Positions 1 to 64,000 of a stretch of 64,000 nt of DNA are shown in pieces (the stretch's first letter is position 1; the number at the start of each line of letters is the position of its first letter). Both the position numbers and the translations under genes were made by a program. Source of the DNA: Planctomycetota bacterium (GTDB taxonomy: Bacteria > Planctomycetota > JAJSAM01 > JAJVHW01); assembly GCA_965248445.1 (NCBI GenBank), contig CBDFJG010000004.1:1344001-1408000 (forward strand). The letters are read 5' to 3'. The notes under the pieces are model-generated. The model saw nothing but the letters and a program-made list of their open reading frames with translations. It was not told where the DNA came from and made no database searches.

Positions 1-1
1 C

Positions 2-2173
2 GAGGGCGACCGGACCCTCTTCTTCGACTTCCTCCCGATCCCGCTCGGCAGCGTCGGGGGGTTCAAGGTCCGGCTCCAGGGCTTCACCGTGCCCGGTCAG
101 GTGAAATACAACCTGACCCGTCGCTTCGTGCTGCGGGGCGCCGATGCCGTCATCTTCGTGGCTGACTCCGGCGCAGAGGCGTTCGAGGCCAACGTGCTGT
201 CGCTGCGATCGCTGCACGAGAACCTCGCTGTGAACGGCCTCGAGGCCACCGGTCTCCCGATCCTCATTCAGTACAACAAGCGCGACCTGCCCGACCCCGT
301 CGAGATCGAACGCCTGCGTGAGGCTCTCAACGACGCAGGGTGGCCCGAGTACCCGACGACCGCGACGACCGGCGGCGGCGTGTTCGAGGCGTTCCGCCAC
401 GTCTCGTGCGACATGCTCGAGTCACTGGCGCGCGAGTACGGGTTCAGCGAGGGCGAAGCAGCGCGCGAGGAGGTCGCGACTCGTCTCACGACTGTTCAGC
501 GCGCGTACGACGCGCTGCCGGCCGACGAGTTCGAGGTCACCGCCAACGCGCCGTCGCCGCTCGCTGCTGACGACGGGGCCGACGAGGCACGTCTGGCACC
601 GGTGATCGAGGTGTCGGGATCGCCCGACGAGGGCGAGGCGAACGTCGAGGAGCTGCTCGAACGTGCCGTGGACACGCACATGGAGGCCGCGCGCCTCATG
701 TCGGAGTTGCACGCGACGCGCACGGATCTCTCCGACCGCGTGAATCAGCTCGCGGCTCTGCACGAGACGGGCGTGCTCATCTCGAGCGAGCTCGACGGCA
801 AGAAGCTCCTCGAGCGGATCCTCGACCGCGCCCTCTCGACCGTCGGCAGCAAGTACGGCAGCGTGCTGCTGGTCGATCCCGTGGACGGCCAGCTCACCAC
901 GGATCTCGTGCGTGGGTACACCTGCGACCCACTGGCGCTCGCCGGCGCCGCGCCGCCGGAACTCGCCGAGCGCGTGCTCGCCGGAGAGGCGTTCGCGGTG
1001 CGTTCCCAGCTCGAGCCCGGGCTGTTGAAGGCGCCCTTCATGAACGTGGATCCCCCCGCACTCGCCCTGATCTCCCCGATCGTGCACCAGGCCGAGGTGC
1101 TCGGCATCCTCACTGCGTACTTCCCGACGGATCCGGGGGACGACTGGGCGCGCAACCGCGCGCAGTTCCTGTCGGCAGTCTCCGCCCAGGCCGCGGCCGC
1201 GCTCGTCAACTCGCGTCTCTACGCGCGCATCGAGGGGTTCAACCGAGAACTCGAGCGCAAGGTCCGCGAGCGCACTCGCGCGCTACGCCGCGCATATCGG
1301 GACCTGCAGCAACTGGACGGCCTGAAGGACGACTTCCTCGCCTCCATGAGCCACGAGTTGCTGACGCCGCTCACGTCGATCACCGGCTTCGCCGAGATCC
1401 TCGAGACGACCGCCGCGGACGAGGGCGGCGACGCCGCGGAGAACCGGCACGAGTTCGCCACCATCGTCCGTCGGGAGGCGGGCAACCTGACCGCTCTCGT
1501 ACAGACCGTTCTCGACCTGTGCACGCTGGAAAGCGGACAGGCGCCACTGCGCACGGGCATGGTGAACGTGCGCGACACGCTCGAGGGCGCGTATCGAGAG
1601 ATGCGTGGCGCGTTCAAGGACCGGGCGATCCGGGTCCGCGTGCGGGTCGAGGAGAACATGCCTCTGGTCCATGCGGACGCCGCCTGGCTCGAGCGCGTCT
1701 TCGCGTCGCTGCTCTCGAACGCCCTCAAGTTCTCGCCGTCCGGTGGCGAGGCGTCGGTCTCCATCCGGCGCCACGGCACGAACGTCTTGGTCGACGTGAC
1801 CGACGAGGGTCCGGGTGTCCCCGCGGCACTCCGAAAGGTGATCTTCGAGAAGTTCAAGCAGGCCGGGGACCTCCTGACCGAGAAGCCCGAGGGGCTGGGC
1901 CTGGGTCTTCCCATGGCGCGGCTCATCGACGAGGGCATGGGCGGACGCATCTGGTACGAGACGCCGGAGGGCGGCGGCAGCGCGTTCGCCTTCATGTTGC
2001 CGATCGAGGCGCCGCCGGAGCCGTCCGGACCGCCCGCCCCCCGCCGGGAGGACGCGATCGACCTGGAGGACCTCGACGACGATCTGGACGAGGAGTCCGG
2101 GGATGCGGTGACCTCCCCGAGCCCACTGTCGTACGACGGGGCCGAGCCCGCCGCCAAGTCGCCCGCCGAGTAG
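2..2173 (+). CDS. MglA-like small GTPase fused to GAF and histidine kinase (HisKA + HATPase); 5' end lies outside the window
   Basis: The frame is open from base 2: EGDRTLFFDFLP...FTVPGQVKY...VIFVADS...YNKRD are MglA G-motifs. Then a GAF-like region, H-box FLASMSHELLTPLT, N-box NALKFS, and G boxes DEGPGV and GLGLGL. Confidence 0.85.
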   Translation, partial: EGDRTLFFDFLPIPLGSVGGFKVRLQGFTVPGQVKYNLTRRFVLRGADAVIFVADSGAEAFEANVLSLRSLHENLAVNGLEATGLPILIQYNKRDLPDPVEIERLREALNDAGWPEYPTTATTGGGVFEAFRHVSCDMLESLAREYGFSEGEAAREEVATRLTTVQRAYDALPADEFEVTANAPSPLAADDGADEARLAPVIEVSGSPDEGEANVEELLERAVDTHMEAARLMSELHATRTDLSDRVNQLAALHETGVLISSELDGKKLLERILDRALSTVGSKYGSVLLVDPVDGQLTTDLVRGYTCDPLALAGAAPPELAERVLAGEAFAVRSQLEPGLLKAPFMNVDPPALALISPIVHQAEVLGILTAYFPTDPGDDWARNRAQFLSAVSAQAAAALVNSRLYARIEGFNRELERKVRERTRALRRAYRDLQQLDGLKDDFLASMSHELLTPLTSITGFAEILETTAADEGGDAAENRHEFATIVRREAGNLTALVQTVLDLCTLESGQAPLRTGMVNVRDTLEGAYREMRGAFKDRAIRVRVRVEENMPLVHADAAWLERVFASLLSNALKFSPSGGEASVSIRRHGTNVLVDVTDEGPGVPAALRKVIFEKFKQAGDLLTEKPEGLGLGLPMARLIDEGMGGRIWYETPEGGGSAFAFMLPIEAPPEPSGPPAPRREDAIDLEDLDDDLDEESGDAVTSPSPLSYDGAEPAAKSPAE

Positions 2174-2273
2174 CGCCTCCCCCATCAGCGCGTTGAACAA
2201 CTCGACGGGCCACGATCTCGGCCACAATCGGGGCTCACGCCGACTTCTTCAACGCACTGCTATCCTCTCGTCG

Positions 2274-2888
2274 TTGCGCGTTCTCCTTGTCGACAACTAC
2301 GACTCGTTCACCTGGAACGTCGTGCAGGCCCTCCGCACGTTCGGGGCGGATGTCGTCGTGCATCGCAACGACGCGATCGACGTCGGCGGCGCACTCGCAC
2401 TCTCCCCGGACGCTATCATCGTCTCGCCGGGTCCGTGCACTCCGGCGGAAGCGGGAGTCTCCGTCGATCTGGTGGTCGCCGCGGCGGAGCACGGCACGCC
2501 ACTCCTCGGTATCTGCCTCGGGCACCAGGCCATCGGTGTGGCGTTCGGCGGCCGCGTGGAACGCGCGTCGCGCCTCTTGCACGGCAAGACGAGCATCGTG
2601 CACCACGACGGACGCGGTGTGCTGGCCGGCCTGCCTCCGCGGTTCGAAGCGATGCGGTACCACTCACTCGTCGTTGCCGAGCCGCTGCCCGCGGTGCTGG
2701 AGCGCTCCGCGTGGACCGAGCCACCCTCCGCCGTGGACAGCGAACTGATGGCACTGAGACACCTGGAATGCCCAGTCATCGGCGTACAGTTCCATCCTGA
2801 GTCGTATCGCACGCACGAGGGTCCGCGGCTCCTCGAGAACTTCCTCGCACTCGCAACCACCGAAAGCCCCCGGAGGTCCCCGGCATGA
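2274..2888 (+). CDS. trpG: Anthranilate/aminodeoxychorismate synthase component II (glutamine amidotransferase)
   Basis: VDNYDSFTWN, SPGPC, LGICLGHQ, RYHSL and VQFHPES motifs; TTG start at 2274 inferred. trpG and pabA cannot be distinguished. Confidence 0.88.
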   Translation: MRVLLVDNYDSFTWNVVQALRTFGADVVVHRNDAIDVGGALALSPDAIIVSPGPCTPAEAGVSVDLVVAAAEHGTPLLGICLGHQAIGVAFGGRVERASRLLHGKTSIVHHDGRGVLAGLPPRFEAMRYHSLVVAEPLPAVLERSAWTEPPSAVDSELMALRHLECPVIGVQFHPESYRTHEGPRLLENFLALATTESPRRSPA

Positions 2889-3811
2889 CGGTTTCCGACT
2901 CCTGGCCCGCGCGCCTGCGCGCGGCGTGCCGCACCAAGTCCTCGGTCGTGTGCGTCGGCATCGATCCGCGCATCGAGATGCTCCCGTCGGAGTTCACGGG
3001 CAGCGGACCGGTGACGCACGAGGAGAAGGCCACAGCAGTCGGCGACTGGGCCACGGAGTTGCTGGACGTGATCGCCGACGTCGCGGTCGTTGTGAAGCCG
3101 CAATCCGCGTTCTTCGAACAGTTCGGGCCGGCCGGGTTCGCGGCGCTCGCCCGCACCATCCGCGCTGCGAAGGAGCGCGGCCTCCTTGTACTCCTTGACG
3201 CGAAGCGCGGGGACATCGGGTTCACGGTCGAGGCGTACGCGCGCGCGCTGCTCGACGATGAGGGCATGGGGGCCGACGCGCTGACGGTGAACGCGTACCT
3301 CGGCCGCGAGACGCTCGCGCCGTTCATCGCGCGAACGCGCGAGAGCGGCAAGGGACTGTACGTCCTGGTCAAGACCAGCAACCCCGGGTCCGCCGACCTG
3401 CAAGACCTGAACGTGGACGGGACCCCGCTGTATGAGCATGTCGCGCGGATGGTCGCCTCGATCGGTGACGAGACGCCCGTGGACGAGGGGGGTTGGAACT
3501 CCGTCGGCGCGGTCGTCGGCGCGACGTACCCCGAGGAACTGGTGCGCCTCCGCGAGCTCATGCCGCACGCGCCGATCCTGGTGCCGGGCTACGGCGCACA
3601 GGGCGGTGGCGCGGCCGATTGCCGAGGAGCATTCGGCAGCGACGGCCTGGGCGCGATCGTCAGCTCGTCGCGCGGGATCATCTTCGCGCACTCGCGGGAA
3701 CCCGGTGCGAGCGCACACGGCGATGGTGGTTGGCGCGCGGCCGTGCGCGACGCCGCCGCGTCCATGCGCGACGCGCTGCGCGCGGTCGGCGCGGGCGCGC
3801 CGCCGGCGTGA
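2885..3811 (+). CDS. pyrF: Orotidine-5'-phosphate decarboxylase (subfamily 2)
   Basis: CVGIDP, KPQSAFFE, DAKRGDIG, KTSNPGS, GAVVGAT, LVPGYGAQGG, SSRGI. Confidence 0.95.
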   Translation: MTVSDSWPARLRAACRTKSSVVCVGIDPRIEMLPSEFTGSGPVTHEEKATAVGDWATELLDVIADVAVVVKPQSAFFEQFGPAGFAALARTIRAAKERGLLVLLDAKRGDIGFTVEAYARALLDDEGMGADALTVNAYLGRETLAPFIARTRESGKGLYVLVKTSNPGSADLQDLNVDGTPLYEHVARMVASIGDETPVDEGGWNSVGAVVGATYPEELVRLRELMPHAPILVPGYGAQGGGAADCRGAFGSDGLGAIVSSSRGIIFAHSREPGASAHGDGGWRAAVRDAAASMRDALRAVGAGAPPA

Positions 3812-3833
3812 CCATGCCGTGGTGACGCATGAC

Positions 3834-4571
3834 ATGATCCCTCCGAGTGATCCCGATTGGTTCGTCTCGGCGTTCGGCCGCGAGTACCTGCGCGTCTACG
3901 CGCACCGCAGCGACGCCGCGGCGAGGCAGGAAATCGATTTCGTGGCGTCCGCGCTCTCGCTCGGCGACGGGGATGCGCTGCTCGACGCGGGTTGCGGCGC
4001 AGGCCGGCACGCCCGCGCGCTGGCCGCAGCCGGGGCGCGCGTGATCGGCCTCGACCTCTCCCTCGACTTGCTGTCTCGTGCGAGCGACGCGGGCGGCGGT
4101 CCAGCGTACGTGCGCGGAGACTTGCGCGCTCTCCCGTTCGCTGATGCGGCGTTCGCACACGTCGCCTCGCTGTTCACGTCGTTCGGGTACTTCGACGACG
4201 CGGGCAACGCGGGACAACTCCGCGACTTCCGGCGCGTGCTGCGCGCTGACGGCCGCTTGTTCCTCGATTACATGAACGCCGAACGCGTCCGGGCGACTCT
4301 CGTACCGCGCAGCGATCGCACGGAGGACGGTGTCCGTTTGCTCGAGGAACGGCGCATTCGCGCCGGCCGCGTCGAGAAAGACGTGCGCGTGGAGCGCGAG
4401 GGTGAAGAGACGATGACGTGGACCGAGTCCGTCCGGCTCTACGACTGCGACGAGGTGCAGGCGTTGGTGCGCGGCGCACGCTTCGAGGTTCGCGACGTCG
4501 CGGGTGACCTGTCGGGAGCGCCGTGGACGAGCATGTCGCCGCGCACGATCATCGTCGGAGTCGCGGCGTGA
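3834..4571 (+). CDS. Class I SAM-dependent methyltransferase coupled to bshC (NmbA-like candidate)
   Basis: LDAGCGAGRH, GLDLS, GDLRALPF, FTSFGYF; its stop overlaps the bshC start (GTGA). Confidence 0.85.
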   Translation: MIPPSDPDWFVSAFGREYLRVYAHRSDAAARQEIDFVASALSLGDGDALLDAGCGAGRHARALAAAGARVIGLDLSLDLLSRASDAGGGPAYVRGDLRALPFADAAFAHVASLFTSFGYFDDAGNAGQLRDFRRVLRADGRLFLDYMNAERVRATLVPRSDRTEDGVRLLEERRIRAGRVEKDVRVEREGEETMTWTESVRLYDCDEVQALVRGARFEVRDVAGDLSGAPWTSMSPRTIIVGVAA

Positions 4572-6130
4572 CGGTCATCCCCCCCGCCGATCTTCTCGCG
4601 GAGGACACGCTTGCGCGCGCGCTCGTGACGGGCGACCCGCGCGTTGCCGGGCTCGTGCGCGGCGCCGATGGCGACGAGGCCGCCCTGCTTGCGGCGGCGC
4701 GGGAGGCCGCGACGCGCGACATCGACAGGACCGCACTCGTGGATGCGCTGGTTGCCGGACTGGACGACCTGGACGCCCCCGACGGGGCGCGCGCCGCCGC
4801 GCGGCGGTTGGGAGAATCGGGTGTCGTCGCCGTCGTGGCGGGTCAGCAGCCCGTTCTGCTCGGCGGAGCCGGAATGGTCCTGACCAAGGCGCTCGCAGCT
4901 GCCGCCGTCGCGGCGCGTCTCGAAGCCCACGGCATCCCCGCGGTGCCGGTCTACTGGCATGCGAGCGAAGACCACGACCAGGGCGAGGCGGACCACGTCA
5001 GGCTCCTGACGGCCGACTGCGAGTCGTTCGACTCGTTCCGGCTGGCGTTGCCGGAGGACGGACGAACGCTCGCAGCGACCGCGCTCCCGCCCGGCACCGG
5101 GGATCTCGTCGCGACAGCGACCGCTCGGCTCCCGGACGGTGACGCCCGCGAGCGCATCCTCGAGTTGCTGGCGCCGCGCGACGGCGACACGTTCGGCCGT
5201 TGGACCGGCCGGCTCGTGGCGGGACTGCTGGGGCCACTGGGCATCGTCGTCGTGGAGCCCCACCGGCTGCGCCGGCTCGCCGCCGGGGTGACGCAGCACG
5301 AGCTGACCCATCCGCACGAACTGCACGCACGGGTCTCGGACGTCCTGCGCCGCCTCGAGGCGTCGGCGCCGGAGATCACGCCGCCCCTCGATCTGGCGCG
5401 CCCCGAGCTCTTGTTCCTTCTCGACGACGGCGTGCGGAGGGCCATCACGATCGACGCGGCGGCGGGCACGTACGCGACGCGGGCCGGGCCGGCCGGAGAT
5501 CTCGCGGCGCTGCGCGCCCGTGACCCGTCGGAGTTCTCTTGGAACGTCGTGGCGCGGGTCCTGGCTCAGAACACGGCCCTGCCCGTCGCGGCGCAACTCT
5601 GCGGACCCTCCGAACTCGGGTACGTCGCGATGTTCGGCGATGCGCACGAGGCCCTCGGACTCTCCCAGCCGGCCACACTGCTGCGTCCGGGGCTGACAGC
5701 CGTGCCGCGCAAGGCTGCCCGGGCGGCTCGGGCGCTCGACGTCGACACCGCTGCGGCGGTGCGCGGGGCGGCGGACGCGCTCAGCCCCGCCCTTGACGGA
5801 CCCGCGGCGGAGGCGTTCGGGGAGGCGCTCCGCGCACTCGAGGCGCTCCCAGAGGGCCGCAGTCCGGCGGTCGAGCGGCGGCGGGCTGAGCTCCTGCGCC
5901 GGCTGTCGCTGTTCGAACAGGCCTACCGCAGCGAGTACGAAGACCTCGACGCGACCCGCAGGAGACGCCTCCGCTGCCTGAGGACGTCCCTTCGGCCGCG
6001 CGATGGCCTCGCTGAGCGCACCCTCTCTCCCCTCACCTGGCTTGCCAGAGAGGGCCTCACGGCGCTGCCGAGGGTGCGCGACCTCCTGGACCGGCTCGAT
6101 GGCGGGCACGTGGTGGCGGAACTCGGATAG
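4568..6130 (+). CDS. bshC: Bacillithiol biosynthesis cysteine-adding enzyme BshC
   Basis: AGQQPVLLGG, YWHASEDHD, FSWNVVAR, GPSELGY and C-terminal LRP.DGLAER; adjacent to bshB and bshA. Confidence 0.85.
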   Translation: MTVIPPADLLAEDTLARALVTGDPRVAGLVRGADGDEAALLAAAREAATRDIDRTALVDALVAGLDDLDAPDGARAAARRLGESGVVAVVAGQQPVLLGGAGMVLTKALAAAAVAARLEAHGIPAVPVYWHASEDHDQGEADHVRLLTADCESFDSFRLALPEDGRTLAATALPPGTGDLVATATARLPDGDARERILELLAPRDGDTFGRWTGRLVAGLLGPLGIVVVEPHRLRRLAAGVTQHELTHPHELHARVSDVLRRLEASAPEITPPLDLARPELLFLLDDGVRRAITIDAAAGTYATRAGPAGDLAALRARDPSEFSWNVVARVLAQNTALPVAAQLCGPSELGYVAMFGDAHEALGLSQPATLLRPGLTAVPRKAARAARALDVDTAAAVRGAADALSPALDGPAAEAFGEALRALEALPEGRSPAVERRRAELLRRLSLFEQAYRSEYEDLDATRRRRLRCLRTSLRPRDGLAERTLSPLTWLAREGLTALPRVRDLLDRLDGGHVVAELG

Positions 6131-6204
6131 CGTGTTCGTGCGTTCCCCCCGGGAACGACACGCCACCGACCGTCACACCCCCCGACCGCTAAGACCTCGA
6201 GGAG

Positions 6205-6939
6205 ATGACCCAGATGATCGACGTGCTCGCCTTCGGAGCGCACCCCGACGACGTGGAGCTCGCCATCGGCGGGACCATGCTCCGGCTGCGGGATGCCGGG
6301 CTCGCGCTCGGGGTGGTCGACTTCACGCGGGGCGAGCGCGGGAGCCGCGGTACCCCCGAGACCCGCGCCGCCGAGGCCGCGAAGGCGACGGAGATCATGG
6401 GGCTGGCCTTCCGTGAGACGCTCGACTTCCCCGACACCGAGCTCCAGCCGACCCTCGAGCTCCGCCGGGCCGCAGTCGAGGCGATCCGCCGCCATCGGCC
6501 GAAGATCATCCTCGCGCCTCTCTCGCACGACCTCCACCCCGACCACGCGGCTGCGGGGCAGGCCGTTCACGACGCGTTTTACCCTTCGGGCATGCGCAAC
6601 GCTGACGCCGCGGGGGAGGCGTACCGGCCGCTGCGGCTACTCCAGTTCGCGATGCACCACGAGGAGGGCAACGGGGTCGTGGTCGACGTGACGTCCGTCT
6701 GGCAGGAGAGGTTGGAACTCGCGCAGTGCTTCGCCAGCCAGCTCCACGCGCCGCCGCCCGGCACCGAGGGGGCTGACTTCCCCACCCTGATCGCCCGCGG
6801 TGACTTCCTGTCGCGAATCGCCGCGCGGGCGCAGGTCTGGGGACGCCGCGCCGGCGTCGTGTTCGGCGAACCGCTCTATCCGCTCGGCGCGCTGCCGATC
6901 ACCGACCCGCTCGCACTGCTCGTGGAGCCTCTGTCGTGA
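6205..6939 (+). CDS. bshB1: GlcNAc-malate deacetylase BshB1 (PIG-L family)
   Basis: AFGAHPDDVEL, TRGERGSRGT, HPDH, CFASQ. Confidence 0.88.
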   Translation: MTQMIDVLAFGAHPDDVELAIGGTMLRLRDAGLALGVVDFTRGERGSRGTPETRAAEAAKATEIMGLAFRETLDFPDTELQPTLELRRAAVEAIRRHRPKIILAPLSHDLHPDHAAAGQAVHDAFYPSGMRNADAAGEAYRPLRLLQFAMHHEEGNGVVVDVTSVWQERLELAQCFASQLHAPPPGTEGADFPTLIARGDFLSRIAARAQVWGRRAGVVFGEPLYPLGALPITDPLALLVEPLS

Positions 6940-8075
6940 GCGATCGCCTGCGCATCGGGATCTGCTGCTACCCGACGTACGGCGGCAGCGGCGCCGTCGC
7001 CACCGAGCTCGGGCTCGCGCTCGCGGCGCGCGGCCACGAAGTCCACTTCCTCTCCTATGCGCGCCCGGCCCGGCTCGCGGGGTTCCACGCCAACGTCACG
7101 TTCCACTCGGTCGAGGTCTCGCAGTACCCGCTGTTTCGGTACCCGCCCTACGACCTGGCGCTGGCGTCCGTGATGCGCGACGTAGCGGCTCATCACGATC
7201 TCGACGTGCTCCACGTCCACTACGCGATCCCCCACGCGGTCTCAGCCATCCTGGCGCGCGAGATGCTCGGCGGTGGCCGCCGCCCGCGCATCGTGACCAC
7301 CCTGCATGGCACGGACATCACGATCGTGGGCGCGGAGTCGACCTACGTCCACCCGACGCGCTTCGGAATCGATCGCAGCGACGCGGTCACGGCGGTCTCG
7401 GGCTGGCTGCGCAAGGAGACCGACCGGATCTTCGCGCCGAAGAACGACGTGCAGGTGGTCCCCAACTTCGTGGACGTCGAGCGCTTCAAGCCGATGCGGT
7501 GCGAGGCGACGCGCACGGGTCTCGGCTTGTGCGACGAGCTCTGTCTGGCCCACGTGTCGAACTTCCGCCCGGTCAAGCGTGTCGAGGATGTGGTCCGCAT
7601 CTTCGCCCGGGTCGCGCGCGAACTCCCCGCACGCCTCGTGCTGGCGGGCGACGGTCCCGAGCGCACCCGCGCCGAGGCGATCGCTCGCGAGGAGGGTGTG
7701 TTCGATCTCTGCCGGTTCCTCGGCGAACAAGAGGAGATCGAACGCGTGCTCGCGTGTGCGGACCTGTTCGTGCTCCCCAGCGAGTCGGAGTCGTTCGGAC
7801 TCGCCGCACTCGAAGCGATGGCCTGCGGCGTACCCGTGCTCGGGACGCGTGCGGGGGGGCTGCCCGAGGTCGTCGCCGACGGCGAGACCGGCATTCTGTT
7901 CGAGATCGGCGACATCGAGACAGCGGCGCGCGAGGCGGTTGCCCTGCTTCGTGACGACGCGCGGCGCACGAGGATGGGTGCGGCGGCGCGGGAGCGCGCC
8001 GTCGCGCGCTTCGCCGAGAGCGACGTGGTTGCGCAGTACGAGTCGCTCTACCGCGGCGCCGCAGCGCTCGTCTGA
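6936..8075 (+). CDS. bshA: N-acetyl-alpha-D-glucosaminyl L-malate synthase BshA (GT4)
   Basis: GICCYPTYGGSGAVATELG, HVHYAIPHA, TTLHGTDIT, HVSNFRPVKR, ESFGLAALEAM. Confidence 0.95.
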   Translation: MSDRLRIGICCYPTYGGSGAVATELGLALAARGHEVHFLSYARPARLAGFHANVTFHSVEVSQYPLFRYPPYDLALASVMRDVAAHHDLDVLHVHYAIPHAVSAILAREMLGGGRRPRIVTTLHGTDITIVGAESTYVHPTRFGIDRSDAVTAVSGWLRKETDRIFAPKNDVQVVPNFVDVERFKPMRCEATRTGLGLCDELCLAHVSNFRPVKRVEDVVRIFARVARELPARLVLAGDGPERTRAEAIAREEGVFDLCRFLGEQEEIERVLACADLFVLPSESESFGLAALEAMACGVPVLGTRAGGLPEVVADGETGILFEIGDIETAAREAVALLRDDARRTRMGAAARERAVARFAESDVVAQYESLYRGAAALV

Positions 8076-9319
8076 GCAGCGCTGGTCTGATCAGTGCTCG
8101 TCGGAGCAGCGTTCGTCGGGTCCGAGGTCGCTGCGTCGAGCAGTTCGGCGAGCATCCCGTCCGCCAGCTCGAAGCCCCGCGCCGTGAACGCGACCCACGG
8201 CCCCGTCTCGCTCTCCTGCACCGTCAGGAGGCCCGCGTCTGCAAAACGGCTGAGATGCGCGTCAAAAGCGTGTTTGACGTCGATGCCGTGCCGTCGCTCC
8301 AGCAGCGCCAGCGGCGCCCCCTCGCGGGTCCGCAGGCGCAGCATCAGTTCCTCGGCGAGCGCGTGGACCGGCGTGAGTGGGCCGTCCACCTCACCGGTCG
8401 CTTCGCCGGTCGCGAGGGCACGGCTCTGCCAAGTGCGCCAGTCGGCGACGTTGCGCCGCCGTGTGCGGTCCGTGTGGGTCACCGCGGAGGGACCGAGGCC
8501 GATGTACTCGCCGTTGCGCCACGTGGCCTGGTTGTGCCGGCATGTGTGACCCGGCCGAGCGAAGTTCGACACCTCGTAGCGCAGAAGTCCAGCCTCGCCG
8601 AGGCGGTCTTCCGCGATGCGCATCATCGAGAGTTCTTTCTCGTCGTCCTCGGGCGTGACGAGGCCCGCATCGCGCTTCGCCGTCAACGCCGTCCCGGGTT
8701 CGTAGATCAGCGCGTACGCGGACACGTGATCCGTCCCGAGACGCACCGCTTCGTCGAGATCGCGGCGGAACGTGTCGACACCCTGTCCGGGAATGGCGAA
8801 CAGGAGATCAACCGAGACGTCGGTCGCGCCGGCGGCGCGCGCGATCTCGACCGCGCGACGCGCTTCGTGCGGCGTGTGCACGCGCCCCACCGAACGCAAC
8901 ACGTCAGCGTCAAAGCTCTGAACACCGATTGAAAAGCGCGTTACACCCGCATCGAGCATCGCGCGCGCCTTCTCGGCGGACAAGCTGTTCGGGTTGCACT
9001 CGACAGTCCACTCGTGCAGCCGTCCGGAACGTTTCACGTGAGACAAAACCAGCGCGAGCATCGCGTCGAAATCGGGCATGTCGAGAGCCGTCGGTGTACC
9101 GCCTCCGATGAACACGGTTGCGGGCGCGAAGTCATGCGGAACGCGGTGTTCTGCCTCGCGTGCGAGCGCGTCCACGAAGCGGTGCGACGTCACGTCGCCG
9201 CGCGCGACGGAGTAGAAGTCGCAGTAGCTGCACTTCGCCTCGCAGTACGGAACGTGCACGTACAGTCCCGGTGCGTCGCGGGTCTCGCGCGCGGCCAGTG
9301 CGTCGAGTGGATCGCTCAC
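8048..9319 (-). CDS. hemW: Radical SAM heme chaperone HemW (HemN-like)
   Basis: LYVHVPYCEAKCSYCDF, FIGGGTPT, SIGVQSF, YEVSNFA, HN..TW; GTG start at 9319 overlaps the sigma stop. Confidence 0.9.
   Translation of the reverse strand: MSDPLDALAARETRDAPGLYVHVPYCEAKCSYCDFYSVARGDVTSHRFVDALAREAEHRVPHDFAPATVFIGGGTPTALDMPDFDAMLALVLSHVKRSGRLHEWTVECNPNSLSAEKARAMLDAGVTRFSIGVQSFDADVLRSVGRVHTPHEARRAVEIARAAGATDVSVDLLFAIPGQGVDTFRRDLDEAVRLGTDHVSAYALIYEPGTALTAKRDAGLVTPEDDEKELSMMRIAEDRLGEAGLLRYEVSNFARPGHTCRHNQATWRNGEYIGLGPSAVTHTDRTRRRNVADWRTWQSRALATGEATGEVDGPLTPVHALAEELMLRLRTREGAPLALLERRHGIDVKHAFDAHLSRFADAGLLTVQESETGPWVAFTARGFELADGMLAELLDAATSDPTNAAPTSTDQTSAAQTSAAAPR
8061..8120. repeat. Four degenerate 15-bp tandem repeats (GCAGCGCTCGTCTGA-like) at the bshA/hemW convergent overlap
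   Basis: Units start at 8061, 8076, 8091 and 8106; they encode the HemW tail PTNAA/PTSTD/QTSAA/QTSAA. Confidence 0.7.
9030..9045. promoter_or_regulatory. parS-like site inside hemW
   Basis: CGTTTCACGTGAGACA, near-consensus parS palindrome (TGTTTCACGTGAAACA). Confidence 0.65.
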
Positions 9320-10149
9320 GACGCGGCGTCGTCGTCGCCGGCGAAAGCGACATTCAGCTTGCGTAGCGCGCGGCTCTCGATCTGTCGCACACGCTCGCGG
9401 GAGATCCCAAATCGCTCGCCGATCTCGCGCAGCGTCAACGGCCCTTCCTCTTCCTCGATCCCGAAGCGCAACTTCAAGATCTCCGCTTCGCGGGGATCGA
9501 TGGCCTCGAGCAACTGACCGAGCTTCTCGAGTTCCTGCGTGTCGAGGAGCCACTCGTCGGGCGGTGTCACGTTGCGATCGGGGATCGTGTCGCGCTCTCC
9601 GGCGAGCGCCTCGATCGAGACGGGTTCCTTCTCGTTGCGCGCCGCCCGTTCGGCGCGGCGCACGAGGCCGATCTTGGACTCCTCCACACCCATCAAGCTG
9701 GCGACCTCGTGGATCGTCGGCTTGCGATGGTGCTCCTCCTCGAACTGCAGCGACGCCGTCTTCCAACGGGAGATCAGCTCGACCATGTACGACGGCACGC
9801 GGATCGTCTTCGCCGTGTTCACGATCGCCCTGCGGATGGACTGTTTGATCCACCAGGTGGCGTAGGTGCTGAAGCGTGTCTCGGCATACGGATCGAAGCG
9901 CTCGACCGCCTTCACGAGACCGACGTTGCCCTCCTCGATCAGGTCGAGGAGGGACAGACCGCGGCGCCGGTAGCGCTTGGCGATCGAGACCACCAGGCGC
10001 AGGTTCGCGCGGATCATGTGCTCGCGCGCCTCGGGGTCCCCGGACTGGACGACGATCCCGAGCTCGTGCTCCTCGTCGGCCGTGAGGAGCGGCACTCGGG
10101 CGATGTCCTTCAGGTAACTCTCGAGCGCGTCGTCGGGGGCTCGGCTCAG
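9316..10149 (-). CDS. RNA polymerase sigma-70 factor, RpoD/RpoS-like without region 1.1; probable CTG start
   Basis: Region 1.2 DALESYLKDIARVPLLTADEE, ANLRLVVSIAKRY, DLIEEGNVGL, FSTYATWWIKQ, TLREIG..FGISRERVRQIE. Confidence 0.9.
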   Translation of the reverse strand: MSRAPDDALESYLKDIARVPLLTADEEHELGIVVQSGDPEAREHMIRANLRLVVSIAKRYRRRGLSLLDLIEEGNVGLVKAVERFDPYAETRFSTYATWWIKQSIRRAIVNTAKTIRVPSYMVELISRWKTASLQFEEEHHRKPTIHEVASLMGVEESKIGLVRRAERAARNEKEPVSIEALAGERDTIPDRNVTPPDEWLLDTQELEKLGQLLEAIDPREAEILKLRFGIEEEEGPLTLREIGERFGISRERVRQIESRALRKLNVAFAGDDDAAS

Positions 10150-10224
10150 GGCGTCCTCCGCAGGAGAGAGCGCGCAGGCAGCGGGTGCGCGATGGGGCGC
10201 GTCATTGTGCGCGCCCAGGCGCCG

Positions 10225-11631
10225 TCAATAGGCGTTCTTCCCGATCAGGACCTGCACGGTCGTGCGTCCCAGGATCTCGATGTCGAACAGCAGGCTCCAC
10301 CGATCGATGTACTCGAGGTCGTAGCGCAAGCGGTCCTCGAGCGAACTCCCCCCGCGCAGTCCGTGCACCTGAGCCCAACCGGTCATCCCGGACTTGACAG
10401 AGTGGCGTAAGTTATAGCCAGGAAAAGAGTTGTGGAACTCTTGTACGAAGGTCTCCCGCTCGGGCCGGGGCCCCACGAGGCTCATGTCTCCGCGGAGGAC
10501 GTTCACGAGTTGAGGCAGTTCGTCGAGCGACAGCCGGCGCAGCACGCGCCCGAGTCCCGTGACCCGCGGGTCACCCTTGTGAGCGAAGACCGGCCCGCTC
10601 GCGGACTCGGCACCCGCCCGCATCGTGCGGAACTTCAGCATCCGGAACCGTCGACCGTCGAGCCCCATGCGTTCCTGCGCATAGAGCGCCGCCCCCCGGG
10701 ACGTCAGACGCACCAGCACCGCGAGCAGCAGGAGCAACGGCGAGAGCACGACCAGCAGCGTCAGGGCGAGCAGGATGTCGATCGCGCGCTTGAGACCTGC
10801 CCGCGCTCCGTGCAGCGGTCGCTCGCGCACCGAGACCATGGGGACGCCGCCGATGACGCCAGCGGTCGCGTTGACCAGGACCGCGCCTCCGAGATCCGGC
10901 GCTACATGTACATCGACTGTCAGGTTTTCCAGACGACTGAGCCATGCGGGAGCCTGGGCGAACTCCGAGGCAGGCGGCGCGAGGATGACCTCGTCGATGC
11001 GGTCTTCCTCGACCCGATCGATCAGGGCGTCGAGGCTCGCGAACCGCTCGGCCTCCGACCAGGCGTCGACCTCTCCATCTACTGACCAGACGCTGGTCAC
11101 GGCGCCGCCGTGGAACGGATCGTCGGCGAGCGCCGTGGCCAGGCGAGTGGCGGTGGCTTGCCCCACCACGACGGCCACCCTACGCCGGCGGCGGGGGTCG
11201 CGGCGCAGCCGCGCAACGAGGCCGGTCGCGGCGCTTCGTAGGAGCCACGCCAGGGGCACGAACAGCGTCGCGCCGAGCGCGAGCGTGACGCGGCTGTACT
11301 GGAACACGTCCTCGTAGAGCACGCGGGTCGACAGCAGCAGGGCGCCCAGCAACAGGCCGGCGCGCAAGCTGACCCGCAGCTGCCCGTCGCGGCGGAGGAC
11401 CTGCGGCCTGTAGGCGCCGACCAGGGCAGCGGCGGCGATCGCCAGCACGATGATCGCGGGCAGCGCCGCCGCGTAGTGCGCGGGCAGGATGTCGGTCCGC
11501 CCGGTGACCGGGATCCAGGCCTCGAGGGGACTGTGGAAGCGCAGGGCGTAGGCGGCGCCGCCGGCGAACGCTGCGGCTAGTCCGTCAGCCGCGAGCAGGA
11601 GGAGGCGGGGCAGATTGCCGTGGCGACGCAT
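10225..11631 (-). CDS. Undecaprenyl-phosphate glucose phosphotransferase (WcaJ/sugar transferase family)
   Basis: N-terminal TM helices; KRAIDI, KFRTM, DPRVT, SLDELPQL.NVLRGDMSLVGPRPE, GMTGWAQV. Confidence 0.92.
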   Translation of the reverse strand: MRRHGNLPRLLLLAADGLAAAFAGGAAYALRFHSPLEAWIPVTGRTDILPAHYAAALPAIIVLAIAAAALVGAYRPQVLRRDGQLRVSLRAGLLLGALLLSTRVLYEDVFQYSRVTLALGATLFVPLAWLLRSAATGLVARLRRDPRRRRRVAVVVGQATATRLATALADDPFHGGAVTSVWSVDGEVDAWSEAERFASLDALIDRVEEDRIDEVILAPPASEFAQAPAWLSRLENLTVDVHVAPDLGGAVLVNATAGVIGGVPMVSVRERPLHGARAGLKRAIDILLALTLLVVLSPLLLLLAVLVRLTSRGAALYAQERMGLDGRRFRMLKFRTMRAGAESASGPVFAHKGDPRVTGLGRVLRRLSLDELPQLVNVLRGDMSLVGPRPERETFVQEFHNSFPGYNLRHSVKSGMTGWAQVHGLRGGSSLEDRLRYDLEYIDRWSLLFDIEILGRTTVQVLIGKNAY

Positions 11632-11760
11632 GACCGGTCAGGCCCGGCAATCTAACTCCCCGGGCACCGCCTACGCCCAGCGCAGTGTGACTCCAGAGCA
11701 ACGGGGACTCCCGTGCAACTCTGAGTTCCGCGCAAACTGGGCCTCCCCGCAACCGGGGAG

Positions 11761-12486
11761 TCAGTCGCCGACCTTGATCCTCTCGGCGAGGGGTGCAGGG
11801 AGCCCGGCGGCCAGGATCTTCGCCGAGGCGGCTTCGATGTCGTACTCGACGCGGTGCAGCGTGACCCGCCGCTTCACCGTGTCGTAGATCGCGAACGCGG
11901 CGAGCGGGTTCTTGTCTCGCGGCTGGCCCACGCTGCCTGGATTGACGATCGCTTTCTCCACTCGGGTGAGGTCGATCACATCGGCCCACGTGAAGCCGAC
12001 ACCGCCCCGCTCGAGAAACGTGATGGGGATATGAGAGTGCCCCACGAAACAGAGCGGTTTGGCGAGCGCCTTCATCGAGAGGATCGCGTCGTACGAAGTC
12101 AGCAGGTAATCGAAGTTCGCCGGATCGTGCACGGTGCTGTGGACGATGAGCGTCTTGCGATCGACGTCGGCCTGGAGGGGCCGGTCCGCAAGCCACTTGA
12201 TGTCGTCCGCCGAGAGCTGTTCCCGGGTCCAGTGGATGGCCGCCCGGGCGTGCGCGTTGAAGAACTCCATCGACAGGGTGCCGGCCACCGCCCAGTCGTG
12301 ATTGCCGGCCACGGTGATGTCGCAGAGCTCGCGGATGCGGTCGAGGCAGTGCTTGGGGTCCGCGCCGTAGCCCACGATGTCGCCGGCACACACGTAGTGG
12401 TCGATCCGCTCGCTCTCGAGCGCGGTGAGAACCGCCTCGAGGGCTTCCCGGTTGCTGTGGATGTCGGCGAGAACGGCGTAACGCAA
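11761..12486 (-). CDS. Metallophosphoesterase (YfcE-like)
   Basis: ADIHSN, GDIVGYG, GNHD, GHSH, NPGSVGQPRD. Confidence 0.9.
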   Translation of the reverse strand: MRYAVLADIHSNREALEAVLTALESERIDHYVCAGDIVGYGADPKHCLDRIRELCDITVAGNHDWAVAGTLSMEFFNAHARAAIHWTREQLSADDIKWLADRPLQADVDRKTLIVHSTVHDPANFDYLLTSYDAILSMKALAKPLCFVGHSHIPITFLERGGVGFTWADVIDLTRVEKAIVNPGSVGQPRDKNPLAAFAIYDTVKRRVTLHRVEYDIEAASAKILAAGLPAPLAERIKVGD

Positions 12487-12599
12487 CGACCGCGTGCTCC
12501 CTTATCCCGATTGACCCCCACCCACTTCTGCCTGCATGGAGGTTACGACAGCGCGCGCGGCGTGGTCAGAAGAACGCGCGGAAACCGCTCGCCGGACCC

Positions 12600-13379
12600 T
12601 CATCTCGTGGAGGCGTCGCCACGGCGCGCAACGACATACGACGCGAACAACCACAGCCCAGCGGCTTGCACGAGCGCGGCGGCCGTAGCGAGCAGGAGTG
12701 CGCTCGATGGTGGAAGGGCCGCGCGGGCCAGTTGCCTCGAGACGTCGAGCCTCCCCGGGTCCGGCAGGATGCTGCGCAGTGTAAAGCCGTCTGGCGATGC
12801 GGGGAGCGCGCGGAGGGCGAGCACCGCTCCCGCCGCGAGGACGGCACCCGCACGCGCCCCGCTCAGCGATCCGAGCGCCATGCCCAGGGTGAGGGCGAGG
12901 AGGGCACTCACGCCTGACGTCGCGACGAGCACACCGAGCGCGCTCGCGTCCAAGGCGCCCTCCCCGCCTCGGTGCAGGACGAGAGCCAGCGCCCCGACGA
13001 GTGTCAGGCCGAGCAGGCCTGCCCCCACCGCGCCAAGCGCTCCCAGGAGGCGCGCCAGCAGGAGCGTAGGAACACCCAAGGGCGAGGCGCGCAGGCTCGC
13101 CGAGGCACCGAATCCGGCCTCGGGGTCCACCACGACCGCGCCGCTCGCCGCGGCAGCGAGGCCGGTGACCACCAGCACCGTTGCTGCCACGAGTTCCCGG
13201 GCGAGCAGACCGCCGTCGTCAAGCGCGCGTACTGTGGTCGCCGGGAGAACGAGGAGAAGGGCCGCAGCCGCGACGAACAGGAGCCGCACGCCGGGACGCC
13301 GGACCAGATCGCGCAGCGTGGCGGTTGCCAGCGCGCCGACGGCCGCAGGAGCGCCCGGGCTGCTCGCGCCGGAAAACAC
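12600..13379 (-). CDS. Hypothetical integral membrane protein (ABC-2 permease-like)
   Basis: Several hydrophobic helices; ATATLRDLVRRP N-terminus resembles ABC permeases; start uncertain. Confidence 0.55.
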   Translation of the reverse strand: MFSGASSPGAPAAVGALATATLRDLVRRPGVRLLFVAAAALLLVLPATTVRALDDGGLLARELVAATVLVVTGLAAAASGAVVVDPEAGFGASASLRASPLGVPTLLLARLLGALGAVGAGLLGLTLVGALALVLHRGGEGALDASALGVLVATSGVSALLALTLGMALGSLSGARAGAVLAAGAVLALRALPASPDGFTLRSILPDPGRLDVSRQLARAALPPSSALLLATAAALVQAAGLWLFASYVVARRGDASTR

Positions 13380-13391
13380 GACATGTTGAGG

Positions 13392-13407
13392 TGTTTCACG
13401 TGAAACG
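13392..13407. promoter_or_regulatory. parS site upstream of parB
   Basis: TGTTTCACGTGAAACG, 15/16 match to consensus. Confidence 0.88.
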
Positions 13408-13514
13408 GTCAACCGGTAGTCCCTTCTTCCCAGCGTCCCTCCGGCATTCTACGATGTGGGCCCACCGGACGAACGCGGCCACCCTGGCCGACGTGACAGC
13501 GCAGGAGGTGTTGC

Positions 13515-14372
13515 TTGGTGCAACGTAGACTCGGACGTGGACTCGATTACCTGATCTCTGGACAGTCCCGATCCGCGGCGACGGACGAGGTCGTGCAGCT
13601 CGAGGTGAAGGAGGTCAGTCCGAACCCCTTCCAACCTCGCCGTGTCTTCAGCGACGAGCAGTTGGAGGAGCTCTCGAACTCGATTCTCGAGCACGGGGTC
13701 CTGCAGCCGGTCGTGGTGCGCCGCACGAGCGGCGGCTTCGAACTGATCGCCGGCGAGCGGCGGGTCCGCGCCTGCCAGCGGGTCGGACGGGAGCGGATCC
13801 CGGCGATCGTGCGGACGGCGACCGACGACGAGATGCTCGAGCTGGCACTCGTCGAGAACCTGCAGCGACAGGATCTGAACGCGGTCGAGACGGCCATCGC
13901 CTTTCGGGCGTTCATCGATCGCCTGGGCCTCACGCAAGAGGAGGCGGCACACCGTCTCGGCAAGAGTCGGTCCGCCATCGCGAATACGCTCCGGCTCTTG
14001 GAGCTGGCCGACGAGATCCAGGAGATGGTGGTCTCCGGCGCTCTGTCGAGCGGGCACGCGCGGGCACTCCTCGCGATCGAGGACCCTGCCGAGCGGGTGG
14101 CGCTCGCCAGGCAGGTCCGGGCGAAGGGGCTCTCGGTGCGCGATCTCGAGCGGGTCGGCCGGCGGGGCAAGGGCGCGACCGACGGCAAGTCCCGCAAGGA
14201 CTCGTTGTCGTCCGGTTCATCCGCCTACTACGAGGACCTCGAGACGCAGTTGCGGCAGTCGCTCGGGACGCGCGTTCGGCTTCAGCCGCGGGGCAAAAAG
14301 GGCCGGATCGTCATCGAGTACTTCTCGGCAGAGGACCTCGAGCGCCTGCTCGGGGTGCTGGTTTCGGACTGA
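13515..14372 (+). CDS. parB: Chromosome partitioning protein ParB/Spo0J
   Basis: RRLGRGL..L, NPFQPRR, LIAGERR, ENLQRQDLN, HTH KSRSAIANTLRLL, GHARALL; GGAGG RBS. Confidence 0.96.
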   Translation: MVQRRLGRGLDYLISGQSRSAATDEVVQLEVKEVSPNPFQPRRVFSDEQLEELSNSILEHGVLQPVVVRRTSGGFELIAGERRVRACQRVGRERIPAIVRTATDDEMLELALVENLQRQDLNAVETAIAFRAFIDRLGLTQEEAAHRLGKSRSAIANTLRLLELADEIQEMVVSGALSSGHARALLAIEDPAERVALARQVRAKGLSVRDLERVGRRGKGATDGKSRKDSLSSGSSAYYEDLETQLRQSLGTRVRLQPRGKKGRIVIEYFSAEDLERLLGVLVSD

Positions 14373-14393
14373 TCCGAGCCTGAGAGGGGCCTG

Positions 14394-14429
14394 AACGCCG
14401 TCTCCGGTCAGCTGACCGGAGACGGCGTT
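14394..14429. terminator. Perfect 36-bp palindrome between convergent genes (likely bidirectional terminator)
   Basis: AACGCCGTCTCCGGTCAG|CTGACCGGAGACGGCGTT. Confidence 0.65.
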
Positions 14430-14441
14430 TCACGTGAAACA
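14426..14441. promoter_or_regulatory. parS site downstream of parB
   Basis: CGTTTCACGTGAAACA, 15/16 match to consensus. Confidence 0.88.
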
Positions 14442-14448
14442 AGGTCCT

Positions 14449-15780
14449 CTACTCGTCGTCGTCCTCGATGCCGGCGCCGTCCTCGTTGCCACCGTCGTCG
14501 TCGGTGCCCTCGTCCGCACCCTCGTCGCCGTCGCTCGACTCGTCGTCGTCACCCTCGTCTCCGGTGTCGTCGTCGTCCTCGTCGTCACTCCCGCGATCCT
14601 TGACGAACTCCTTGGGCAGCGGGTCTTCGCCGCGCGTGGCCTCCCAGGGCTCCGGCTCGTCGCTCGCCTTGCGCGAGGTGTCCCACGTGTGACCGTCCTC
14701 GAGCCTCTCGTTTTTCCAGACGCTCACGCGCCGAATGAGGACCGCCGGATAGGGGTGATCACGCATCCGGAACGTCCCGGTCTGCTCGGAGGTCTTTGGA
14801 TTGGTGTCGTAGGTGGGGGCGCGGGCGATGCGGTCGAGGGTGTCGAGCGAGCCCTCCTTGTCGAGCACCGCAGCGAACGGAGAGGTGTCTCCGTCGTACC
14901 GCGCGATGCCCTCCTCCGCGGTGATGATCGTGAAGCGCTGATCGCTCTCGCCGGAGGGCATGTTCACGGCTGCGACGACGCGCTTCTTGTGCTTCACGGT
15001 GTAGCGCGAGTCCTCCACCTCTTGGGTGTGGAGCGGTTCGTCCCGGTCATGCTCCGCCGGATCACGGGTGCCGATCTCGGAGTGCGAGGCGCGGGAGCCA
15101 GCGCGGACCAGTTGCGGCGCGCCGTCGGTGCCGGTGCGGATCTCGTAGAACTGAGTCCCGTTGTAGTCGCCGGCCTTGGCGTGCCCGATGAACGAGCCCA
15201 CATGGTCCGGTGCGTCGTCGCCGTAAAAGCCCACCCAGAGGTTTCCGACGCTCGTTTCGATCAGCGCCAGGCGGTCTTCGGCCGGCCAGCGGTGTTCGTA
15301 CTTGGTCTTCGCGGTCCAATCGGCCTCACGCACCATCACGTCCTGGAGGCGTTTCGAGAGCGAGGTCCCCCCGGCCTTCCCGGTGGATGAGATCGTGTTC
15401 AGCCCGAAGTCGGGGAAGCGGGACTCGAGGTCCTTCAAGGCGTCGACGGCCTCACCGAACTCGGCGGCCTCGCGATGGGTGTTCACCATCGCCGAAAGAG
15501 CGAACGGCGTGACCGGATCGTCGGGGTAGTCGTTGGTCAGCAGCTGGAGGCGGCGCAGACGCTGCGCGCTGTCGAGCGTCCCGCGGTCTCCGCCAGAGAC
15601 GACATCGTGATAGCGGGTCCACTGGTCGTCCAGGCGGGACTTGTGGTAGTGCCGCACGCCGAGGACGGTCAGTGTGACCGCGGCGATGAGGATGCCCGCC
15701 GCCCAGAGCTGCTTCTTGTAGGGGTGGTAGTAGACGTCGAAGAAGTTCTCGCCCACGTGGTCTTCGGGGAACACTTTCAC
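14449..15780 (-). CDS. Membrane-anchored TPR/YfgM-like plus cyclophilin-like peptidylprolyl isomerase with acidic tail
   Basis: One TM helix, TPR-like YPDDPVTPFAL segment, cyclophilin-like IETSVGNL...APDHVGSF...YNGTQFY, D/E-rich C-terminus. Confidence 0.7.
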   Translation of the reverse strand: MKVFPEDHVGENFFDVYYHPYKKQLWAAGILIAAVTLTVLGVRHYHKSRLDDQWTRYHDVVSGGDRGTLDSAQRLRRLQLLTNDYPDDPVTPFALSAMVNTHREAAEFGEAVDALKDLESRFPDFGLNTISSTGKAGGTSLSKRLQDVMVREADWTAKTKYEHRWPAEDRLALIETSVGNLWVGFYGDDAPDHVGSFIGHAKAGDYNGTQFYEIRTGTDGAPQLVRAGSRASHSEIGTRDPAEHDRDEPLHTQEVEDSRYTVKHKKRVVAAVNMPSGESDQRFTIITAEEGIARYDGDTSPFAAVLDKEGSLDTLDRIARAPTYDTNPKTSEQTGTFRMRDHPYPAVLIRRVSVWKNERLEDGHTWDTSRKASDEPEPWEATRGEDPLPKEFVKDRGSDDEDDDDTGDEGDDDESSDGDEGADEGTDDDGGNEDGAGIEDDDE

Positions 15781-15936
15781 GTCTCACCTCGCCGCGGACC
15801 GTTCTCCGCGTGATCGCTGTAACCTCTTAGCTGATAACGACTTATGGCGCTAGACACGAAGCCGAACCGACTACGTTAACGCGCCGCCTCGCGCGCGCGC
15901 AAGGTTCGCCGCAGCGTCGGGTATCTTCGCACGCCC

Positions 15937-16686
15937 ATGACGTCGCGGGAGTTCCGTCTCCGTTCCCTGTCAACGCCCGCGCGGTGTCTGGTCGCGGCGT
16001 TCCTCCTCGCCGTCGCAGCGGGGATGGCCGCGGCCCACGTTAACCTGCACCTGCAGCACGCCGGCCGCGACGGCAAGCCCGGTCTGTCCTATGACGACGT
16101 CGTGGCGGCGTTTCACGGCAACCCCGATCGCACGCTGCTTGCCGCGAAGATCGACGGCGGCTCGATGGAACGGTACGTCCCGCGGCCGGTCGATCAGCTG
16201 GCGCTACTCGAGTGGGCGGCTGCAGGCGCCGAGGAGCCCGCCTTCGAGCCCGCGAAGGAAGTGCTGGATCGTCAGTGCGTGCGGTGTCACCACCCGGCGG
16301 GGGAGATGGCCTCCGTTCCCTTCGCGCCAAGTCGTCGCGCGGGTTCCGAGCACGCGATGGTCACCAACGTCACAGGGCCCGACCCGGGAACGTCGCTTCC
16401 GACGTTGGCCAGGTCGAGCCATGCGCATCTGTTCGGAATGGGAACTCTGTTCGCTCTGACGGGTCTGATCGTCCTCGGAACGGACCTGCGCGCGCGGTGG
16501 AAGGCGCTCTTGGCGGTGTTGCCCTATGTGGCGATGTTCATGGACATCGGCTGTTGGTGGTTGGCTCGCCTCGCGCCCGAGTTCGCATTGGGCGTCGTAG
16601 GGGGCGGCGCTCTGATGGGACTCGCCGTGGCGGCCCAGGTCGGTCGGTCGGTCTTCGAGCTGATCACACCGACTATATCGTCGTAA
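15937..16686 (+). CDS. Membrane protein with a single c-type heme motif
   Basis: CVRCH, N-terminal TM, SHAHLFG and three C-terminal TM helices. Confidence 0.7.
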   Translation: MTSREFRLRSLSTPARCLVAAFLLAVAAGMAAAHVNLHLQHAGRDGKPGLSYDDVVAAFHGNPDRTLLAAKIDGGSMERYVPRPVDQLALLEWAAAGAEEPAFEPAKEVLDRQCVRCHHPAGEMASVPFAPSRRAGSEHAMVTNVTGPDPGTSLPTLARSSHAHLFGMGTLFALTGLIVLGTDLRARWKALLAVLPYVAMFMDIGCWWLARLAPEFALGVVGGGALMGLAVAAQVGRSVFELITPTISS

Positions 16687-16738
16687 CTACCGCCAAACTT
16701 CGATAGTTACGACCGTCAGCAGATTCTGACGGGCGGCG

Positions 16739-17965
16739 CTAGCGCTGCGATTCGGGGATCGGGAAGTACTCCGAGAGGTGCGCAAGCTCCCCGACTTCCT
16801 TGATCAGGTTGCGCGCGATCACGAGGCGCTGCACCTGGTTCGTGCCCTCGTAGATCTGCGTGATCTTGGCGTCGCGCATGTACTTCTCGACGGGGTAGTC
16901 GCGCATGAAGCCGTAGCCACCGAACACCTGCACCGCGTTCGTCGTGACTTCCATCGCGACGTCCGTCGCGAAGCACTTCGCCATCGCGGCGAACTTGTTG
17001 CCCTTCTTGCTGCCGGCGTCGATGTGACGCGCCGCGGCGTACACGAGCTGGCGCGCCGCCTCCACCTTCTGCGCCATGTCGGCCAGAAGCTTCTGCACCA
17101 TCTGTTTCGACGTGATAGGGGCCCCGAACTGCTCGCGCTGGCAGGCGTACACCAGCGCGAAGTCCAGAGCGCCCTGGGCGCACCCGACGGCCTGGGCGGC
17201 GACTCCGGGCCGCGCCTTGTCGAGCGTCATCATCGCGTGCTTGAAACCCAGTCCGGCCCTGCCCCCGATCAGGCGATCCGCCGACAGCCGGAGGTTGTCG
17301 AACTCGAGCTCGACGACCGGGATGGCCCGGATGCCCATCTTGTCCTCGACCTTCCCGATACGGAAGCCGGGCACCTCACCGATCTCCTCGCCGCTCCCGG
17401 GCCGTTCGATCACGAACGCGCTGATGCGGCGGGACCGCGAGTTCTGATCCGTGACGGCGAAGATCGTGTTGATGTGGGCCACCGCGCCGTTGGTGTTCCA
17501 CTTCTTGTGGCCATTCATGACCCACTCGTCGCCGTCCTGGACGGCTGTGCAGGCCATGCCACCGGCGTCCGAGCCGGCGTTGCGCTCGGAGAGCCCGAAC
17601 GCCACCAGCCGATCGCCGTTCGCGATGCTCGGGAGCCACCGCTCCTTCTGCTCGTCGGTCCCGCCGATCATGATCGGGAACGACCCGAGTGCGTTGACGG
17701 CGAAGCCCACGCCGATGCCGCCACACGCCTTGGCGAGCTCCTCGACCACCAGGCAGAGATTCAGGACGCTCCCCGAACTGCCGCCGTGCTCGGGGGGCAC
17801 GAAGACCTTGAAGAGCTCGTACTCCTTCAACCGCGCCTGGACCTCCCAGGGATACTCCTGCAGACGGTCGTACCGCCACGCGACAGGCCGGATGTACTTG
17901 TCGGCAACTTCGCGCGCGCGCGTACGCCACTCGAGGTTGTCCGTCGACAGGGTGGGGTCGCTCAT
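16739..17965 (-). CDS. Acyl-CoA dehydrogenase
   Basis: AFGLSERNAGSD, NGHKKWNTNG, EDKMGIR, REQFG, QVFGGYG, RDAKITQIYEGTNQ. Confidence 0.95.
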   Translation of the reverse strand: MSDPTLSTDNLEWRTRAREVADKYIRPVAWRYDRLQEYPWEVQARLKEYELFKVFVPPEHGGSSGSVLNLCLVVEELAKACGGIGVGFAVNALGSFPIMIGGTDEQKERWLPSIANGDRLVAFGLSERNAGSDAGGMACTAVQDGDEWVMNGHKKWNTNGAVAHINTIFAVTDQNSRSRRISAFVIERPGSGEEIGEVPGFRIGKVEDKMGIRAIPVVELEFDNLRLSADRLIGGRAGLGFKHAMMTLDKARPGVAAQAVGCAQGALDFALVYACQREQFGAPITSKQMVQKLLADMAQKVEAARQLVYAAARHIDAGSKKGNKFAAMAKCFATDVAMEVTTNAVQVFGGYGFMRDYPVEKYMRDAKITQIYEGTNQVQRLVIARNLIKEVGELAHLSEYFPIPESQR

Positions 17966-18195
17966 GGGGGCTCCGCTCGGGTTCGGGTCACGGCGTGCCG
18001 GTATGGCCGCGCGGCACTGTTGTCTTCCGGGATGATGGGCGGCGGATTGTAGCAACGCCGTCGCGTCAATCTCGCGCCTCGTCGCGACACAACCCATGCT
18101 GCTGAGCCCGGCGGTTCCGCCATCCCAAACCCCCACCCGCCCTCGAGGGGAAGGACGCGCCGTGCGGGCTCGGGGTTACAGCGCGGGACGCGGAA

Positions 18196-19890
18196 TCAGC
18201 CGCGCTCGACGAACACCCAATCGCCGATCACGACCGCATCGAGTCCGCTGCGCATCAGCACGTCGAGAGCTTCGCGCGGTGTGTTCGCGATGGGTTCACC
18301 GCGCAAGTTGAATGACGTGTTCAACAGCACGGGGACGCCGGTTCGCGTCCCGAAGGCGCTGAGGAGTTCGTGGAAGCGCGCGTTCTCGTCCGCGGTGACG
18401 GTCTGCACTCGTGCACTGCCGTCCACGTGCGTGATGGCCGGGACATGTTGCCGGCGATCCGCGCGTACCGGGAACGCGAGCAGCATGTACGGCGACGGAC
18501 GCACGTCGTCGAACCACTCCGCAGCGTGTTCGAGCGGCACCGCCGGCGCGAAGGGCCGGAACGCCTCGCGGAACTTCACATCGCGGTTGAGACGCTCACG
18601 CATCGACGGGTCGCGCGGGTCGGCCAAGATCGAGCGATTGCCAAGTGCGCGCGGTCCGTACTCCATGCGTCCCTGCATCCAGCCGACGATGGCTCCGTTC
18701 GCGAGCAGCTCCGCCGTGTGGTCGGCCACGTCGTCGACGCGCTCGCCCGTCACGCCGAGCGCCGCCGCGGCGGCCGCGACGTCCTGTTCGCGACAAGCGG
18801 GACCGAGGAAGGCGTGACGCTGTCGTTCGCCGCGCGGCGCGCCGAGCGTCCGGTGCGCCGTGAGGAGCGCAGCGCCGAGCGCTGCGCCGTTGTCGCCGGC
18901 CGCCGGTTGCACGAACACCTCTTCGAACGGCCCTTCGCGCACCAGTCGGCCGTTCGCGACACAGTTGAGCGCTACGCCGCCGGCCATCACGAGACGACTC
19001 TCACCGGACTCTTCGTGCAGGCGGTGCGCGAGTGCGAGCACGACGTCTTCGGTCGCCGCCTGTAATGCGAACGCCACGTCGCGGTGCCGGTCCTCGATCT
19101 CACCCTCCGCGGCGCGCGCCGCACCGAACGTGCGAACGAACCTCTCAGAGACGAGCTGCTGTGCGCCGTACTGGAACGTGAAGTACGAGAGGTCGACGGC
19201 GAACCCGCTCGTCGCGTGGGGCGCCAAGACTTCGCGCATCGCCGCGACGTACGTCGCGGCGCCGTGCGGAGCGAGGCCCATCACCTTGCCTTCGTCCTCG
19301 GTCGGGCGCCAGCCGAGCCAGTCGGTCACGGCCTCCCACACCTTCCCCACGGAGACTGGGTAGTTCACCGTCAAGTAGCGGTGGTGCGTCTTCTCGTCGA
19401 CGCGTGCGAGCACGGTGGCGGCAGCTTCGCCGGCACCGTCAATCGTGAGCGCCGCCGCGTGCGCAAAGCCCGACGGCCAGAACGCACTGTCGATGTGCGC
19501 CGCGTGGTGATCGACCGTGTGAAAGCGACCGCGGAACCCGCTCGCGTCGCGGAACCGGCGCTCCACACCCATGAAGCTCTTCCAGAGTGCCGGTTCCCGT
19601 CCGAGGTAAGAGGCGCTCTTCGGGAAGTGCCTCAGGAAGTGCCAGGCGCCGCGCCGGAGCCAGAGCCGTGGGTTCATGTAGAACGCGACGTGCTCGAGCT
19701 CGTCCCACGAGGACCCGGCGTGGGTCAGGCAGAGCGCCATCGCCCGGTCCGGTCGCCCGAAGTGGTGCTTCACGCGGGAGAGCCGCTCTTCCTCGACGGC
19801 CATCAGCACATCGCCTCCGCGCACGATCGCGGCGGCCGCGTCGTGGGTCGAGTTGAAGCCGAGGACGAGCTGAGTGCCGGACGCAGCCAT
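18196..19890 (-). CDS. Carbamoyltransferase (NodU/CmcH family)
   Basis: HDAAAA, EEERLSRVKH, HHAAH, EGKVMGLA, AGGVALNC, GPRALGNRS, KFREAFRPFAP, HVDGSAR, NTSFN. Confidence 0.93.
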   Translation of the reverse strand: MAASGTQLVLGFNSTHDAAAAIVRGGDVLMAVEEERLSRVKHHFGRPDRAMALCLTHAGSSWDELEHVAFYMNPRLWLRRGAWHFLRHFPKSASYLGREPALWKSFMGVERRFRDASGFRGRFHTVDHHAAHIDSAFWPSGFAHAAALTIDGAGEAAATVLARVDEKTHHRYLTVNYPVSVGKVWEAVTDWLGWRPTEDEGKVMGLAPHGAATYVAAMREVLAPHATSGFAVDLSYFTFQYGAQQLVSERFVRTFGAARAAEGEIEDRHRDVAFALQAATEDVVLALAHRLHEESGESRLVMAGGVALNCVANGRLVREGPFEEVFVQPAAGDNGAALGAALLTAHRTLGAPRGERQRHAFLGPACREQDVAAAAAALGVTGERVDDVADHTAELLANGAIVGWMQGRMEYGPRALGNRSILADPRDPSMRERLNRDVKFREAFRPFAPAVPLEHAAEWFDDVRPSPYMLLAFPVRADRRQHVPAITHVDGSARVQTVTADENARFHELLSAFGTRTGVPVLLNTSFNLRGEPIANTPREALDVLMRSGLDAVVIGDWVFVERG

Positions 19891-19995
19891 TGCGGGCAGC
19901 GTACCGGAGGAGTGCGCTCCGGTGCGCCTCCGCTCGCGGTGCCGGAATCCTCTTTCAGTCGGCCTCTCGCGTCCCCATCCTGCGCGCACCTCGAC

Positions 19996-20895
19996 GTGTC
20001 GCTGTTCGACTCCCTCATTGCCGCCGCCCTGCCGATCACCCCGCGCTTCATCGTGGGGCGCGTCGCGCGCAAGTACATCGCGGGTGAGTCGATCGCGGAC
20101 GCGGTCGAGACGATCCGCCGCCTCAACGCCGCGGGCGCCTGTTGCACCGTGGACGTGCTCGGGGAGTTCATCGAGGAGTTCGCCGCGGCGCGCCTCACCG
20201 CCAAGCAGTACGGGGACACTCTCGATGCAATAGAAGCCAACGGCCTGGACGGCAACATCTCCGTCAAGCTGACGGCGCTCGGACTCCTCCTCGACGAGGG
20301 CGCTTGTACGGCCCTCGTGCGCGATCTGGCTGTGCAGGCACAGGGTCACGGGAGCTTCGTGCGCATCGACATGGAGGACTCGCCGGTCACCGACGCCACT
20401 CTTGCGCTCGTGCGAACGTTGCGCGCGGAGGGTCTGCCGGTCGGCGCCGTGCTCCAGGCGTATCTGCACCGAACGCGCGCGGATGCGCAGCAGCTCGCCG
20501 ACGCCGATGTGCCGGTGCGGCTGTGCAAGGGCATCTACAAAGAGTCGGAGAACATCGCGTTCCAGGGTCGTGAGGAGATTCGCGAGAGCTACCGCGATTG
20601 CCTGCGCATCCTGCTGGCGGGTGACGGACAAGTGGGGATTGCGACGCACGATGAGGTGCTCGCCACGTACGCGCTCGAGTGCGTCGCAGAGATGCGGCCC
20701 ACGCGCGAGAACGTCGAATTCCAGATGCTGCTCGGCGTGCGGGAATGGCTCCGCGACGAACTACTCGCCAAGGGCCACGCCGTGCGGATCTACGTGCCGT
20801 TCGGTGAAAGCTGGTACGGCTACAGCAAGCGTCGGCTGCGCGAGAACCCCGAGATCGCAGGGCATGTGTTTCGGGCGATGCTGGGGTTCAGGTGA
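19996..20895 (+). CDS. Monofunctional proline dehydrogenase
   Basis: YIAGE, DVLGE, ISVKLTALG, RIDMED, LQAYL.RT, RLCKGIY, IATHD, EFQMLLG, YVPFG..WYGY..RRL.ENP. Confidence 0.93.
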   Translation: MSLFDSLIAAALPITPRFIVGRVARKYIAGESIADAVETIRRLNAAGACCTVDVLGEFIEEFAAARLTAKQYGDTLDAIEANGLDGNISVKLTALGLLLDEGACTALVRDLAVQAQGHGSFVRIDMEDSPVTDATLALVRTLRAEGLPVGAVLQAYLHRTRADAQQLADADVPVRLCKGIYKESENIAFQGREEIRESYRDCLRILLAGDGQVGIATHDEVLATYALECVAEMRPTRENVEFQMLLGVREWLRDELLAKGHAVRIYVPFGESWYGYSKRRLRENPEIAGHVFRAMLGFR

Positions 20896-21144
20896 TCGCG
20901 CGAGTGTGCGCGATCACCTGAACGGGCGCGGCCCGAGCGCGCGTGTCAGCGCGCGGGGGAGCAGACGCCATCGGCAATGGCGTCTGCAGCGCCACGGGAG
21001 AAGCGTAGGCGCGCGAGTGTGCGCGATCACCTGAACGGGCGCGGCCCGAGCGCGCGTGTCGGCGCGCGAGGGAGCAGGCGACATAGGTAATGGCGTCTGC
21101 AGCGCCACGGGAGAACTGTGATCGCGCAGCGATCACTTGAACCG
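20886..21144. repeat. Two about 105-bp direct repeats with 113-bp period plus a partial third copy, containing hairpins
   Basis: Copies at 20898-21002 and 21011-21115. A 16-bp inverted repeat GTTCAGGTGATCGCGC/GCGCGATCACCTGAAC lies at 20886-20923, and GTGATCGC..GCGATCAC recurs at 21118. Confidence 0.85.
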
Positions 21145-21219
21145 GCGCCCAAGCCACCTCCGGGTCCCACCCGCCCACGGGGGAGGACGCCCGGCGAGTC
21201 CGGTTGGTTACAGCCGTTT

Positions 21220-21247
21220 GCGGGCGGGGGCAGCGCCCCGCCCCTAA
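21220..21247 (-). repeat. REP-like palindrome (TTAG variant)
   Basis: GCGGGCGGGGG-CAGCG-CCCCGCCCCTAA; matches the copy at 42481. Confidence 0.55.
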
Positions 21248-21317
21248 AGCCGAGCTGCTCTCGAGATGCAACCAACGGGTTGCTGCGCGAGCCGAAGGCC
21301 GCGCGCCCGGGCGCTCG

Positions 21318-22157
21318 CTACCTGGAGTCGCCGCCGGTGATGTACCCGTCGTTGTTCTTGTCCATGCGCTTCCACGCGGCTTCGGTGCCCTTCCACTCCT
21401 TGCGCGAGACCTTGCCGTCCTCGTCGGCGTCCATGGCCGCGATGACGTTGGAGTCCTCGAGGGTGGGGGCCATCTCCATGCCGCCCATCGCACGGCCGGT
21501 CGCCTCGTAGTAGTCCACGACGCCGTCGGAGTTCGCGTCGTGCTTGCGGAACGCGCGCATCGGGCCGTCGTACTCGGCCTGGCTGATCTGACGGTCGTAG
21601 TTCAGGTCGAACAGGTCGAGCATCTCGTAACGGCTCGGGTTGCGGGCGCGCTTCTTGAGGTCGTCGAGCTGATCCGACGCCATGCGGAGAAGCTCTTTCC
21701 ACTCGTGGTAACCGTTCTTGTTCCGGTCGAACTTGCGGAACATGTTGTCGTCGCCGGGGAACTCCTCTTTGGAGACGACCCCGTCCTTGTCCTGGTCGAA
21801 ACGCAGCGAGCTCAGTGCGTGCGCGCGGGTGTCGCGCAGGATCAGCAGTCGGCGGAAGCCCACCGGTCGCGCCATCACCGCGAGGAACTCCTTCTTCGAC
21901 ACGTCCTCGTCGCCGTCACGATCGAAGCGGTCGAGCCAGCCCTTGGGGACCTCGTCGCCGCGGAGCTTCCCGTCGCGACTTGCGTCGATCTTGACGAACT
22001 GCTTCTCGAGCGCGGCGAGGCGTTCCTTCTCCGAGATCTTGGGAGCCTCGGCCTTCTTCTTGACGTCGTACTCGTGATGGTCGGCCGACGCTGCGGGCGC
22101 GAGCAGGGTCACGAAGACCGCGGCGGCGAAGGCACCGAACAACGTTGCGCGTGTCAT
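21318..22157 (-). CDS. Secreted multi-EF-hand protein (about 8 loops)
   Basis: Signal peptide; DxDxDG-type loops such as DRDGDEDVSKKE, DQDKDGVVSKEE, DANSDGVVDYYE, DADEDGKVSRKE. Confidence 0.85.
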   Translation of the reverse strand: MTRATLFGAFAAAVFVTLLAPAASADHHEYDVKKKAEAPKISEKERLAALEKQFVKIDASRDGKLRGDEVPKGWLDRFDRDGDEDVSKKEFLAVMARPVGFRRLLILRDTRAHALSSLRFDQDKDGVVSKEEFPGDDNMFRKFDRNKNGYHEWKELLRMASDQLDDLKKRARNPSRYEMLDLFDLNYDRQISQAEYDGPMRAFRKHDANSDGVVDYYEATGRAMGGMEMAPTLEDSNVIAAMDADEDGKVSRKEWKGTEAAWKRMDKNNDGYITGGDSR

Positions 22158-25100
22158 CTCTTGTCCTCCCGGCCCCCGAGGGGGTCCCCGTCCGAACCTG
22201 AACTGCTCTCGAGACCCGTGACCGGGACGCCGAGCACCCGCAGGAACTCCGCCTGACTGAGCCAGCGAGCTCCCTCGTGGCTCACGTCCATGATAGGCGC
22301 TCCCGAAGCGTCGACTGTCCGGTCGAGAGGGAATTCCTCCATGCCGATGTCGAAGCTCCCCCTCAGGGTCGGTACCGAGGCCAGATTTCTGACCTCATCG
22401 GGCCGGCCGAGGTCCGTCAGCGTCGCGCCGCCCTCGCCCGCGGTGATCGCGAAGGTCCGCAGGAACGGCTGGTTGTACATGCTCGCGATCGTGAGTGAGC
22501 GAGGGTCGCCCCCGATGGCCACCGACCCACGGGGTCTGGGGGTCGCCGAGTCGGTGACGTCGAGAACCCCGAGGCGATTTGGGGCCAGCCAGACGATCAG
22601 GTCGCGTTCCTGGGTGGGGATGGCGCCCCCCTCGCTGCCGAGCTCGTAGAGCGTCGTGATGGCAACGTCCCGGATCTCGCCTGCGCCCACCCGCATGATC
22701 ACCGTCGGTCGCCTGGGCTCCGTCACGTCCATGAGCCACAGTCCGCGCCGGAGCGTACCGACGGCCGCCAGGGCGCGCGCGCGGGTTCGGCGGCCCTCGA
22801 GCTTCTCCGCGCTCGGGCGCGAGTACTGGAACAGGATGCTGATTCGCGTCGCTGTGACCGTCGCCGTGTCCGAGCCGTTCATGTCGAGCGAGGCGAGCAG
22901 GACGCGCGGAGCCGCCGGGTCGCGGACGTCGATCGCGGCGAGCCCCTTGGGGCCGGACGCGACCCAGAGCGTCGGCGTTTCGAGGTGGAGGTCGTACGCG
23001 GGGATGTCGGGCAGGTGGGAGATCTCGCGGGGCTTGGACGGCTTCGAGATGTCGAAGATGCGCACGCCGGCCGCGCCGTCCGCGACGTACAGCTTGCCGG
23101 CACGGATCATCATCCTCTGCGGGTCCTCGACTGCTTTCTTGACGCGTCCGAGCGACTTCGGAAACCCAGGTGATCGCGCGTCGATGATGACGAGCTCCCC
23201 CTTCGCGGTGGCGGCGAAGACCTCCTGCATGTACCCCGAGAGCCGGTCGTTGTGGACGGCGATCGCCTGCACGTCGGGGACGGCCACGACCGAGAGCAGC
23301 GCGCTGTTGGCGGGGTTCTTGCGATCCACGCTGAGGAAGCGGATTCCCTGGCTGCCGCCGGTGACGGCGAAGTCGCGCGCCAGCCGGAAGTTGTTCGTGC
23401 CGCGGCCGTACGTCGACGGCGCGCGGTGGCACTCGATGCACGTACGCGCCCGCGCGGTCGTCGTGTGCGTCTGGTGGTGGATCATCGTCATGCCGGAGAG
23501 CCCTGCGCGCGTGACGGGCAGCGCCTGCTCGAGGACGAGTTCACCCTTGTCGTCGTGGACGGTCGCCATGCTCGAGAAGCCGACCATGTACGGAGCGATC
23601 TTCCCGTGGCTGTTCCAGCCCAGGTAGTAGTGCTTGAACGTGGAGAACACCTTCTCCTGCGTCGTCACGCGACCCTGCGTGCGCGCGCCCGACAACATAT
23701 CCAGCTGTGTGAACGCCTCGTTCCGGTCGAAGTGGAAGCCGAAGAAGTTCGGGTTCCACCCGCTGTGGCACGAGTAGCACTCGAGGTTCTTGTGGTCGTC
23801 GGACATCGCGAGTGCGGCGTGCGAGTTGAAGTCGTCGCTGCCGGGCCGCACGACGTTGCGCGCTTGCTTGACGCGGTGCCGCTTGCCAGTCACGCGACTG
23901 ACCAGGAACACCTGGCCGTCCTCGTGTTCGAGATGGGCGAGCTTCTTGCCCTTCTTCGTGAGGCCCGTTGCGACCGCGGCCCACGTCCCGTGACACGTCG
24001 TGCACTGGATCTCGATCGCGTCTTCCATGCGGGCGTACAGGTTCCCGTCGCCCATCGTGTCGTCGCGCGTGTGGCAGTCGACGCAGTGCATGCCGCGCTG
24101 ATGGTGCACGTCGGCCGGCGTCGAAGCGGGATCGTCGATGTAGTACACGCCGTTCAGGCGCTTGCGGTGAAGGCCCGGTGCGTCCGGTGTCTGCGGCATG
24201 CCCGGTACGGGCTGCGCGAGCCCGCGGAAAGACAGGCCGATCGACGCGTCGCCGTAGTGGCAGCGCGTGCACGTTGCCGTGTCCGCGAACCGCACCATCT
24301 TGTGTTCCTTGGGATGGCCCGGCTCGAAGTGGTCGATCGTGCTGTCGCGCGAGAGCGAAAGACCGTCATCGGTATAGGGCACGTGGCAGGCCGAGCAGCC
24401 CTCGCCGCGGTAGTCACCATCCATGCCGGCGCGTCCGCGCATCGCGCGCCCCGGCGACCAGAGGTGACACTGCATGCAGGCCTTGCGCGGCAGATCGGAG
24501 AAGTGCGTCGACACGCGGTCGTCTCTGCCGCTCCGGAACCCCGGAATCTGCTTCAGTACCAAGACGGCCGAGTCCGGTCGGACAACGCTTGCGTCCCGCT
24601 CGTCCTTCACCGGGAAGACGGAGTAGAGCGGGTGCCGCTTGGCCACGACGCCGTTCTCGTAGAGGCCGTCGCCCAGGTGTCCGGCCGTGGACGCATGCAG
24701 CGAGTGGTGCACGTCATGCACGGCGTCTGCGTGACATGGTCCACACGACTTCTCGACGATGCGCAGGTTGCCGGGATCGAGGAATCGCAAGTACGCGGGA
24801 TCGACTCCGCGGCCGAGTACGCGTTCGTCGGTGGGCAGGCGCCCGCGCGGCTTGACGTGCGCCTTCTCCGCGTCCCCGGCAGTCGCGTCGCCGCCGTGAC
24901 ACTGCACGCACGTGACCGGCGAGAACGGGTGCATGTCCTCGATCGCTTCGTGGCACGTGCCGCAGGTGCCGTTCTCGGACGACCCGGCACCGCCTGCCGC
25001 GGGGCCGCCCATGCCGCCGCCCATGTCCTGGCCGACGACGGGAACAGCGAGGATGACTGCGAGCGCGAGCGCGAGCGAGAGCGCCGCGGCGACCACGAAT

Positions 25101-25183
25101 CTCACGGCACCAAACCCCCCGTCATCCGAACGCACTTCACCGCTGCCTTGCGGGTGTGTCGCGCGCGCGAGCCGCTTCGCCAC
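22154..25183 (-). CDS. Decaheme c-type cytochrome fused to a C-terminal LVIVD beta-propeller
   Basis: Ten CxxCH motifs (CGTCH, CVQCH, CGPCH, CMQCH, CSACH, CTRCH, CVDCH, CTTCH, CYSCH, CIECH); LVIVD-type repeats (LYVADGAAGVRIFDISKP, GLAAIDVRDP, GLWLMDVTEP); N-terminal hydrophobic signal. Confidence 0.88.
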   Translation of the reverse strand: MAKRLARATHPQGSGEVRSDDGGFGAVRFVVAAALSLALALAVILAVPVVGQDMGGGMGGPAAGGAGSSENGTCGTCHEAIEDMHPFSPVTCVQCHGGDATAGDAEKAHVKPRGRLPTDERVLGRGVDPAYLRFLDPGNLRIVEKSCGPCHADAVHDVHHSLHASTAGHLGDGLYENGVVAKRHPLYSVFPVKDERDASVVRPDSAVLVLKQIPGFRSGRDDRVSTHFSDLPRKACMQCHLWSPGRAMRGRAGMDGDYRGEGCSACHVPYTDDGLSLSRDSTIDHFEPGHPKEHKMVRFADTATCTRCHYGDASIGLSFRGLAQPVPGMPQTPDAPGLHRKRLNGVYYIDDPASTPADVHHQRGMHCVDCHTRDDTMGDGNLYARMEDAIEIQCTTCHGTWAAVATGLTKKGKKLAHLEHEDGQVFLVSRVTGKRHRVKQARNVVRPGSDDFNSHAALAMSDDHKNLECYSCHSGWNPNFFGFHFDRNEAFTQLDMLSGARTQGRVTTQEKVFSTFKHYYLGWNSHGKIAPYMVGFSSMATVHDDKGELVLEQALPVTRAGLSGMTMIHHQTHTTTARARTCIECHRAPSTYGRGTNNFRLARDFAVTGGSQGIRFLSVDRKNPANSALLSVVAVPDVQAIAVHNDRLSGYMQEVFAATAKGELVIIDARSPGFPKSLGRVKKAVEDPQRMMIRAGKLYVADGAAGVRIFDISKPSKPREISHLPDIPAYDLHLETPTLWVASGPKGLAAIDVRDPAAPRVLLASLDMNGSDTATVTATRISILFQYSRPSAEKLEGRRTRARALAAVGTLRRGLWLMDVTEPRRPTVIMRVGAGEIRDVAITTLYELGSEGGAIPTQERDLIVWLAPNRLGVLDVTDSATPRPRGSVAIGGDPRSLTIASMYNQPFLRTFAITAGEGGATLTDLGRPDEVRNLASVPTLRGSFDIGMEEFPLDRTVDASGAPIMDVSHEGARWLSQAEFLRVLGVPVTGLESSSGSDGDPLGGREDKR

Positions 25184-25195
25184 GTCTCCCGACCG

Positions 25196-26362
25196 CTAGG
25201 CGAAGATCGGCTTGATGACGTTGCCGCGGGCCTCGTCAGGGTCCGTTCTGAACAGCTGCGCGATGGTCGGGCATACGTCGAACGAGTTCATCGACTTGGT
25301 GATCGTCTTGCCCGTCTTGAAGTCCGGACCGGCAGCGATGATGAAGACCTTGCGGAGGTCCTCGGAGCCATCGCCGTGGTCCAGGCCGTTGCGCTCGTTC
25401 AGGTTGGCGTCGCGACCGAACTCCGGGAGGATGAAGATCGAGGTCGAGTCCCGGAGCTCCGGGTCGGCCTGCACGGATTGCCAGAGCAGCCCGATCTCCT
25501 GGTCGTTGCGGCGGATCGTGTCGACGTAGGCGTTGTAGCTGCCGTGCGCCACGTCCGCGTTCTGCAGGACGATCGAGATGAGCTTCGGACGGAAGAGACG
25601 CAGCAGGTTGCGCGCGACGCGGATCGACTTGGCGTCGCCCGAACCCGGCCCCGTGATGCGCGACGTGTCGCCACGCAGTTCCTCGAGGATGTAGCGCTGA
25701 ATGCGCAGCGCGGTCTCGGGGTCGTTCTGGAACTTCTTGTCCCGTGCGCCCTCGAGCCACTTCTTGTCGAGTGAGCCCATGAGGCGCTCGACGCGCTTGG
25801 CCTCCTCGTCCGACGGCAGCGATGCGTTGCCGAACTTCCCGATCAGGTCGCGGAACTCGGCGTTGAACAAGCCGTCCGTCGAGATCAGGTTGGCCCCGTA
25901 CTCGGCGCCGTAGTCGGGGTTGTTGCTGTACGCGTAGTTCAGCGTCTGCGCGCCGGCGGTCGTCGAGAGCCACACCTGCTCGGGCGGCAGCTTCGCGTCC
26001 TTGCGGAGGTACTCGAAGATCGTCGGCCGCGGGCCGCGACGGTTCTCGCGGATGCCGCGCGCGTCGGGACAGCCGGTGAAGATCGCGAGCGCCGCGCCGT
26101 AGTGGCCGAGGTTCGCAGCCTTCACGTTCGGGCACACGACGCCCTTCTCGGCGATCGCAGCCATGTTCGGGATGTTCGACATCGTGCCGACGCACTCGCG
26201 GGCGCGGACGCCTCCGGCGAACGCGATCAGGATCACGTGCTTGGTCTTGTAGACCTTCTTCTTGGCGGCGAGCGCTTCGGTGCTCCGGCCGAGAATCGTG
26301 GCACCGGCGAGGGCGCCTGCTCCGGCAACGGCGCCGGCGCGGAGGAAGTCCCTGCGACGCAT
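25196..26362 (-). CDS. Tat-exported alkaline phosphatase/sulfatase-superfamily protein (DUF1501-like)
   Basis: MRRRDFL twin-arginine signal; KHVILIAFAGGVR, GH..A...IFTG, DVAH, PEFGRD, DHGD, DVCPTIA. The alternative start is 26440. Confidence 0.75.
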   Translation of the reverse strand: MRRRDFLRAGAVAGAGALAGATILGRSTEALAAKKKVYKTKHVILIAFAGGVRARECVGTMSNIPNMAAIAEKGVVCPNVKAANLGHYGAALAIFTGCPDARGIRENRRGPRPTIFEYLRKDAKLPPEQVWLSTTAGAQTLNYAYSNNPDYGAEYGANLISTDGLFNAEFRDLIGKFGNASLPSDEEAKRVERLMGSLDKKWLEGARDKKFQNDPETALRIQRYILEELRGDTSRITGPGSGDAKSIRVARNLLRLFRPKLISIVLQNADVAHGSYNAYVDTIRRNDQEIGLLWQSVQADPELRDSTSIFILPEFGRDANLNERNGLDHGDGSEDLRKVFIIAAGPDFKTGKTITKSMNSFDVCPTIAQLFRTDPDEARGNVIKPIFA

Positions 26363-26593
26363 CGCCTCCAGGCGTTCGCGAAGAATCTGGTCGTTGCGCT
26401 GCACTGCGCCCCCTTGCGGTGTCCCGATACCCGTGTCCATTCAGTCTATCGGCATCGCGCGGCTGCTGGTAGGGGGGCAGATGTGACCGGAGGGGGGTTT
26501 CGGCCGTCCTTCCACTGGCAGATACAGCCTCGGAGGCCGCTCGGCTCCGGTTCGGGGCCCTCCCAGGCTCGCGTGGGGGTACGCTCCCCGGCC

Positions 26594-27262
26594 ATGGCAA
26601 CGGACAGAAGTGTGGCGGGAGGGGTGCTCTGGGACCTCGATGGGGTCGTGATCGACTCCGAGGAGCTCTACTTCCAGGCCTACGGCCGTGTACTCAGGGA
26701 GTGGGGGATCTCGGTCTCGAGGCCGCTCTACGGCCGGATCTGGGTCGGTGGGGGACGCGGCGCGGAGTGGGCGGTCGAGACCTTCGGGCTCCCCGTGGAC
26801 GCAGACGAGCTCAAGCGCCGTCGGCGGCCGATCTACCAGCAACTGCTCGAGGAACGCATCCGGTTGATGCCGGGGATCGAGGCAGCGCTCGCCCGGCTCG
26901 GGGCCTCGTGGCCCATGGCCGTGGCGACGAACTCGCCCTCGTCGGCCGTGGACTTCGTGATGGAGAAGTTCGAGCTGCGGCATCACTTCCAGGACGTCGT
27001 GACGCGCGAGCGCTACCAGACACCCAAGCCCGCACCGGACGCGTTCCTCGCCGGCGCCGAGGCTCTTGGGCTGCCCCCGTCACGCTGCGTAGTGATCGAG
27101 GACGCCAACAAGGGTGTGCGCGCAGCGCACGCGGCCGGCTGCCGCGTCATCGCCGTTCCGCACACGTTCACGCGGCGGAACGACTTCTCGCTCGCGGACC
27201 GAGTAGTCGATTCCCTCGACGACGTCACGCCGGCGCTCGTGACCGAGCTGCTCGCGTCCTGA
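26594..27262 (+). CDS. HAD-family phosphatase (beta-PGM/CbbY-like)
   Basis: WDLDGVVIDSE, VATNS, KPAPD, IEDANKG. Confidence 0.92.
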   Translation: MATDRSVAGGVLWDLDGVVIDSEELYFQAYGRVLREWGISVSRPLYGRIWVGGGRGAEWAVETFGLPVDADELKRRRRPIYQQLLEERIRLMPGIEAALARLGASWPMAVATNSPSSAVDFVMEKFELRHHFQDVVTRERYQTPKPAPDAFLAGAEALGLPPSRCVVIEDANKGVRAAHAAGCRVIAVPHTFTRRNDFSLADRVVDSLDDVTPALVTELLAS

Positions 27263-27272
27263 CCGATCCCCG

Positions 27273-28016
27273 TCAGGTGCGCGCGACGATGACAGCCCGG
27301 TTAGCGCCGAGATCGAACGGGGCGCCGTGGACGTCGCCGTACCACGAGATCGCGTGGAAGCCGGCGTCGTGCAGCAGATGCGTCAGCTCGCGCACGCTGT
27401 AGACGCGCATCGAACTCGTGCGCGTGTCCTTCTCGCTGCCCCTTGCGAGTGTCCAGTCCACCTCGACGCGCCCGGCGGCGGCGTTCCAGCGGCGCGCCTC
27501 CTCGATCACGAACTCGCCGAGCTCCGCCCGGTCCGACTCCGAGAACTTGGGGAAGAGCGTCTCCGTGACGTGTCCGTCGAGCAGCATCTGCCCGCCCGGC
27601 ACGAGCGCGCGGGCTGCCCCGCGGAACTGCTCGAGGTTCCCGACGTCGTCGAAGTACCCGAAGCTGCCCCAGTAACAGACCACCGCGTCGAACTCGTCGC
27701 TGTACGGCAGGTGCCGCACGTCATGCCGTTCGAAGCGGATGTCCGCTCCGGCCTCCTTGGCGCGGGCGTGGGCGGCGGTCAGCAGCGCCTTCGACAGATC
27801 CGCTCCCGTGACCTCGCAGCCGAGCGCGGCCAGTCCGCGCGCTATGCGTCCCTCGCCGCACGGCGCATCCAGAACGCGAGAACCCTGCGGGAGACCGAGC
27901 ATCTTCGCGATCGCCGCGGAGTGCTCGGGGCCGGCGTCCCCGATCTGGGGGCCGAGCTGCCAGTCGAGCCAGAGGCCCTCGAAGAACGACTCCCACCAGT
28001 GTCCGCCGTCCGTCAT
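27273..28016 (-). CDS. Class I SAM-dependent methyltransferase
   Basis: VLDAPCGEGRI, GADLS, FDAVVCYWGSFGYF. Confidence 0.88.
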   Translation of the reverse strand: MTDGGHWWESFFEGLWLDWQLGPQIGDAGPEHSAAIAKMLGLPQGSRVLDAPCGEGRIARGLAALGCEVTGADLSKALLTAAHARAKEAGADIRFERHDVRHLPYSDEFDAVVCYWGSFGYFDDVGNLEQFRGAARALVPGGQMLLDGHVTETLFPKFSESDRAELGEFVIEEARRWNAAAGRVEVDWTLARGSEKDTRTSSMRVYSVRELTHLLHDAGFHAISWYGDVHGAPFDLGANRAVIVART

Positions 28017-28786
28017 CGAATCCTCCGGGGTCCCGCTCGTTCATCGTGCCACTCCGGCAGCGCCTTCTCCACGATGCTCCGCAACCGCGCGAAGTGTGCA
28101 CCGCGCCAGAAGACCCGGTCGCACGCCGCGCAGTGCCGGAACCGCGTGTACGAGCGCCGCGTGCCGGGGCGCAGGCGGTGCAGCACCTCGCGCTTTTCGA
28201 TGTCGACGACCAGGCCGTTGCAGCGCAGACAGCGAGTGAACGGGTGCGCACGCGTCGCGAGGCCGTGTGCCGCAATCACCTCCCGGAGTTGATCTTCCGG
28301 GTTGGTTGCGCGCACGAACCGGCCGTGCACGACGAGTGAACGCTTGAGCAGGCCGCGGTCGCGGGTCAGCAGGATGCGGTGCTCTTCTGCCGCGACGCTT
28401 GCGAGCTCTGCGTCCTCCGCGTCCTGCCACCATCGCGAGTCGAAGCCGAGAAGGCGCAGATACACCGCCAGCCGGCGCATGTGGGCGTCGAGCACGTACC
28501 GTCGCGGGTCCGGCAGCGGCGGAGACGCGCGGTCGCCCGGCGCCGGGGACGCACCCGTCTCCGGGGAGAGGTCGACATGCGTGCCGTCGGGCACCGGCGC
28601 GGAGAAGTCAGCCGCCGATCCGCTGATCGTGACGTATGCAATCTCGGGGTGCGGGACGCCGAGCGATTCGACCACGTCCTTGACCGATGCGTGCGCCGGG
28701 AACTCGTGTTCGAACGCCACTCCCCGGCGGCCCGCCGGCAGGAAGTCGGCCAACTCCCCGTGGAACCGAAACGTCGCGCGGCGCAT
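28013..28786 (-). CDS. Mut7-C RNase domain protein with N-terminal ubiquitin-like domain
   Basis: FRFHGELADFL, SVKDVVESLGVPHPE, LD.HM.RLA.YLRLLGFD, RILLTRDR, RCLRCNG, CAACDRVFWRGAH. Confidence 0.9.
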   Translation of the reverse strand: MRRATFRFHGELADFLPAGRRGVAFEHEFPAHASVKDVVESLGVPHPEIAYVTISGSAADFSAPVPDGTHVDLSPETGASPAPGDRASPPLPDPRRYVLDAHMRRLAVYLRLLGFDSRWWQDAEDAELASVAAEEHRILLTRDRGLLKRSLVVHGRFVRATNPEDQLREVIAAHGLATRAHPFTRCLRCNGLVVDIEKREVLHRLRPGTRRSYTRFRHCAACDRVFWRGAHFARLRSIVEKALPEWHDERAGPRRIR

Positions 28787-28803
28787 GACCCTACGATGTT
28801 CGC

Positions 28804-29268
28804 ATGAGTGAGCAGTCACTGCAGGATCGGTACGCGGCCCCGATGAAGTGCTTCGGATGCGGCCCCGCGAACGAGAAGGGCCTCCGCATCAAGAGCTTCG
28901 TGCGGGGGGACGAGTGTGTCGCGACGTTCCACGCGGAAGACCACCACCAGGCGTTCCCCGGCATGCTGAACGGCGGCATCGTGGGCACACTGCTCGATTG
29001 CCACCTGAACTGGACCGCGGCGCATCATCTGATGCAGCGGGCCGGGGCGGATCATCCGCCGTGCACGGTCACGGCCGAGTACACCGTCAAGCTGCGACGC
29101 CCGACCCCGATCGAGGAGGAGATGACCGTGCGCGCGCACGTGGTCTCATCGGAGGACGACCGCGCCACGGTCAAGGGGACGCTCGAGGCCGGCGGGAAAG
29201 TCACAGCTACCTGTCGCGGCGTGTTCGTCGCGGTGAAGCCCGGTCACCCCGCGTACCACCGCTGGTAG
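28804..29268 (+). CDS. PaaI-family hotdog thioesterase
   Basis: CFGCGPANEKGL, FPGMLNGGIVGTLLDCH, VTAEYTVKLRRPTP. Confidence 0.88.
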   Translation: MSEQSLQDRYAAPMKCFGCGPANEKGLRIKSFVRGDECVATFHAEDHHQAFPGMLNGGIVGTLLDCHLNWTAAHHLMQRAGADHPPCTVTAEYTVKLRRPTPIEEEMTVRAHVVSSEDDRATVKGTLEAGGKVTATCRGVFVAVKPGHPAYHRW

Positions 29269-31056
29269 TCACTCGTCGAGGTCGAGGTACGTGCGCACGA
29301 CCTGGCCGTCGTCGTCGACCACGACGATGCGGGGACCCTCGGCGAACGCTGTGCCCACGCCCGGGATGACGGCGCTCGGGGGAATGCGCGTATCGTTGCG
29401 AGCCGGGCGCAGCACGCGCCGGGCGCCGGTGTTCAGGTTGAGCAGTTCAGATCCCGTGTGGCGCGAGCTCTTCCACTTCCTGAGCATGAGCCAGGAACCC
29501 GTGGTCGGGGTCGCCCAGACACCGTCGCTTAACCGCGCTCCTGGCTCCCTTGCGCCGAATGGTCCGAACTGCGGCCGCCCGGTCAGCGCATTCACGATGC
29601 GCACCGTCGCGCCTCCTTCTGGATAGCGCTCGCTGACGACCAGCGAGCGACCTCCGTTCGCCAGGGATACGCGGCAGTTCGCCCCGATCACGGGAAGCTC
29701 GAAGAGGCGCGCTCCCGTGAACAGGTCGTCACGGACGAGGAGGCCGCGTTCTGGCTGATACAGCACATGCCCGCGGCTCGGGGCGAGTGACGCGAAGCCG
29801 TGCGTGGTGAGCGTAGCGAGGTGCTGTCCCGCGACGTGCACGCGGACCTGGAGTGGCCACATCGCCGCTTGTGGCCGCTTCGCCGGCATCGGGTCCCAAT
29901 CGAACGTTGCCCACGGAGCGTTTCGCGCGCGCGCGGCCTTCCTCGCCTCCCTTACCTCGCTCTCTGGAACCAGGCGCACGGTGCGGCCGGTCGTTGCGTC
30001 GATCCGGCGGTAGGCCACGACGCGGCTGTGGTAGTCGAACCAGCGAGAACCTTCGTAGTAGTACCGTTGCCTGAGGGCAAGCTCCGCGACGTTCACGGAG
30101 CCGTCCTCGGCGAACCCCCACACGTCGTTCGTGCGGCCGGGGAGTTCGAGAACGTCGCTCGTGGCTGTATCGACGATCCAGACACGGCGCTGCTCCTGAC
30201 CCGCGCGCGAGACGGTCAGCGCCACGCGGCTTCCGTCCGGAGACGCGGCGATCGACAGGATGCGTGTCTCGGGATCGCCGGGCGAGAGGCTCGTGCGTGC
30301 GTATGCGGCGGTGGCGAACGTGACACTCGCCAGTGCGGCGAACGCCACCAGGCTGGAGGACACGAGCCTCGCGCGCCGGGCGAGGGACGACGCGTGGGCG
30401 GCGCCGCGCGCGAAGACGAGGAGCACGCCGAGTGCGAGTGCGACGCCGAGCACCGCCGCCGCGAGGAACGCGTCCGTGCGCGTGAACGGTTCGAAGCCGA
30501 ACAGGAGGAAGTCGGCCTTCGACCCGCCGTAGGCGGCTCCGCATGCGAGGACGATGCCGGCGAGCGCGGCGCTCAGTCCGCGCGGGAGCAGCATTGACCA
30601 GAAGAACGAACATCCCGCGATCGCGAGGCTGATCAACACAGTCCGTGGAGCGATCTCGAACATCTCTTCGGCGACGGCGAGTGCGCCGTCGGGCACGCCC
30701 ATGAACCCGTGCAGCAACACGGCCGTTGCCGCGATCCAGACGGTGAACGCCGCGATCGCGGACAGCGCGAACAACACCTTCGCCGCCCAGTGCGCGGCGC
30801 CCGGCACAGGGAGCAGCGCGAACGTGCCGGCACGGCGGGAAGTTCGTTCATCGGCGGCGAGATCCGAGCAGACGACGGCAGCGAAGAGCGCGACGACCGC
30901 GGGCACCACGATGCGGCCGGTGAGTTCCGGGTGACGCCACTCTCCGAACACACCCTGGATGACCCAGACGGCGGCCACTGCGAGAACGGCCGTCCCGATC
31001 ACCAACACGCGGGCGTTGCGCCACTCCTTGTCGATCAGGGTCAGAAACGCGCGCAC
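29269..31056 (-). CDS. ABC transporter permease with C-terminal beta-propeller-like domain
   Basis: LIDKEWR N-terminus, multiple TM helices, SPDGSRVA repeat; GAGGAG RBS. Confidence 0.75.
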   Translation of the reverse strand: MRAFLTLIDKEWRNARVLVIGTAVLAVAAVWVIQGVFGEWRHPELTGRIVVPAVVALFAAVVCSDLAADERTSRRAGTFALLPVPGAAHWAAKVLFALSAIAAFTVWIAATAVLLHGFMGVPDGALAVAEEMFEIAPRTVLISLAIAGCSFFWSMLLPRGLSAALAGIVLACGAAYGGSKADFLLFGFEPFTRTDAFLAAAVLGVALALGVLLVFARGAAHASSLARRARLVSSSLVAFAALASVTFATAAYARTSLSPGDPETRILSIAASPDGSRVALTVSRAGQEQRRVWIVDTATSDVLELPGRTNDVWGFAEDGSVNVAELALRQRYYYEGSRWFDYHSRVVAYRRIDATTGRTVRLVPESEVREARKAARARNAPWATFDWDPMPAKRPQAAMWPLQVRVHVAGQHLATLTTHGFASLAPSRGHVLYQPERGLLVRDDLFTGARLFELPVIGANCRVSLANGGRSLVVSERYPEGGATVRIVNALTGRPQFGPFGAREPGARLSDGVWATPTTGSWLMLRKWKSSRHTGSELLNLNTGARRVLRPARNDTRIPPSAVIPGVGTAFAEGPRIVVVDDDGQVVRTYLDLDE

Positions 31057-31058
31057 GG

Positions 31059-32744
31059 CTACTCCTCGTTCCTCGGCCCGTAAAGCACGCGGTGCTCCCC
31101 GGTCCCGGCGTCGAACAGGAGCAGGCGTCCGCCGGGAGCGACGAGCGCGTAGTCGCCGTCGTGGCGGACCTTGACGAGGTCCCACGGAGCGCCGAGTCGG
31201 TTCGGGTCGGGAGCGAGAGGAGTCCGCGTCCCGTCCCGCAGGTCGATGAGCAGGGTCGGCTGGTCGCGGTGGTACGCCACGACATGGTAAGGAGAGCCGC
31301 CGCCGGGGAACGCTGTTCCGTACGGCGGTTGAACTCTGTGCGCGACGCGTACGTGCTCGAGGTCGATGATCATGCGCCCATCGGGCCGCGTCGCGACGGC
31401 GTAGCGTCCTCCCGGCGAGAGATACACACTGCCGTGTCCCGGGGTCACGTAGGTGATCGTGCCGTCGTCGAACGATCCGACGTAGAGGTCGCCGCCGTTG
31501 CGATTGCTCCGCAGGAGCAGCCGCCCGACCATGCTCTGCGTCGAGATGACCGTCAGGTCGTCAGGCACGAACAGGGATCCCCCGGCGCGGCGATCGGTCC
31601 ACCGGAGTCCACCCTCGACGGTCTCCGACGCGAAGTGATCGTCGCGCTCGAACACCGACTTGCCACTCGACTCCAACTGCTCCACCGAACGTGTGCGGAC
31701 CGTCTCTCCGGTCGCAAGATCGAATTCATGGACGAGCGCGTCCGGGTTCTTGAACCAGCCGCTTTCGACAAACCGTGCGCCGGCGTCGGTCCAGGCGAAG
31801 CCGCTCGAGAGCTCCATGCCCTTAACGGGGAGCGGTGCGATGGCGCCGCTGCGGACGTCGAGGGACCATACGCGGTGGATCGCGTGCGGGTTGTCGGCAC
31901 GGGCGGCAATCAGCAGCAGATGCCGTCCGTCTGGGCTCCAGCGCAGCGGGTAGACGGTCACGCGTGGATCACCGACCTCGACCTGTGCGCGATCGTGCAG
32001 GACGGCGGCTGTGGCCGCCCCGGTGGGGAGCAGCACGGCGACGGGGACAGCGAACGCGAGGACCGCGCGCCGCAGCAGCGGCGCAGCGTGGGCCGGACCC
32101 CGCACGTATGCCACGGCGGCGCCACCGAGGAGCGTGCAGCCGACGACCAGCCCCGCGACCAGCGCGTGGCCCTTCGATGGCATGAACTCGAGCGCTGTCC
32201 AATCCACGGCGACGGCCACAGCGACGAACGCCGCTACGATCACGCAGCCGCCGCACACGGCGGTGAAGCCGCGTTGAGCGAGCGTGGATGCCAGCAGCAC
32301 GGCGGTGACGAGCGGTGACGCAAAGCACAGCACCCAGAGAGAGCGTGGGACGAACTCGATGAACGTCCACGCGTGCCCGGGGTTCTTGCCGGCCAGATGC
32401 ACGAGGAGCGCGGCCGCGTACGTCCACGCACCGAAGGCGACGACCACGGTGCCCAGGTACGCGAGCTTCGCGAGACCGGAGGTGCCCGGCCGCGTAGGCA
32501 GCGCGGCGTAGGTCCCCGCGCGACCGGAGGCGGCGTCGGCAGCTACCAAGTCGGCGGCGATGACCAGCGCGAACAGCGTGATCAGCGCCGGTACGACGAT
32601 CTGCGCCGCGACGCGCGGCGCGTCGAACTCGCTGACGCTGGCGTGCGTCACGATCAGGGCGATCGGAGCGAGCAGCGCACACACGATCGCGATCGTGCGG
32701 GCGTCGCGCCACTCCTTCCGCAGGAAGCTCAGGAACCCACGCAC
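31059..32744 (-). CDS. ABC transporter permease with C-terminal beta-propeller-like domain (paralog of the downstream gene)
   Basis: FLRKEWR, IVVPALITLFA, ADLVAADAASGRAGT, WSPDGRH, LSPGGRY. Confidence 0.75.
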   Translation of the reverse strand: MRGFLSFLRKEWRDARTIAIVCALLAPIALIVTHASVSEFDAPRVAAQIVVPALITLFALVIAADLVAADAASGRAGTYAALPTRPGTSGLAKLAYLGTVVVAFGAWTYAAALLVHLAGKNPGHAWTFIEFVPRSLWVLCFASPLVTAVLLASTLAQRGFTAVCGGCVIVAAFVAVAVAVDWTALEFMPSKGHALVAGLVVGCTLLGGAAVAYVRGPAHAAPLLRRAVLAFAVPVAVLLPTGAATAAVLHDRAQVEVGDPRVTVYPLRWSPDGRHLLLIAARADNPHAIHRVWSLDVRSGAIAPLPVKGMELSSGFAWTDAGARFVESGWFKNPDALVHEFDLATGETVRTRSVEQLESSGKSVFERDDHFASETVEGGLRWTDRRAGGSLFVPDDLTVISTQSMVGRLLLRSNRNGGDLYVGSFDDGTITYVTPGHGSVYLSPGGRYAVATRPDGRMIIDLEHVRVAHRVQPPYGTAFPGGGSPYHVVAYHRDQPTLLIDLRDGTRTPLAPDPNRLGAPWDLVKVRHDGDYALVAPGGRLLLFDAGTGEHRVLYGPRNEE

Positions 32745-33652
32745 GGCGCGACCTCCTTGCCGAGGGGCCTGGCGACCGCGGCCTTGAACACGTCATCGAG
32801 ACCGCGCTGCAGGCGCTTCACGCCGGCGACCTTGGGATCGTGGTGCAGGGCCTCTTCGTAGCGCGGATCGAACTCCACATACGTCAACACGACGTCAGCG
32901 CCGTTCCGTTCGGTGGCGGGATGCCCGGGGGGCGCCCAGAGAGAGTTCTCATCGTTCAGCGTGACCGCGAGCCGCACCGCGTGACGCGCGATCTCCTCGA
33001 GATCGCCTTGCAGGGTGATCCGGCCGCCGTCCATGAACGCCATTCGGTCCGCGACCCGCTCGACGTCCACCAGCGAGTGACTCACGACGAGCACGGTGCG
33101 GTGTTCGTCGCGCAGGTGCCCGAGCACGGTCGAGAGAACGTCGTGCCGGACCAGCGGATCGAGTCCCGAGAACGGTTCGTCGAGCAGAAGCAACTCGGGT
33201 TCGTGCGCAAGTGCCGCGATCAGCGCATGCTTGGCCTTCTGGCCCTTGGAGAGCGAGTTCACCTTGGCGCGCGGATCGAGATCGAGGCGCTCGACGAGCG
33301 CACTCTCCGTCGCGCGGCTCCATGTCGGATAGAACGGCTCGAGGAAGCGGAAGTAGTCCGCGACGCGCATCCACTTGGGCAGCGGCAGGTCGTGCGGCAC
33401 GTACCCCACGCGGCGGCGCACCGTCGGGCCGTCGCGTGCCGGGTCGCGTCCAAGCACGTGGATGTGACCGCGCTTCGGCGGCAGCCAGCCGATGAGCAAC
33501 CGAAGGAGCGTTGTCTTGCCTTCACCGTTGCGTCCGAGCAGCGCCGTGACGCTGCCGCGTGGGACCTCGAGGTCGACGCCGCGGAGCACTTCGGCTCGGC
33601 CGTAGCGGTGGCGCAGGCCTGTCACCTCGATGACGGGTTCGTTCTCACTCAT
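32729..33652 (-). CDS. ABC transporter ATP-binding protein (YtrB-like)
   Basis: GRNGEGKTT, LSKGQ, LLLDEPFSGLDP, SH. Confidence 0.93.
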   Translation of the reverse strand: MSENEPVIEVTGLRHRYGRAEVLRGVDLEVPRGSVTALLGRNGEGKTTLLRLLIGWLPPKRGHIHVLGRDPARDGPTVRRRVGYVPHDLPLPKWMRVADYFRFLEPFYPTWSRATESALVERLDLDPRAKVNSLSKGQKAKHALIAALAHEPELLLLDEPFSGLDPLVRHDVLSTVLGHLRDEHRTVLVVSHSLVDVERVADRMAFMDGGRITLQGDLEEIARHAVRLAVTLNDENSLWAPPGHPATERNGADVVLTYVEFDPRYEEALHHDPKVAGVKRLQRGLDDVFKAAVARPLGKEVAPCVGS

Positions 33653-34057
33653 CGGTTCACCTTTTCTGTCGCGCTCTGCAGGGAGCGCGTTACGAGTGCC
33701 AGCGTCTCGTCGGGGGAGAGTCCCGCGGCGAGCGCCTCGTGGACTGCGCGCCCGAGTCGTTCCTCGAGCGTGCGGCGCGTCGCGCGGCGGCACTTCTGCG
33801 GCGCGCGCCGTGCGATGAAGACTCCGGAGCCGGGCCGTGTCTCGACGGTTCCCTCACGTTCGAGCTCGCGATAGGCGCGGGCCACGGTGTTGGGGTTGAC
33901 GAGTGCCGTTGCCGCCAGCTTGCGCACCGAGGGGAGCTTCTCTCCCGGCGCGAGGAGCCCAGCCGCAACGGCGAAGCGCACCTGATCGGCGATTTGCTCG
34001 CTCGGGGGGGGGGGGGGGGGGGGGCCTTCGGGTCGTCGGGTCGACTTCGATGCGCAT
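33649..34057 (-). pseudogene. GntR/YtrA-family regulator frameshifted at a 21-nt homopolymer
   Basis: ATG at 34057 gives MRIEVDPTTRR; after the C21 run the frame SEQIADQVRFAVAAG...LPSVRKLA...VNPNTVARAYRELE...GSGVF is out of phase. Confidence 0.75.
34004..34024. repeat. Poly-G tract (21 nt)
   Basis: Directly visible. Confidence 0.95.
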
Positions 34058-34112
34058 GTCGGTTCCGTCCGGGACCGTGCCCGGGGAACCGTGCTATCGG
34101 ACTAGCCCGCAC

Positions 34113-35204
34113 AGGGGCTCCCCCCTTCGCTCAGGTTGAGCGCCCGATCGGGTGACTAACATCGCACTTACAAGGAGGTGCGATGACCGGTGCCATGATC
34201 CCCTTTGCGCGCGACGACTCGCTGCCGGGCACACTCGCCGAGTTTGTCGTGAGGTTCTCCGACGAAGATCGGTGTGCAGCCCTGCTGCGCCGGTGGAAGT
34301 ACGGCGAGGGCGGCTTCCGCTGTCCAGCGTGCGGCGGCGAGGAGGCGTGGTTCCTGCCGTCACGCCGGCTCGACGAGTGTTGTGCCTGCCACAAGCAGGT
34401 TTCGCTCACCGCCGGCACCGTCATGCACGGGTCTCGCAAGCCGCTACGGCTGTGGTTCCTGGCCATGTATCTGTTCGTGTCGAGCAAGCGAGGCATCTCC
34501 GCACTCGAGCTGCAGCGCGAGCTTGGACTGGCCAAGTACCAGACCGCTTGGACATGGCTGCACAAGTTGCGAAACGCCATCGCGATGCGATCCACCGCGC
34601 CGCTGCGCGGACACCTCGAGATCGACGAGACCTGGGAAGGCGGACTGCGACATGGCCGGCCGGGGCGTCCCAAGGTCGGCGACCGCAGCGCGCTGGTCAT
34701 GGGAGCCGTCGAGATCTCACCGCGTCACGCCCTCATCGGTCGCATCCGTCTCGAATCCATCGCCGATGGTTCGGCTGACACGGTCAAGGCGTTCCTCGAG
34801 CAGCACGTCGCCGCACGCTCAGTGCTGTTCACCGACGACTGGCGTAGCTATCGAAAGCCGGCTGACGACTTGGAGCACGACCATCGACCGACCAACGTGT
34901 CGAAGTCCGACGACGAGGCACACGTTGTGCTACCTGCGATCCACCGCGTCTTCTCGCTGCTCCATCGCGTGCTCTTGGGCACGTTCCAGGGCGGCGTGCG
35001 ACGCAAGTACCTCCCCAGCTACCTGGCGGAGTTCGAGTTCCGGTTCAACCGACGCACATCGAAGCGACGTGGACTGCTGTTCCAACGACTACTCGCCTGC
35101 GCCGTGCGGCGATGCCCTCCCTTCCACTGGGAGATCGTTGGGCGAACCGATGCGCGCACGCCACTCGCCGCCGCAGCCTGACCTGAGTGAAGAGGGGATC
35201 CCCT
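34113..35204 (+). mobile_element. IS1595-family insertion sequence
   Basis: 24-bp imperfect TIRs (AGGGGCTCCCCCCTTCGCTCAGGT / ACCTGAGTGAAGAGGGGATCCCCT, 3 mismatches) and an 8-bp direct repeat GCCCGCAC at 34105-34112 and 35205-35212. Confidence 0.93.
34183..35181 (+). CDS. IS1595-family transposase (Zn ribbon + HTH + DDE)
   Basis: FRCPACG, ECCACHKQVSLTAGT, GISALELQR, EIDET, FTDDWRSY, YLAEFEFRFNRR; AAGGAGG RBS. Confidence 0.95.
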   Translation: MTGAMIPFARDDSLPGTLAEFVVRFSDEDRCAALLRRWKYGEGGFRCPACGGEEAWFLPSRRLDECCACHKQVSLTAGTVMHGSRKPLRLWFLAMYLFVSSKRGISALELQRELGLAKYQTAWTWLHKLRNAIAMRSTAPLRGHLEIDETWEGGLRHGRPGRPKVGDRSALVMGAVEISPRHALIGRIRLESIADGSADTVKAFLEQHVAARSVLFTDDWRSYRKPADDLEHDHRPTNVSKSDDEAHVVLPAIHRVFSLLHRVLLGTFQGGVRRKYLPSYLAEFEFRFNRRTSKRRGLLFQRLLACAVRRCPPFHWEIVGRTDARTPLAAAA

Positions 35205-35205
35205 G

Positions 35206-36901
35206 CCCGCACTATTCATGACGACGCTCGCGATGGCGTCCCTCGGCCGGTCCGAGCGCCCGGGCGCTCGACTTGCGGCGTTCACCGAGGTCGGCGGGGT
35301 CTCGGACGGCGGGATCTTCGTTCCGAGGGGGCGTTCAAGTCCATTTGCCGCCGCGCGGACGAGGTCTGGACGGACCGGTAGCCGGAAGCGTGTCGTTCTT
35401 CTGGCCATCGGCTGCGCTCAGACCGGCGCAGCGCCGAGCCTTCGCGCGACGCGGCACCACAGCTCGCGCCATGGGCAGGCCGCCGCGAGATGCACGACGA
35501 CGCGGCGCACCGATTCCACGACGCGGGCGCCGATCTTGAGCAGCCGTTCGCGGATCGTGTGCACCTGCCAGACTGCGGCCGTGGTGCCGCGCAACTGGTA
35601 GCGTAACTCCTGGAAGAGTACGTAGGCCGCCGCGGTCATCAGCACGCGGAACTGGTTCGCCAGGAAGCTCGAGTTGCTCGTGCGATCCACCGCCAGGCCA
35701 CCCTTGAGTTCCTTGATGCGGTTCTCGGCGTCGCCGCGACCGCAGTAGGTCTTGCAGTAGGTCGTCTCGGGCTTGTAGCTGCGCGAGACGTTGGTGACCA
35801 CGAAGCGCGCGTTGTCCTTGTTCACCTTCCCGGTGGCGACCAGCACTTGCGCCTTGAAGACCACGCGGCGGGACCTGCTCCAGCTCTTCGCCCGGTACTC
35901 GCAGTCGCCGTAGATCTGCGCCGTCTTGTCTTCCATCGCCGCCAGCACCGCAGCCGCTGTCATCTCGGCGTCGCACAGATCCAGGAGCCGCTTGTTCTTG
36001 GGCATCCCGACCACGTACTTCACGCCGAGTTCGTCCAGCGCGTCGAAGAGCCGCGAGCCGGCGAAGCCGCTGTCCAGGCGCACGAGGATCTGCGTGCGCG
36101 GAAACGCACGCCGAAGTCGCTTCACCATCCGGCGGATCGTCCGCAGCGACGTGCGGCCCTCCTTCGCGTTGCCCGGCCGCAGCCGCGCACAGAAAAGGTA
36201 CTGCTCCGGATCGCCGTCGACCGTGAGGAAGCCGAAAACCGGCAGGTAGCACCACGTGTCGTAGAAGCCGTTGAAGAGCGCTCCCTGCTGTGCACCGTGG
36301 GTCGGGTCACAGCTCGGGTCCATGTCGATCGTGATGCGCCGGGCCCCCCGGTGGCGAGCGCAAAGACGCTCGATCACGTCCTCCTCGAGCTTGCGCGACA
36401 AGGCCACGAGCTCGTGCGCCGTGACCGCGTTCTCGAAGCGCGACAGCGTCGCCTGAGACGCCAGGTCGGCGCCCTTGATCGGCGCGCGGCCCGTGACCCC
36501 CTTGAGCATCGGGTCGGTGCCCACGCGAGCCGCGTCGTTCTGGTCGCTGTAGCCCAGGCCGATCGAGAAGACGCGCTGCCGAAAGAGCTCCTCCAACGAG
36601 TGCTGCACCCGCGTCGGGTCACGACGATCCACCAACAGCGCAGCCAGACCTGCGGTCACTCCCATTCGACGGTCCACCGCGCGCAGCAGTCCCGCGCCTC
36701 CCTCGGACGTGTGCGCTTCGCCGTCGAACACGGCCGTGGTGACCTTCCCGAAGAGATCGGGAAACCGGACAGTGTGTGGGGTAGAATTCGTCACTCGGGC
36801 GTACCTCTCGCATCTGTGTAACTATTGCTCTAACAACAGTTTATGCAATGCGCGGTGCGCCCGAATCTACGTTCCGGGCGTGGCGTGATGAATTATGCAG
36901 G
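35206..36901 (-). mobile_element. IS1380-family insertion sequence
   Basis: 14-bp imperfect TIRs CCCGCACTATTCAT (35206-35219) and ATGAATTATGCAGG (36888-36901); CTAG target duplication at 34102-34105 and 36902-36905. Confidence 0.88.
35418..36794 (-). CDS. IS1380-family transposase
   Basis: FDG..HTSEGG..LL, LASQATLSRFEN, IDMDPSCDPTHGAQQ, FNGFY, RLDSGF, Y.GRGDAENRIKELK. Confidence 0.95.
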   Translation of the reverse strand: MTNSTPHTVRFPDLFGKVTTAVFDGEAHTSEGGAGLLRAVDRRMGVTAGLAALLVDRRDPTRVQHSLEELFRQRVFSIGLGYSDQNDAARVGTDPMLKGVTGRAPIKGADLASQATLSRFENAVTAHELVALSRKLEEDVIERLCARHRGARRITIDMDPSCDPTHGAQQGALFNGFYDTWCYLPVFGFLTVDGDPEQYLFCARLRPGNAKEGRTSLRTIRRMVKRLRRAFPRTQILVRLDSGFAGSRLFDALDELGVKYVVGMPKNKRLLDLCDAEMTAAAVLAAMEDKTAQIYGDCEYRAKSWSRSRRVVFKAQVLVATGKVNKDNARFVVTNVSRSYKPETTYCKTYCGRGDAENRIKELKGGLAVDRTSNSSFLANQFRVLMTAAAYVLFQELRYQLRGTTAAVWQVHTIRERLLKIGARVVESVRRVVVHLAAACPWRELWCRVARRLGAAPV

Positions 36902-37007
36902 CTAGCGCACCCCTCTGCTGGCGTCAGCCCTATTTCCAAGGATAGCGTGAGTCGCGGCGTTTCTAGTGACTCTTGTTCGCGCGTCGCTGTTGCCGCAGTA
37001 TCGGGGC

Positions 37008-37331
37008 ATGGGTGCGAATCCGGTCGACGAAGAGACAGGCGAGCGCGTCCGGTGGTTCCTGGCGAACCTATTTCGAGAGGCGAGGGCTGCCCACGGCCAC
37101 GGAACGCAGCAAGAGTGCGCGGATTTCACGTCGCTAGCTCTCTCGAGCGTCGAAGCGTACGAGGCGGCCAGAGCGGTGCCTGAGCACCCGGGCAACCTCG
37201 CGATTGTGCTGCATTACCTGTTCCTGGGACTCGGCGGCCTGCACGCGGAAGAGATGCGCCGGCGGATGGGCATCCAACTCGTGCCTCCGAGCAAGCGGAC
37301 GACACGCCGCCGAAGAAGTCAGCCGCAATAA
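37008..37331 (+). CDS. XRE-like helix-turn-helix protein
   Basis: REARAAHG..TQQECA....LALSSVEAYE...AVP pattern. Confidence 0.5.
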   Translation: MGANPVDEETGERVRWFLANLFREARAAHGHGTQQECADFTSLALSSVEAYEAARAVPEHPGNLAIVLHYLFLGLGGLHAEEMRRRMGIQLVPPSKRTTRRRRSQPQ

Positions 37332-37347
37332 CCCTGAATTCAGGGTT
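37330..37347. promoter_or_regulatory. Perfect 18-bp palindrome (candidate operator) overlapping a TTGACG -35-like hexamer
   Basis: AACCCTGAATTCAGGGTT. Confidence 0.45.
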
Positions 37348-37681
37348 GACGCCGAGCGCGATCTCTGGCATGAATATCTCTCGTGCCACAAGGACTAGTG
37401 CTCGTTCAGCCGTTGCCCTGCTACGGGTTGCCTGATTCGTCCAACGACGGGGGCTCGCTGCGCCTTGAGGTGAGAGGGCGCCCCCCGACAACGCAGATCG
37501 TGGATCCACGCGACTCGCGGGCTTGGGCGAGTGAAGCCGGTGCACCGGAGCGACCCTCCCTTGATCGGCGATCCGGCTTGCCTGACGCCAGGAGGGCGAC
37601 GGGCCACCGTGAGAGCGCCGTCAGTAGGAGGTCGCGCCGACCCGCCGGTCAGTGCAGATATCGCGTACGAAGGGCACGCAC

Positions 37682-37993
37682 GTGAGCCGCGCGAGGCTGC
37701 CCGACCGGTACGGCAACGTCGTCGCCTGCGCCCGGGCGGTCCTGGGTCTCACCCAGGATGAGCTCGCCAACCGCGTTGGGATGTCGCCCGCATCGGTTAG
37801 CGCCGTCGAGCGTGGGTGCCAAGGGAGAGGGCCTCTCGATCGAATCGAGGACACCGCGGCGGCAATCGGCCTCACGCCTGGTCAGCTCCTCGCCCTCGCG
37901 GGAGCCGACCCGACGGAGGACCAGGAGGCCCTCGCGAACACGATCGCGCGTGCCCTAGTGGCCCGCCGCGGCGAGCTGGAGCGCTGCGCATGA
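37682..37993 (+). CDS. XRE-family HTH transcriptional regulator
   Basis: ARAVLGLTQDELANRVGMSPASVSAVERG. Confidence 0.82.
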   Translation: MSRARLPDRYGNVVACARAVLGLTQDELANRVGMSPASVSAVERGCQGRGPLDRIEDTAAAIGLTPGQLLALAGADPTEDQEALANTIARALVARRGELERCA

Positions 37994-39186
37994 GCGCGAC
38001 GATGAGCACGACGGCGCTCCTGACCGCGCGCGAGGTCGCGGACATGCTCCGGCTGACCGAGCGGGGCGTGCAACGAATGGCCCAACGCGGTGAGATCGCC
38101 GGTTTCAAGCTGGGCGCGAGTTGGCGTTTCCTCGAGGGGGACGTTTCGACGTATAAGAGCTCGCTCAGACAGCTCGAGCGCGTGCTGCAGCTCTCCGGAC
38201 GGCGCGAGATGGCCATACCTCTCGAGGACCATCGCGGGCCCGGAGTGGCCGAGCCACCGTGCGACGGTCGGAATCGGGACTCCCGCGCGCACGAGAAGCG
38301 ATCCGCGCACATGCCGGAGATGCCGGCGGAGGAGGCCCTCGTGCCCGATAGCCTTCGTGGCTCGCCTCCACGCCTCCTGACCCGGCCTCGTCCAGACCCC
38401 GCCCTTCGCGAAGACGCGATCCGCGCCCGTGAGGGGAGCGACCCGCTCGGCCAGGAGCCGGCGGAGCGCCGCACGGGCGAGGCGTCGCAGCGGGACGTGC
38501 ACGAGGGCCCCGGTCTTCTGGCGCGTCCACGCCGCGAAGGCGAGATCCTCGCCCACCTGGGCCCAAGTGAGCCGTCGCGCCGCTCCGACGTCCGCGCCCG
38601 TCTCGCCCAGGAAGACCGCGCTCGCGCGGTAGTACCGCGGGACGGCGCGATAGAGCGCCCGGAGCTCGCGCTCGCTCAGGAACGGCGGGGCCGTGCGCGT
38701 CTCGCGGGGGAGCTGGACCTCGCGCCAGACGTTCCGCTCGAGGAGATCCACGCGAGCCGCGCTCGCCCAGGCCTTCGAGAGCGCCGACCGGTACCGTCGC
38801 GCCGTCGCCGGCGAGAATCCACGGCCGCCGATCAGCCCCTCGAGGAAGGCCTGCGCGCTCGCGACCGTCACCCCCCGCATCGGGACGCCCTCGAAGGCCT
38901 CGGCCGCCGCGAGGAGCTGACGCGATTGGTCCTTGTAGGTCGAGGCCGCGACGCGGATCGCGAGCGCCGCGGCGTAGTGGTCCGCGATGAAGGCCGCGAG
39001 AGTGGGCGCCGGCGGGACGAGGGGAGCGACGAGCTCCTCCCGAAGGGCCCGGGCGTATCGGTTCGCCTCGGACTTCGTCGTGCCCGCCCGACGGTTGACC
39101 TGGCGGCCGTCCGGCGTCCGGAATCGAACGTACCAGGCCCCGCGGTCGGCGCGTTTGTAGACGTGCGGCTCAGCCTCTCTCGGCAC
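37882..39186 (-). CDS. Tyrosine recombinase/integrase, catalytically degenerate
   Basis: Arm-binding-like WYVRFRTPDGRQ, SPATARRY, QKTG, RHLRH, LGHS, RYGH; box I reads TGADVGA rather than TGxRxxE. Confidence 0.8.
   Translation of the reverse strand: MPREAEPHVYKRADRGAWYVRFRTPDGRQVNRRAGTTKSEANRYARALREELVAPLVPPAPTLAAFIADHYAAALAIRVAASTYKDQSRQLLAAAEAFEGVPMRGVTVASAQAFLEGLIGGRGFSPATARRYRSALSKAWASAARVDLLERNVWREVQLPRETRTAPPFLSERELRALYRAVPRYYRASAVFLGETGADVGAARRLTWAQVGEDLAFAAWTRQKTGALVHVPLRRLARAALRRLLAERVAPLTGADRVFAKGGVWTRPGQEAWRRATKAIGHEGLLRRHLRHVRGSLLVRAGVPIPTVARWLGHSGPAMVLERYGHLAPSGELQHALELSERALIRRNVPLEETPTRAQLETGDLTALGHSLHAPLGQPEHVRDLARGQERRRAHRRAHAQRSSSPRRATRARAIVFARASWSSVGSAPARARS
37990..38170 (+). 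pseudogene. Excisionase-like (HTH_17) domain lacking a nearby stop codon
   Basis: LLTAREVADMLRLTERGVQRMAQRGEIAGFKLGASWRF; ATGA overlap with the XRE gene; the frame stays open to 39516. Confidence 0.7.
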
Positions 39187-39293
39187 GCTCTCGCCCTCGT
39201 TCCGGTCCCCTATCCGGTCCCCGGCCGATGGTACCGGGCCTCCAGACCGAGCGCGAGAGTCGCCTTAAACCCCGCGCCCGCAATGGGTTCGGC

Positions 39294-39370
<77 letters not shown>

Positions 39371-39458
39371 CCATGCTGAGATTCTGGGCTGAAATTGTGT
39401 TCGGAGATTGTCTCCCATCGCGGCCCCGATCGGCGGAGCTTGGCCCGATCGACTGCAC

Positions 39459-39536
<78 letters not shown>

Positions 39537-39842
39537 ATCGTGCCGCTCGCAACGTCCCACGCGGGGACCGGCCCCTCCGAGATTCATGAGAAGGAGCGGC
39601 GCCGGTCTCGCGTCCAGGCTTGTCAAAGTGGCGCCGTCGGTCACCCGGCGGAGTCCCGTTCAACGCGCTTCGCCGTGATCCGGTTCGGTGTGTCTCGCGG
39701 GGCGCGGAGCCTAGGACCGGCCCCAGGGGCGGCGAAGCGAAATCGAGCGTGAGGCCCCGCTCGCTCCGGCTTTCCGAACCGGTGGCCGCTGCGACACAAT
39801 CCCGGTCCGCGCACGAAGGACGGCGCGGATCGGGAGGAAGAC

Positions 39843-41120
39843 ATGCGAGTGCTCGTCGTCGGCAGCGGTGGCCGCGAACACGTGCTGGCGTGGAAGATCC
39901 GGCAGAGCCCGCGCGTCAGCGAGGTGATCTGCGCCCCCGGTAACGCGGGCACGAGCGACGTCGCGCGGAACGTGAACGTGGCCGCGACCGACATCCCCGG
40001 AGTGCTGAAGCTCTGCCGCGTCGAGCGGATCGACTTCGCGGTCATCGGTCCGGAGGCGCCGCTCGCCGCCGGCATGGCGGACCGCCTGCGCGACGCCGGA
40101 GTGCGCGTGTTCGGGCCGGGGCAGACGGGCGCGCAACTCGAGTCCTCGAAGGCGTTCGCCAAGAGCCTCATGCAGAAGTACGCCATCCCGACGCCGTCCG
40201 CGCGCACGTTCCATCACTTCGAGAGCGCGCGCGCATACCTCGAGAACCAGATCCACTTCCCGGTCGTGCTGAAGGCGGACGGACTCGCGGCGGGCAAGGG
40301 CGTCGTGCTGCCGGAGACGGGGGAGGAAGCGATCGAAGCGGCGCGTGAGATGATGGAGGGGGAGCGTTTCGGCGACGCCGGCAAGACACTGCTCGTCGAG
40401 GAGTTCCTGCGCGGCGAGGAACTCTCGGTCCTGGCGCTGACTGACGGCCGCACGATCGCGGTTCTCGAGCCGTCGCAGGACCACAAGCGCGCACGCGACG
40501 ACGACCGGGGAGCGAACACCGGCGGGATGGGGGCGTACAGCCCGGCGCCGGTCGGCAGTCCCGAGATGATGTCGCGGGTGACCGAGGACGTCCTGGTACG
40601 CATCGTGCACGCCCTCGGCCGCGAGCGCATCGAGTACCGCGGCGTCATCTACGCCGGGATCATGGCGACCCGCGGCGGCCCGCGCGTCATCGAGTTCAAC
40701 GCGCGTTTCGGCGACCCGGAGGCGCAGGCCGTGCTGATGCGGACGCAGTCCGACCTCATGCCGTTGCTGGAGGGCTGCGCCGACGGCAAGCTCTCCGACG
40801 TCGAAGAGCTGACGTGGGATCCGCGCCCCGCGGTGTGCGTCGTCATGGCGTCGCGGGGGTATCCGGCTTCGTCCAGCAAGGGCGACGTGATCACCGGGCT
40901 CGAGGACGTCAAGGCCATGGACGACGTGGTCGTGTTCCACGCCGGGACCCGCCGCGAGGGGCACGACGTCGTCACGAACGGCGGCCGCGTGCTGGGTGTC
41001 ACCGCGCTGGGCGACACGATCCAGTCAGCACGCGACCGCGCTTATGAGGCCGCCGGGAAGATCTCGTTCGACGGCATGCACTTCCGCCGCGACATCGCGG
41101 CCCGTGCTCTCGATGGCTAG
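39843..41120 (+). CDS. purD: Phosphoribosylamine--glycine ligase
   Basis: GSGGREH, APGNAG, GPEAPL, LESSK, KADGLAAGKGV, QDHKR, NTGGMGAY, EFNARFGDPE, TNGGRVL. Confidence 0.97.
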   Translation: MRVLVVGSGGREHVLAWKIRQSPRVSEVICAPGNAGTSDVARNVNVAATDIPGVLKLCRVERIDFAVIGPEAPLAAGMADRLRDAGVRVFGPGQTGAQLESSKAFAKSLMQKYAIPTPSARTFHHFESARAYLENQIHFPVVLKADGLAAGKGVVLPETGEEAIEAAREMMEGERFGDAGKTLLVEEFLRGEELSVLALTDGRTIAVLEPSQDHKRARDDDRGANTGGMGAYSPAPVGSPEMMSRVTEDVLVRIVHALGRERIEYRGVIYAGIMATRGGPRVIEFNARFGDPEAQAVLMRTQSDLMPLLEGCADGKLSDVEELTWDPRPAVCVVMASRGYPASSSKGDVITGLEDVKAMDDVVVFHAGTRREGHDVVTNGGRVLGVTALGDTIQSARDRAYEAAGKISFDGMHFRRDIAARALDG

Positions 41121-41124
41121 TCAG

Positions 41125-41943
41125 CTACCGCGCGCCGCGGAGCATGTTCAGGAAGCGCACGATCTTCTTGTGCACCTCGGGGTACTGGCGCACGACCAGG
41201 CGTCGCTCGTCCGCGCTCATCGAGACCTTCTCGTGCTCCCACGTCTCGGACTCGACGAACTCGCGGAGCATGTCGGCGATCTTCTCCGGATCGGAGAGAC
41301 CGCTCTCGACGATGGACTCCTCTTCCTCCTCGAACTCCGCACCGGATGAGCGCAGGTTCATGTCGGGGCCGGGAAAGTTCCGGATCTCGTGTGTCAGGTC
41401 GCCGATCGAGTAGATGCGCAGGACCGGTACGCCGCGCGCCGCTTCGGGCGTCGTGAACAGCAGGATGCGATTGCGCATCGCGAGCTTCGTCTTCGTCAGC
41501 CGCGTGATCAGTTGCGAGAGAGTGCGCAGGTTGACGTCGGTGAGCTTCAGGGTGAGCTTCGGCACGCCTTCGATGCCCTCGTTCTGGAGGGCGGGGCCGA
41601 CGATGACGTTGAACCCGGCGAGGCGGCCGATGTAGTCGATCGCCTCGTCGATCGGCATCTCCTTCCAGTCGACGCTCGTGCGGACCGCCGCGAGCCGACG
41701 AAGTGCCGCATTCATGTTCTTGGGCGCGGGCACCTTGCGCACGCGGCGCACCGCCGCGTTCGACTCGAGTTCGGTCGTCTTCTTGGCGTCGTCGGCCTTC
41801 TTCGTCAGCGCGGCGGCCTTCTTGCGCAGGGCGTCGAGCCGGTCGAGGACCGGTTTCTCGTCCGCCGCGGCGGATCCCGCCATGGCGAACGTCCCTGCAA
41901 GCAGCGCCGGAATGACGATCCGGCGATAGAGCAGTCTGGGCAT
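41125..41943 (-). CDS. Exported protein with STN-like and secretin N-domain-like regions but no secretin barrel
   Basis: Signal peptide; VDWKEMPIDEAIDYI...NVIV...LTLKLTDVNL, then RIYSIGDL...FPGP...ETW...LVVRQYPEVHKKIVRFLNMLR ending at the stop. Confidence 0.6.
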   Translation of the reverse strand: MPRLLYRRIVIPALLAGTFAMAGSAAADEKPVLDRLDALRKKAAALTKKADDAKKTTELESNAAVRRVRKVPAPKNMNAALRRLAAVRTSVDWKEMPIDEAIDYIGRLAGFNVIVGPALQNEGIEGVPKLTLKLTDVNLRTLSQLITRLTKTKLAMRNRILLFTTPEAARGVPVLRIYSIGDLTHEIRNFPGPDMNLRSSGAEFEEEEESIVESGLSDPEKIADMLREFVESETWEHEKVSMSADERRLVVRQYPEVHKKIVRFLNMLRGAR

Positions 41944-42037
41944 AGGTACCTCCAACTGCGAACCCCGACCGCTGCGAGTGTACCCGAGGTCGGCGGAGCG
42001 TGGTCCCGGCGCGCCGCCGTCGAGTAGAACCGTACCC

Positions 42038-42463
42038 ATGCACGAAGCCGTGGCTGAGGTCACCGAGTTCCTGCGAGACCGCGGCCTCCGCGTGACCGCG
42101 GCGCGCGGGCAGATCATCGAGACCGTCCTGGAGCTGGGCGGCCACTTCTCGGCCGACGAACTCCTGGCGGCCGTCAGCGCGCGCGGCCACCGGGCCAGCC
42201 GGGCGTCGGTCTATCGGACCCTGGCGCTGCTGGTGGATGGCGGGTTCGTGGAGAGCCGCGAGTTCCAGCGCGGCCAGCTCGCCTACGAGGTCATGGTCGG
42301 GCACGTGCACCACGACCACCTGATCTGCAACGCGTGCGGTCGCATCGTCGAGTTCGAGAACGACGAGATCGAGCAGCTCCAGGACGACGTCGCCGAAGCG
42401 CACGGGTTCACGTTGGAGTCGCATTCGTTGCGGCTCTTCGGCCGGTGCGCGGACTGCCGCTAG
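42038..42463 (+). CDS. fur: Fur-family transcriptional regulator
   Basis: GLRVTAAR, HFSADEL, SRASVYRTL, HHDHLICNACG, CADC. Confidence 0.9.
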   Translation: MHEAVAEVTEFLRDRGLRVTAARGQIIETVLELGGHFSADELLAAVSARGHRASRASVYRTLALLVDGGFVESREFQRGQLAYEVMVGHVHHDHLICNACGRIVEFENDEIEQLQDDVAEAHGFTLESHSLRLFGRCADCR

Positions 42464-42480
42464 GGAGTCGTCGTCAGTTC

Positions 42481-42507
42481 GCGGGCGGGGGTGGACCCCG
42501 CCCCTAC
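42481..42507 (-). repeat. GTAG-type REP-like palindrome between convergent genes
   Basis: Minus strand reads GTAG-GGGCGGGG-TCCAC-CCCCGCCC. Confidence 0.6.
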
Positions 42508-42527
42508 GGGTTCACCGGGGCGGCCCG

Positions 42528-44189
42528 TCAGACGCGGACGAGGCAGGCGGTGGGGGAGCGGCCGCTCGTGAGCATGCGCGAGGTGTGGATCATGCCGTGC
42601 TTCTCAGCGAGAGCGGGCACGATCTCCTCGACGATGCGTCGCTGGTACTCCGGGTCCGGATCGCCGGGGCGCTCGCCCTTCGTGTACAGCTCCTTGTAGC
42701 GCGGCACGAGGGGCGACGCGTAGCTGTCCAGGAACACTTTGATGCGGGTGCGGGCCGAGCCGTGCAGGTTGAGCACCTCGGGGACGACCCATGACGCGCC
42801 GGCATCCGCCGCGCGCCGGATCATCTCCTCGAGCATGTTCTCGTCGTCGGTCAGGTCCGGCATGATCGGCGACAGGAGGAGCCCGACGGGGATGCCGCGC
42901 GAGCTGAGCGCGCGCATCGTCCTCAGTCGCTCCTTCACGCTCGACGTGCCGAGCTCGATCTTGTTGCGGATGCCCTCGACCGGCGTCTGCATCGCGATCA
43001 GGACGTTGGCGAGGTCCAGATCCGCCAGGTGCGCGAGGATGTCCGTGTCGCGCTGGATCAACTCCTGGCGGGTCTGCACGACCACCGGGTGCTGCAACGC
43101 GAGACACGTCTTCAGGATGTCCCGCGAGAGGTTGAAGCGTTCTTCGGCGGGCTGGTACGGGTCCGACGTGACGCCGAGGCCCAGAACGTGCCGCTCTCGG
43201 GGCAGCATCTCCGGCTCGCTCAGCTCTTCCGACAGCAACTGCGCTGCGTTCTGGACCACGGTGATACGGCGCTTGAAGTCCGCGTCGCCCTCGCCCTCGA
43301 ACTCCGAGCTGGTGCGCGCATTGCAGAACTCGCAGCGCAGCTGACAGCCGCGATACGGATCGGCGATGTGCGCCCAGGGGAGATGGTCGCTCTGTTGTGT
43401 CACCAGGAACGACGTGCCGAGCATCGGGAAGTAGTCGACGTCGCCGACGCCGCGGCGGGAGAGTGCCGCCGTCTGCTTGAGCGAGTCGCGGTCGAGTCCG
43501 CGCGTGCGGTCCGCGACCTCCGTCGCCGAGATGCCCTCGCAGAGCGCGCCGACCGGCAGCTCGAGCACGTGCGAGACGAGACGGAGCATGCGCGAGTCGT
43601 CCGTCTCGGACCATCGCTCGATCGACGGGATCACGAGCTCCGGCGCCAGAGTGCCGATCTCGTCGACCGCCTCGGCGATGGTGCGCCGCAGTTCGCTGGA
43701 CGCCATCGGCGCCATCCGCTCGAGGACCTTCATGCCGCGGTCGATGAAGTGGCGCAACAGACTCGGCCGGCCGATCTGACCGTCGACGACGATGCGCGCG
43801 ATGGTGCGCACGACAACGACGCGGACGGCGTCGTTCTCGGACTCGGCCCATTTCTCGGCCAGGTTCGAGACGGCGTCGGTGTGCACGAGCCAGAGCTGGG
43901 TCAGCGCGGCCTGGGCGCCGTGGGTGCGCACGTCCTCGTCCGAGTCGTGCGCCAGCTTGGCCACGTAGGGCAGGATCGTCTGGAAGCTGTCGCGGTCACG
44001 GGTGCCGATGACGCCGTAGCCCACGCCCGCCGCGATGCGGACCAGCTTGTCGGTGTGGAGGCTCCACTCTCGGAGCATCTCGAGCGCAGCCTCGGCGTCC
44101 CGCTGGTACAGACCGCGCACCGCAGCACCTGCCATGCGGGCGTGCTGCAGGCTCGGACGGGCGAGGAGACGGTCGAGGAGGCCTTGCAT
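42528..44189 (-). CDS. HEAT-repeat domain fused to an SPL-like (Rv2578c/PA0069-type) radical SAM domain
   Basis: N-terminal HEAT-like LAHDSDEDVR and WAESENDAVR; C-terminal DPYRGCQLRCEFCNAR, SDPYQPAE, RDTDIL, SPIMPDLTD. Confidence 0.82.
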   Translation of the reverse strand: MQGLLDRLLARPSLQHARMAGAAVRGLYQRDAEAALEMLREWSLHTDKLVRIAAGVGYGVIGTRDRDSFQTILPYVAKLAHDSDEDVRTHGAQAALTQLWLVHTDAVSNLAEKWAESENDAVRVVVVRTIARIVVDGQIGRPSLLRHFIDRGMKVLERMAPMASSELRRTIAEAVDEIGTLAPELVIPSIERWSETDDSRMLRLVSHVLELPVGALCEGISATEVADRTRGLDRDSLKQTAALSRRGVGDVDYFPMLGTSFLVTQQSDHLPWAHIADPYRGCQLRCEFCNARTSSEFEGEGDADFKRRITVVQNAAQLLSEELSEPEMLPRERHVLGLGVTSDPYQPAEERFNLSRDILKTCLALQHPVVVQTRQELIQRDTDILAHLADLDLANVLIAMQTPVEGIRNKIELGTSSVKERLRTMRALSSRGIPVGLLLSPIMPDLTDDENMLEEMIRRAADAGASWVVPEVLNLHGSARTRIKVFLDSYASPLVPRYKELYTKGERPGDPDPEYQRRIVEEIVPALAEKHGMIHTSRMLTSGRSPTACLVRV

Positions 44190-44349
44190 ACCGAGGACTC
44201 ATCGGCACGCGGGGCCCTCCCGGTTGACCGGCCGCGCGAGCCTACCCCAGCCTGGCCCGGATTGACGCCTCCGCGGGGTCGGCTAAGGTGCCCCTACGGT
44301 CGAGCGGGAGCAGCCGGCGCGCTGGCGCCGAGGATCAGGAGAAGCATCC

Positions 44350-45591
44350 GTGCGAAAGTCCCTTATTGCGGCGTCCTTGGTCGCGTTCCTCGCCTGCCCG
44401 GCCACTGCGCCGGCGGAGACAGTCGTGCTCGGCAACGGCGACGTCCTCGAAGGCAAGGTCGCCGACCACGGCGATCGCGTTCTCGTCACGACGGAGGACG
44501 GTGTCGTCTCCGTCAAGTGGCGCGACGTGGACGTCGTGCACCTCGACGACACCGCGCGCGACATCCTCGCCGCGCGCCGAGAGGCGGCCGGTGAGCGCGA
44601 CGCGAGCAAGCTCTACGCCGTCGCCCTTGCAGCCGTCCGTGCGGGCGTCCCGGACGAAGCCCTGGCGGCCGCGAAGGCCGTCGTCGCGATCGATCCGGAA
44701 CACGAGGGCGCGCGCGATCTGCTCGCGCAGCAGAAGGTCGACGGTGACTGGCTGTCGGGCGAAGCGCTCCTCGAGAAGAAGGGCTTCGTTCAGTACAGCG
44801 GCACCTGGATGCTCGCCGAGGAAGCGGCGCTACGAAAGGCGCGTGCCGACAAGCCCCGTCCGATGGATGAGGGTGAAGTGCGCGTGCAGGAACTCATCGC
44901 GCGCATGGCCAAGGGCGACGAGCGCGCGAAGAAGTTCGCGGCCGAAGCGATCGACGGTCTGCCGGACGAGTCGGTGGCCCGCCCGGCGCTGCGCGCGCTA
45001 CGCCGCGGCAAGACGGCGGAACGCGTCGTGGCCGCGGGGCTGCTGGCCAAGTGGGGCGACGTGGACGCGGTTCGCCCGCTCATCCGCGCGGCCGTCATGG
45101 ATCGCGAGTCGAGCGTGCGCACGGCCGCGATCGGGGCGCTCAAGAAGATCGAACACACCGACACGGCCCGACCGCTGGGCAAGGCCCTCTACAGCGAGAG
45201 CCCCGTCATCGCCGCCCACGCCGCGATGGCGCTCGGTGAGATCGGTGGCGCCGTGTCGATCGAGTACATCGTTCGTCGCGTGCAGAGCGGCGGCGGCCCC
45301 GGCGGGCGCAACCACATCTTCGTGGGACGCCAGATCAGCTACATCTCGGACTTCGATGTCGAGATCGCGCAGTTCTCGCAGATCGGCGATCCCATCGTCG
45401 GCACGATCCGCGAGGGCGTGATGCTCGACACGCGCGTGATCAGCGCGCGCGAGGAGTACACGACGGTCGAACGGCGCGCTTTCTACGGCGCGCTCCGCAA
45501 GGCGACCGGCCAGGACTTCGGCGAGAACGCCACCGCCTGGGCGAACTGGTGGGAAGACGAGGGTCGTGCTTCGATGACCGCGGCGAAGTAA
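44350..45591 (+). CDS. Exported HEAT-repeat protein with a secretin-like C-terminal segment
   Basis: Signal peptide, VVLGNGDVLEG beta domain, TPR/HEAT helices (VRTAAIGALKKI), QISYISDFDVEIAQ...DPIVGTIREGVMLDTR, ALRKATGQDFG...WANWW. Confidence 0.7.
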   Translation: MRKSLIAASLVAFLACPATAPAETVVLGNGDVLEGKVADHGDRVLVTTEDGVVSVKWRDVDVVHLDDTARDILAARREAAGERDASKLYAVALAAVRAGVPDEALAAAKAVVAIDPEHEGARDLLAQQKVDGDWLSGEALLEKKGFVQYSGTWMLAEEAALRKARADKPRPMDEGEVRVQELIARMAKGDERAKKFAAEAIDGLPDESVARPALRALRRGKTAERVVAAGLLAKWGDVDAVRPLIRAAVMDRESSVRTAAIGALKKIEHTDTARPLGKALYSESPVIAAHAAMALGEIGGAVSIEYIVRRVQSGGGPGGRNHIFVGRQISYISDFDVEIAQFSQIGDPIVGTIREGVMLDTRVISAREEYTTVERRAFYGALRKATGQDFGENATAWANWWEDEGRASMTAAK

Positions 45592-45635
45592 CAGAGCCGG
45601 GTCCAGACGCCCCCTCCAGACATCCCAGTCCAAAC

Positions 45636-45672
45636 AGAACGGCCGCGGGTCCAGATGACCAGCGGCCGTTCT
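45636..45672. terminator. Hairpin between convergent genes
   Basis: AGAACGGCCGC-GGGTC...GACC-AGCGGCCGTTCT. Confidence 0.55.
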
Positions 45673-45712
45673 CGATTCGCGTGCTTCGCGACGGACTGCA
45701 TGTGGCGGGAGT

Positions 45713-45952
45713 CTACGTAGCGGGAGTCGCCTCGCCGCCGACGGCCTCGGTCCCCTCTTCTTCGTCCTTGTCCTTCTTCTTCTTCTTCGCCTTGCTCTTG
45801 AAGACGGTGCGGACCTTGGGAAGACCGAGGACGGAGTCGCCCTCGAGCCAGCGCCGGTCGTGACGCAGCTTCTCGATCCTCTCGGCGCGTGTCAGCACGC
45901 TCCGCTTGCCGAGAAGGCCGGAGTTCACCTTGAGGCTGCGATCGATCGACAT
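45713..45952 (-). CDS. PVC superphylum small basic (signature) protein
   Basis: MSIDRSLK...RSVLTRAERIEKL...W.EGDSVLGLPKVR plus a lysine-rich tail. Confidence 0.85.
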   Translation of the reverse strand: MSIDRSLKVNSGLLGKRSVLTRAERIEKLRHDRRWLEGDSVLGLPKVRTVFKSKAKKKKKDKDEEEGTEAVGGEATPAT

Positions 45953-46036
45953 CGTGTGCTCCTGGCCGGACCGGCCCTTCTGGTTCAGAGGGCGCCGTGC
46001 GGCTGGTTCAGAGGGCGCCATGCGGTCCCGAACAAT

Positions 46037-46978
46037 TCAGTCTGAGTCCGCGTGGGCGGCGGCGAAAGGTTTTCCCCGGAGCCGCCCGCAGGCCGAGACC
46101 GCCAGCCTGAGAGCGGCCTCCATGCTCCCCGCGTCGGCCAGGCCCCGGCCGGCGATGTCGCGGGCCGAACCGTGGTCCGGAGAGGTGCGGGGCACCGGGA
46201 GGCCGAGCGTCAGGTTGACCGCCGAGCCGCCGCAGAGGGCCTTGAGCGCGGCGAGACCCTGGTCGTGGAACATCGCCACGTGGGCATCGAAGCGCCTGCG
46301 AGTGCGCGGGGCGAACGCGCCGTCACCGGCCAGCGGCCCCTCGCAGTCGATGCCCTCGGCACGGCAGCGGGCAATCGCCGGGGCGATCGTCTCGGCGTCC
46401 TCGTGTCCGAGAACTCCGTCCTCGCCGGCGTGCGGATTCAGCCCGAGCACCGCGATGCGCGGCGCCTCGATCCCGAACCAGTCGCACAGTCCCCGATGGG
46501 TGTGGCGGACCGCGCGCACGATCGCGTCGTCCGTGACTGCCGCGGGGACGTCGCGCAGCGGCATGTGCGTCGTGACAAGCGCCACGCGGAGTTCGTCTCC
46601 GGCGAGCATCATCGTCGGCTGCGGCGCGTTCAGCCTGGCCCCCAGGAACTCCGTCTGGCCGGGAAACTCGAATCCCTGGCGGACGAGGTCATGCTTGGTG
46701 ACCGGCGCCGTCACGATGCCGTCGGCCCTGCCGTCGTTCGCGCGTCGGCACGCCTCTTCGAGCGCCCAGAGTGCGGACGGCGGGCCGGACTCCGGCGCCG
46801 GCTCGATCCGCGCGGGTACGGGGAGGCCGAGTGTGACCGCCGTGTCGGCGATCAGTTCCTGATCCCCGAGCACGGTGACGTCGGCACCGCCTGCCGCGTC
46901 GTTGGCGAGCGCGCGGACGAGCACCTCCGGCCCGATGCCGAGCGGATCTCCCTGGGTGACGACGAGTCGCGGTCTCAC
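46037..46978 (-). CDS. pdxA: 4-hydroxythreonine-4-phosphate dehydrogenase
   Basis: TQGDPLGIGPEV, TAPVTK, FPGQTEFL, VTTHMPL, LNPHAGE, MFHDQG, RTSPDHG. Confidence 0.93.
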   Translation of the reverse strand: MRPRLVVTQGDPLGIGPEVLVRALANDAAGGADVTVLGDQELIADTAVTLGLPVPARIEPAPESGPPSALWALEEACRRANDGRADGIVTAPVTKHDLVRQGFEFPGQTEFLGARLNAPQPTMMLAGDELRVALVTTHMPLRDVPAAVTDDAIVRAVRHTHRGLCDWFGIEAPRIAVLGLNPHAGEDGVLGHEDAETIAPAIARCRAEGIDCEGPLAGDGAFAPRTRRRFDAHVAMFHDQGLAALKALCGGSAVNLTLGLPVPRTSPDHGSARDIAGRGLADAGSMEAALRLAVSACGRLRGKPFAAAHADSD

Positions 46979-47065
46979 GTGATGCGTGGCTCCTGTTTCG
47001 AACACGCCACCTGAACGCGCCAACACGCGTCCGAAGTCCGTAAAGTCGCGGCGATCCGGCGCTTG

Positions 47066-48277
47066 CTACTCATCCGCCTGGCCGCGCGACAGCGCAACGA
47101 AGTTCTCGACGCAGATCGACACGGCGTCGGCGATCTCCGGTCCGGTTGGACCGGCGTACGTCACGCCCTTCCCTTGTGCTTTGAGCAGGGCCTTGCCGAC
47201 CTTCGACTCGAGCTTGTTGCGGGACTTCCCGAGCCGAGTCTGGAGCTTGTCCGAGTTCTGTTTGGCGGCGTCCTTGGCATAGGCGGCGAAGGCCCCCTGG
47301 CAGTAGGACGCGGCGAACTTCAGCAGCTTGCGTCGCAACGCGCGGTCGAACTTGCTCGCCGTGTCGGCGCCGAACAGGATGTCGATCGTGATCTCGTGTA
47401 TGTCCTGCCGCAGCGTCGTGTTCGAACTCCCGGCTTCGGAACCCGGCAGAAGGCAGTTGCCGCCCTTCTTCTCCGCCTTCTCGCAGGCCTTCGTGAAGCT
47501 CGACTGGAACTTGTTGTCCGCCTTGTCGAGGCACGCGGCTTCGCTGGTGCCCTCCGGGTCCTTCTCGGGCGGCCGCCCCGCCCGCTTGCCCATGCACTTC
47601 AGGAGCGAACCGGTGAGCTTGCCGGCGGCCGTCAGCTGACCCTTGCGGCACCGGCTCGTGTTCGGCGCTGTCTTCAGCGAGTACGCGACGGTGCCCCTGA
47701 TGCCGCCGAAGGCGCCGCTGCTGAACGGGAGTTGATAGCGGGTCACGTCCTGTATCAGGCCGCCGTCGGAACTCGCCCGGGCCTTGATGTCGAGCAGCGT
47801 GAGGTTGAAGTTGTAGGCGGGCAACGCCTGCGACTCGAGCAGGCGACCTGACGTCTCCGTGCCGGTCGCACTGATCGCGTAGTTGTCGGACACCGTCCCG
47901 GACGACGTCTTCGTGTTGTCTCCTATCTGAACGAACGCCGGGAGCCCGCCGTTGCAGCGCGCCTCGTAGCTCCCGACCTTGAGTACCACGTCCACAATCG
48001 AGCCGTGGTAGACGGTGACGTCGGGGTCCGTGACGTGCGGCTCGCCAACGGCCGTGGACTCGACCGTCCACGTCAGCGTGACGTCGGCGCCGAGGACCAC
48101 GCCGACGGCCGCGAGTTCCGAGACGACGGTCGCGTCCGATGGAAGCAGCGTGATCTCGCCGTAGACGGTGTTCTCGACCTCCGCGGCGTGGGCGCTTCCG
48201 GCCAGGAGCCCCGCGCAAACGACCGTGGCCAGCGCCGCAGTTCGCCGAACCGACGAAGACGCTCCGCAAGTCCCCAT
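47066..48277 (-). CDS. Secreted hypothetical protein with a beta-rich N-terminus and Cys/Lys-rich helical C-terminus
   Basis: Signal peptide ending AHA-AE; paired cysteines in the C-terminal half. Confidence 0.65.
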   Translation of the reverse strand: MGTCGASSSVRRTAALATVVCAGLLAGSAHAAEVENTVYGEITLLPSDATVVSELAAVGVVLGADVTLTWTVESTAVGEPHVTDPDVTVYHGSIVDVVLKVGSYEARCNGGLPAFVQIGDNTKTSSGTVSDNYAISATGTETSGRLLESQALPAYNFNLTLLDIKARASSDGGLIQDVTRYQLPFSSGAFGGIRGTVAYSLKTAPNTSRCRKGQLTAAGKLTGSLLKCMGKRAGRPPEKDPEGTSEAACLDKADNKFQSSFTKACEKAEKKGGNCLLPGSEAGSSNTTLRQDIHEITIDILFGADTASKFDRALRRKLLKFAASYCQGAFAAYAKDAAKQNSDKLQTRLGKSRNKLESKVGKALLKAQGKGVTYAGPTGPEIADAVSICVENFVALSRGQADE

Positions 48278-48403
48278 GACACTCCCCTCCCGTGTGCGCC
48301 GGAGCCCTGCGCCACGGGTGTCATCCCGGAGCCGCGGGCTTCCGCGATCCGCCTGGATCGTCGCGGAGTGAGGCGTCCTCGTCAATGTTCTGGAAGAGCC
48401 GCA

Positions 48404-51019
48404 CTAGGTCGCGAAGCGGCGGGCGAGGGACTCGAGGACGAGCAGCCCGGCGGCGAGTGCGAGCAACGGCAGCGCGCGCGGGAGCCCTCGCTCCTCAGGC
48501 GGCGCGGCGGGGGCGGGGGGCAGGGAGGAGACGAAGGTCACGCCTGCGTCGGCCGCAGCGGACCCCAGGGCATCCTGGTTCTCGCCGCGCACCGCCGGTA
48601 CGACGCAGGCCACGCGGAAGATCCCGGTGTTCGTCTCGAGTGTCCCGGCGTGCACTCCCGGCGCCAGGGGGGTCGGGAGTGTCGCCATGGCGTTGCCTTG
48701 CTCGTCCGTCACTTCGACGGCGAGCACGTCGGCCGACGCGGCGTTCCCGACCGGCGCGAGGCGCAGCACGCCCGCCGCCGCCCCAGGCACGAGCAGATGA
48801 GTGCGCCCCCTGGCGTCGATCGTCGCCGACGCCATCCGCGTGCGCGTGAACGGTTCGCGCGGTGGCGCGACGGACCGGACGAGCTGGGCGAGGAACGCGC
48901 CGCCGTGCACCCACGCGAACAACTCCGTCGCGTCAGGAGACGACATGTCCGCGGGAATGACCGCCACGCGTCCCAGTCCCGCTCTGCCGGTGACCAGCGC
49001 CGGCGTCGGATCGTCGGTGAACACCAGCGGCGTGCGGCTGTCATTCCGCGGAAGGACGGTTTCGACGTGTGTCAACTCGGGCCAGCGCTTGGCGGGGAGT
49101 GCGGCAAGTGCCGGGGATGCGGCGACGATTTGCGGTGACGCGGTGCGGCCGGTCTCCTCCGGTTCCGCCACGCGTTCGGGCGGCGGCGGTACGGGCTTCG
49201 GAAAGGCGGGCGGGAGCGTCGGCGGCGGCGGGGGAAGCCCGGCGATCTTCTCGTCGATCAGTGCCGTCGCCTTCACCGCCCGAGGTCCCGTTGCGAACTT
49301 GCTGGTGTCCTCGGTGACGACTTCGGGGATGCGCGCAGGATCGACGGCGTAGTGGATCCCGCCGTGCCCCCAGTTCTTCAGCCGGGTGAGCAGCTTGTCG
49401 TCCGCGCTGTCGCCGATCGAGACGCACGAGAGCGTCATGCCTTTGGCTGCGGCCTCGGTGACGAGCGGCATCCAGACGGCGCCGCGCGTGTAGCCGTCCG
49501 TCAGAACGATCACGTGCTTGACGCCGGCGCGCTCGCGCTCGAGATACCGGTAACCGGACTCGAGCGCGCGGTAGAAGTCCGTGCCGCCCTGCGCCTGAAT
49601 TCGCGCGAGGCGGCGCACGACGGAGCGGCGGTTGCCGGCGGCCTGGAAGGGCACGGCCCAGTTGAACGAGTCGTCGAACACGATGACACCGACCCGGTCC
49701 TCCGGTGCGAGGCTGCGGGTCGCGGCCATGGCGGCCTGCTTGGCCATGCCCAGTTTCGGTCCTGCCATGCTCACCGATCGATCGACCACGAGCAGCAGCG
49801 CGATCCGCCGCGCGTCCTTCTCGCCGTCGTCGAGCGTGACCCGGGGTGCTTCCGGGTCGGGGGGCGGCGGATCCGGGTCCGGCGCGGGTTCCGGCTCCGG
49901 TGGTTGGACGGGGGGCGGTGGCGACGGAGCGCGCGGGGGCAAGGACACCGGCAGAGCCGCCAGGAGCGTGCCGTCTCGCAGCCGCTCGAGACCCAGCGGC
50001 CCGCGGCCGCCCGCTACGACGAGACCGGCGCCGTCCCGGACGCGTTCTTCCACTGCCCGCTCGAATGCGTCGCCGGCCGCACCCGGGCCGGCCACGAGAA
50101 CGTCGTGTGCGGCGAGCATCGACGGGGTGACTTCCTGCGGAGCGGCGTGCACGACGTCGAGTCCCTGCGTCAGGAGTTGCAGCACCAGCGGCGAGGAGTC
50201 CCGTGCGACCGTGTCCGTCACCAGGACGCGCGGCGCGGACACGATCTCGACGAAGCGCGCGGCCGGTGCGCGCCCAGGAACTTCGGCCACCACGAGTTGC
50301 ATCCCGGCGTCGCACAGGACCGGAGGCACGGCGATGCGCCGCGTGTCCGCTGTCACCGCGACCAGGACGCGTTCGGCGCCCACGGTCACGCGCACGGTTC
50401 CCGGGGTGAACGGTGAGGCGCCAGCGTCGAGCACGAGTTCGAGCGGCTGACCGGCCTCGTGGACCAGGGGGGCGAGGATGGCTGGCGCGCCGGGTGGGGG
50501 CCGCGCTTGCGCGCCGCGCGGGAGCGGCGGGTCGCCGACGCCGACGCGCTCCAGTCGGTCGCCGGGACGGAGCGCATCCGACACGTGACGGCGTTCGACG
50601 TGGTCGGCGAGCGGTCCTGCACCGTTGGTCGAGAGACCCAGCACCGCCGGTGTCCCTGGAGCACGGCTAGCGCGGAGGATCTCCACCGCGGTGGCGGCAT
50701 CCGCCGCGTCTCCGGGCCACATCACGTCGCGAACGGTCGGATTCACGGGGTCGCCGGCCACCGCAGTGTGCGCCGGGCGCGCGAGCAACGCATCGCCGTG
50801 GCGCTCCTGACTCTCCGCGACGAACGGGCCGGCGGCGGCGAGCAGCAGCAACGCAACGGCGCCGCCGCGCAACACTGCTGCCAAGAACGACGTCGCGGGG
50901 CGGCCGCCGGCCCGGCGCATACGCCGCGCAGCCACGAACGCCACGACCAGTCCCACCGCGACGGACGCTGCCACGAGTTGCAGCGTCGTGAGAGGCAGTT
51001 CCCACTCGAGCCGCTGCAT
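48404..51019 (-). CDS. Membrane protein with vWA domain and glutamine-amidotransferase-like region
   Basis: N-terminal TMs; MIDAS VDRSVSM, GGTDF, LTDG; GLGRVAV; C-terminal LLVLESLARR anchor. Confidence 0.8.
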   Translation of the reverse strand: MQRLEWELPLTTLQLVAASVAVGLVVAFVAARRMRRAGGRPATSFLAAVLRGGAVALLLLAAAGPFVAESQERHGDALLARPAHTAVAGDPVNPTVRDVMWPGDAADAATAVEILRASRAPGTPAVLGLSTNGAGPLADHVERRHVSDALRPGDRLERVGVGDPPLPRGAQARPPPGAPAILAPLVHEAGQPLELVLDAGASPFTPGTVRVTVGAERVLVAVTADTRRIAVPPVLCDAGMQLVVAEVPGRAPAARFVEIVSAPRVLVTDTVARDSSPLVLQLLTQGLDVVHAAPQEVTPSMLAAHDVLVAGPGAAGDAFERAVEERVRDGAGLVVAGGRGPLGLERLRDGTLLAALPVSLPPRAPSPPPPVQPPEPEPAPDPDPPPPDPEAPRVTLDDGEKDARRIALLLVVDRSVSMAGPKLGMAKQAAMAATRSLAPEDRVGVIVFDDSFNWAVPFQAAGNRRSVVRRLARIQAQGGTDFYRALESGYRYLERERAGVKHVIVLTDGYTRGAVWMPLVTEAAAKGMTLSCVSIGDSADDKLLTRLKNWGHGGIHYAVDPARIPEVVTEDTSKFATGPRAVKATALIDEKIAGLPPPPPTLPPAFPKPVPPPPERVAEPEETGRTASPQIVAASPALAALPAKRWPELTHVETVLPRNDSRTPLVFTDDPTPALVTGRAGLGRVAVIPADMSSPDATELFAWVHGGAFLAQLVRSVAPPREPFTRTRMASATIDARGRTHLLVPGAAAGVLRLAPVGNAASADVLAVEVTDEQGNAMATLPTPLAPGVHAGTLETNTGIFRVACVVPAVRGENQDALGSAAADAGVTFVSSLPPAPAAPPEERGLPRALPLLALAAGLLVLESLARRFAT

Positions 51020-51050
51020 CAGCCCTCCGTCACGGGGTCACTGGGACCGG

Positions 51051-52343
51051 CTAACGCTTGCGGACCAGCAACGCTCCCAGCCAATCGGCGTGGTCCTGGA
51101 TCGGGTACGGGTCCTCGGCGTCACCGGCGGACACCCGCAGCGAGAGCGTCTTCGCGTCGGCGACGGAGATGCGGCCCGCGTCCACGGGCCCCGTCTTGCC
51201 GTGGTCGCCGCGCGCCAGCGTCGACCTCACGAACCCGCTGGACCACTTCACCTTGCCGTCCACGAGCACTTCGAACACCGCCCCGCCGAGCGCGCCCGCG
51301 CCGTCGTCGATGCCGATCGCCGTACGCAGTTCCGCGTACTCGCCCGCGAGTTGCCAGGTCAGCGTCGTTCCCGAGTACACGCCGATGCCCTTCAGCCAGG
51401 TGCGTCCTCCGACCGTGAGCGGGGCGTCCGAGAACGCGCGGTCCCAGCGCGGCGCGTAGAGCTTGTTCGGGTCCCCTGCCACGGGCGCCCAGAACGGCCG
51501 CACGTCGATCTCCGGCGCGGGCAGATCCGAGAGATACGCGAACCGACTCCCGCGCACGAGGATCGCGACGACATCCGCCATCCGCGCGCGTGCCTTGTAA
51601 CCGGCGGAACCGTTGAGTGAGAGCACGCGCGAATCATCGAGCGACGGGATCGGCCCGACGACGCGCGACCCGTCGCGTAGCGCAACCGTGAACAGCCGGC
51701 CCTGCGCGACGGTCGCATCGAGCTTCGCGAGACGTACGGCGACGACGCGCGCGATCGGCAGCCGCAGTGAGTCGGACGCGTCGGTCGCGCACACGATGGC
51801 GCCCGCGTCGAGCGACACGATGGTGCAGTCCACCCGGTCGCCGCCGACCAGGAAGACGCGGTCCGATACCTCGCCCTCCGCGACGGAGAGCGGCGGACGT
51901 TCCGATCCGCCCTCGGTGCGAGCGAGTACGTCGACGCCGGCGATGGCATCGAGCGGCACATCGATGTCACCGAGCAGTGGCGACCGCAGCGCCACGCTCT
52001 CGTCGTCGCCGCGGGTGATGACTCCGGTCAACCGGTCGCCATGCCAAAGGTCCAGTGCGACCTCGCCCGGCTGCCGGTCACGCGCCCCGTCGGGGGCGCG
52101 TCCGAAGTCGACCGAGATCACGTCGTCGAGCGGGACCGACGTCTTGCCCTCGGTCTGCGAGAGTTCGAGTGCGGTCGCCGAGAGACCGGTCACCGCGAGT
52201 CCGTGCGTAAGGCTGCCCTCGACGCGGGTGACCTGGATGCCCGTCGCGGCTCCGTCGTCCCCCTGGGCGGGGGAGGTCGTGGCCAGGGCGGCGGCCAGTG
52301 CCATCACGGTCGCGCCGGCGAGCCGGCGAAGGGTCTGTTCCAT
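51051..52343 (-). CDS. Secreted NPCBM/NEW2-domain protein
   Basis: YLSDL, KGIGVYS, IGIDD, VFEVLVDG, DHADW. Confidence 0.82.
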   Translation of the reverse strand: MEQTLRRLAGATVMALAAALATTSPAQGDDGAATGIQVTRVEGSLTHGLAVTGLSATALELSQTEGKTSVPLDDVISVDFGRAPDGARDRQPGEVALDLWHGDRLTGVITRGDDESVALRSPLLGDIDVPLDAIAGVDVLARTEGGSERPPLSVAEGEVSDRVFLVGGDRVDCTIVSLDAGAIVCATDASDSLRLPIARVVAVRLAKLDATVAQGRLFTVALRDGSRVVGPIPSLDDSRVLSLNGSAGYKARARMADVVAILVRGSRFAYLSDLPAPEIDVRPFWAPVAGDPNKLYAPRWDRAFSDAPLTVGGRTWLKGIGVYSGTTLTWQLAGEYAELRTAIGIDDGAGALGGAVFEVLVDGKVKWSSGFVRSTLARGDHGKTGPVDAGRISVADAKTLSLRVSAGDAEDPYPIQDHADWLGALLVRKR

Positions 52344-52597
52344 CACGGAAAGAGTAGCCGCACCGGCGCACGGCGGCGGAGCCCTCCCGAGGCCGGATCC
52401 GTGCCGTGACAGCTTGACAGAGACGAGCGGGGGCCAGGCTCGGCGCTGCCAGCGTGTCATCGCGCCGAGGCTCACCCGGGCTGCAGCAGGCTCCGGGCCC
52501 CGCGGCACGCAGGCTGCGACTGCGCGGTGGGCGGAGAGTCTGCGCCCTGCGCACGAGTGCGTACGGACGCGACCCCGAGTTGGAAGGAGTCCAGCAG

Positions 52598-54205
<1,608 letters not shown>

Positions 54206-54265
54206 CCGGCGTCAGCGAACCGGAATCCCCCGACATCAACTCTCAGCGATACCAGGAGTCCTCCC

Positions 54266-54553
54266 GTGAAGCTCAAGCCCCTCAATGATCGTGTGATCGT
54301 CACTCCGCTCGAGGCGGAGGAGAAGACCGCCGGCGGTGTCATCCTCCCCGGCAGCGCGCAGGAGAAGCCCAACAAGGGCAAGGTCGTGGCCGTCGGGCCC
54401 GGCGCCATGATGGACGACGGCGAGCGTTACGCGCCCAGCGTCAAGAAGGGCAGCGTCGTCTACTACGGCAAGTACTCCGGCACCGAGGTCAAGGTCGGCG
54501 GCAAGGAGTTCAAGATCCTCCAGGAGAGGGACATCCTCGCCGTCGAGAACTGA
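54266..54553 (+). CDS. groES: Co-chaperonin GroES
   Basis: LKPLNDRV, KTAGGVILP, KYSGTEVK, DILA. Confidence 0.97.
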   Translation: MKLKPLNDRVIVTPLEAEEKTAGGVILPGSAQEKPNKGKVVAVGPGAMMDDGERYAPSVKKGSVVYYGKYSGTEVKVGGKEFKILQERDILAVEN

Positions 54554-54631
54554 CTCGACTTTCCCGCCCGGTCCACCACAAGCACCACAAGCCCTACTCA
54601 GCTCAGCACCGCACGCAACAGGAGCGACATC

Positions 54632-56251
<1,620 letters not shown>

Positions 56252-56277
56252 CTCCTGGCTCGCGGGCGGGAGAACAC

Positions 56278-57426
56278 GTGGCGGACAAGCGCGACTACTA
56301 CGAGGTGCTCGGCGTAGCCCGCGAGGCGTCCGCGGACGAGATCAAGAAGGCGTACCGCAAGCTCGCCCTCAAGTACCACCCGGACCGCAACCCCGGTGAC
56401 CGGTCCGCGGAGGCGAGCTTCAAGGAGGCCGCCGAGGCGTACGAAGTCCTCTCCGACGACCAGAAGCGCGCGGGCTACGACCGCTTCGGCCACAGCGCGC
56501 CGCAGGCGCAGGGCTTCCCCGGCGGCTTCTCCGGCGTCAGTAACCCGTTCGACATCTTCGAGCAGGTGTTCGGCGGCCGCGGTGGATCCGTGCTCGACGA
56601 ACTCTTCGGCGGCGGCGGTGGGGGACGCGCCCGCAGCGGTGGTGCCGCGCGCGGAAGCCACCTGCGGGTCGATGTCACGCTCGAGTTCGCCGAGATGGCA
56701 CAAGGCGCCCGCAAGACGATCACCCTCCGGCGTCAGGAGCAGTGCGGCACCTGCACGGGCAGCGGTGCCGCGCCGGGATCCAAACGCACGCGGTGCGACA
56801 CGTGCGGCGGCGCCGGGCAGGTCCGCCAGGTCGCGTTCGGCTTCATGCACGTGCAGCAGACCTGCCCGCACTGCTCGGGTCAGGGCTCGATGCTCGACAC
56901 GCCATGCACGAACTGCAGCGGCACGGGCCGCGAGTTGCGCAAGCGCGACATCGAGGTCACGTTCCCGGCCGGCATCGAGGACGGCACCCAGATGCGGCTG
57001 CGCGGTCAGGGCGAAGCGGGCGTCCGCGGCGGTCCGGCGGGCGACCTGTTCGTCGTGGTCCGGGTGAAGCGGCACAAGCTGTTCCGCCGGCACGACGACG
57101 ATCTCCTCGTGACCGTGCCCGTGTCGTTCGCCGACGCCGCGCTCGGCGCGACGGTCGAGGTGCCGACGCTCGACGCCAAGGAGAGCGTCAAGCTGAAGGC
57201 CGGCAGCGAGAACGGGACCCGCGTGCGCGTGCGCGGCAAGGGACTGCCGAACGTCCACTCCGGCCGCCGCGGCGACCTGATCGCCACGGTCGAGGTGGAG
57301 GTGCCCAAGAAGCTCACGTCCCGTCAGCGGGAACTGCTCGAGGAGTTCCGCAAGACCGAGGAGGAGAACCCCGGTCCGCGCCGCAAGAGCTTCCTCGACC
57401 ACCTCTCGGACCTGTTTGCGCTATGA
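56278..57426 (+). CDS. dnaJ: Chaperone DnaJ
   Basis: [14 protein letters not shown]-rich region, four CxxCxGxG motifs. Confidence 0.97.
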
Positions 57427-58094
57427 CCGACGAAAACGACGTGAAGGACGACCCGCTCATGGACGAGACGGCAGAGATCGCAGAAGAGCGGGCGGCGCCG
57501 ACGGAGGCCGACCTCGCCGCCGGCGAGGACCTCGTCGACACCGTGGAGATGGACGCGTCCACGGTCGCGGAACGCGTTGCGGACGCGCTCGCCGGCGCAG
57601 CGGCGGATGCGGAGTCTGACAACAGCGACGACGACATCGAGCGTCTCTACACGCGAGCCGACGTCGACAAGATCGAGGCCGCCGCCAAGGACCGCCATCT
57701 CCGGCTGTTCGCGGAGTTCGAGAACTTCCGCCGCCGGACCGCGCGCGAGAAGGAGAAGTGGTCCGACGCGGCCATCGAGGACTTCGTACGGGATCTCCTC
57801 CCCGTGTTCGACAGCTTCGACAAGGCCCGGGCGACCCCGAGCGGTGACGCGGGCGCGATGCTCGAGGGGCTGGAACTGACGTACAAGCAGTTGCACGCTG
57901 CTCTCGCCAAGAACGACATCGAGGTCATCGACCCGCTCGGCGAGGCGTTCGACCCTCGCTGGCACGAAGCGCTGATGCGCCGCCCCTCCGAGGACGCCGA
58001 GGCGGGCACCGTCCTCGAGGTGTTCGAGCGCGGCTATCGCATCGGGAAACTCCTGATCCGCCCGGCGCGTACGGTCGTCGCGTCCGAGGAGTAG
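57423..58094 (+). CDS. grpE: Nucleotide exchange factor GrpE
   Basis: [38 protein letters not shown]. Confidence 0.95.
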
Positions 58095-58097
58095 ATC

Positions 58098-58442
58098 GTG
58101 CCTACCTACGACTATGTCTGCCAGGCGTGCGAGCACGCGTTCGAGCACTGGCAGACGATGACGTCTCCGACCAAGCGCACGTGTCCCAAGTGCAAGAAGC
58201 GCAAGCTGCGCCGTCTGATCGGTTCGGGCGCCGGCGTGATCTTCAAGGGCTCCGGCTTCTACGAGACGGACTACAAGCGCAAGTCCCGCGGAAGCGGGAA
58301 ACCGGACAAGGAGTCGTCCGACTCCGGTTCCGATGCGCCGTCTGAGTCGAAGGACGTCGGCGACACCGCGAAGAAGCCCGCCGAGAAGTCGAGCGGTGAA
58401 GACACGGCCAAACCGCCGAAGAAGAAGAAGGACGGCGACTGA
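58098..58442 (+). CDS. FmdB-family zinc-ribbon protein
   Basis: MPTYDYVCQACEH, CPKC, FKGSGFYETDY. Confidence 0.9.
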   Translation: MPTYDYVCQACEHAFEHWQTMTSPTKRTCPKCKKRKLRRLIGSGAGVIFKGSGFYETDYKRKSRGSGKPDKESSDSGSDAPSESKDVGDTAKKPAEKSSGEDTAKPPKKKKDGD

Positions 58443-58443
58443 C

Positions 58444-58632
58444 GTGGCCATCCAGTCGATCACCTGCCGGCGCTGCGACGAGACGACCGTCTACGACGAA
58501 GACGCGGATCTGCCCGCGGGCTTCCCGTTCTGCTCCGAGCGCTGCCGCCTCCTCGACCTCGGCAAGTGGTTCGACGAGGAGTACAAGAGCACGCGCGCAG
58601 TCCAGGAAGCGGACCTCGATCGGCTCGACTAG
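58444..58632 (+). CDS. yacG: DNA gyrase inhibitor YacG
   Basis: CRRC...FPFCSERCRLLDLGKWFDEEY. Confidence 0.88.
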   Translation: MAIQSITCRRCDETTVYDEDADLPAGFPFCSERCRLLDLGKWFDEEYKSTRAVQEADLDRLD

Positions 58633-58634
58633 CT

Positions 58635-59390
58635 CTAGAAGTCGAAGCGCACGGGCTGGCGTAGCGTGAAGGGCACCGTCAGCGATGCACGCGTGGCGGG
58701 GCGATAGCGCCAGTCGCGCGCGGCCGCGAGGGCCGCGTCATCGAGCACGGCGTGCCCGCTGCTCGCTGCCACGTTCACGCCGGAGACGGTGCCGTTCGAG
58801 CGAACGTCGATCTCGAGAAGCACGACGCCACGCAGCCCGCGGCGCCGCGCGCGACGCGGATAGCGGGGCTTCGCGTTCCACGCGAGCGGGAGCGGCTTCC
58901 GCGTGCGAACAGTCGCCGGCTCTATGGGCGCCGTAGGCGGGGCAGCTCGCGCGGCCGTCGCCGGAACGCTCCAGGCCGGCTCAGGCGGCGCCGGCGCAGC
59001 CCGAACGCTGGCCACCGGCGCGCGCGCCACGGTCCGTTCTTGGCGGGGGAAAGGGGGCCGGTCGCTCGCCAGGGCGTTTGCCGGGGTGTCCTCGGGTCCG
59101 AAGTGCGCGTCGTCGTCGAACGCCGACAGACCGGACAGATCGCCCAGCGGGTCAGTGCGTGCTGGGCGGACCACACAGCCGTCCACTGCCGGCGGCTCGG
59201 GGAGTTCTCCCAGTGCGTCCGCGCGCTCCGTGTCCGATGACAACCGCACTGCTGCGGGAGCGATGGGATCGCCGGCGGTCCACGCGGCGGCTACCAGACC
59301 GAGCACGACCGCGTGAAGCGCGCCGCTCACCGCCAGCGGGCGGAATCGGCCCGCACGTGGGTGGGCCGTCGTCGTCTCGCGGGTCGTCAT
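58635..59390 (-). CDS. TonB-family energy transducer
   Basis: SGALH TM motif, Pro-rich linker, PRYP..ARRRG..G.V, SSG..VLDDAAL. Confidence 0.85.
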   Translation of the reverse strand: MTTRETTTAHPRAGRFRPLAVSGALHAVVLGLVAAAWTAGDPIAPAAVRLSSDTERADALGELPEPPAVDGCVVRPARTDPLGDLSGLSAFDDDAHFGPEDTPANALASDRPPFPRQERTVARAPVASVRAAPAPPEPAWSVPATAARAAPPTAPIEPATVRTRKPLPLAWNAKPRYPRRARRRGLRGVVLLEIDVRSNGTVSGVNVAASSGHAVLDDAALAAARDWRYRPATRASLTVPFTLRQPVRFDF

Positions 59391-59451
59391 CGCGGGGGCA
59401 CGCTCGCAGTCGGGAGCGACATCGCCCAGGCGTTTCGGCGGCCGGCGGGCG

Positions 59452-61428
59452 CTACGTGAGATACGGGGACCCGTTCAGGATCTTGCGGAACGTCCCGAGC
59501 GCCTTGCGCCGGCTCTCTTCCGACGCGCCGTTCTCCTCCGCCCACGCGAGTCCTTCCATGAACCGGTCACGCATTTCGCGGCGGCGGTGTCCGAACAGCT
59601 CGAGCACCTGGGCGCAGTTCTGGAGTCCGCTCCGCCCGAGGGCGATGTCGGCCTCACCGGCGCCCGTGACCACGACGGAGGCCTCGTCCGTCTCGCCGAG
59701 CAGGTTGTGGTGGTTTCCCATCACGTCCTGATAGGCGCCGAGCAGGAACGCACCGAGGTGGTATGGCTTGCCGTTCAGCTCGTGCAGCCGGATGGCCTCC
59801 TGGTCCTCGCGCACGTCGCCGAACTTGTCGATCTTGCCGTCGCTGTCGCACGTGATGTCGGCAATGGTGGCCCACTCGGTGGGGCGCTCGTCGAGACGGT
59901 GGATGGGGCAGATGGGGAAGAGCTGCCCGATGGCCCAGTGGTCCGGCATCGACTGGAAGATGCTGAGGTTGCATACGTACTTCGTGGACGTGTCCTGCTC
60001 GAGTTCCTCGATCTCCTCCGGGATGCGCCGTCCGGACAGCCTCGCGTAGTAGACGACGTCTTTCAGGATCTGCGCCGCAGCGGTCTCGCCGACAGCGCGT
60101 TCCTCGAGCGAGATGTGCCCGTGCTTGAACAGCACATGCAACTGCTCCACGAGCGCCAGCGTGTCGTGGTAGCACTCGATGAAGTTCTTGCGCCCGATCT
60201 CGGCGCCGATCTCCGACAGCTCGTGCACGCAGCGATCGGCTTCGTCGGTCAGCGGAGGGGGCGACACCGGCAGGCTCTTCGTCTGCGTCTCTTCGACGGA
60301 GAAGATCGTCATCGCGTGGTACGCGGAGACGGCGCGTCCGCTCTCGCTGATGATGTCCGGCTCGGGTACGCCGGACTCCTGGCACACCTCGTGGACCGAG
60401 TACACGACGTCGTTGGCGTACTCCTGGAGCGTGTAGTTCACGCTGCTGTCGGAGGCGGTTGCGCTGCCGTCGTAGTCGACACCGAGTCCGCCACCCACAT
60501 CCAGGTAGCGGAGTTCCTCGAAGCCCCTCGCGCGCAGGGCGGCGTAGAAGCGCACACCCTCGAGAACGCCCTGCTTGATGCGGCGGATCTCGGTGATCTG
60601 ACTGCCGATGTGGAAGTGGACCAGCCGAAGCTGGTCCTCCCAGCCCTCGGCGCGGAGCTTCTCGATCGCGGCGAGGATCTCGGTCGTCGAGAGTCCGAAC
60701 TTCGATGCGTCGCCGCCGGAGCGTGCCCACTTGCCCGTGCCCCGCGCGGCGATGCGAACGCGCACACCGAGCCACGGCTTGATCCCGAGCCGTTTGGCGA
60801 CGCGCAGGACCAGCTGCAATTCGTGCAGCTTCTCGATCACGATGACGACCTCGTACCCGAGCGTCATGCCGGCCAGGGCGAGTTCGACGTAGGCGGTGTC
60901 CTTGTAACCGTTGCAGATCACGAGGGAGCCGCGCGGCAGCCCCGACGAGAACGCCATGAGCAGCTCCGGCTTCGTGCCGGCCTCCAGGCTGTACCCGTGC
61001 TCGCGGCCGGCGTCGATCAGGCCCCGGATGAACGGCTCCATCTGGTTGACCTTCACGGGGAACACGCCGCGGTAGCGGCCGCTGTACGAGTACTCCGCGA
61101 TCGACTTGCTGAAGGCGTCGTGCAGTTCGGCCACGCGCGTCGCGATGATCTGCGGGAAGCGCAGCACGACGGGCGTGCGGATGCGCCGCTTCCGCAGCCG
61201 ATCCACGACATCGACGATGTTGAACCAGAGGTCCGGCGTGCGCGTCGGGTGGACGCGCAGGTTGCCGTCGTCGCCGACGTCGAAGTACCCCGCGCCCCAG
61301 CGGTGGATTCCGTACAGCTCCTCCGCCTCGCTCGGCTTCATCGGCGGCGTGGTGCGGCGGCGCTTGGTCGGCTTGGCGGGCTTGTCAGCCTTGTCGGCCT
61401 TGGCCGCGCGCCCGGTCTCTGAGGTCAC
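59452..61428 (-). CDS. speA: Biosynthetic arginine decarboxylase
   Basis: YGI..WG.GYF, FPVKVNQ, EAGTKPEL, CNGYKD, HFHIGSQI, DVGGGLGVDYDGS, SESGR, DITCDSDGKID, LGAYQ. Confidence 0.95.
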   Translation of the reverse strand: MTSETGRAAKADKADKPAKPTKRRRTTPPMKPSEAEELYGIHRWGAGYFDVGDDGNLRVHPTRTPDLWFNIVDVVDRLRKRRIRTPVVLRFPQIIATRVAELHDAFSKSIAEYSYSGRYRGVFPVKVNQMEPFIRGLIDAGREHGYSLEAGTKPELLMAFSSGLPRGSLVICNGYKDTAYVELALAGMTLGYEVVIVIEKLHELQLVLRVAKRLGIKPWLGVRVRIAARGTGKWARSGGDASKFGLSTTEILAAIEKLRAEGWEDQLRLVHFHIGSQITEIRRIKQGVLEGVRFYAALRARGFEELRYLDVGGGLGVDYDGSATASDSSVNYTLQEYANDVVYSVHEVCQESGVPEPDIISESGRAVSAYHAMTIFSVEETQTKSLPVSPPPLTDEADRCVHELSEIGAEIGRKNFIECYHDTLALVEQLHVLFKHGHISLEERAVGETAAAQILKDVVYYARLSGRRIPEEIEELEQDTSTKYVCNLSIFQSMPDHWAIGQLFPICPIHRLDERPTEWATIADITCDSDGKIDKFGDVREDQEAIRLHELNGKPYHLGAFLLGAYQDVMGNHHNLLGETDEASVVVTGAGEADIALGRSGLQNCAQVLELFGHRRREMRDRFMEGLAWAEENGASEESRRKALGTFRKILNGSPYLT

Positions 61429-61511
61429 GGACTTCCCTCCGGAAGGCCGCGAGAGTACGGGCCGCATGACGCGGCGCACGCGAATCCCAGGTCAACGCGC
61501 AGTCCGCGGCG

Positions 61512-63218
61512 TCAGGGCCGTGTGAACACCGCACCGGGCTCGACGGCCCAACGGCCGCGCTCGCCGCCGTTGCGGGGGACCAGCCGGAGAGCTCGGTCGG
61601 CGGGCAACCGTCGGATCTCCTCCTGGTCGAGCAGGAAGACAACTGCATGCAGTCCGCCGCTGCCGGTGATGGACCCGATCGCGCACTCGATGGAGAGGAT
61701 CGTGCGCTCTCCGTCGCGCACGTCGAAGTGTCGATCGACACGCTGCGTGAACCGCTTGTACTGGTCGCCGTTCTGGTCGTCGAACCACTCGGTCACATGC
61801 GCGGCGAGCACCCTCAGCCCTGCATCGCCGGGGTGCTCCCTCCACGCGAGCCGGCCGATGGTCAGCATGGCGTGGTCACGCTGGTCCCCGGACGCGGGCT
61901 CGTCGACCGTTGCGGGCGACTCGACCGGGAACGAGATCGTCGCGTGCTCGCCGACGCGGTCCGTGACGTCCATGAGCCGGTAGTGATTCGGGCCGCGGAA
62001 CTGCTCGCCGCGGATCTCCCCGGTGGCCAGCCGTGCCTTCGCTTCCGCGAACCCCGAGACGGCCAGGTCATCGAACTCGAGCGTCCGCAACAGCAACCCC
62101 ATGTAGTTCGCATCGACGAGCTTCGGACCGAGATCGCTGTAGTTCAGACGTCGCCAGCGACCTCCCACGAACGCGATGTTGAAGTTGTGTGAGGCGTCGG
62201 TTCGGCCTAGGCGCTCCATGGCCTCGAGGATCGCCGCACGAATCTGTGGGTGCCGCACACCCCGCGCCAGCATTTGCACCTGATCGTCGTTGGACGCGTC
62301 GGCCGGGGGGATTGCCCGCGTCTGCAGCGTCGGTACCCCGATGCACCGCAGGATGTTCGCGAGGTACACCGCGCTCGATGTGCACGACCCGTGGCGGCGC
62401 TGCGCGTACATCTCCTTCCCGAGTGCCTCGAGCGCGAGTTGCTCCGCGTCGGTCCGCGCGGGATCGTTGCGCAGCTTGCGCCGCTGGAACTCGGGCACGA
62501 GTTCGGGCAGCGGTGCCACCGCGCCGTCGACGACGCCCACCAGGGGGATACAGAAGCCCGCCGAGACGAACTCCGAGTCCCGCATCGCCCACGCCGTGAC
62601 GCGCTCGACCAAGTCGCGGTCGTTCAGCGCATCCGGTTCGATTCCGGCCTCGGCCAGGTCCGCGAGCAGCGTTGCGCGCATCTCCGCATCGAAGTTGCAC
62701 ATCATGTTCGCGGTGACGCGCGCCGGGTGGGCTGCGGCCATGCTCTCGCGCTCTCGTGCGCGCGGAATCTCGGTGTCGGGAGTGCCGAGCGGGTACACGA
62801 CGATCTCCAGCTCGACGTACTCGTTGCATCGATCCAGAACCCGCGCATCCTGCCAGTCGTCGCGGATGGCCTCCGCCGGCGGCAGCACGCGCGTCACGAA
62901 GCGGATCGTGTACGTGTGCTCGCGTCGTTCCACCCAGTCGCCATCGCCTACGCCGTCGCCGTCCGTGTCGGCGCTGGCCGGATCGGTGAGGTACTTGTGC
63001 CGTTCCTGATAGTCGCTCAGGCCGTCGCCGTCCGCGTCGGCATCCGCGCTCGGATCTGGGATCGCTTCAGGCGCTGGTTCTTCAGCGACGTCCTCGGGTT
63101 CCGGCGCCGTGAGTTCGGTGCGGACCGCGTCTTGTGCGGGTGCGGCGGGGCTGTCGGGGTCGTCACCACATGACGCCAGACCGAGCAGGAGGACGGCGAG
63201 CGAGACGACGCGCTGCAT
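61512..63218 (-). CDS. Lipoprotein with TSP3-like Ca-binding repeats and a transglutaminase-like domain
   Basis: Lipobox LASC; DADGDGLSD and DTDGDGVGD; GSCTSSAVYLANILRCIGVP, SHNFN, GGRWRRLN. Confidence 0.72.
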   Translation of the reverse strand: MQRVVSLAVLLLGLASCGDDPDSPAAPAQDAVRTELTAPEPEDVAEEPAPEAIPDPSADADADGDGLSDYQERHKYLTDPASADTDGDGVGDGDWVERREHTYTIRFVTRVLPPAEAIRDDWQDARVLDRCNEYVELEIVVYPLGTPDTEIPRARERESMAAAHPARVTANMMCNFDAEMRATLLADLAEAGIEPDALNDRDLVERVTAWAMRDSEFVSAGFCIPLVGVVDGAVAPLPELVPEFQRRKLRNDPARTDAEQLALEALGKEMYAQRRHGSCTSSAVYLANILRCIGVPTLQTRAIPPADASNDDQVQMLARGVRHPQIRAAILEAMERLGRTDASHNFNIAFVGGRWRRLNYSDLGPKLVDANYMGLLLRTLEFDDLAVSGFAEAKARLATGEIRGEQFRGPNHYRLMDVTDRVGEHATISFPVESPATVDEPASGDQRDHAMLTIGRLAWREHPGDAGLRVLAAHVTEWFDDQNGDQYKRFTQRVDRHFDVRDGERTILSIECAIGSITGSGGLHAVVFLLDQEEIRRLPADRALRLVPRNGGERGRWAVEPGAVFTRP

Positions 63219-63239
63219 CGCCCGAGTCTACGGCCTCGG

Positions 63240-64000
63240 CTACTTCACGCCGCGGCGGCGCGTGCGGGGATCGAGCTCGTCCTTCAGGCCGTCGCCGAGC
63301 AGGTTGAAGCCGAGCACGGTCACGAAGATCGCCAGTCCCGCGATCGCGACCTGGAGGTTCGCGTCGGGGCGCTTGTCCCAGCCCTGCGTCAGGATCAAGC
63401 CCCACTCCGGCACGAGGAACGGGTCGCCGCCCAACCCGAGGAAGTTGAGACCGGCGACGTCCAGGATCGCGCTGCCCATGCCCAGCGTCCCGAGCACGAT
63501 GATCGGCGCCAGGCTGTTTGGTACGACGTGTCCGAAGAGGGTTCGCGTGGGGGACATCCCGAGCGACCGCGCTGCGACGATGTGCTCCGACGCCGACACG
63601 CGCAGCACTTCCGCGCGCACTTGCCGCGCGAACATCGGCGCACCCACGAGACCCACGGCGATGATGAGGTTCTCGAGTTCCTGTCCCAGCACGGCCACGA
63701 CTACCATCGCGAGCAGGAACCCGGGGAAGCTCATGGCCACGTCCACGAACCGCATGAGGATCATGTCGGTCGCACCTCCGACGTAACCGGCCACAGCGCC
63801 GATCAGACTCCCCAGCAGGAGTGACATCGTCATCGACGCGAGCGCGATCAGGAGCGTCGTGCGCGCGCCGTACACCATCCGGGTGTGAATGTCGTAGCCC
63901 TGGCTGTCCGTGCCGAGCACGTGTTCGAGGCTCGGATCGACGAACCGCTCGAAGGGGTCGTTCGGCGAGTACTCCAAGAGCACGGGGCCGAGCACCGCGG
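63240..64000 (-). CDS. Peptide ABC transporter permease (OppC/DppC family); 5' end lies outside the window
   Basis: HVLGTDSQGYDI, YGARTTL, EHIVAARSLG, HVVPNSL, PEWG, FNLLGDGL. Confidence 0.93.
   Translation of the reverse strand, partial: AVLGPVLLEYSPNDPFERFVDPSLEHVLGTDSQGYDIHTRMVYGARTTLLIALASMTMSLLLGSLIGAVAGYVGGATDMILMRFVDVAMSFPGFLLAMVVVAVLGQELENLIIAVGLVGAPMFARQVRAEVLRVSASEHIVAARSLGMSPTRTLFGHVVPNSLAPIIVLGTLGMGSAILDVAGLNFLGLGGDPFLVPEWGLILTQGWDKRPDANLQVAIAGLAIFVTVLGFNLLGDGLKDELDPRTRRRGVK

Follow-up and report, generated by a model that had tools for sequence, protein, structure and literature searches.

The window, by which we mean the whole stretch of 64,000 nucleotides analysed here (C4:1344001-1408000), begins inside a reading frame which joins the motifs of an MglA-type, Ras-like GTPase to those of a GAF-containing histidine kinase. 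The locus thus raises two questions, namely whether such a gene is real and, if so, what a G domain does on a sensor kinase. The usual view of bacterial Ras-like GTPases is that of polarity switches with a single domain, and the principal survey of the family kept to proteins of 150-240 aa (PMC4316618, in extract), while the link between these GTPases and two-component signalling is still open, even in the conservons, where they are separate proteins. A sequence-only reading of the window had proposed a GTP/GDP-gated sensor kinase, conceptually like the Roco proteins, and we followed up this proposal by computational analysis.

The fusion gene and its predicted product

The frame is single and open, codes for 723 aa and runs off the 5' end of the window (Table 1). 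Extended in the genome, it gave a full gene of 772 aa, with its ATG at C4:1343855, 145 bases before the window, and with its first 49 codons outside the window on the 5' side. These 49 residues contain the intact P-loop (G19-A-A-L-S-G24-K25-T26-T27) which the sequence-only reading had looked for upstream. The 772-aa protein begins with a group-1 MglA G domain; a flexible linker and a coiled coil lead on to a GAF domain, after which comes a HisKA/HATPase core. Residues 1-193 aligned with M. xanthus MglA (5ymx) gap-free and in register (phmmer, E 4e-56), and Pfam matches above cut-off were obtained for GAF (316-450), HisKA (491-561) and HATPase_c (608-718). Among the 25 best NCBIfam matches no kinase cut-off was passed by the fusion, and no membrane helix was found in the 772 aa, the highest 19-residue hydropathy being 1.5. 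The motifs DRTLFFDF (with Arg53), TVPGQ and NKRD were present as claimed earlier, while the motif given there as VFVADS in fact reads VIFVADS.

An AlphaFold2 model of the fusion, built as a single chain from an alignment of 47 sequences (mean pLDDT 84, pTM 0.59), consisted of the G domain, a helix at 200-220, disorder at 231-256, a helix at 264-311, the GAF domain, a continuous helix (429-520) running into the DHp, and the ATPase domain; at this pTM the single-chain model gave no inter-domain contacts. The one frame, the GAF domain and the intact HisKA/HATPase described earlier therefore stood, while the "coiled linker" had to be redrawn as two helices with a disordered stretch between them. 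In Foldseek the best match of the model was MglA-GTPgammaS (6h17, TM 0.93 over the target). Kinase cores and MglA structures were matched separately and each partially, and none of the matches listed spanned both the G domain and the kinase. A sequence search gave no match for the GAF domain among solved structures.

Table 1. Features of the fusion gene within the window (positions of the window; residue numbers of the 772-aa protein)
Feature	Position	Strand	Evidence or remark
MglA-GAF-HisKA-HATPase gene, 3' 723 codons and stop	2..2173	+	P-loop GAALSGKTT lies 5' of the window
MglA-type G domain, residues 50-192 (1-49 outside the window)	2..430	+	phmmer 5ymx, E 4e-56; Foldseek 6h17
Switch I / G2 DRTLFFDF, residues 52-59: Arg53 intrinsic finger, Thr54, Asp58, beta-2 hydrophobic face F56/F57/F59	8..31	+	Alignment; roles as in PMC6785124 (in extract)
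G3 TVPGQ, residues 78-82, catalytic Gln82	86..100	+	Kept 79/79
G4 NKRD, residues 141-144, guanine-specificity motif	275..286	+	N141, K142, D144 kept 79/79
Extra C-terminal helix of G module, residues 193-222	431..520	+	Model helix 200-220; common to stand-alone ~220-aa orthologues
Acidic, disordered, unconserved linker	521..619	+	pLDDT <50 at 231-256; 19-53 aa among 79 homologues
Long helix into GAF, probably of coiled-coil type	620..790	+	Model helix 264-311; 10 positions at least 90% conserved
GAF domain, weakly conserved	800..1204	+	PF13185/PF01590 above cut-off; 4 invariant positions
Signalling helix continuous with DHp helix 1	1205..1324	+	Model helix 429-520
HisKA/DHp: His500 (1352-1354), E-x-x-T kinase/phosphatase motif, Leu/Met at H+3	1325..1537	+	PF00512; H500, E501, T504 79/79
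HATPase_c with N, G1, F, G2 boxes	1676..2008	+	PF02518; N622 79/79, D650 78/79, G654 79/79, G680 and G682 79/79
Acidic, Pro-rich, unconserved tail	2009..2170	+	pLDDT <50; missing from most homologues

A conserved gene family of Planctomycetota

A homologue search with residues 1-330 gave 1392 matches among 8000 scored candidates. Using segment profiles, we found the whole G-linker-GAF-DHp-ATPase architecture in at least 79 proteins, the query included (79 of the 120 matches listed), so that the combination of MglA, GAF and HisKA for which a search had been advised indeed defines a family. These proteins come from JGI, NCBI, ENA and Logan assemblies, the 78 other whole-length homologues are mostly 40-60% identical to the query, and the few organism labels among the matches are Planctomycetota. 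The fusion gene was present in 15 of the 17 genomes of one Planctomycetota order (the two without it are 79% and 90% complete), and none of the 15 had a stop codon within the matched frame. Twenty loci were fetched, of which 14 are orthologous and the other six are different fusions without the same gene order. In all 14 orthologous loci pyrF lies downstream of the fusion gene; a cysteine-desulfurase-like gene stands head-to-head with it in 13, the remaining locus being cut by the contig end, and dnaA was reached in 10. One contig from each of two sequencing runs spans the whole gene with zero differences; both runs are of one sample, possibly the source of this DNA, and are hence not independent.

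A passive or artefactual fusion, that is, read-through or misassembly of two independent genes, could appeal to the unconserved linker and to the occurrence of each half as a separate kind of protein. Misassembly and read-through were nevertheless rejected, since the whole-length homologues come from four sources at the identities given above, the frame is free of internal stops in 15/15 genomes of the order and the gene order is conserved. The misassembled junction, which the sequence-only reading had itself listed among the things that would refute it, is thereby ruled out, and with the artefact part refuted we regard this explanation as hardly credible. The MglA-GAF-histidine kinase fusion is confirmed as a real, conserved Planctomycetota gene.

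Conserved residues of the G domain and of the kinase

Across the 79 homologues conservation is highest in the G domain and lowest in the linker, invariant positions numbering 43 in the G domain, 11 in the DHp, six in the ATPase domain, four in the GAF domain and none in the linker. K25, T26, T27, R53, T54, D58, T78-Q82, N141, K142 and D144 are invariant in the G domain (79/79), the P-loop residues G19 and G24 are kept with K25 and T26 in 79/79, and on the beta-2 face F56 and F57 occur in 79/79 and F59 in 77/79. In the kinase H500, E501, T504, N622, G654, G680 and G682 are invariant (79/79); the sequence thus has the phospho-acceptor His and the N, G1, F and G2 boxes of HATPase_c which mark HisKA class I. 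The usual residue at H+3 of HisKA is Arg, and the helix before the GAF domain carries a conserved motif of its own. The G domain thus keeps every residue required for nucleotide binding and catalysis, the kinase core is intact in sequence and both halves look active. The intrinsic Arg finger adjoining the G2 Thr defines group-1 MglA (PMC4316618, in extract), and the F56/F57/F59 surface is the face which binds MglB (PMC6785124, in extract).

At position 21, the equivalent of Ras G12, 58 of the 79 fusions have Ala (the window's protein among them), 20 have Pro and one has Gly, against Gly in 29/29 canonical-type MglA copies. Among the changes at Ras G12, G12P is known as the one that is not activating. 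In Thermus thermophilus MglA the G21V change lowers kcat 7-fold (PMC3000849, in extract), while the orphan MglA of Bdellovibrio, which carries Ser21, was proposed to be permanently GTP-bound and unipolar (PMC3983030, in extract). The effect of Ala or Pro on hydrolysis is extrapolated from Val and Ser at this position, and on that footing the replacement of Gly21 in 78/79 proteins makes an ON-biased domain more likely than one that toggles fast. Since Arg53 and Gln82 are invariant in 79/79, hydrolysis probably still matters and the domain is presumably not simply locked ON. K181 and K185, residues of the pocket for the C-terminal helix of MglB, are lost in the fusion G domain.

A kinase-less orthologue and the history of the fusion

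A search of shorter proteins revealed GTPases of 216-225 aa with the same extra helix as the fusion. When 301 genomes of the phylum were searched with one of these, 32 matched at E 1e-62 or better, comprising 13 fusions of the order, 11 stand-alone genes, three G+GAF genes without kinase and five kinase fusions without GAF. The 11 stand-alone genes (~220 aa) occur in four other families at the same locus as the fusion; all 11 are head-to-head with the same cysteine-desulfurase-like gene and nine reach dnaA, beside which the three G+GAF genes also lie. No kinase or roadblock match was found in the fetched DNA of these 11 loci, and a split form, with the GTPase next to a kinase gene, occurred in 0/11. 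Since in other families this locus belongs to an orthologue that has no kinase, the G domain does not depend on one for its conservation, and the G module has a conserved job of its own. At 80 metagenome loci three MglA genes adjoin GAF genes, and these encode GGDEF (two) or cyclase (one) proteins, not kinases.

The two forms differ in the residues of hydrolysis. Among unique sequences, Gly21 and Arg53 are both kept in 72/77 stand-alone rows against 1/113 kinase-fused rows, where rows were classed by an ATPase-domain match or by their length and position 28, and the count leaves out 27 rows whose length differed, 17 that were GAF-only or truncated and 52 from outside the subgroup. G21 or R53 is thus missing from 112/113 fused rows and one of the two from 5/77 stand-alone rows, and the whole G-GAF-ATPase fusions at the 80 metagenome loci (n=5) all have Ala21. 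Both residues are kept by the fusion P0031/L045 and by L199, a G-PAS-HATPase-like-REC hybrid. A phylogenetic test of kinase fusion against G21/R53 loss found just two independent pairs, so that the link cannot reach significance. Fused rows (79/79) and stand-alone rows (86/86) alike have F56 and F57 without exception, and five positions of the G module, among them N48, D52, R94 and R196, are specific to the fused form.

The G-domain tree separates the roadblock-coupled MglA of the same genomes from a single clade which unites the G domains fused to a kinase, those with GAF only and the stand-alone ones (100/99). The stand-alone forms are nested within the kinase-fused ones on a weak backbone (90/75, 90/71, 95/71), and the test did not reject a topology uniting the 16 kinase-fused rows (p-AU 0.32); given these values we claim neither the fusion nor the stand-alone form as ancestral. 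The attached kinase cores, in a tree with 20 background kinases of the window's genome, fall in five groups, one of which lies inside a 96/98 clade of background kinases, the other separations being weakly supported, and so the kinase was captured or swapped at least twice. No His-box was recognised by pattern in 6/23 fused kinase cores; apart from these six, the three cores of the group inside the 96/98 clade had their H-box before the slice. Seven of 12 scanned proteins with other MglA-like domains of the phylum are fusions too, five with Ser/Thr kinases and one each with a pentapeptide-channel protein and with STAS-TIR-WD40.

Comparison with known systems

The G domain resembles group 1 MglA of M. 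xanthus and T. thermophilus (5ymx, 6h17, 3t12) in fold, R53, T54, D58, TVPGQ, NKxD and F56/F57/F59, and differs from it in the attached GAF-HisKA-HATPase, the helix 200-220, Ala/Pro21 and the missing K181/K185. The size rule for MglA is a single domain of 150-240 aa (PMC4316618, in extract), whereas the fusion is a multidomain protein of 772 aa, and it has neither the mglB within four genes nor the Gly21 of the canonical MglA/MglB module. In being an orphan paralogue without a coupled mglB it is like SofG and Bdellovibrio MglA, the latter of which also has a non-Gly residue (Ser) at position 21 (PMC3983030, in extract). Both of these are, however, single-domain, and the likeness to SofG is one of description.

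The actinobacterial conservon or AGPS (CvnA kinase, CvnB roadblock, CvnC, CvnD GTPase and CvnF GAF) likewise combines an MglA-family GTPase, a GAF protein and a histidine kinase, with no response regulator in the locus (PMC4316618, PMC8510531 and PMC13343842, all in extract). Because these three components act together there, the conservon is, by analogy, the nearest functional parallel. It consists, however, of separate proteins. Its kinase is a membrane protein, its GTPase is of group 2 and lacks the intrinsic Arg, and its operon includes roadblock and DUF742 genes; the fusion has none of these features. Membership in this class was rejected, as the fusion is one soluble chain with group 1 motifs and housekeeping neighbours.

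Like the Roco proteins (Roc-COR, e.g. LRRK2), the fusion carries a Ras-like G domain and a kinase on the same polypeptide, between which cross-talk is possible, and to that extent the conceptual likeness drawn by the sequence-only reading holds. It does not extend to kinship, since the G domain is of the MglA type (TVPGQ), not Roc/Rup, the kinase belongs to another class (a His kinase), the structure matches are MglA, and COR, Roc and LRR had no Pfam match at E 0.01 in the 772 aa; membership was therefore rejected. To cytoplasmic GAF-HisKA-HATPase kinases with a core of the HK853/DivL/WalK type the fusion is alike in its H, N, G1, F and G2 boxes and in the signalling helix from GAF to DHp, and it differs in the N-terminal G domain and in Leu/Met at H+3.

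Wuichet and Sogaard-Andersen analysed 488 MglA-clade sequences, 449 of them under 240 aa, and the available part of their paper describes no kinase fusion, its supplementary data, as far as they could be searched, having no HisKA entry and no Planctomycetes row (PMC4316618). Nor is an MglA-kinase fusion mentioned in the available parts of PMC6876712, PMC3521125 and PMC11135422. As the sequence-only reading had supposed, our literature search gave no described example, within a coverage that mostly excludes subscription papers, and the MglA-GAF-histidine kinase fusion is apparently undescribed, though built from known parts.

Proposed working of the fusion protein

The sequence-only reading took the protein for a GTP/GDP-gated sensor kinase. 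The architecture that it described holds, but direct gating is a hypothesis and not the sole reading, given the kinase-less orthologue, the disordered tether of 19-53 residues and the loss of Gly21 in 78/79. The model which we favour, with slightly less than even confidence, is that the G domain serves as a slow-cycling, GTP-biased docking module which places or licenses a GAF-regulated kinase. The protein would be a soluble, probably dimeric HisKA sensor kinase/phosphatase with an N-terminal orphan group-1 MglA paralogue on a flexible tether. The G domain would bind GTP-Mg and, its Gly21 being Ala or Pro, hydrolyse it slowly or resist a GAP. In its GTP state it may use switch I and the beta-2 face to bind in trans whatever partner or cell landmark the stand-alone orthologue binds. 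Such docking would decide the place and time at which the kinase encounters its response regulator, and GAF and the signalling helix would set the kinase/phosphatase balance in the usual way. That the kinase half works as a conventional cytoplasmic GAF-regulated kinase/phosphatase follows established two-component knowledge. Reset could come from slow intrinsic hydrolysis or from a roadblock protein of a separate mgl operon; for the orphan SofG, MglB acts in trans (PMC11016934, in extract), which makes a roadblock reset of the fusion possible, though the K181/K185 pocket is lost.

We favour docking because fused and stand-alone forms retain the MglB-binding face to the same degree, the tether is floppy, what is attached varies and the P-loop change suggests a long-lived GTP state. 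What stands behind the G domain varies widely (five kinase groups or GAF only and, for other MglA-like domains, a Ser/Thr kinase, a channel or WD40), which fits an address tag. Against the docking model we note the counter-examples to the link between fusion and G21/R53 loss (P0031/L045, L199 and the 5/77 stand-alone rows), the two independent contrasts behind that link, the invariance of Arg53 and Gln82, the extrapolated effect of Ala or Pro at position 21 together with the Ras G12P exception, the loss of K181/K185, and that no bactofilin gene was found.

A cis allosteric gate, which is the model of the sequence-only reading and may act together with docking, is the main rival, a strong one that we nevertheless consider less probable than docking. 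Here the tethered G domain would dock within its own dimer, on coiled coil, GAF or DHp, and directly switch the kinase/phosphatase balance by its nucleotide state. This would suit the retention of the fusion in 15/17 genomes of the order, the invariance of R53 and Q82, the conserved motif in the helix before GAF, the five positions specific to the fused form and the change of hydrolysis residues where a kinase is attached (112/113 rows without G21 or R53). It sits less well with a disordered linker of 19-53 aa and a G domain equally conserved in the kinase-less orthologue, and one fixed interface is hard to reconcile with the variety of tails in this G clade, which include kinases unrelated to one another, kinases without His and GAF domains on their own. 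N48, D52, R94 and R196 could equally mark a cis interface.

More tentative than docking is a broader claim, to which we would not give an even chance: that this is a family of two-component kinases for which a Ras-like G domain, covalently attached, is the direct switch and GAF a second input, and in which an MglA paralogue was joined to different kinases more than once and its hydrolysis blunted each time (G21 to A/P, or R53 loss). If the G domain does switch the kinase directly, G-protein input to a phosphorelay would amount to a signalling design of general use, so far undescribed, in Planctomycetota and perhaps in other phyla. As GTPase, GAF and kinase lie in one soluble chain, the coupling is testable with one purified protein, for which the kinase-less orthologue, the GAF-only, Arg-less and His-less forms and the one member keeping Gly21 offer natural controls. 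The outcome would tell whether the G domain is an input module of a histidine kinase or an address label.

Genomic neighbourhood and biological context

The fusion gene lies two genes from dnaA among housekeeping genes (dnaA, dnaN, gyrB, trpG/pabA, pyrF and bsh-like genes), and the cumulative GC skew minimum of the contig is within about 20 kb of it. A promoter scan at the gene found none, matching chance expectation. The position near dnaA, together with the loss of G21, could favour a metabolic sensor, in which GAP-stimulated hydrolysis is blunted and the kinase is informed of the GTP/GDP or (p)ppGpp pool by the G domain, perhaps in connection with replication. The dnaA side is, however, common to the kinase-less orthologue and to housekeeping genes and may be inherited gene order, and we hold such a sensor to be very unlikely.

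No roadblock (mglB) or receiver match was found near the fusion in 14/14 relatives' loci, and in the window's genome the nearest receiver domain is 136 kb from the fusion gene. The lack of a nearby receiver would be expected if signalling ran in reverse, as has been proposed for conservons, with the GAF-kinase as the input controlling the nucleotide state or release of the G domain, the G domain as the output and no response regulator needed. G+GAF-only and His-less versions exist, and Wuichet and Sogaard-Andersen posit the GTPase as conservon output (PMC4316618, in extract). The DHp is, on the other hand, a standard HisKA with the invariant His500 and the E-x-x-T motif. No cognate response regulator was singled out among the 31 receiver matches of the genome, but 14 of the 31 have no kinase within 5 kb and hence could be partners. 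On balance we consider reverse flow unlikely.

Bactofilin is reportedly the partner of SofG in Myxococcus; neither bactofilin nor flagellin had a match in this genome, which is 92% complete. An mglB/roadblock gene, for which the sequence-only reading had suggested looking upstream, does not adjoin the fusion. All three Robl_LC7 matches of the genome are on contig C1, where a second MglA lies between the three roadblock genes in a canonical roadblock-mglA operon. The finding hints that uncultured Planctomycetota have a polarity system of the Mgl type which has yet to be studied. For the fusion protein, a possible link to type IV pilus polarity is the likeliest biological context. The genome has six PilT-family matches above cut-off, and the roadblock-mglA operon is present in 16/16 relatives of the order as well.

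Orthologues beside dnaA and the canonical operon

An orphan MglA paralogue of about 220 residues adjoining dnaA is shared by four Planctomycetota families, and no mglB was seen near it at the stand-alone and G+GAF loci (L081, L116-L128), where the trpG-pyrF-bsh block runs in the opposite orientation to that in the taxonomic order of the window's genome. The bacillithiol-type cluster, which in the window is preceded by a methyltransferase gene, is kept across these Planctomycetota families.

The separate, canonical roadblock-mglA operon was retained in all 16 of the 16 relatives from the order of the window's genome (G000). Its MglA in G000 is a protein of 388 residues with a Pro/Ala/Gln-rich tail, and since this tail terminates in a strongly hydrophobic stretch of 19 residues (score 2.7), the protein is, judging by its sequence, probably anchored in the membrane. 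The corresponding score was at least 2.1 in 20 of the 29 canonical-type MglA copies, several of the others being cut by contig ends. On contigs C3 and C4 of the same genome we found six PilT-family genes over the cut-off and five more matches to pilus or secretion ATPases, while a genome search gave no match to flagellin; together these gene contents suggest a pilus-rich, non-flagellated cell.

Other MglA fusions

In the GAF-less MglA-kinase fusions the attached kinase is unrelated to that of the 772-aa fusion and carries an H-D-L-x-x-P box. The 906-aa homologue P0009 has the glutamine amidotransferase encoded downstream in place of the kinase ATPase domain, an architecture seen on a single contig and probably due to a deletion or an assembly error. 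Three other Planctomycetota genomes, among them G037 with three copies, encode MglA-like domains joined to a Ser/Thr protein kinase; the switch motifs are degenerate in several of these proteins, which are conceptually nearer to Roco proteins than the MglA-GAF-HisKA-HATPase gene is. G024, another Planctomycetota genome, gave 11 MglA-like matches, including one fused to pentapeptide repeats and an ion-channel domain and one fused to STAS-TIR-WD40. In metagenome contigs, long-tailed MglA genes adjoin or lie close to genes for GAF-GGDEF or GAF-cyclase proteins. Such contigs also contained a single MglA-PAS-HATPase-like-receiver hybrid.

Loci of MglA-type genes and of the bacillithiol-type cluster
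Feature	Location	Remarks
Orphan MglA paralogue, stand-alone, ~220 aa	L081, L116-L125	Conserved beside dnaA
Orphan MglA paralogue, G+GAF form	L126-L128	Conserved beside dnaA
Bacillithiol-type cluster	window 4523-8075	bshB1 and bshA score over the cut-off, the bshC-like gene below it
Canonical operon	G000:C1:410519-413803 (L003-L006); relatives L061-L076	TPR-roadblock, roadblock, MglA, roadblock
GAF-less MglA-kinase fusions	L130-L132, P0087, P0110	Gly21 retained; Ser or Ala at Arg53 finger
Second MglA-GAF-kinase fusion, one genome of the order	L054:7006-9327 (G013)	Different kinase lineage; Pro21/Lys53
MglA-like domain with Ser/Thr protein kinase	L057:2-1846, L058:2516-4621, L059:831-3326, L060:7731-11138, L080:2860-5169	
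Two MglA-like fusions, G024	L077:2059-4368, L078:1606-5385	
Long-tailed MglA genes and hybrid, metagenome contigs	L165:3998-7266, L179:2479-5047, L210:1-4876, L199:3974-6361
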